Shown piece after piece: positions 1 to 64,000 of a stretch of 64,000 nt of DNA. The position numbers and the translations under genes were made by a program. Source of the stretch: Fistulifera solaris (Eukaryota). The stretch's first letter is position 1, and each line of letters begins with the position of its first letter. The notes below the pieces were generated by a model, which did not search any database, was not told where the DNA came from, and saw only the letters and a program-made list of their open reading frames with translations. The stretch spans positions 496,001-560,000 of the forward strand of contig AP026135.1 in NCBI GenBank assembly GCA_030295235.1, in the 5' to 3' direction.

Positions 1-2558
1 TTGACTTCTTGGTATGGCAGTTCAGCTGCTAGGCGTTGGACGTTCAACGCCGAAGAAATATTGGATTCAGCCGCCTCCTGCAATGACTGAGTAAAGCTGA
101 CAGTTGCAGCACAATTGTAAACATGCGTAATGAACGGTTCTTCTTTTAGCTGTTCAAGGCTTTCCGCGGCCAGACCAGCGTTTGCCTGGCTTATGTCACC
201 CGGCATGACAACAATGGCTGAGAAAAGGTCATCTTTGGGCACGCACGAAAAGATTGGATTTTCGAGCAAGCGATGTATCCTCTCGTCGGAGGAAAGGCCC
301 CCTTCGGCCGAACTATGACATAGATTCGTTTAATAGAGTATTGTCGTCGGCGGCAGAGCAATTCACGGAGAATCGTCGAACCAACGAAACCGGTAACACC
401 TGTTAATAAAACGGAACGTTCCGTGTCGCCGGTATCGAAATCAGAATGAGTTTCATCGACGACGTCGACGAAGTTTAGATCATCCAAATTTTTAGTCACT
501 GTTGAAGGATGCTTGGACCCCAAATCGAACAAATATGAATATTTTGCGAAAGCGTTGGAACTTTCGAGGTAAAAGGAGGCCATTTTCAAACGTAAAAACT
601 GCGTCGCGAGGATCGCAGTAGCAATGACACACACCATGACAGAGAATAGTATGGTGCAAACTTTTACCAGGAAAGTGCTGAAGCCATAGAATATGGAGAA
701 AATGAATGAAAAGGCAACCCATGAGCGAAATGAAAAAGCAACGTTTTTGGCTTTCATAGTCTTCATTCCTACCCCGGCCCCGAAATTGCTTATGGATTGT
801 GGTAGATTGTTGATCCAGTGTGATGATATTCGATGTGCCCCATTGGACACGGGCAAATACATAATTCGTTTCATAACACTGTAAGCGCGCGGGCATTTCT
901 CGGACTCCCCCTATGCAACGGAGCTGCGATGCACCTTGCGTGGCATCAATTCCATGGTTCGTCAAATATACACAAAGATCCTGCACATTGTTAGCAAGTA
1001 CAGGGAAAAGCCAACATGCGTGAAAGTAGGAAGGATCCAGAAAGCGTGGGACTCTCACATCTGCTTGATGCCGGAGAACGTCGGCCAAACGTCCACAATG
1101 CCGTCGACGCGCCGAAATGAGTTCAGCTGTGCCTTTTCCCTGCTTCATACGGCGAATCAATAAAGCAAGCAAGCTAGAACACGGCATAAATCTGATCTGG
1201 GCCATGTAGTCACCTCTCACTTCAGTCGAGCTTTTGAAGCCACGAGTAAGGGCTGTAGCGAAAGTATCGAAGTCCAAGCGAACGCTTCGAAAGAATGAAA
1301 CCAACAGTCCATAAATGACGGGATGGTCCGTAACTAGTCGAATAAGTAATGCTTTGCAGACTTTGGAGAAGAAAACTGCATAGGACTGGCGATCGGGGTA
1401 GCAAGCTGAAAACAGACGCTTCATAGATTCATGCGTTTCTTTGTCGCGCACGATAGCCACGCCACCGCCCAACGCTGTCGCCGTTTTAATGAAACCGAAA
1501 GAGAAAAGAACAATATCCGAATATGGACTCCCGAGGTAAGTGCCGGTATCGTTTTCAGTCTCTGGAAGCCCACCAAAGCACTCCGCACAGTCTTCAATTA
1601 ATTCCACACCGCGACTTCTACAAACCGTGTGTATCCTTTGCATATCTTCCGAGCTCGCCGTTAGCATTCCAAAGACATGAACGACAATAATGGCGACCGT
1701 TTTGTCTGTTATCGCGTGTTCCACTGCATTCATATCCACCAATATGAAAGGCCTGTCTCCGTTGTGTTCTGGGATATCAACAGGGACGACTTCTAATCGA
1801 TGATGTCGTAAGACCTCTTCGATTCCGGGAACTGTAATAGGCGGACAAATGATAATTTGCGATCCCGAAGGAAATCGTTTTGTGCGTAAGTACAGATCGA
1901 GAAGAGTCCTAGCAGAAAATCCAGGTATTACTCCAACATTCTTCCCCACACTTTGCTGCCATAAATCAATGATTTCTTGTTCGTAGTAACTAGTATTCGG
2001 GCCGAGATTGAGAGACGAAAACAGACAGTGCGTGGCTGCAAACAAAAGATCGCTGTAAGCAATATCCAAATGTCCTCTCGGAATGATGCCGACATGGCTT
2101 TGCGAGGTTTCGGTAACAGTCTTATTTTGCACAGAGCGCCTGTCCGAGCTTGCCGACGTTGCGATACTCCGGTCATCCATAACTCGAGGAGAAGTGGACC
2201 TATCTCCGCTTCGCAGATGATCAACAAGTCGTTGCGCTTCTTGACCCACACTGTTGTGTGTCTGTTGCGCCACTAAATCTATATAGTTTTGCATGGCCTC
2301 TATTTTTGAGAGGTTCGAGCATTCCATCCAAGCCTTGTGCTTTGCATGTGCCTTCACGCGGTACACAGGCGGTGGTTCCGCTTCACAGGCACCATTTCTG
2401 ACGCGCTTGAAAAGTCCGTAAAGTTTCAACTTGGTGTCAGTCGAAATATTATTATCGTCGTTAGGGGTTTCGTTCGACTCCGAGACCAGGCGAGAAACGG
2501 TTTCAAAAGTTGACGCCAACTTATCGCTTTCCACTACGTTTTCACCGGGGACAGACAT
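1..2558 (-). CDS. Multidomain protein: acyl-CoA-binding domain + DegT/DnrJ/EryC1/StrS PLP aminotransferase + 2 TM helices + fatty acyl-CoA reductase (NAD_binding_4) domain; runs off the window start; 2 apparent frameshifts
   Basis: ACBP motif KLKLYGLFK..NG.C....P......A.AK..AW...LSK.EAM..YI.LV; DegT motifs AIIVVHVFG, LIEDCAE, SFGFIKTATALGGG (PLP Lys). Removing one base of the C5 run at 907-911 gives ...CPRAYSVMKRIMYLPV, joining ORFs 492..2558 and 191..874. Rossmann VLLTGVTGFVGS follows. Adding one base at the C5 run 298-302 continues as ERIHRLL..VMPGDIS..GL..THVYNCAATVSF..AAESN. Confidence 0.85.
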
Positions 2559-4043
2559 TTGATTTCTAGTATCATTAAAAGGAAGAATTAATGCTGAATG
2601 ATAGTAGCGTCTCGGTTGAACTCTTTTCTACTACTTGATGAAGGAGCAGCAAGGTGAGGACTGAGATTTTGCTTGGATCTACGTACCAGTATCTATCGCG
2701 TCATCTTCTTGTCCGTTGTCCGTGAGGGCGGTTCATGTACAGACGAAAAAGTGACGCATAAAACAGGACTAAAATGTGAATAAATCTTAGGGTTACCGCA
2801 AGGTTCCTTATTCCTATAAGTACAGTACCGTACTAGGTACCGTCCTGGTACGTACCAGGTACGGTATAATTTGGACAAAAATAATAAAGTAGTACGTCAC
2901 ATCCATAACCGGAAGACGGGACCCACACCGAACTGTCGATTACCGATTACTATTGTTCAGAGTGATGAAGAAAGAGCCTATTCGACTTAAATGTTCGGCT
3001 AAATTTTTACTCCATAGCATTAAAAGTACAAGCCTTAGCTTCTCGTCTCTCCTCTCTCCTCTCTCGTCGATCGTCCATCGTCCCTCTGCAGCTCTTCAGT
3101 AACGTTCTACAAGTACCCGTACCGGTAGTCTCTCATTCGGCGACCAAAAGGAAAGACGGGACTGAAATCTTACCAGTAAGTCTTACGTCACGGTCATTGG
3201 TTAAAACGTCACAGCAAAGGTCACTGTTCCTGCGTTCTTTCCTGTCATTGCTGTACTGTCGATAAGATTTCCAAGTTCTTGTACACTATTGCCTACGAAC
3301 TTGACGTAACCTTGATTTACGAACACAATCCCAAACCTTTAGGATCTACCAGGTACTCGGAGTATTTTTTTATTACCCCATACCCAGGTACCCCCCCCCC
3401 CGGAGTATTTTATTGTGTGTTCCTAATTTCCTAAAGTCCGAATGAAATTTTGACACTTAACCTTGATTACTGATACGCCTATTGCCGAAACGTAAAACGT
3501 GAATGCCGCTTTGCCCTTGAAGCTTTCCTTACTACACAATATCTTTATAGAACCCAGAGTTTACTAGCAAAACCGGAAAAGTTCAACAGTTCACAATAGA
3601 AGTGAATGTACTACGACGTGACAACAACAAATGATAATCGATACGTTCTATGTAAACCTGTACATTTGATCTTAGTGTAACAGACACTCGTCATAACGTA
3701 GAACATAGTTCAATAATTTTTGACAAGCCATGTGCCAGGTATTCGGCATTCGGTAAGTGTTGTTCATACAGAGGTGTACAATACCAGTGGCATTTGGTAT
3801 TCCGAAGTCTATATGCCATCGATCGTAAAGATGAACGCTGTTTGCTCTCTGCAATACATATCAATCCATAGTCAAAGTTAAACTGGCATTTGTCTAATCG
3901 TAAAGAAATAGTGAAATGACTCTTTACTGGTCGTCGAAAATAATGGACGCGATCAACATGAAAAACCGGGGCCAGAAGAACCCAGTCTCTCGTTTCAAAT
4001 TTAACTTTTGCATTTTGACAAAAAGTCAAACAATAAATAAGCA

Positions 4044-6156
<2,113 letters not shown>

Positions 6157-6390
6157 GTAATCGCTTTTTCCAAGAAGTTGTTGCAGTATTCTCATAATAT
6201 GTAAAAGACGTGTCACGATGGCATGGGAGTCTGATGCGATGCTCACTGACTTCAATTCATAGGTTTATTAATGAAAAGGTTAATTCATAATGCACTAATT
6301 TGATAGCAAAAACATTTATCCAAGTTACAGATAAACGTACTTTTATACACGAAGATCTGCCTCTTGTGACAGCAGTGTTAACTCACTCCT

Positions 6391-7681
6391 TCAGCTCGAC
6401 GTTTCGAGCCTTGATAAATTGGCAGTGGATGTTGATTCTGCTTTATTCTCTTCTACTTCCCCCACTTCTCCATTAAACTTGTCATCTTCTTCAGTTGAAT
6501 TTTCTCGACCCGTGTGCCCTACATCAGTCTCATTAACGAGCGTCCCATCATTCGAAACGTTCAATTGCCTGTCATCATCTTTCTCGTCCGCAGAACGGTT
6601 ATCTTCCACGGAATCGTTGTCACTAACAGTCTTATTTGTACGAGTCGTTTTGGTGCTTGGGTTGACCGATTCCGTTCCATTCTCCAACGGCTGCAATTGC
6701 TGCGGCAATCTCCATTTGATGTACCGACCCTTCTCGGCGGTCCTCGTGAATCCCACCTTGACCATGGCATTCGTAATACTCGCCTGATAACTCTTGGCTT
6801 CTAATTTGGTCAGCATCTGCTGTGACCACTTGGCGAACCGTTCCGATGCGGCAATCCAATCCATGACTTCCGCTCGCTCCAGATCACCCGATTTGGCCGC
6901 CAAGCCGTGCAATTCGGGCGATTGGGCAGCGGCCATGACGGCCCGTACCGAAATGGTGGAACCGACGAACTGGTGTTTGCGTTCCCAGACGTTGGTGGCA
7001 ATGGCCGTGTTGAATTGTTCAAGGAGTTCGTCCGTACTCAACAAATCTAGCTCAGCCTGGAGTCCACTGAATCCGCGTCGCTTTTTCGAAGGGGGACTAT
7101 CAGCGCTGTCGCCGTCACAGTTGTCCATCAGGATAGGCTTGGCATTGCTGGGTATACTTATGGCTCGATATTCAGGATGTAGAGGTCGTAAGAAGTAGAA
7201 GCAAAGAGACGAGGCCTTGACCGCAGTGCGGTCTTTGATTACAATCGACTGGTCTTTTTCCACTTTACGTCCTTGCACAAAAAGTCCATTTTTACCTAAA
7301 CACGTAATAGTAAAAAAGGGCTTGTCCAGATCGATATTCTCTGGATTTATCAATTCACTGCTCTCCAAACTGTTATCCCACTGAAAGGCTTCCGAGGAAG
7401 ACGTCTGCCCCACCGACCTCCCTTGCTCCAGTAATCAATCCGAAAATGTTCTCGCGAAAAAAGTTTCAAGGTCCCGATCCCAAAGAAGTGATTCGGTTCG
7501 GCAGCTTCATGATCGCGGCCAAAATAGCGGGCAATCGCGTGACGGGTATCGTCACGCGCTCGCTGTTCGAGTCGTCGTCGTCCTCGCGCACCAGAAAGCC
7601 GTCGATCAAGCAATAAGCATCGACTGCGGTAGATCCGCCTAAGGTTCGTTTCTTAGTTGTGTCTTCGGTCATGTTCTGCAT
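6391..7681 (-). CDS. FHA-domain protein with acidic C-terminal tail (2 apparent frameshifts)
   Basis: Joining ORFs 7466..7681, 7350..7613 and 6391..7413 gives LPAILGRD...LFSREHFRI...FTITCLGKNGLFVQG, i.e. the FHA GR, SRxH and NG motifs. Confidence 0.7.
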
Positions 7682-8267
7682 AACAATGATTGAACATTGA
7701 ATGCTAGTGTCTTACAATTATGAAATGGATCCTTGTTTTTAGGAAAATACAGGTTCCGTACTTGTACAAGTATCTGCGTCTGCGATGCCTATTGCGCTCG
7801 TTGTCTGTCCGTCGCAACGCCACAAAGAAAATACAAACAACCCAGTCCCGTGACAGTCTTAACCAAGAACTATATTCTCCACAGCTTAGAAGCAAAGTGG
7901 TATCGTTTCTCATGGCACAATGAATGTGCACTTTCCATTCTTTGCCTTACCTGGTAATAGATCTAGTGCTCGTCAAGATCAGTTGTTTTTTTGCTTTCTT
8001 GTTTTTATTGAAGTCAAAGCATAGCCGAACATGACTGATTTCAGACATGATTGTTGAATTCCCTTTTACTTTTTAGCTTTCAACAATCACTCTAAAATAA
8101 TCATCAATTAACTTTTCCGAAATACTAATCACGAACCTTCTTTAAAACGTTTGAATATCGACGACCCATGTGACCGTCAGCAACCAGTAGAGTGACCAAA
8201 AACGGAAGCGACCATTCGGATGAACACTCCAGTCAAAAGTCACTCGTTTCTTCCATCTGTAATTTTA

Positions 8268-9316
8268 TTAAGAGACCGACTCTACAACATCAAAGTTGAC
8301 ACGAGAAGTGATCATAGACAGTAGCTGAACATTCAACATGGAATAAATCGGATCATAAAAATGCAACCAATCCCAGTAATACGATTCCGGAACCAATGCT
8401 GTCCATCTCACGTCCATACAATAATCCGTGAGATTACACAATTGGCGTTCGTACTCTTCCCACGTTGGCTCGGTGCGTGTCTTTGGTTTGGTGGTGGTCT
8501 TGAACATGCTCGGGATGTGACACGCCTGCAGTGCCCCGACGATCTGTCGTTGCAACCCAACATCTTTCAAATCGTGATCCGTCCACAAACCGGCATTGAA
8601 AATGAAAAGTGATGGTTTTGGAGACAAATGACACACAAAACTCTGAATGGCGTCGACCCAGTTGGCATCCTGGTGCACAAAGTTCAATTCCGCCGCACTT
8701 TTTACTAAAGTATGTTCCTGATGCACTTCCGTGACGTTCCAATTGCTTTTGAACGGCAATTTCCCAAATTTTGCAAGTACGTGACACGATTGTTGCGGAC
8801 AGGGTCGTGATAGTACCGGTTTTCAATGAGCGTCGTCAGGTTGAATTCGCGGAAACAATCGCATTGCTCGTACGGGTGAAGAGCGGATTTTGTAAAATTG
8901 TAAAATTGCGTCCAACCGTTCCGGTGCGTCTTTTCCACGACCATGTTGGGTCGATCGTCGGGTGACGGCCACGTGCCATTGTGAGATAAGAAATAGACGA
9001 GATCCAAGTACTGATACCGTGTCAACGAGTCTCCCATAAAGAGTATATTGAGGTTGCGAGGCACTGGCAGATTCTGTAACTGAACGAGTTCTGCTAAGTT
9101 CGAAAACGACTCCAGGCTATCGGTGATATTAATCGAAGGAAAGGCTCCTTCGAAAGGGGAAGGTTGTTGATTGACGTGCGCTTGTTCGACAACGAAAGCA
9201 GTTGGAAGGGCGCCTTCCCTCCCTAACCGACACAAGGTAAACGAAACGGAAGCCAAAACCGAAAGAATCAGCGTAATGCGTTTACTTATTCTTCTGGGTG
9301 GGGTAGATTCACTCAT
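8268..9316 (-). CDS. Type II membrane SGNH/PC-esterase-like protein (putative polysaccharide O-acyl transferase/esterase); 1 frameshift near 8760
   Basis: N-terminal TM, ILFMGDSLTRYQY (GDS), FNAGLW and C-terminal DWLH (DxxH) across ORFs 8705..9316 and 8268..8759. Confidence 0.65.
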
Positions 9317-10098
9317 GAGATGTTCATAAAGCTCGAAGGTTGGCCCCCGAAACGAAATGCTGCGGTCGTTGCAAATGGAAATATTCTAAAGATGAACTGC
9401 GCGTGAAGAAAATGACCGCTATGACCAGTTCTGTGACTTTGGCAGGGAGTCCAAATCGTACTATCATCCAAAGTGTAAACAGCTTTTTACCCCGAGTTGC
9501 TCTGAGAACACACTCGGAGTAACTTCATTACCAGGTACCGGTACCGTACCTGGTAGGGGGTGACTATGTACCTGGTATTTTGTTGTTTCGTACAAGGAGT
9601 CCGTTCTTTTTTTTTGCACCAGCGATAATCTTGATAACTTCTTCGTAAAGGCGCATGGGACACGGAAAGGCAAGTCATGACTGATTGTTGGGAAGAGATG
9701 ATTTGTTTTGCAAAAAATCTCTTCAAGAATGGGTGTAATCATTATTTATTCGCATTGAAAAGGAACCGACGAAGAACATCTCAAGCGACAATAGCATTTA
9801 TGAAACTAAAACCGGCTCTTGGTCTATTTTTGCGGAGGGCTGATGGAAGCAGTATACCGCGGTACTTGTAATCTCTAGATTTCGAAGTAGCACTTAACTC
9901 ATGACTAAATCCAGGAAACAGCGTTAAAATTCTGCCTCGTCGTGGACGCTACGTAGAATCTTGTACTGGGAGGCAGAATTTTAACGTCCCTCCCAGTCGG
10001 AAGGCGACACTAGCAGAGCACGCAATGCGACGACGAAAAAAATTCACGAGGAAAAGAGAAACAATTTCGTTTTCACAAAAAGTCCAGTGTAATAACAA

Positions 10099-11033
10099 AT
10101 GATTGTTGACGATTTGCTACAACTCTCGTTCGGCGGACTGCAATTGTTCTTTCTATTTCTTCTGTATCAAATAGCCGGGTCCATTCCCTCGTTGTTTCTC
10201 GACCGTCAAGGCTGGAGGCATCGATGTACGGGAGGCATACATTTGCTGTTGTTAGTCGCGGGCTGCCTTCCACGCGATTACTCGCATTCTTATTTTATTT
10301 ATGATGTAGTCTTGGGATGCAGCGGCATGCTTCTCACGTATACAGCGGCGCAAGACTTTCCGCATCGTACCATTCGCAATGCTCCGGGGCAATCAGGAAC
10401 ATTGTCCGAGAAGGCGACCGTGACCCAAACGGAAATGATGGAGCATTTGTTTTATCAGTTTCTCAATCTATGGCAAGCTCTGTATCTACATAGTATCGCG
10501 TATCTATCGCAATCTGGGTTGCGCTGGTGCGCCTTGCTGATGGTGACAGCTCCCTGGTATTTCCGACATTATTTCCCCGTGCACTCCTTTCAACAAAATT
10601 GGCAAACCACACCTTTACATCAACGCACTCCTATCGAAACGATTTTGTACAAGATCAAAAAGGACAATATCTATTTTACAAGCATGTCGTATTACACGGT
10701 CTCAACTTGACACTGTGCCTGACGCCAGTGGCAATGACGAACACTCCCGAGTGGAGAATCTTTTGGTTGTGTCTCAACACCAGCTACGTTATGGAATTCT
10801 TTCTACAGAGTCTCGTCAAACGTCGTCATATGGATCAATCTACGATGCTGATACTCAACCGATGGCTCATGTTGGTGTCCAGCGTGGCCTCACTGCGTGC
10901 CGTGCTGACCGTAGTGCGGTGGGATTTGTGTGCCTTGTCGTTGCTTCTTCAATTTAGGAATCGTCATCATGATGTGTTCAATACTATGCTAATTGCTACG
11001 GCAGTGATTGCCGTACATCAAGTGGGCTTGTAG
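10099..11033 (+). CDS. Multi-pass membrane protein of unknown function; frameshift at the A-run near 10660
   Basis: ORFs 10099..10710 and 10527..11033 join (..LYKIKK/GQYLFYKHVVLHG..); several hydrophobic segments. Confidence 0.6.
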
Positions 11034-11077
11034 TTCCTAATGTAAATAATGAAATATGAATTAGCTCATCGTCAATA

Positions 11078-12411
11078 TTATTGCTTGGGTTGTTGCTGTT
11101 CTTTCAGCCACTCGATGAAAAATTGCATCGACTCCTCTCCTTCCGGCACAAAACTTGACAAGAATGTAAAGACGTGACACATGTACTTCCACACACCCAA
11201 TGTGACCGGGACACCGTACGAGCGCGCCGCGTTCACCAAATCAATGGCATGATCGTACACGGCTTCGTGTTCCGACGTCACAACACACAGAGGAGGACAC
11301 CCAGCGAAGGATCGGTAAATCGGAGAATGATCGCGCCGCGACCCGCCCATGTGTGTTTCCAGATACGGTAATCCGGATTCGAGGACGCGGGGATTGACAA
11401 TCAAATCATGAGTTGCGTTAGTTAGTAACGATCCCCGGGGGGTGGTGTAATCCGCAAATGGTCCCAACAAGACAGCGCCAGCCGGTACTGGAGTGCCTTG
11501 TAGAATCGAGGAAAGATAATCGGGAAGCGTCGATCGACCATGCACTGTCTCCGCCACACTCTGACACAACCGCGTCGCGAGACCGGCTCCCGACGAGATG
11601 CCCAATACGAGCACCTTCATTGACTTTCTCTGCAAAGTCAACCAATGATAACCCAATGCTACATCCCATAACATATCCTTCATTTGGACTTCCGGTACTA
11701 AACGATGATGCACAAGCAAGACATCCATACCGGTCTCCCGGCCGACACGTTCGGCGGGTCCGAGGTTGCCTTCCATGTCGCCCGCGAGAAAGGCACCCCG
11801 TAGATCCACAATAAGGTGTATTCCGTGGGTTCATCCGCGACATGAACGTACAATCCCCGGACATGCCCATGTTGATCGGGAGGAACATGGCATGCAATAT
11901 GCTCGTCAATGACTTCGACGCGAGAGAGTACGGGATGTTTCGACCAAACGGACAGCTGGGACAGCGAAAAGCGCATCCGCTCAATCGTCACCGGAATCAT
12001 CCGTCCCCACCAAGCCAGAGTAGTCATGGCGTGATATTCCAGCGATGCATCGGGATGAATTCCGGTCTTTCGACCCAAGAACCGTTTGTGAAGAGGAAAG
12101 TAGACATTCCATGCGGCAAAGGTCAACTTCTGGCGCAGACGGAGAGGAATGGACTTCCAGAGACGCTGGAAATAGGGTTCCCACCATCGGACGAGCAAGC
12201 GATCGAGGAAGTGAATCACCCAAAGAAGTGTTTGGTTGTTGGGAGAAATAATATTTTGTCCCAAATTCAAATTGAGACCACGATTGATGTCTTCGAGAGG
12301 ACGTTTCGGGTAGGGGAGAGTGGAGGTGCAGCATTCAAAGGAGGCCATAGCATTCGTTGTCGTTCCCGTGAACTCACAGTTGCTGGCCTCGTCTCGTTCT
12401 TCCGGAGGCAT
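11078..12411 (-). CDS. Alpha/beta hydrolase (HSL-like esterase/lipase); 1 frameshift near 11797
   Basis: LLWIYG(G)AF oxyanion motif, GISSGAG nucleophile elbow, SPIY, MCHVF catalytic His. Confidence 0.75.
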
Positions 12412-12797
12412 TTTTTCAACAAAGGCTTTGCAAATAATCAGTCACAAATGTGAAACATCGATAACAATTGTCGTCAGAATTAATTTTAATTGACAATGGC
12501 GGCAGTTGACGCCAAGCTGTCGGAACTTGCCGTGTTCGAAACATGAGAAAAAAAAGTTTAAGTACCAGGTACCGGTACCGGTACCGGTACCAGTTCCGTA
12601 CAAATATTACTCATGTTCGAAAAGTGAGGGCGCGTAACCAATTTCGAAAAGTACTGCACACGTTCTGGTTAGTTGATCTTCTGTTAAAGAAATGTAATGA
12701 AGTGAGTACCGTACCTGATACCGGTAGCTACTGTATCAACGCCAACAGCAATGGTTTAGTACCGGTAAGTCGACAGGAGGGATTTATTCGAAGGAGA

Positions 12798-13097
12798 TGC
12801 AATGCCCAGGATTAACCTGAACCTTATGCAGTTAAGAATCACGGCCTCTAACCCTATCGGGCCGAGACCAAGGATAACATTCCCACTTCGGATCCTGAAC
12901 CCGTGTGGGAATCCTCTGTGGGAGTCTACATCACAACTCCCACGACTGGTGGGAATTGAATCTTGAACTCCCACGACCGGCGGGAGTCCTTTTCCGATTA
13001 GATCGACTTTTGTGAAAACTTTCATTCGAATAGTTTACAAAGCGTAACTCTTCTCATAATTTTCATTTATCTGCAAAACTTCATTGTAGGTAACGCA
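12798..13097 (+). repeat. 5' LTR (300 bp)
   Basis: TGCAATGCCCAGG...GTAGGTAACGCA; matches the 3' LTR apart from one G indel seen by eye; followed by PBS-like TTCTGATCAGAGC. Confidence 0.95.
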
Positions 13098-13141
13098 TTC
13101 TGATCAGAGCAAAAATTCCTACGTAAATTTTTTTTCAGAAA

Positions 13142-16100
13142 ATGACCTCTCCTACTACTACTACTACTCCTGACTGGGCTTATGTCTTCGACCCGCCCAC
13201 CGATCGCACCCCATCAAGTGGATGATCAAGAAAAACAAGTACGAAATTGTTGTTCCGTTGTTGAACGATTTCGGCATTCGCAAGATCATGCAGCATGTGA
13301 CCATTGTCATCCCCGAAATCGTCCAAGTCGTCACTGTCGGAAACCGACCTCGAAGCTTCGCTACCAATCGCGTTCAAGCGCACTCTCTCCGTTCCATCAA
13401 GAAAATTGGAACACGACCGTCACGAACTTCATCCCCACGGGCAAAAAGACGTCGTCGCCGAGTTTGAGAACCTCGTCATGGCTTGGTTGGCCGACCACTA
13501 CGCCAACGAAAAAACCCAACACGATTTGGTCAACCAGATCCACAAGAAGAAGAAACCGCGAGGCATGCCAACCGAGGTCTTCTACGGCCTCATGAACACG
13601 TACAACCAGTACATTGAATGGCTTCCCGGTCCCAACTGTCTCTTTCCTGAGGCATTCATCAAGCAGTACTTCTTCGACGCCCAATGCCGGGAATGATTGG
13701 CAGGCAGCATTCATCACTGCCGGTCGCGAATCTCTACGCCCTCGGATGTTGACATCCTCACAGTCCGTCAGTATTTCAAAGCTCTCCAGGAACTCGATGA
13801 AGCTGTAAACCTTCGCAAGAACCTCAACAAGGGCAACAACAACAACAACGACAATAACAACAACAAGCGCAAAAACACCAACAAATACAACGACAACAAA
13901 AAGCAAAGAGAACCGTTCAAGCAAAGATGACTGTCCCATCCACCCAGGTGCTGGTCACCCTTGGAGCAAATGCTTCTCGAACGCCAACAACCCGGATCGT
14001 CCATCTGCCAACAAAAAACCCGCCGCCAAGAACAAGAACGGCAAGGGCAAGGATGCCAATACCAACGAGAAACATAAAGACGTGAACAACGAATCTAATG
14101 TCATCTCCAAAATGGCTTCCACTGACAATGACAATTCATCTGCCTTCTCGGCAACCTCTCCGGCATATTCGCCCGTGCTCCCCCGCTTATGAGTTTGATC
14201 TCAACGAGTCGGGTACGTTAACAGATTGTTACGTCACCTCCACTATTTTAAATCACTCACATCATCTTGACTCCATTCCATTCGTCAACCAGACAAAGAC
14301 GTCTAAGAACTTGGAATCACACGAGCCTGCTCTCGTAGCGGCATGTGACAAGATATTCTCCGAGGGAGAAGGCAGTGATTTAAAATTAGTAGGCTCTATC
14401 TATGATACGAACTCGTCTCGCATGCGCTCTATTAGCCTTATATACACTACGCTATCGTCTTCTAAAGACAAAGCGCCTCTTCGAGTCCTTTTTGATTCCG
14501 GATCCGACAGCACAATGTTCAATCGAAAAGCCCTTCCCAAAGGGACCGAAACGATCAAGATCAAAGGTGAACAATTTGTTGGTCTCCATGGACCTCAGGT
14601 CCACAACGAACAAGTTCTACTCTCCAATATCTGTCTTCCAGAATTTTCGCTATCGCAAAAGCTCCAGGTCCTTATCAGCGCCACAATCTTTGATAACCCA
14701 CATTCAGGTTACGACATCATCATTGGCCAAGATCTCCTGCAAGCACTCGCGATCAAAATCGACTTCGAAAAGCAAACAGTTTCTTTTAACGAAAACACAA
14801 TCGACTTCAAACCCGCCGACTACTTCATTCGCAACAAGTTCTGCAAAGAAATGCTTGAATCACACGATGCCATGCTCGTAGATGACGAAGATGCAATCAG
14901 AGAGGCAGGGTACAAGTCCAAAGCAATACTCCCATCCGACTATCAAGCAGTCGACACCCAAACCGTCGCCCGACGAACAAGAACACCTTAATTAAGCCCA
15001 TAGCGCCCGCTTACCGGCCGCATTCTCGACAAGTTCAAAAAATTATTCTCTGGCAAGCTTGGCAAATATCCCAAAAAGAAAGTCCGTCTTGAAGTCCAAC
15101 CCGGCGCAAAACCATATCGCTGCCGACCCTATCCTGTCCCTCGATCACAAGAGGCAGTCTTCAAAAATGAACTCGGCTCTTACGAAGGAAACCGTACTCA
15201 CCAGAACGGGTGCCTCCGAATGGCTTGCTCCATCTTTCATTATCCCGAAGAAAGACGGTTCTGTCCGATGGATTTCCGATTTCCGCCAGCTGAACAAAGT
15301 GTTACGACGCAAGGTATACAACTTACCACGCATTCAAGACATCCTCAAACGACGCAAAGGATACAAATACTTGACGAAACTTCGGCGTCAGTATGCAGTT
15401 CTACGTTTGAACTTCGACGGCGACAGCAAAAAACTGTGCGTCATCTGCACACCCTTCGGCAACTATCAATACAATCGCCTTCCTATGGGAGTCTCTCCTG
15501 CACCCGATATTGCACAAGAGACAATGGAAGAACTCCTCCTCCCCCTTCTCCCGGCCGAAGTCTACATTGATGACATCGCCATCTTCAGCGACGACCTGGA
15601 ATCGCATCTTCAATCTGTTGAAAAGATCCTGGCCGTCCTGCAAGACAACAACTTCACCATTAACCCAAACAAATGCGAATGGTGTGTTCAAGAAACCGAT
15701 TGGCTTGGCTACTGGCTCACCCCAACTGGCCTTAAGCCCTGGAAGAAGAAAGTCGATGCTATGCTCCGAATCCAAGCCCCACGAACGGTCAAGCAGCTAC
15801 GATCCTTCCTTGGCGCCGTCAACTTCTATCGCGACATGTATCCAAAAGCAGCACACATCCCTCGCACCGTTAACACAAATGACCGGAATGAAAGGCAAGC
15901 TCAAATGGGACCCCAAATGTCAACAAGCCTTTGACAAAATGAAAGCACTCCTCGCACAAGAAGCATTCCTTCAATATCCAGACCACAACAAACCGTTTCA
16001 CGTCCTACGCTGACGCTAAGCGACTACCAAATGGGGCGCTGCAATCTTCCAAGACGGCAAACCCGTCGCCTTTTACTCTCGAAAACTTAATCCTGCTCAA

Positions 16101-17710
16101 CGCAATTACACAGTCGGTGAGAAGGAGATTCTCTCCATCGTCGAAACACTCAAGGAATTTCGCGATGCTTTACGGAGTACAACAATTACATGTGTACACT
16201 GACCACAAAAACAACACCTTTGAAACAGTGAATTCGCGAGCGAGTCCTGCGCTGGCGTCTTTTCCTTGACGAATTTGGGATCCAACTCAAATACATCAAG
16301 GGTCAGAACAACAACTTAGCCGACGCCCTGTCCCGTCTGCCGATCCAGTCATTGCCCGGCGAAGACATAAAAAACACTCTGTTCGAACAACCCCACCAAA
16401 CACACGAGGGAGGATAGCGCTCAAACCCCTCGACCACCGCCCCAGCTGGCATTCTTCTCCATGGCTGATGATACTCACCTTCGGGAGCACCGTTAGTCTT
16501 CCTGCGCTCAAAGGAATTCCCTTCGAGCTAGACTATCGCGTCATCTTGGAAAAGCAGAAAGGAGACGTCCTTATCTCGCAACTCCAAACCAAAACACCTC
16601 GCAATTTCACCCTAATTGAACTCGCACCTGACACACACATTATTTGCTATCAAAAGACGGCAAAACAAACCCCAAAATCTTTCTCCCCACTTCCATGCTC
16701 GACAATACCATCCACTGGTATCATCTCGCACTCGGCCACATTGGACAAAAACGGTTGATTGAGACTATGTCGATCCACCTTTTCCACCCTGAACTCCGAG
16801 ATCGCGTTACTCATTTTGTTTCGATTTGTGCAGATTGCCAAAAGTGCAAGAACATCCTCCGCGGCCATGGTCATCTCGCTCCTCGTGAAGCTCATTCCCA
16901 TCCCTGGAGGGATATTGCAGTTGACCTCATCGGTCCTTGGCACATGAAAGTCGGCCACACAGAAGCCTCTTTCTCTGCACTCACAGTCATTGACACAGTC
17001 ACGAACCTTGTCGAACTTATACGCATTGAAAACAAGACCGCCCCACGTCGCTCGTCAATTGGAGATTGTCTGGCTAAACCGCTACCCACGTCCGGCTTTT
17101 TTTGCATTTTTTGACCAAGGAGGCGAATTTGTTGGCTACGACTTTGACCAATTACTCGAAGAACACGGCATCACCGGTCGCCCCAATTACAAGCAAAAAC
17201 CCACGCTCGAATGGCATCTGCGAACGCATGCACCAAACTGTTGGTAACTTCCTGCGAACAATGCAATCTACCCGTCTCCCAACAGACATCCAGAGCGCAG
17301 AACGCATGGTTGATTACGCCTTATCGACTTGTCTTTTTTGCAACTCGGCCGCCATACATGGCTCCCCTCAAAGCCAGCCCAGGATCCTTGGCCGGACGCT
17401 GACATGATTCTCGACATTCCCCTCTTGGCCGACTGGAAATATATCCAAGAACATCGTCAACAACTCGTTGACAAACGGTCCATTGCAGAGAATCGACAAC
17501 GCTTCGTCGCACGATTACCAACCTGGCGACAAAATCCTCAAAATATCCTTCCGACCGAATAAGCTCGAACCACGCGCAACCGGTCCTTTTCCCATCACTC
17601 GCGTTCACACAAATGGCACCGTCACCATCCAACTGAACGAGGCTGTCATTGAACGAATCTCCATTCGTCGTATCAAGCCTTTTCGAGATGAAACTCCATT
17701 TCCTTCCTGA
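13142..17710 (+). CDS. gag-pol of the gypsy element, broken into many frames in this consensus (start approximate)
   Basis: Gag knuckle [14 protein letters not shown]; protease [35 protein letters not shown]; RNase H region ([22 protein letters not shown]); integrase HLALGH..CADC, AVDLIGP, DQGGEF, NGICER. Confidence 0.85.
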
Positions 17711-17833
17711 ACACCCCCTTCTCGGACGCCGATCTTTTTATTTTTTTCCTTCTAAAGCGGAAGGTTGTTTCTGTTTTGTTCTGCAAGGTCCACATTCCGT
17801 CCTTCGTCCGTTCCCGGACCTTGAGAGGCAGAA

Positions 17834-18132
17834 TGCAATGCCCAGGATTAACCTGAACCTTATGCAGTTAAGAATCACGGCCTCTAACCCTATCGGGCCG
17901 AGACCAAGGATAACATTCCCACTTCGGATCCTGAACCCGTGTGGGAATCCTCTGTGGGAGTCTACATCACAACTCCCACGACTGGTGGGAATTGAATCTT
18001 GAACTCCCACGACCGGCGGGAGTCCTTTTCCGATTAGATCGACTTTTGTGAAAACTTTCATTCGAATAGTTTACAAACGTAACTCTTCTCATAATTTTCA
18101 TTTATCTGCAAAACTTCATTGTAGGTAACGCA
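17834..18132 (+). repeat. 3' LTR (299 bp)
   Basis: Copy of 12798-13097, preceded by purine-rich GAGAGGCAGAA (PPT). Confidence 0.95.
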
Positions 18133-18196
18133 GGAGATGCTTATAGACCGCATGAATGAGGTCCAAGTAATTAATGAACTACTACCAACTACCAAC

Positions 18197-19796
18197 ATGC
18201 CTTCAACGCTGCCTTCCGCCATCACACGAACCGCCCATGATGCGCTGCTCGCCAAACAATCCGGCGGCGCGCGCGGGATACGAGATGGGTGACGATCTAT
18301 ACCGCGATTGCCTACTTGTTTCATCATCGTCGTCACGACAAACTCCCCTCGTAAACGCTGGATATGCCGTACGCGTCGTGTGCATTCTACAATCCATTCA
18401 GACCTTTGCTTCTGCGAATACGATAGTCATTGTGTTGGGAGCGGGTTTGGATGTGGCAGGCGTATGGACGGCGCTCCGTGGAGCACATCGTGTCATTGAA
18501 ATAGATGTTCCGGAAATATGTCACAGTAAGGTCGATTTAGTGTTGAAGAAGGTTCCTTTTGTCGAGACTTCTGCAACCGACGGCAATCGAGTGTTTCAAG
18601 GAACAACAGCAACGGGAGGATTGTATACGCTGTTAGCGACCGATCTCCGAAATAAGAATGAATGGAGACATGACTTAATGAACATTTTGCAAAGCAACGA
18701 ACAAGACGCCAGTACTTCGCATTCGTATTTGGTCATTTCTGAGCTCGTCATGACGTACTTGGACCACTCTGTGTCGGATGATATAATGGAATTTTGTAGC
18801 CGGTTGCCCAATTGCTGTTTGGTGGCCTACGAGCCCTATGGGTGTAGCAGCGATGACAAAGATAAATCCGTGCTCGAGGAGTACAAGAGAGCCTATTTGG
18901 GTCAATTTCACGAAAAATTGGAAAAAGGCAATTCGACGATTTCCTCCCTTTCCATGTACCCACTCGGGTACTCCGCCAACACAGTCATGGCGCGAATGAA
19001 ACGCTTTTTCCCCCGGGCCTACGTGACTTCCGCCGGTCTAGCCACCGCAGCGCACGGCATTTCGTTACGAATACCCGAACCATTCGATGAGTACATGGCG
19101 CTGACTTTGCATTTACAGTCCTACATGCTGGCTTGCGCCTTTTCCTCTAGCGAAGATACTTTGCTCCAACGTAGAATGTGTCCGTGGTCCATCGGGTTTG
19201 CCCCAATTAGGATCCCAGACCAAAGTGTCGTTGCCTGGATCACGCCCGTGGAAATCGAAGATGAAGTCGCCATCCGTGAATTGTTTGCTCAGTCATATGA
19301 ACAGTTTTTTGCAACGCACCCGTCGATTCAGAAGATGGTTAACACTTCCTTGAAAAAAGACATGGCTCTGACGATCGACGATGCTGCATCCTCGTCGCAG
19401 ATGCGACAGTGGTTCCGTGATCGAGAAGGCGACTTTTTCGTGGCTGTGCAGCACCATCCTCGATCTGTGTTGGGTGGAATAGCCGTACGTAAATGTACAC
19501 CCAAGGAACAGCAACTCCACACGAATGATACTGGACAAAACACAGCAAGAGACGTTTACGAGTTGCACCGGTTGGTCGTACATCCTGCTTGGTATCGACG
19601 AGGAATCGGGAAAGCTCTTCTCGAATGCGTCGAAAGACAAATTACTTCGAAAGCTAAGAAGACGGTAATGCTGACCGCAACGACCTTTGCCGGCCTTGAG
19701 GGAGCGAATCAGTTTTACACTTCCTGCGGTTTTAGTCTGCCTCAATCCTTTCATTTGGGTGACTTGCAAATGCACACGTATCGAAAGGTACTTTGA
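18197..19796 (+). CDS. Leucine carboxyl methyltransferase (LCMT1/PPM1-like) fused to a C-terminal GNAT acetyltransferase; frameshift near 18262
   Basis: ATG 18197 gives MPSTLPSAITRTAHDALLAKQSAARAGY after a 1-nt correction (LCM N-terminal motif); VLGAGLD, IEID.P, ATDLR, SELVMTYL, EPFDE; GNAT YELHRLVVHPAWYRRGIGKALL and ANQFYTSCGF. Confidence 0.8.
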
Positions 19797-19948
19797 GCGG
19801 CAAGGAGGCCTATTTGTCCCATTATCACAATCAGTTCATAACTAAAATGGTGTAATTGCATAAATAATTTAGTATCACTAAATGATGTATGGTAACCAAG
19901 CATAACTGTTGTAGGAAACGTTCACAGTCCAAAACGTAGCTCGAGCGT

Positions 19949-21288
19949 TTATGTTTGTGCCAAAGTCTCTTTCACAAACTTGCTGAAAGCTTCCACAGTT
20001 CGAACTTCGGATTCGTACTTAACCGCGGTACCATCCGCTTTGATTACATTCACAGTGGGGAACGAGTTGGTGTTGAGGTTTTCCATGACGAATTCGCGGT
20101 CTTCATCTCCTCGCAATGTGTAAACATCCATCTCGCCGGCCATGGCGGCGGCGAACTTCTCGTATTCATCTTCCATGGCTTGAGAGAACTGGCACCAAGG
20201 AGCATACACCACAACCACTGAGGGCTTGCCAGACTTTTTGACTTCCAAGGCTTCATCGGTACTGGAAAGCTTCTTGGCCTTGCTCTTGTCTGACTCCCAC
20301 AAATCGCGATCCCAGGTGCGCTCCGCTCCGTCAACGTGAATGCCACATTCAGTTTTCGTCGAACCATCCTTGTTTTGCAAACCAACGAAGCGTCCCACGC
20401 GCTCCTTGGCGTATTCGCACCACACAGTCTTGTCACCCACCCATTCGTAGTTGACAAACTTGACTGATCCATCCTGCGGCACGGGGATTGTATCTTTCGC
20501 ATCACCAATACTAGGGTAGCCCTTCTCATGAAGAGGATGATAAGGAACTTTGTACTTGGAAATGTATTCAAAGGTGTCCTCGAAGGTCCAGTACGCGAGG
20601 GGATTGCACTTGGCGAGTCCTCCTCCAATGGGGGCATTTTCGAACAAATCGATCCAAGCACGCTCGAATCCCTGCCAACGAGTACGGCCGTTAATCATGC
20701 AGTTGGTGTTCAAAGTCTTCAAACCACGCTGGAAGGGTTCCACCTTGCAGACTCGGTCGTACTCATCGATATCTTCCTTCCACAAATCCGCTCCGTAGCG
20801 CTTGTCGAAGGCCGCCTTGTCACCGACCGGGATGCCGTCGGCACAGAAAATTTCGGCTTTGAATTCGTACTTCTTTTCAAGGACTTTCAAAAACTCCATC
20901 GTTTCCGGGAAAAGATGGAATGTATCAACAACCATGATTTTGGCCTTTCCATTCTTCAAGTATCCCATGCGACCCAACAAGTCCGTGATCACGACATCAC
21001 CCGCAATCATGGCATTCGGAAATACTGAGGGCTCGTGAGGACGGTTCTCGTATATCCACAAAATATCAGCAACGAAAACTTACCAGCATTATCAAAGTTT
21101 TCGCAGGAAATTTTAAGAGCAAACATCGCTTGCTCTTCCAAATGTTTGAGTCTCATTTCTTTGCTCTCGGCAATGTACTGTTCTTGGTCAAACGCCTTTA
21201 GGGTCATCGACGGAGACTGGAAAGCCGTCTTGGGGGCGACAAAGGCGGATGCCAAAGGCACGAGGAACACCAACGAAGCAAGTTTCAT
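19949..21288 (-). CDS. APR: Plastid-targeted APS reductase (APR-B type) with C-terminal thioredoxin-like domain; intron 21025-21083
   Basis: Presequence MKLASLVFLVPLASA-FVAP (ASAFAP); VDTFHLFPET, CKVEPF, NPLAYW, GYPSIGD, ECGIH; Trx fold VVVYAPWCQFS. Confidence 0.88.
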
Positions 21289-21816
21289 CTTCTATTTCAA
21301 TAAATTTGATAGAGAGCCAACAACAACGATGCTATCAAATAATGATAATGTCCGATGAAAGATTTTTGTTTGCCGTCGAAAAGTGACGCGCAAGAATTGA
21401 ACACAGACGCGCGACGCAACCTTGAAGAAAAAAACAAAATGAGCGGCTGAGAAAATCGGCGGATCTCAAGAAAATAAGATGGTGACAGAGCGGTAGTCAA
21501 GAAATGCAACTTCAATACCAGTCTGTCTCATTTCTGACGTCGGACAAAAGTGGACGTTCATGTTCCATTTTTCATTATTATTTTTTATTCTAATGATCTG
21601 TCTGTATGTACGTTTGAATGACATCGAGGCTTCGAGAATGCAAAGGAAAGACTTTTCTGACGACGAAAATCGCATCACCCGATTTTCCTTGGTCTTCTCG
21701 CGGCTGACTCTTTCTTGCTGTCATTCCATCATTGCAATCACAATCTTAAAAGGCATTCTACTTGCACTGTTATTGTTATAAAGAGATCAGCAAAGCTACT
21801 AGAAAACAAAATAATA

Positions 21817-24800
21817 ATGTGCAAAAGCGAAGATTCCCCACCCGACACCAATTCCTCCGGTTCGACGGATGAGAACAAGTTATCGTCCCCGGCCGACGCG
21901 AACCCGGTCGTCCAGAGAACCTGCTTTTCCAATTTGCTGTGTTGCGGCGGTGCTCGACAGGTAGCATCCGCCAAAGAGCTGGGCGTATGGGAGAAGAGTC
22001 TAGAAGATCAAGCCGGTTTCGTTTCACAATGGCTCCTTTCCTTTCTCAATCCGCTCCTTAGTCTCGGTTCGCACAAAGTACTCGACGCCGAAGACATTGG
22101 AGTTCCTTCCCAAAATGATCGCGCCGAGAAAGCGTACCGAGTTGCCATGGAGGCTTGGGAAGTACAATCGGTCAAAGCGGCCGCCATTAATAAGAAATTG
22201 AAACAAAAACATGAAGCAAAATTGGCTCAATGCAAAACACAAGAAGAGCGGAACAAAGTCAAACCACTGGAACTAAAAGACCCCAGCATTTCGGCGGCAC
22301 TAGCGACGGGATACGGAAAGTGGACATTGTTCATCGCCATCTTGTATTATGTCATTTCCGCTCTCTTGGGTTTCGTTCCCGTTCTCATTCTCAACAATCT
22401 CGTAACATTCTTTGAATCGGGAGAGCCACTGGGACCAATTGATAGTATTGAGCACCCCTGGATCCAAGTGATGGCTTTGGGGGCACTGCCATTTGTAATT
22501 TCGTTACTCCAAACCAGACATCTCACCATTATGAGTCACGCGGCGGTGTTTGTACGGACCGCGGTTTCGACCATGCTCTATCGCAAAGCTGTACGAGTAT
22601 CGGCGGCTGGTCGGGCCAAGACATCCACGGGACAGGTCGTTAATATGATGTCGAATGATACTGCGCAGTTACAACGATTTCTGCAGTTCATTGGGTTCAC
22701 CATGGTGGCTCCGATTCAAATTGTGTTGGCTTTGGCGCTGATTTATCAACAGGTAGGTAACAGAAATGATTGCAGTCTGCAATATACAAGAGCTTTTCTT
22801 ACAAATAACTGCTCCCCAGGTTGGTAATGCTACGTGGGTTGGTGTTGGTTTCATGGTGCTATTGATGCCAGTCAACACGGTCGTGTTCTCCATCGTTTCA
22901 AAGCAACGCCGAGAAGTTTTGAAATACTCCGATTTGCGCGTGAAAATGATGAACGAGATTCTGTCGGGAATTCGAATCATCAAGTTCTATGCTTGGGAGC
23001 GTCCTTTCGGAAAGAAGTGAGCGAACTTCGCGGGAACGAGCTCAAAGCTCTGACGCGATTGGCCTACACGTCGGCGATTGGATTTTCGTTGATTCTCATG
23101 GCGGCGCCTCTCATTCAACCCGTCTTGGTCTTTGTTACATACGTTGCAATCCAAGACGAGCCTCTAACAGCATCCACCGCTTTTACGACGGTCGCTCTTT
23201 TCAACATGATGCGCTTCCCTTTCGCATTCTTGCCAATGGGTCTTCTGCAGTATATACAGAGCAAGATATCGTTATCTCGTCTCGAGCGATACTTGGATTT
23301 ACCTGAACTTACCGAATACGTAGAGCCAAATCCTCCTCCGAATGCGTCAGAGTCGGAAACCGTTTGCGGAAGCATTACGATACGGAACGGAACTTTCAGC
23401 TGGGTTGACCCTGAGGCTGGTCCAGTTCGGCCAATTCAGGACGAAAAGCCAAAGAAAGAGAAGAAGTCCAAGAGAGGAAAGAAATCTGATGACGAAATGT
23501 CATCGAGCGAACACAGCCGCAAAAGCGAAGGTAGTAAAGCAAGCGAAAACACCGACGCAACAACTAAAGTCCCTGTGATTACGCTACGTGATATCAATTG
23601 TCATGTAGAGTCTGGCAGTTTGGTGGCAGTTGTGGGGACGGTCGGTAGCGGAAAGTCCAGTTTCTTGTCTGCTATCTTGGGAGAGCTAGAACCGATCCAT
23701 GATTCCAAAGTTTACATGCCGCGCGCCGGCGCTAAACGAGACGGTTTTGTATCTTATTGCTCCCAAACACCTTGGGTCGTAAACGATACCCTAAGAGGAA
23801 ACATCTTGTTTGGTCGAGACTTTAATCAGGAACGATACGAAGAAATCATTGATGCCTGTGCGCTTCGAGACGATCTTGCTGTCCTTCCTGCTGGAGATAT
23901 GACTGAAATCGGGGAAAGGGGAATCAATCTGTCAGGAGGACAGAAAGCTCGCGTTTCCCTTGCCCGTGCCATGTATTCAAAGGACACTAAAATTGTTCTT
24001 TTAGACGATCCTCTTTCGGCAGTAGATTCACACGTAGGTGAATGGATTTTTTCTAAGGCAATAACTGGCTCTGTCAGCAAGGGGACAACGAGAATGATTG
24101 TCACCCACCATGTGCACTTACTCGCACGGTGCGACAAGGTGATCGTTATGGACAAAGGGACCATTCGACATCATGGCTCCTACGAGGAGTTAGTTTCCAA
24201 AGGCGTCGACTTTGCAGGTGCCATTGACGTATCGAAAATAAAAGTAGCTGAATCGAAAGATGAAGACGCGGAAAAGAAAGACGAGGAATCAAGTCCCAAG
24301 GCACAAGCACCTGAGAAGAAAGGCGAAGATCAAATTCAGCTTCAGAAGAATGGCAAGAAATTAGTCAAGGATGAAGAACGCGAAGAAGGAAGCGTTGCGG
24401 GTTCTGCCTACATGCACTACGCCAGAGTCGGTGGACTTGTGGTTGCCTTTATGGTTCTTCTCGTTCAGGCATTTGGTCGTGGTGCAGAAGTTATGGCTGG
24501 TTTTTGGTTAGCCTTTTGGGCCGAAGCTGCGAGTGACGCGACAAACGAGGGTGGACTGAGCACTAGTGAAACGAACTACTACGTTGCGATCTATGCCGTG
24601 TTCGGCCTGATTGGAGTAATCGGACTAACTGTCCGTTCCCTTCTGATCGCAGTGCATCGCTTGGCAGCATCCAAAATTCTCCATGACGGTTTAACGGAAA
24701 GTATTCTGCGGGCACCTGTTTCGTTTTTTGATGTCACCCCAACAGGACGTGTGCTGAATCGGTTTGCCGCCGATATGGACAAGATCGATCTCGAGCTGAC

Positions 24801-26177
24801 CCAAACGCTTTCTCAAGGCATTTCAACACTCTTCAATGTATTGGGTGCCATCGCGGCTATTATCGCTGCAACGCGAGGGACCTTTCTTGTGCCACTTGTA
24901 CCGATCAGCTATTGTTACTACGTTATCCAAAAATGGTTTCGCAAAACATCGACGGAGCTTCAGAGAATCAACAGCATTGCGAATTCACCTATTTTTGCTG
25001 ACTTTTCACAGACCTTGTCCGGGACGAACACAATTCGCGCATATGGAGAAGAAACCCGATTTTTCGAGCAGTGCAAACATTCATTCGACACGATGAATGC
25101 CTCTTACATCCTTATCCAACTCGTTAGCTCGTGGTTGAGTTTGAGATTGGACATCCTTGGTGGCTTCATCGGAGCCTTTATCGGTGGCCTCGCAGTCGCC
25201 ACATACTCCAGCAGCTTCATCCCCGCTGGTTGGCTAGGACTTGCTCTCTCGTACAGCATTGAAGTCACGAATTTTCTTAAACACGGAGTCAAGATGATCG
25301 CGACGCTTGAGGCGCAGATGAACTCTGTGGAACGTGTTCTTTCTACACCGATCAAGTTGAACCCGAGGCGCCAGAGTTCATTCCTGATGTGGACCCCGCA
25401 CCATCCGAATGGCCGACGAAAGGCAATATTGAATTTCGAGGAGCATCTATGCGATATCGCGACGGACCCCTTGTTTTGAAGAACATTTCCTTACAAGTGA
25501 AAGGGAGTGAGAAGATCGGAGTTTGTGGTCGTACAGGAAGCGGAAAGAGCAGCCTCATGATCTCTTTATTTCGAATTACGGAGCTTGAGGAGGATGGCGG
25601 CGCCATCATAATTGACGACCTCAATGTTAGGGAAATCGGAACGTCAACACTTCGTCTAAATCTTTCTATCATTCCTCAAGACCCAATCATTTTCTCGAAC
25701 ACAGTCCGATATAACCTCGACCCATTCAAATTTGCATCTACCGAAGAGCTATGGGAGGTTTTGAAGAAGGTTCAAATGGATACGGTTATCCAGGAGCTAC
25801 CCAATGGGCTCGATGAACTTGTTTCCGAAGGAGGGGAGAACTTTTCTCAAGGACAGAGACAATTACTCTGTATCGCTCGCGCTTTGCTGCGCAAACCGAA
25901 GATCCTTGTCATGGATGAAGCCACGGCAAGCATTGACAATGCCACGGACGCTCACATTCAGACCATGATCCGAGAGAACTTCAAGGATGCTACGGTTCTC
26001 ACTATCGCGCATCGCTTGAACACGATCATGGACAGTGATCGAGTGTTGGTTCTCGATAACGGCAACATTGCTGAGTTTGATACCCCCGAAAAGCTACTGG
26101 AGAAAGAAGATGGCTTATTCAAGGCGATGGTTGACAAGAGCAAAGCGGCCAGTGGCGTTGCTCTTGTGGAAGATTAA
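21817..26177 (+). CDS. ABC transporter subfamily C (MRP-like), TMD-NBD-TMD-NBD; intron 22753-22819, frameshifts near 23010 and 25350
   Basis: GTVGSGKSS / LSGGQKAR / [10 protein letters not shown] and GRTGSGKSS / FSQGQRQL / VMDEATA / [21 protein letters not shown]. Confidence 0.93.
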
Positions 26178-26570
26178 GACTTGCCGTAATAAACTAGACC
26201 ATTCCCTTTGAACAATAACATCTATAGCCGTAATAAACTAGATCATTCCTTTGAACATTAACATCCATAGTCTTTCATTACGCTGTAGAAGGAGGACTGC
26301 AGAACCTATCCTTATTTCAAAGCGCTAAGTGCCGTTTTTCGAACACAAAAACTCTTACCGGTACCCTTGTCTTCTTTGAAGAATCATCATCATCGTACCC
26401 TCGTACTGTACCAGTTTCTGGCAGACGCTCTTTACAGTACCACAGAAACAATGCATTCATTCGCTTGGTATGTTTCGACAAGGCTTTCATTCATCAGTCA
26501 TTCTTATTTTATATAAATATACATCATTTACTTGTTTCAACATTCTATTTCTCAACTAAGAGAAAATAGA

Positions 26571-51994: not shown

Positions 51995-52936
51995 ATGGCA
52001 GCCGTCACGGATGTGCAATTAAAGCAGACGATCGAGAAACTCGTGCCCCACGTGGATATCGAGTCGACAGGCTTGAAAGCCTTCATGAAACTTCTGTCCG
52101 CTGAATTAGGAGGAGTTGATCTGAAAGTTCGAAAAGCTTTTATCCGCGAGACGCTTGCGGATGCTATCACGCGCATGTCACAGGATCAAGATGACGAAGG
52201 GGACGCTCGTGACGTCTCGGAAGACGATGCCGAATTTGACGACGACAGCGTGGAAGCACCAACTACAAGCAAGAACAAACGAAAAACAAAGAAACAAGAC
52301 GGATCAGGAGGTGGAGGCCTCGCTGAACGAAAGGAAATTAGTCCGCAACTGAGCGCTTTCTTCGGAAAAGGCAACAAGATGGCCCGTACAGAAATTGTCA
52401 AAAGTCTATGGGAATACGTTCGAGAGCATGATTTGCAGAACCCTTCAAACAAACGAGAAATCATTCTGGATGGGGCCATGAAAAGCGTTTTCGGATGCGA
52501 CACTTTCACCATTTTCAGCATGAACAAGTACATTAGTGCTCACATTCATCCCTTCAAACCGGTCGACTTGACCTCTAATACCGAACCCGCCAAGAAAAGA
52601 AAAGTTACACCCACGAAAGCAGCGAACAAGAAGCGCAAAACTGGTACACAGCCGCCCTACCGCCTCTCCGATGATCTCGTCGCTGTGGTCGGAAAACCAA
52701 TTCTTCCCCGCCCCCAAGTCGTTTCTGCCATTTGGGAATACATCAAATCGAATGACCTCCAAAATCCGAATGACAAACGAGAAATTCTATGTGATGCAAA
52801 ACTCGAAGTGGTTATGAAGCGAAAGAAAGTATCTATGTTTAAGATGAATCAGCTCATCTCTCCGCATTTAATTGAAAAGGTTGACAGGAGTGAATATCAA
52901 CACCGAGACTACGACGACGAAAGTGACGAAGAATGA
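51995..52936 (+). CDS. DEK-C + two SWIB/MDM2 domains (UAF30/Spp27-like)
   Basis: N-terminal DEK_C-like helix bundle; two SWIB repeats (RTEIVKSLWEYVREHDLQNPSNKREIILD; RPQVVSAIWEYIKSNDLQNPNDKREILCD). Confidence 0.88.
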   Translation: MAAVTDVQLKQTIEKLVPHVDIESTGLKAFMKLLSAELGGVDLKVRKAFIRETLADAITRMSQDQDDEGDARDVSEDDAEFDDDSVEAPTTSKNKRKTKKQDGSGGGGLAERKEISPQLSAFFGKGNKMARTEIVKSLWEYVREHDLQNPSNKREIILDGAMKSVFGCDTFTIFSMNKYISAHIHPFKPVDLTSNTEPAKKRKVTPTKAANKKRKTGTQPPYRLSDDLVAVVGKPILPRPQVVSAIWEYIKSNDLQNPNDKREILCDAKLEVVMKRKKVSMFKMNQLISPHLIEKVDRSEYQHRDYDDESDEE

Positions 52937-52988
52937 ATAGACTGTGAACAAAGATATCCGGTGCTGAATTTACAATTTAAATCGAACA

Positions 52989-53495
52989 TTATCCACGCAG
53001 CGACTTTTCGTATAAATCATCTACGATCTGATTCAAACCCCGTCTCTTGCGGTTTGCGACTCTCTGAGCCATACCTGCCGATCGTCGCTTGGACTTGCGA
53101 ATAGCTTCCTCCCTCCATTTGGGATTTTTAACGTAATCTCGTAAATTCCACAGAACGATGCTATCTCCCACATATTGAAAGAGAGGCTCTCGAAAGGTTC
53201 CTGGTGTCAATCGGTTTCTTCGAAGCAGTGCGGCCTGTTGTTGCACGTCTGTCGTTCCCGCAAGAACTTTCTCTTTCCAAGCCTTTTGTTCCTTAATCTT
53301 CATGTGCACCTCACAAGAAGTATCATCACAGCAGCTGAAACAGCCCTTCACGGTACAACCTTCTCGGGCCCGACGTTTGTTGCAGCTGCTGCATAAAGGC
53401 ACTGAAGATACCGATTTCGTTGATTCGATCGCTGGTTCAGGGTGGTCGTCGGACTCGAGAACGTGTGTTTCTTCTTGAAGCTCTGAGTCGTCCAT
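52989..53495 (-). CDS. Small basic protein with Cys/His zinc finger
   Basis: CSSC-x8-C-x4-C-x2-CC-x4-C-x2-H; basic C-terminus. Confidence 0.65.
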   Translation of the reverse strand: MDDSELQEETHVLESDDHPEPAIESTKSVSSVPLCSSCNKRRAREGCTVKGCFSCCDDTSCEVHMKIKEQKAWKEKVLAGTTDVQQQAALLRRNRLTPGTFREPLFQYVGDSIVLWNLRDYVKNPKWREEAIRKSKRRSAGMAQRVANRKRRGLNQIVDDLYEKSLRG

Positions 53496-53734
53496 CTCGT
53501 TTTTGATATTAGCACACTTTTATCAGAAGTCTTATGAGTTAATCATGATGAAGTTAATTAAAAATAAAGGTCAACAAAGAAACACGCAGCACGCAGCGTT
53601 CGATCCAAAAAAAAAACCGCTACGTTTTCGGCGTCGTAGCGCGTATAAAAATAATGAGTTCTTCTTTAGCACGACTGGATCTCCGTCGTAAGTCCCGATG
53701 AGTCGGCCCGTTTGTAATGATGACAAGTGACAAG

Positions 53735-53769
53735 ATGATGATGATGATGATGTGATGATGATGATGATG
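53735..53769 (+). repeat. (GAT)n microsatellite
   Basis: Imperfect ATG/GAT run just upstream of ATG 53793. Confidence 0.85.
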
Positions 53770-53792
53770 TTCGTCTAAAATATTACATTATC

Positions 53793-54836
53793 ATGAACAA
53801 CACTGCGGTAAGGATGAACCAAGGATTGAAGAATACAGGATCTTTTCTGGCTTCATCTGCAGAGAAAACACAAGCCTTACGGACGCTGTTTCAATGGATT
53901 GAAAAACGATACGGCGGATTACCGTTCGACAAAGGACCTGCCGCCGAAATCATCACGTGCGACAAAGTTCTCCAAACTTCCGATTTAAAACGCTTAATGC
54001 AACACCAGGCGACAGCAATTCATGTCAAAGGCTTTTATGATTTGCAAGCTGCTGTCGAACTGGGGAAGGAACTAGCACACGAAGCAGGTGTTCGCAACTG
54101 GAAAGTCAGTACGAGTCGGGGTCTAGAAAGTTCCGATGTTTCGACACTCGGTGAACATGCTCCCTATAACGTCGTCGCGGCGTCTCCAAAAGGTATTCGC
54201 TTGCAAGCCGAGGATGAGTATTTTGATGGCGTGCAAAAAGAGCTACAAAGGAGGCGGACGGTTGCAACCGAACATGGTGTCCGACATCGTTTGTGGCCCC
54301 TCGATTTACTGCGACTGTCCCTCGATGAAGCATGGCCTGCTGGAGCTGGATTGGCACGAGAATCGAAGGGCAAGAAACGCCCCTACAGTGGCGGTTTGCC
54401 TCGAATAATGAAAGGTCCTACACGTTGGCGAAAAGGTTTCATTCACGTAGATGAGATGGGTATTTTGAATCCTCAGAAAGGTCTTTTCAGTGCTAATATA
54501 TATCTTCAAATGCCCGACGATTCACGGGAGAATGCGGACGCTCTTACCCCACAGAAGATTCTGGATATATGGCCCGTCGCAATTCGTTCACGCTGGGATT
54601 GGTACCGCAATGCTCTGTTGTTGTCTGGATTGTCATCACAAGACACCGAAGATCAAATGCGACTTCGATTTTGTCTCGGTGATCCGTTGTCTATTGCGGT
54701 GGCACCCGGTGATCTCATCTTAATTTGCGCGCAACGACCACATGCTGCGGTGGGATTTCAAAGTGGAGTACGCGTGTCGTTGCAATGTTTTGTACAACAC
54801 AATGGACTGGACCAGCGCCTTTTGATTGACAGCTAA
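53793..54836 (+). CDS. Putative 2-oxoglutarate/Fe(II) dioxygenase
   Basis: GFIHVD (HxD), FSANIYLQ, PGDLIL, RPHAA (distal His), RVSLQCF (RxS). Confidence 0.6.
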   Translation: MNNTAVRMNQGLKNTGSFLASSAEKTQALRTLFQWIEKRYGGLPFDKGPAAEIITCDKVLQTSDLKRLMQHQATAIHVKGFYDLQAAVELGKELAHEAGVRNWKVSTSRGLESSDVSTLGEHAPYNVVAASPKGIRLQAEDEYFDGVQKELQRRRTVATEHGVRHRLWPLDLLRLSLDEAWPAGAGLARESKGKKRPYSGGLPRIMKGPTRWRKGFIHVDEMGILNPQKGLFSANIYLQMPDDSRENADALTPQKILDIWPVAIRSRWDWYRNALLLSGLSSQDTEDQMRLRFCLGDPLSIAVAPGDLILICAQRPHAAVGFQSGVRVSLQCFVQHNGLDQRLLIDS

Positions 54837-54886
54837 AACATTTCGCGTGGGCCTTAGCGTTAAGAACGTTATTTAAAAATATAATT

Positions 54887-56326
54887 TTAATCTTTCGGTA
54901 TAACGGCAGAGACTGGGAAAGGATCGCGCTTACTGAGAACCAGTATTCGTTTCGCGTGCGAGAGGTAGCCGCGAATCAAACCTTGATAAATTAAATTTGC
55001 TAGAATGCATTCAATTTCATCCAAATCCATGGGTATACCCAACCACTTAAAAGAATTGTGGACATGCGCTAGGTGGATCTGGAAAGAGTTTACGATGTAA
55101 TGGATACGCTTGAACAAATTTCGATAGCACACTTTTTGCATTTCTCGAGCAACAAATAAGTGCCTTGTCTGAACAAAACAGCAAACATGAGTGCTTTATT
55201 TCCTGGAAATACCTTGAAAAAGTAATTAGTCACATACGACGAACGACGTACCGGATAAATCGATGCTGATACTCAATCAAGGCGTTATTGAATGTTCGTA
55301 AATCTCCTTTTCGAATACTGTCGACGATGGATACAAACTCTTCTAGACCATATTTGGCAAGCACTGGAAATAATGAATAAGAAAACGTGTGAATAAGGAT
55401 CTTGAGTATCTGCGCAAGATAACGGCACATCACCAAGTCTTACATTGAGGACTAGGCAATCTTCCCCGGAAAATTTTGACCGGGACCAGATAGCGCAAAA
55501 TAGCTTTCTTGTTGTGTACGGCGTTTTTATGGCACATGGAAAAGGCGAACTCTAAGTGATCGTCCGCGTCTTGATACTGATCTTCAAACAGATATAATCG
55601 CCCCACGTAATAACGATAGGTAACTAGATGTCCCATACTTCCCTGTTCGTGTAACTTTCTGGTTTCCACAGGTCGCAACAGATTCCGGCACAATCGCAAG
55701 GTATTCAAACGAAAGTAAATGGCAAACAGTTCGTTAACAATGGCCAAGACTCCGGCTTTTTTGGATCCTTCTTCGCTAAGAGGCGCCTGAGGATGGTATT
55801 CTTTGCGGTCATTAATGGTGCGACTGAAACTTTCCTGCAATAAAGTGACTGCGTTGTGTAGTTTAGCGTGATCCTGTGACGTAGCTTCTTGGTCGGCCGC
55901 GACGGCCACGTGATGGGTCGATCGACAAACGGATTGCAGTGCCGGTATCAACAGATTGCCATCGGAACTATCCAACAATTTGTTGAAATGGGCATGTAAT
56001 TTGGCTTGACTGTCGTAAGCGAGAACAGCGTATCCCTTGTTTCACAGATAAGAGTGAGAAAATCTGTTTGCAAAAACTCGTACTCGATGCCAAACGCACG
56101 AAACAACACACTCACGTACCGCTTCCGCCGCTTGGTAGGCATCCAACCACGCCGTCAGGACGGGACCCCAATCCGTGCCTCCAATTTCTAGCGTTTCGGA
56201 ATTCGACGTCGGAGGCGGAGCGCCTTTGGTCGGCGCGATGGGAGGAATCCTTAATACTTCGGCCACGCGAAACGGATCTCGTGCCGCCGTCACAAAGTTC
56301 TTCTTGAGCACGCGACGATCCGTCAT
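54887..56326 (-). CDS. PCID2: PCI domain-containing protein 2 (PCID2/Thp1/CSN12-like); introns 56036-56119, 55364-55443, 55169-55251
   Basis: SKKAGVL.IVN.LF.IYFRLN, VTYRYYVGRL, NKK.IL.YLVPV, DEIECILANLIYQGLIRGYLSH...LVLSK.DPFP. Confidence 0.9.
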
Positions 56327-56756
56327 GTCTTGTCCAAAGTTCGTATTTGCCGAAAAAACAGAAAGAATCAGACTTGGAAACCACGTTTACAAACTTATCA
56401 ATTTAATGATAATGAAGATGCGAAGAACACACAAATCACGCGATGAATGACTCTCTCTCTAGAGACCTTTGGGCAATAATGAGCGCGGATGCGATCTATT
56501 TTTGTTGTTAACATCTGATGAGGCCGGCGACGAGTGACACGTTTTATTTTTAGTGCTGTCGTAAGGTTACTAGCAGGCACGGACTCACATTATTCAAAAA
56601 ACAAGTTTGCGTCTAAACGGTACCCGTAGTTTCCACCTACTACATTCATTTTTACTGACGAGAAAGATGCAGCGATGATAACGTTCAAATAATTGATAGT
56701 TAATGTTCTCTTCAAAAAAGAAAAAAATACTTGTAACGAGCTCTATTACAAAGAGA

Positions 56757-58223
56757 ATGTCAGATGGTTTTACGAATCGGATAGCCCAATTAGCCTTGTC
56801 TCATTACACAAACGAGCTACCTACCAAAGGAAAACCAGGCGACCGCGAATGAACCGTTTATGCGGCCCTCATAGGTGTGATGCAGGACGATATGTGGGTC
56901 GTTTGTAGTGCTACTGGTACGAAATGTACCGCTCAACGCTGTCGTGGTCACATTGTGCACGATGCGCATGCGGAAGTATTGGTGCGCCGGGGATTGATTC
57001 GCGTGTTGTGGCACGAAATTATCAGCTCCTCGTCCACCGAATCATCGGTGTCCTCGACTTTACGACGACGGCTTCTCGAGCATATTCCAAATCAAGTATC
57101 GGAGGATAACAACGATCAGCTTACGGAGATGTTGCGCCTGAGAAAAAATTTGCAACTCTACATGTACATTTCCGATTCTCCTTGCGGTGACGCTTCGATT
57201 TATCCAGTTAGAGTCAATAGTGATGAATCGAAGAGTGACAACAAGTCGGCCAATAACACCTATCCTCCGTCGGAACTGTTGTTTACGGGAGCCAAAGCAA
57301 TTGTGTCGTCGTCCGATGCCACGAAAATAGCAGAATCTAGTGGTCCGTTACTGCAGTCGCACAATAGCTTACAGCATTTAGTACGCGAGCCAAAAGCACA
57401 ATTCGTCGGACAATTGCGCTCTAAATCGGGACGGTCGAATCTAGAATCATCCCGTCGATCCTTTTCGATGTCCTGCAGTGACAAGTTGGTTCGATGGAGT
57501 GTCCTGGGATTGCAAGGACAGGCTTTGAGTGCTCTAATTCCCCAACCTATTCGCATAACCGGTATAGTGGTGAGTGTGGATCCGCGGGCCTTGTCGGTCC
57601 TGGAACATTTGAAAGCGATTGAGCGCGCCATTCCTCAGCGGGTGGTTTTAACCTTACGATCTCTCCCGTTGATTGACAATAACAACGAGCCTTCTCTCAT
57701 TCCAAAAATATCCATGACAGAGCATGTCTTTGCAAAAGGCAAAGCCGTCGTCGAACACTCTTCTTCCATGGTATCGGAGTCATCGGAAGTTGGTAACTTT
57801 ACACACGACAAGAAGCGCAAACGAGAGAATGATGGCTCTTACAAGGAGAAAGCGACATTGTCTACGTCATCCGGAATGGCCGTTCACTGGCAACAATGCG
57901 ATCCACCCGCGGCAGTGGAATTGCTAGTGGGTGCTCGTGGCATTCGACAGGGGAAAAAACCCAAATCGGACGAGGATATTCTTCAACTGCGGTCGCGCTT
58001 GAGTCGATCGAGTCTGTTTGAATTGGCGACTAGTCACTGTCATGATAAAATAAAGCCACAACTGCAGTCCCGAAGCTACCAAGATTGGAAGCAGCAAGTG
58101 GGTCGTGATTCTTACACGGCTCGGAAACGTGCCATTTTGTCACAAGGACCCTTGTCGGATTGGTTGGTGACTAACGAAACTAGTGATTTCCCACTTAACA
58201 ATAGCACAAAGCAATTCAAGTAG
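56757..58223 (+). CDS. ADAT1: tRNA-specific adenosine deaminase 1 (ADAR-family A_deamin); in-frame TGA at 56850-56852
   Basis: GKP...E*TVYAA, SATGTKC, HDAHAEVLVRR, PCGDASI, LRSKSGR, SMSCSDKLVRW..LG.QG; no dsRNA-binding domains. Confidence 0.85.
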
Positions 58224-58287
58224 CCGCAGTTGCCACCGTTATAGAAATCCTGGCTGCTGCTGTTTGTACTTTTCGTCTCTTCGCTTT

Positions 58288-58929
58288 CTATAAAGGAAGA
58301 TAATTGCCTTGCTGATTTTTGTAAATCTGTCCCGATATTTGCAATTCAGCCAGAAATTCCTCCACCGTCCCTTGATCAATTTGAAAGAAAAGCGCCAAAT
58401 CTTCCATGGCGACCCCAGGTGGTGAATTCTGTCCGTCTTCACTAATGGTAGACTCTAGTTGAATAATTTCTAGAAAATCCTCCGGCGTTAGTTTTGGGAC
58501 AGGAAATCCGTTCTCCATGGATATGTTTTGATTCGAGAGATCATGTTGTTGTTGTTGCCAGGAGAGCTCAAACCACCGTACGAGTTCCGCATGCGGATCA
58601 TCGTCGTGAATTGCTATTTGTTCGGCTTTTAAAATAAACTCTGGTGATTGTTGAGGTGATGAAAGATTCTCTACACGGACGATGCAATCCAGCAATTTTC
58701 CTAGAAATGTTTCGTGTGAACTGGCTTCACATTTCTGTATCATGTATTGAGGTACGTGTATAACCACCAACCCCGTACCATCGTCTAATGTTATTTCCGT
58801 ATAGTCGTTTGTTTCGTTCTGCCACGATATCGCCCATCCCATGAGACGAAGTGACGAGTAGTGCCGCATTCGTTCAGAGACCTCGACGAAGAAACAGCGA
58901 TGAGGACAAGTTCGTGTGTTCGTCGCCAT
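58288..58929 (-). CDS. OB-fold + winged-helix ssDNA-binding protein (STN1/RPA2-like)
   Basis: ITLDDGTG, DDPHAEL..W, C-terminal ELQISGQIY. Confidence 0.6.
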   Translation of the reverse strand: MATNTRTCPHRCFFVEVSERMRHYSSLRLMGWAISWQNETNDYTEITLDDGTGLVVIHVPQYMIQKCEASSHETFLGKLLDCIVRVENLSSPQQSPEFILKAEQIAIHDDDPHAELVRWFELSWQQQQHDLSNQNISMENGFPVPKLTPEDFLEIIQLESTISEDGQNSPPGVAMEDLALFFQIDQGTVEEFLAELQISGQIYKNQQGNYLPL

Positions 58930-59983
58930 ATTTGATCAAAATTGTCGTGTTTCGTGAGTGGTCTGCATCTCTGTTTCGTTCTCTCTTTGAAGAGCTTATT
59001 TGTTACAAAAGATAAGGAGAATAAATAAAGTAGTAAACCAGTCTCACAAACAATGCAAGTGTTATCGTTTATTTGCTTTTGGTGCTTCAAAATAAGCAAT
59101 GACGTGCGGGTGTGCCACGGGATTGCGGATAGCAGGCAGACTACTAGCGACTCAACATCTCCGGACTTAGTTGCATTTTAGGTTACTTTCAACATACGAC
59201 CCAAAAGACTAGGCCCTATGGTCTTTGCACAATTTAGTTTGATCGTAAGAAAGGTGGTAGTTGGAAAGCAATGCAATACAAGAATGTTAGAGCCACATTC
59301 GTGAGCTCAGAATTTCAAGATAAAACATTCTCGGCGGAACCATCACCCAGTGAGGCTCCACCTTGATCATCTTGTCGGATTTGTAAAGGCTTCATAATAT
59401 TGTTGTTTGCAAAGATTTGACTGTGAATCGTCTTAGCTCTACCAGATCATTCCTCTTCTGCTGTTGCGAAACGTAGCGACTTCTGGCTTCTAGTTGACAG
59501 AGAATATTTCCAATTTCTGTCCGTCGATACGTGAGAAGGGGCCGGACATGTTTGGATAATAATTGGTATGACCGAAAATGTAGGCTTGACTTTTAGTGAC
59601 TCAACAAGTCCAGTCCCGTTGAAAGCGACCGAAATTATTTTTCGTTTTTGACTTATATTGAGATAATACTTCCCTGACATTAATCCCTTATATAGTAAAT
59701 TGATCGTTGTTGCTCTGTGATACTGCTGCTTTTGCTGGAAGGAAAAAATAGTCTCATATAACGTTCTTGGCTCATGATTGAAATGCAAGCACGAGAAAAG
59801 TGCTTCCACCATTTGTGACTATAGTAAATTTTCAACGGGACTCGCTGCGCGATTTCTCTGATGACGAGATGACATTAAAATTGTTGCGAGCAGTTCATTC
59901 ATTTTTACTTTTTGTCTACATTCCTTGTTTTCTCTTTGTTTATTTTCTTTTTTAATAGCAATACACATTTACCTTTCTAAATC

Positions 59984-61231
59984 ATGAAACTACTGAAGAA
60001 GCAAATCAGCGCGAAAGACGGCAGCGGCACTGTCTTGCTTCGGCCCGATACCTCCGAAGATCTCTGGCATGCGTACAATTTGTTGCAAATCGGTGACTGC
60101 GTTCGCTGCACGACGGTCCGCAAAGTTACGAAAGAAAGTTCTACGGGTAGTACACAGAGCAATAAAAAACGCATGATGTTGACGGTGGCCGTCGAAAAGG
60201 TCGATTTCGACGCCGATGTCTTGCAAGTCCGCCTGTCCGGAACGGTCCAAGCGGAAAGTGAATTTGTTCGCATGGGAGCATATCATACGTTAACGCTGGA
60301 ATTGAATCAAAATTTCAGTGTCGAAAAACAATGCTGGGATCAAGTGTATTTGGATTTAATTGAAGAGGCCTGTCATCCGGATCGACAAGCCGAAGTCGCA
60401 GCGATTGTTCTGCAGAGTGGCCTCGCACACGTGTGCTTGGTCACGGGCGCACTCACTGTCACAAAAGCACGAATTGAAACCAATATACCCAAGAAACGGA
60501 CGGGTAGTAGCAATCATGCGAAAGCGACGACGAAATTTTACGAAGCCGTCTATCAAGCGGTTTTACGGCATGTCGATTTCCAAAAAGTCAAATGTGTCAT
60601 ACTCGCTTCACCAGGTTTCGTGAAAGATGATTTCTACAAGTATATGCAAGAACAGGCGGTGCGGAGAGAAGATAAGGTATTATTGGAACACAAGTCCAAA
60701 TTTGTTCTGTGCCGGGCGAGTTCAGGACACAAACATGCGTTGGAAGAAGTCTTTGCCGATCCCACTATATTATCGCAAATGACGGAAACTAAAGTAGCCA
60801 AAGAAGTGCAAGTTTTGAATACATTCATGCGGCTAATGTCAACAGATCCTGATCGAGCGTATTATGGATACCATCATGTTGCCCAGGCGCATGAACAACT
60901 AGCCATTGATTCGTTACTGGTGACCGATGAACTTTTTCGCAATTCGAACGTTGCTACACGGAAGAAGTACGTAGCCTTAGTCGAATCGGTTCGCGAACAC
61001 GGCGGTAAAGTTTATGTTTTTAGTTCGATGCACGTTTCGGGTCAACAGTTGCAGCAAGTGTCGGGTGTCGCCGCTATTCTGCGGTATCCCTTGCCCGATC
61101 TTGACGAACTGGAAGAACAAGCGAATGATCCCTTCCTGCCGAGTAACATTCGCATGGAGAGCGATGACGATGAAGAAGAGTATGATCCTGAAAAGCGTAT
61201 ACAAGAGGATATGCGAGATATGGGGCTCTAA
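59984..61231 (+). CDS. PELO: Pelota/Dom34 ribosome rescue factor
   Basis: MKL..., EDLWHAYNL..GD.V...T.RKV, MGAYHTL, ASPGFVKD, RAYYG, FSSMHVSGQQL...GVAAILRYP. Confidence 0.97.
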   Translation: MKLLKKQISAKDGSGTVLLRPDTSEDLWHAYNLLQIGDCVRCTTVRKVTKESSTGSTQSNKKRMMLTVAVEKVDFDADVLQVRLSGTVQAESEFVRMGAYHTLTLELNQNFSVEKQCWDQVYLDLIEEACHPDRQAEVAAIVLQSGLAHVCLVTGALTVTKARIETNIPKKRTGSSNHAKATTKFYEAVYQAVLRHVDFQKVKCVILASPGFVKDDFYKYMQEQAVRREDKVLLEHKSKFVLCRASSGHKHALEEVFADPTILSQMTETKVAKEVQVLNTFMRLMSTDPDRAYYGYHHVAQAHEQLAIDSLLVTDELFRNSNVATRKKYVALVESVREHGGKVYVFSSMHVSGQQLQQVSGVAAILRYPLPDLDELEEQANDPFLPSNIRMESDDDEEEYDPEKRIQEDMRDMGL

Positions 61232-61269
61232 TGCTAAATAAGAGAGTAATATGTTAAAAGTAGCTCTTA

Positions 61270-62261
61270 TCATATCAACCCCGATTCTTCGTACCATGCC
61301 GCTGGGTTCTTTAGTTGCAAAGAAAGAGACTCATATAGTTCTTCTAACGTCCCGCTGTTATCAATCTGGGCGGTCACGACACCTTTAGCAGACTCATCCG
61401 AAAGATTTCCAATCCCTCGACGACTCTGTTGTGCTTCGACTCGTTTCATGGCTTCCTCCCGCGACAGTCCTCGATTCTCCATCATGCGCTGCAAAGCGAC
61501 CTCCTGCGGTACAGTTATTACCCAAACCGCATCGAGAAAGGTGTGTTGCCATCCTGCATCTAGCAATACCGCCGCTTCTACGACAATGATCGGTTGTTTG
61601 GAGGAAAGTGAAGCATCATTGCTACTCAAAGTCAGCCACTCGAACCGTATCCTTTCTATCCGCTTCTCAATTTCCGACTGTACCTGTGGCCATACCATGG
61701 CTTCTAAGGTACGCATGGCATCCCGATCGGCAAAGACGATACTCCCCAATTTCTTGCGGTCGATACGACCGTCTGGAGCCATTATTTCGTCGCCAAAGGC
61801 TCGTCGAACTTGCTCGACGACTGGACTAGTTGGTTCATAAATGGCATGAGCGATGGAATCTGTGTCTTTATATCAAGAAAAAGAGAGAGGAAGAAAGTAC
61901 AAGAGTTGCGATTATGAGCAAGATTTCAAGAATAAAACCCTCGGTGTGATTGTTTTGTTGGTTGATTCTTCGTACCGATATGAGCTAGAGCATTTAGTTG
62001 CGACACCAACAGCTTACAGGCGGCACTTTTACCCGATCCGATTCCTCCACAAACACCTAATACTTTGATGGGATGATTGTCAACTTTTCGTGTCAAGGGT
62101 AAATCCGTCATGCGTTCAAATGAAGTCGATTTGTCTGGGCTGTCGGTCGATGAAAGTAGATGAGAAGACGACATGAAACGATTGTTGCCGCAAAAGGCCG
62201 TCAAAAATTGGGGAAATGAAACAAGAAGGAACACAATTAGTCGAAGAAGACGAAAGATCAT
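61270..62261 (-). CDS. coaE: Dephospho-CoA kinase with bipartite-like presequence; intron 61866-61975
   Basis: VLGVCGGIGSGKS, splice rebuilds IDTDSIAH, G.IDRKKLG.IVF, VVEAAVLL, IDNSG. Confidence 0.88.
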
Positions 62262-62619
62262 TCTACTCTAGATGTTCAAAGGATCGTTTGCATAATCATC
62301 AATGAGGTACTGGTATGCAAAAAATAAGTTGTTGTCAGGAAGGAGTCACGCTCTGCCTGGTAATGATTCACGAGCGAGTCAACCTTACAGTTTGGGGGTC
62401 GTGAAAATGTGTCGTGATTGTCGTACCGATTATCGCCTTGCAATAAGTAACTGCCGTTGAAATGGGGAGAACGGACGAGGAAAATGAACAGCATCATCGG
62501 GTTTTGTTGTCGGAGTGCATTTACGTCAAAAGTGGAAGCAGGCGAAAGGAAGAGTGGTGGATAGTAAATAGTCTTGAAAGTAACAGACAGATCTCTTTGA
62601 AGCCAAAGAATCGAATAAT

Positions 62620-64000
62620 ATGATAGAACTCACGCAGCAGTCATACGATGACTTACAGCCACAAAGATGCCTCAATCCTCGACAACAAAGTGGTATCCGA
62701 TCGGTAAAACGGATACGAAACAATTCGTATCGTTCTTATTCTTATTTACTCCTCGCGGCTCTTTTGATTGTACCTACAAAAGCTTTTCAACCGTACAAAT
62801 ATTCTCCTCTCTTTACATCATCTGTGAAACGAAACATGGTCCTCAATACCCCGGAATCCATTATCGAACAAGCATCGACACAATATTTACTTGACTATTT
62901 AATCGATGAGAGCGTCCGAACCAGCGCTAGACGACCCATTATGATGCAATTCGACCCCAGCAGTGGCTGGATCTGGAAACGATGGAAAGGAACGATCTTT
63001 TCCGAAACGTGGGATTCGTGTGTTGCCAAGATGGTCTACGCGTGCCTCGTCTTTGTATTGTGCCGGACGTATCCGAGTACCGTCAAAGAAACCCTGTCAG
63101 GGTTTCACATCTTGTGGGGGCAATTACTTTCGGTCACGACTTTTACCTTGACTTTCTTTGTCAATCAATCGTATGCACTATGGAGAAAATGTTACGATCT
63201 GAGTCGTCGCTTGCAAGGAAGGCTACACGATATGGATATGACCTTGGCGGTACATGCCGTCCGGCAGCAGAGCAGTGACCCGTATGCGCCCACAAAATAC
63301 ACCAAAGAGAGTCGACAATTGCTGCAAGTTGTCGCACGTTGGGTGCGCTTGTTTAATTTGCTTACGTACGCATCTTTTACCCGATCGCATAGACCGATCT
63401 TGACCCCCATGGGAATGCGACGACTGGTCGAGCGAGGGTTAATGACACCCGAAGAACGCGTAATTTTGACGGAAAGCAAGCTTCCGGCGACACAGCGACA
63501 CAATGCTGTCTTGCTTTGGATTATGAGAGCCTTTGTGGAAGGTAGAGAAGCAGGTTTGTTTACGGGGGGTGCTGGTTTTGAAGATCAATTTTTGGAAAAG
63601 GCGCACGTGACGCGCGCGTCGTATGGAGCTATTGGCGATGAACTGCATGGACGAATGCCTCTGGCGTATACGCACATCGTACAAGTGTTGGTCGACTTGG
63701 TGCTTTGGATGTATCCGCTCATGGCGTTCTCGTCGGGGATGTCGGGTTTGCTTTGTGTGCTGGGTACGGGTTTGCTGACGATTGGTTATCAAGGATTGTT
63801 CGATCTTGCCAAACAGTTCCTGGATCCATACGACAATGAGTCGTACGGTAAAGGGGAAGATCCATTGATGGTGGACACCTTGATTGCCGAGTCGAATGCA
63901 GGTTCCGTGCGATGGATGCACAGTTTGGATCAATTTCCGATTTCTTCGGCTCGAGTGAAGGCTGGTATGCTGGAGGACAGCATCTTTCCGCTCAGGGGTT
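62620..64000 (+). CDS. Bestrophin-family anion channel, probably plastid-targeted; runs off the window end (absent from the ORF track)
   Basis: Open frame from ATG 62620 to the window end: LLLAALLIVPTKA-FQP, LTFFVNQSYALWRK, RMPLAYTHIVQVLVD, GYQGLFDLAKQFLDPYDNE. Confidence 0.8.
   Translation, partial: MIELTQQSYDDLQPQRCLNPRQQSGIRSVKRIRNNSYRSYSYLLLAALLIVPTKAFQPYKYSPLFTSSVKRNMVLNTPESIIEQASTQYLLDYLIDESVRTSARRPIMMQFDPSSGWIWKRWKGTIFSETWDSCVAKMVYACLVFVLCRTYPSTVKETLSGFHILWGQLLSVTTFTLTFFVNQSYALWRKCYDLSRRLQGRLHDMDMTLAVHAVRQQSSDPYAPTKYTKESRQLLQVVARWVRLFNLLTYASFTRSHRPILTPMGMRRLVERGLMTPEERVILTESKLPATQRHNAVLLWIMRAFVEGREAGLFTGGAGFEDQFLEKAHVTRASYGAIGDELHGRMPLAYTHIVQVLVDLVLWMYPLMAFSSGMSGLLCVLGTGLLTIGYQGLFDLAKQFLDPYDNESYGKGEDPLMVDTLIAESNAGSVRWMHSLDQFPISSARVKAGMLEDSIFPLRG

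Follow-up and report, generated by a model that had tools for sequence, protein, structure and literature searches.

The minus strand at positions 1..2558 of the Fistulifera solaris window (the whole stretch of 64,000 nucleotides of contig AP026135.1 that was analysed) holds the opening third of a single, very large gene, and the observation made in the first-pass annotation is confirmed. With a probability of about 0.75 we read it as the 5′ third of a diatom gene without introns, whose product would be a membrane-anchored multi-enzyme of 2,220 residues catalysing the opening steps of ether-lipid synthesis. Window base 1 cuts the gene; the product on record (P0004), our source for everything beyond that base, has 1,368 further residues. 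The domain order in P0004 is acyl-CoA-binding protein (ACBP), DegT-type PLP enzyme, hydrophobic hairpin, fatty acyl-CoA reductase (FAR), GNPAT-like acyltransferase and alkyl-DHAP synthase (AGPS). Pfam places ACBP at residues 18-96, DegT at 186-384, NAD_binding_4 at 718-992 (E 1.4e-42), Acyltransferase at 1249-1374 (E 2.6e-18), FAD_binding_4 at 1755-1896 and FAD-oxidase_C at 1943-2211; the motifs GVTGFVG, YQLSK, HRSFFD, EGTR and HHH lie at residues 720, 913, 1260, 1339 and 2173. Judged by these matches, the entry trio of ether-lipid synthesis, FAR, GNPAT and AGPS, is joined in one putatively membrane-anchored chain.

The start codon is the first ATG of the open frame (2556..2558, minus strand); the product begins MSVPGEN, and P0004 starts at the same residue. 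As given, the window breaks this frame at two C5 runs (907..911 and 298..302) and the starting frame contains six stops, which taken by itself would fit a pseudogene locus or a set of separate genes. Contigs from an independent sequencing run (X1) were compared with the window and differ from it at exactly these two homopolymers, each time in the direction that restores the frame: one base is left out at 907 (depth 18.2 of 18.2) and one more C stands behind 297 (depth 29.2 of 29.2). When both changes are applied, 852 codons are read on the minus strand from 2558 with no stop, and the translation is identical to the start of P0004 at 852/852 positions, so that the two homopolymer corrections and the single ORF of the first-pass annotation are both upheld. 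The library type of X1 is a guess, and its contigs back the DNA sequence rather than transcription; two other runs (X2 and X3) contained next to nothing of this stretch. P0004 reads through both breaks, and a paralogue of about 80% identity as well as distant relatives keep the same continuous architecture. On these grounds we reject the pseudogene, and breaks that are real in the genome are scarcely credible. One relative of 2,287 residues (P0021), a transcriptome entry marked "type:complete", possesses all six domains.

Within the window, the ACBP domain occupies 2271..2507 on the minus strand (residues 18-96; PF00887, E 6e-18, 65.2 bits against a gathering cut-off of 28.3) and covers profile positions 4-76 of 76. 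It is followed by the DegT-type PLP domain (848..2087, minus strand; about residues 158-570; PF01041, E 1.7e-21) and by a hydrophobic stretch found in a hydropathy scan (584..721, minus strand; residues 613-658). The latter comprises 46 residues interrupted by one Lys, and is long enough for two membrane helices. A hydrophobic stretch of 40-60 residues between DegT and FAR is present in 82 of the 83 long relatives with a located FAR motif, P0031 being the sole exception; four further relatives without that motif were left unscored. The FAR-type reductase starts at residue 718 and runs to the window edge (3..406, minus strand; residues 718-852), where its N-terminal 135 residues, including GVTGFVG, are encoded before the domain goes on past base 1. 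In the uncorrected window the NAD_binding_4 match (PF07993 on both pieces) is split exactly at the second frame break: the piece 302-910 matches profile positions 1-33, and the piece 3-302 matches positions 38-127 (E 1.6e-14). The ACBP, the DegT domain with its PLP lysine, the hairpin and the start of the FAR are therefore all where they had been placed in the first reading of this DNA.

Beyond the window, the full FAR domain of P0004 matches PF07993 over positions 1-258 of 258. Its YxxxK catalytic pair, whose absence had been named beforehand as a possible objection, is present in YQLSK (Y913-K917); the Sterile/FAR_C part that was also expected there is not among the P0004 Pfam matches at E ≤ 1e-5. 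The acyltransferase (PF01553) possesses both the HX4D motif (HRSFFD) and EGTR, and its best solved relative in a PDB sequence search is GPAT1 (E 4.9e-10). We infer a preference for DHAP from the AGPS fusion and the source names of relatives only. The assignment of AGPS is based on both FAD domains (PF01565 and PF02913), the HHH loop and a near full-length match of residues 1638-2214 to guinea-pig alkyl-DHAP synthase (4bby, E 2.2e-132); the Dictyostelium enzyme (2uuu) is matched with E 1.2e-77. The 4bby match extends over chain residues 94-656. Peroxisomal AGPS is a free enzyme, whereas here it makes up the last domain of a chain of 2,220 residues. AGPS uses fatty alcohol as substrate. Because it is located in the same polypeptide, the most fitting reading of the reductase is as the FAR that forms alcohol for ether-lipid synthesis; most likely it feeds fatty alcohol to AGPS rather than aldehyde to an amination.

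The closest described arrangement is FARAT, in which FAR and GNPAT are fused into a bifunctional protein in Tetrahymena thermophila and Dictyostelium, as set out in the main text of the 2026 pathway survey PMC13012113. As in FARAT, the FAR of P0004 is N-terminal to a GNPAT-type acyltransferase on one polypeptide, and both AGPS precursors are supplied; unlike what that text describes, AGPS is fused too, and an ACBP, a PLP enzyme and a membrane hairpin stand ahead of the FAR. A further difference concerns the C-terminus, which in P0004 reads GFSAR and does not fit PTS1, the SKL-type C-terminal peroxisomal signal; no SKL-like ending was found among the C-termini of 87 long relatives. Within Diaphoretickes, the main text of PMC13012113 credits FARAT to Ciliophora alone; diatom, stramenopile, aminotransferase, DegT and ACBP are words that do not occur in it. 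Its supplementary files list separate AGPS entries of about 560 residues for Phaeodactylum, Fragilariopsis and Pseudo-nitzschia.

Five relatives have an organism name on record, and every one is a diatom (Thalassiosira oceanica, Nitzschia, Cylindrotheca, Amphora and Fistulifera solaris). DegT and NAD_binding_4 occur together with a complete or partial acyltransferase in 53 of 54 long relatives, the remaining one (P0055) being bacterial, and 21 of these 53 have AGPS domains in addition. Many relatives of about 1,400 residues appear to be without AGPS; several of these stop within the acyltransferase motif, and one derives from a gene model that is split. Three ACBP-DegT proteins without FAR (P0097, P0107 and P0195) were considered as a separate architecture and set aside, as they lie on contigs of 2-14 kb and are possibly cut.

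The Pfam match of the PLP domain (77.3 bits against a gathering cut-off of 19.8) extends over profile positions 23-200 of 360 only; after this PLP-binding half, where the match has ended, come about 110 residues that are mostly helical. The AlphaFold model of residues 150-549 has a pLDDT of 93.1, and its top Foldseek matches in the PDB are all DegT-type enzymes (probability 1.00, TM 0.56-0.62). K358 of the motif SFGFIK (codon at 1485..1487, minus strand) aligns with the lysine of 7n63 and is presumably the Schiff-base lysine; D323, in EDCAECFG, is the PLP-binding Asp, which we take to hold the pyridine nitrogen. Both residues are invariant in 92/92 fused and 87/87 other relatives (179/179 aligned), among which S353-F354-G355 are invariant or nearly so. 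Invariance of the lysine, the aspartate and the surrounding motif argues for catalysis, and by residue conservation the domain appears catalytically intact. Four arginines (R217, R439, R456 and R470) are also conserved in the aligned relatives, in keeping with a substrate that is anionic, for instance a phosphate.

Characterised relatives give little guidance on specificity. The domain shares its fold, the PLP lysine and aspartate and the SFxxxK motif with the DegT nucleotide-sugar aminotransferases (ArnB, WecE, perosamine synthase, QdtB and HCAN_0200), but differs from them in an identity of 15-20%, a TM of about 0.6, the early end of its Pfam match, the helical stretch in its second half, and partners that are lipid and glycerol-phosphate enzymes rather than sugar-nucleotide enzymes. 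No NCBIfam equivalog was reached at its cut-off: the best is PseC, with 51.6 bits against 423.5, and the other sugar aminotransferase and dehydratase models (ArnB, WecE, DesI, RfbH and others) are also far under theirs. Searches of the PDB by sequence and by fold returned distant sugar aminotransferases only, with no hint of specificity, and a protein atlas search gave generic DegT clusters only. With every equivalog short of its cut-off and no PDB sequence match better than E 3e-9, specificity cannot be read from characterised relatives.

The fusion partners of this DegT clade in complete bacterial relatives offer a different kind of evidence. They include the GlpD-type glycerol-3-phosphate dehydrogenase (P0055, P0112 and P0154), a PlsC-type acyltransferase (16 of 73 matches, with domain order checked in five), VAO-type FAD oxidases (P0111, P0130, P0161, L040 and L062) and an Exo_endo_phos phosphatase-family domain (P0186). 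Glycerol-3-phosphate dehydrogenase (GlpD) is a DHAP-making enzyme. The FAD partners resemble lactone-oxidase or DprE1-type enzymes, and their products could be sugar carbonyls or aldehydes instead of DHAP derivatives. Taken together, these fusions suggest a ketone or phosphate substrate for the PLP domain.

Applying the chemistry of each family to the domains, catalytic motifs, single frame and conserved architecture observed above, we propose the following sequence of reactions. Long-chain acyl-CoA would be gathered by the ACBP; one molecule would be converted to fatty alcohol by the FAR, while a second acyl chain would be placed onto DHAP by the acyltransferase. AGPS would then exchange this acyl group for the alcohol, giving 1-O-alkyl-DHAP. 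In other organisms, the C2 ketone of alkyl- or acyl-DHAP is reduced by a separate NADPH enzyme. The intact PLP domain may act on a carbonyl of the same pathway, the likeliest being this C2 ketone of alkyl-DHAP or acyl-DHAP; we hold this assignment tentatively, at somewhat less than even odds, and the substrate is proposed from the fusion partners only. The product would be 1-O-alkyl- (or acyl-) 2-amino-2-deoxyglycerol-3-phosphate, on whose serinol-phosphate backbone an amino ether lipid similar to a sphingoid base phosphate could be built. The end product of the chain is more likely an ether lipid, perhaps amino-bearing, than a simple fatty amine.

Transamination of a C2 ketone is known for free DHAP. 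PMC11800397 and PMC3222319 describe Cj1437 of Campylobacter jejuni and the N-terminal half of RtxA of Bradyrhizobium elkanii, respectively, as PLP transaminases converting DHAP to serinol phosphate, the same chemistry as is proposed here for alkyl- or acyl-DHAP. The likeness is one of chemistry; a PDB sequence search with the PLP domain returned no entry named Cj1437 or RtxA. They differ from the present domain in being soluble enzymes, belonging to capsule and rhizobitoxine synthesis.

Such precedents leave room for the PLP domain to use a small soluble phosphate ester, aminating DHAP to serinol phosphate or decarboxylating phosphoserine to ethanolamine phosphate and so supplying a backbone or head group. 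The GlpD-DegT fusions, which point to free DHAP, and the conserved arginines would suit this, as would the reactions reported in PMC11800397, where Cj1437 aminates DHAP and Cj1436 forms ethanolamine phosphate by decarboxylation of L-serine phosphate. That the domain is joined directly to an ACBP and, in bacterial proteins, to acyltransferases speaks rather for a substrate or product bearing an acyl group, and the helical stretch specific to the clade is rich in hydrophobic residues, as a lipid-binding lid would be, if that is its role; we regard a small soluble substrate as unlikely. The first-pass annotation had proposed a fatty-amine synthase, in which the fatty aldehyde released by the FAR becomes, through transamination in the PLP domain, a long-chain primary amine or amino-lipid. 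Its account of the ORF, the corrections, the domains, the PLP lysine and the hairpin stands, but the function as worded there is not supported, in view of the GNPAT-type acyltransferase and the AGPS on the same chain beyond the window. The AGPS needs fatty alcohol, so the reductase must go on to the alcohol, and we know of no aldehyde release by male-sterility-type FARs. The clade is, moreover, never fused to a reductase among the complete bacterial fusions scanned, its partners being G3P dehydrogenase, acyltransferases and FAD oxidases. In favour of an amine are the intact PLP site, the presence of reductase and aminotransferase on one chain and on the same side of the hairpin, weak matches of the FAR domain to thioester-reductase and MxcG models (under threshold), and the VAO-type oxidase partners of some bacterial relatives, which could give aldehydes. 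Bacterial pairs of reductase and transaminase, TamH and MxcG/MxcL, likewise combine an NAD(P)H thioester-type reductase with a PLP aminotransferase and yield amines; their reductases, however, go no further than the aldehyde and use thioesters bound to a carrier, while the present one belongs to the alcohol-forming FAR type and shares its chain with alcohol-consuming enzymes. Amine synthesis is the less economical reading and a distinctly improbable one.

A role outside the lipid pathway, in dimerisation or regulation, or a Claisen-type condensation with acyl-CoA as in serine palmitoyltransferase, could account for the position of the ACBP directly before the PLP domain and for the want of any close characterised relative. 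DegT enzymes are dimers, as is AGPS, which would suit a dimerisation module. Strict conservation of the lysine, aspartate and motif throughout the aligned relatives speaks for catalysis instead, the fold matches are all DegT-type aminotransferases or dehydratases, and we know of no condensing enzyme in the DegT family, which makes this reading very unlikely. For the PLP domain we prefer amination of alkyl- or acyl-DHAP at its C2 ketone.

If this preferred amination takes place, diatoms might make undescribed membrane or signalling lipids on 1-O-alkyl-2-amino-2-deoxyglycerol (alkyl-serinol) phosphate, and the DegT clade would mark a widespread, unrecognised amino-glycerolipid pathway; we offer this wider proposal as a doubtful one. 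Such lipids would look like ether-linked versions of sphingoid base phosphates and ceramides, with the PLP transaminase fused to FAR, GNPAT and AGPS standing in for the NADPH reduction of alkyl-DHAP. The bacterial markers of the pathway would be DegT fusions with G3P dehydrogenase or PlsC-type acyltransferases. To our knowledge, no amino ether lipids of this kind have been reported from diatoms.

Much work has been done on ether-lipid synthesis in animals, ciliates, slime moulds and myxobacteria, but very little in diatoms, which contribute a large share of ocean photosynthesis. The gene would place the whole entry pathway of diatoms on one polypeptide and so present a single target for knockout and heterologous expression. 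A fused, strictly conserved PLP enzyme is without counterpart in any described ether-lipid pathway; should it aminate a pathway intermediate, this would mean a new lipid backbone and a function for a large bacterial DegT clade. Our literature search found no paper on an ACBP-aminotransferase-FAR-GNPAT-AGPS protein, and a 2026 review of how stramenopiles metabolise fatty acids (PMC13235166) uses none of the terms ether, fatty alcohol, fatty acyl-CoA reductase and aminotransferase.

The DegT clade comprises at least 553 loci in genome_contigs, and 3,503 relatives were obtained at E ≤ 0.001. A search of bacterial genomes for the acyltransferase-DegT fusion returned only stand-alone DegT genes, in 5/5 examined and in 9 of 201 sampled (one phylum). 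The 72 ORFs beside 15 stand-alone bacterial DegT relatives revealed no shared lipid context. The sole recurring neighbour was a PIG-L deacetylase, located downstream of the DegT gene at three Pirellulales loci.

On the minus strand, the open frame of the gene has its first ATG at 2558-2556 and is read in the assembly as three pieces, at 912-2558 (549 residues), 302-910 (203 residues) and 3-302 (100 residues). Read unchanged, the window sequence contains six stops in the starting frame. The public sequencing run X1, whose library type is guessed and which bears on DNA sequence rather than on transcription, contains 0.88 of the sampled words of this stretch, and its contigs cover all 30 bins with no joints. 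Relative to the window, these contigs carry one additional C behind 297 (depth 29.2 of 29.2) and lack one base at 907 (depth 18.2 of 18.2). Applying both changes by script gives 852 codons free of stops, identical at 852/852 positions to the start of P0004, a protein of 2,220 residues recorded as the window's own product. The frame breaks at both sites are therefore homopolymer miscounts in this assembly, and there is one ORF, as the first-pass annotation had proposed after the same two corrections.

A second form of this gene is also present in X1, in which approximately 8% of the letters differ and three bases are deleted at 2447; it is seen at 156-327, 1694-1863 and 2430-2530, has a loose end at 2560, and diverges from the window immediately upstream of the ATG. 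The relative P0005 (80% identical) is one residue shorter exactly where the second form carries its deletion, and this gap of one residue is common to the paralogue P0005/P0266. The coincidence suggests that the second form is a separate paralogous or homeologous copy, or an allele, and that the organism may carry two diverged copies. Upstream of the gene there is a run of ten Cs (3381-3390), the length of which is uncertain in the assembly because two C runs within the gene were miscounted.

Pfam analysis places an ACBP domain at residues 18-96 (E 6e-18) and a DegT_DnrJ_EryC1 domain at 186-384 (E 1.7e-21). A NAD_binding_4 domain is interrupted by the second break, profile positions 1-33 falling at the end of piece 2 and 38-127 in piece 3 (E 1.6e-14). 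In P0004, which extends past base 1 of the window so that the gene is three times as long as the flagged stretch, the whole NAD_binding_4 profile is matched at 718-992 (E 1.4e-42), and is followed by an acyltransferase (PF01553; 1249-1374), FAD_binding_4 (1755-1896) and FAD-oxidase_C (1943-2211). Guinea-pig alkyl-DHAP synthase (AGPS; 4bby) matches residues 1638-2214 with an E value of 2.2e-132, and Dictyostelium AGPS (2uuu) also matches (E 1.2e-77); the nearest solved structure to the acyltransferase part is GPAT1. The catalytic motifs are in place: GVTGFVG at residue 720, YQLSK at 913-917, HRSFFD at 1260, EGTR at 1339 and HHH at 2173. A hydrophobic stretch of 46 residues (613-658) is broken by a single Lys; a two-helix hairpin here would put both flanks on the same membrane face, in line with the first-pass annotation, a monotopic anchor being equally possible. 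Every element first described for this gene, namely ACBP, DegT with K358, the hydrophobic stretch and NAD_binding_4, was thus recovered with Pfam, HMMER and the hydrophobicity of residues 613-658.

The SFGFIK motif of the PLP domain ends at K358 (window 1485-1487), which the HMMER alignment sets on the lysine of 7n63, a DegT enzyme of solved structure. Across 179 aligned relatives neither K358 nor D323 varies (92/92 fused and 87/87 other sequences), and S353-F354-G355 is likewise invariant save for one Leu at 354; R217, R439, R456, R470 and W516 show 84-100% conservation. The AlphaFold model for residues 150-549, based on 72 sequences, reaches a pLDDT of 93.1, and the top PDB folds are all DegT-type (Fic25, HCAN_0200, WecE, ArnB and perosamine synthase). 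The PLP domain is thus a genuine, well-preserved enzyme domain. These fold matches reach only TM 0.56-0.62 at 15-20% identity, the DegT Pfam profile is matched only up to position 200 of 360, every NCBIfam equivalog scores far below its cut-off, and the best match in a PDB sequence search has an E value of 3e-9; on these comparisons the domain belongs to a divergent DegT clade. Its second half includes about 110 residues that are mostly helical (in the model, helices lie between 244 and 347).

Searching with the first 549 residues for longer relatives gave 54 proteins, 53 of them of the multi-domain kind and the remaining one (P0055) bacterial. AGPS domains are present in 21 of the 53. Several forms of about 1,400 residues stop within the acyltransferase motif; one of these, P0005, falls in a 90% cluster that also contains a 2,218-residue protein and a 685-residue AGPS model from an equally long contig, so some short forms, at least, are cut or split gene models. 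P0021, from a transcriptome entry marked complete, has all six domains. All five relatives bearing an organism name are diatoms (Thalassiosira oceanica, Nitzschia sp., Cylindrotheca fusiformis, Amphora coffeaeformis and Fistulifera solaris), the last being automatically annotated as "alkyldihydroxyacetonephosphate synthase." A hydrophobic stretch of 40-60 residues separates DegT from the fatty acyl-CoA reductase (FAR) in 82 of the 83 long relatives with a located FAR motif, P0031 being the exception; four further long relatives in which this motif is absent were left out of the score. Among the C-termini listed for the long relatives, none resembles an SKL-type peroxisomal signal.

Ether-lipid synthesis in animals and protists starts with FAR, a GNPAT-type acyltransferase and AGPS, and a FAR-GNPAT fusion, FARAT, is known in Tetrahymena and Dictyostelium (PMC13012113). 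P0004 shares this fusion and additionally carries AGPS, with ACBP, the PLP enzyme and the hairpin in front. According to the main text of that 2026 survey, FARAT occurs in no Diaphoretickes other than Ciliophora; the diatom proteins described here contain the fusion inside a larger protein. The words diatom, stramenopile, aminotransferase, DegT and ACBP are absent from that text, and among 12 of its 15 supplementary files AGPS is entered separately, at about 560 residues, for three diatoms. A 2026 review (PMC13235166) likewise uses none of the terms ether, fatty alcohol, fatty acyl-CoA reductase and aminotransferase. A full-text literature search found no description of the triple fusion with AGPS or of the N-terminal ACBP-PLP-hairpin module. 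Each domain belongs to a known family, and automatically named gene models for such proteins are publicly available; it is the reading of the sequence that is new. The gene offers a single-gene handle on diatom ether-lipid synthesis, and no known pathway explains the role of its conserved PLP enzyme.

The DegT clade comprises 3,503 relatives at E <= 0.001 and is carried by at least 553 bacterial loci in Planctomycetota, Chloroflexota, Verrucomicrobiota, Acidobacteriota, Pseudomonadota and Cyanobacteria, with a patchy distribution (9/201 sampled genomes of one phylum). No conserved neighbours were found for stand-alone clade genes, and the complete fused forms are more telling. The partners are a GlpD-type glycerol-3-phosphate dehydrogenase or oxidase (P0055, P0112 and P0154; NCBIfam E 2.9e-73 for P0112), an N-terminal PlsC-type acyltransferase (16/73 hits, domain order checked in five), VAO-type FAD oxidases similar to lactone oxidase or DprE1 (P0111, P0130, P0161 and loci L040:7947-10574 and L062:7947-10568), an Exo_endo_phos domain (P0186) and, on a short contig, a C-terminal ACBP (P0101); the fused bacterial proteins include P0198, P0206, P0216, P0231 and P0244. 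A reductase is absent as partner from all complete bacterial fusions scanned. The recurring logic is polyol phosphate to carbonyl, then amination and acylation. The repeated fusions are a hint that bacteria have an as yet undescribed route to amino lipids or amino polyol phosphates.

Judged by the chemistry of their families, the ACBP of P0004 would collect acyl-CoA, FAR would yield fatty alcohol, the acyltransferase would yield acyl-DHAP, and AGPS would swap acyl for alkyl to give 1-O-alkyl-DHAP. The first-pass annotation, which covered the N-terminal third, was right on the architecture and the single ORF and took the protein for a candidate fatty-amine synthase; as the main function this is unlikely, because the missing two-thirds of the gene carries the acyltransferase and AGPS. 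Transamination of a fatty aldehyde to a fatty amine would compete with AGPS for the output of the reductase and receives no support from the other fusions of the clade, and we consider it quite improbable. We tentatively favor, at a probability of roughly 0.35, a speculative role in which the PLP domain transaminates alkyl-DHAP or acyl-DHAP at the C2 ketone. The product would be an alkyl-serinol phosphate, the ether counterpart of a sphingoid base phosphate. This ketone is the sole carbonyl that the fused enzymes would make yet not consume. To our knowledge every described pathway requires a separate reductase at that step, and none is fused in P0004, which also argues for this role, as do the DHAP-type substrates and acylation indicated by the bacterial fusions. 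Transamination of DHAP to serinol phosphate has precedents in Cj1437 (PMC11800397) and RtxA (PMC3222319). Action of the PLP domain on free DHAP itself, or on a head-group precursor, is unlikely, and a non-catalytic or condensing role very unlikely.

Elsewhere in the window, an ORF at 4187-5404 (+) without a Pfam match has a long Pro/Val/Ala repeat (PVPVAA units) behind an N-terminal part that is not repetitive; its product may be secreted or belong to the cell wall. An ABC transporter (21817-22827 with 23098-25479, +) and a SNF2-type helicase (47485-49776 with 49878-51209, +) each occupy two consecutive open frames, which could reflect introns or additional homopolymer miscounts. The ORF at 18174-19796 (+) combines a leucine carboxyl methyltransferase-like domain and a GNAT acetyltransferase domain in one frame.
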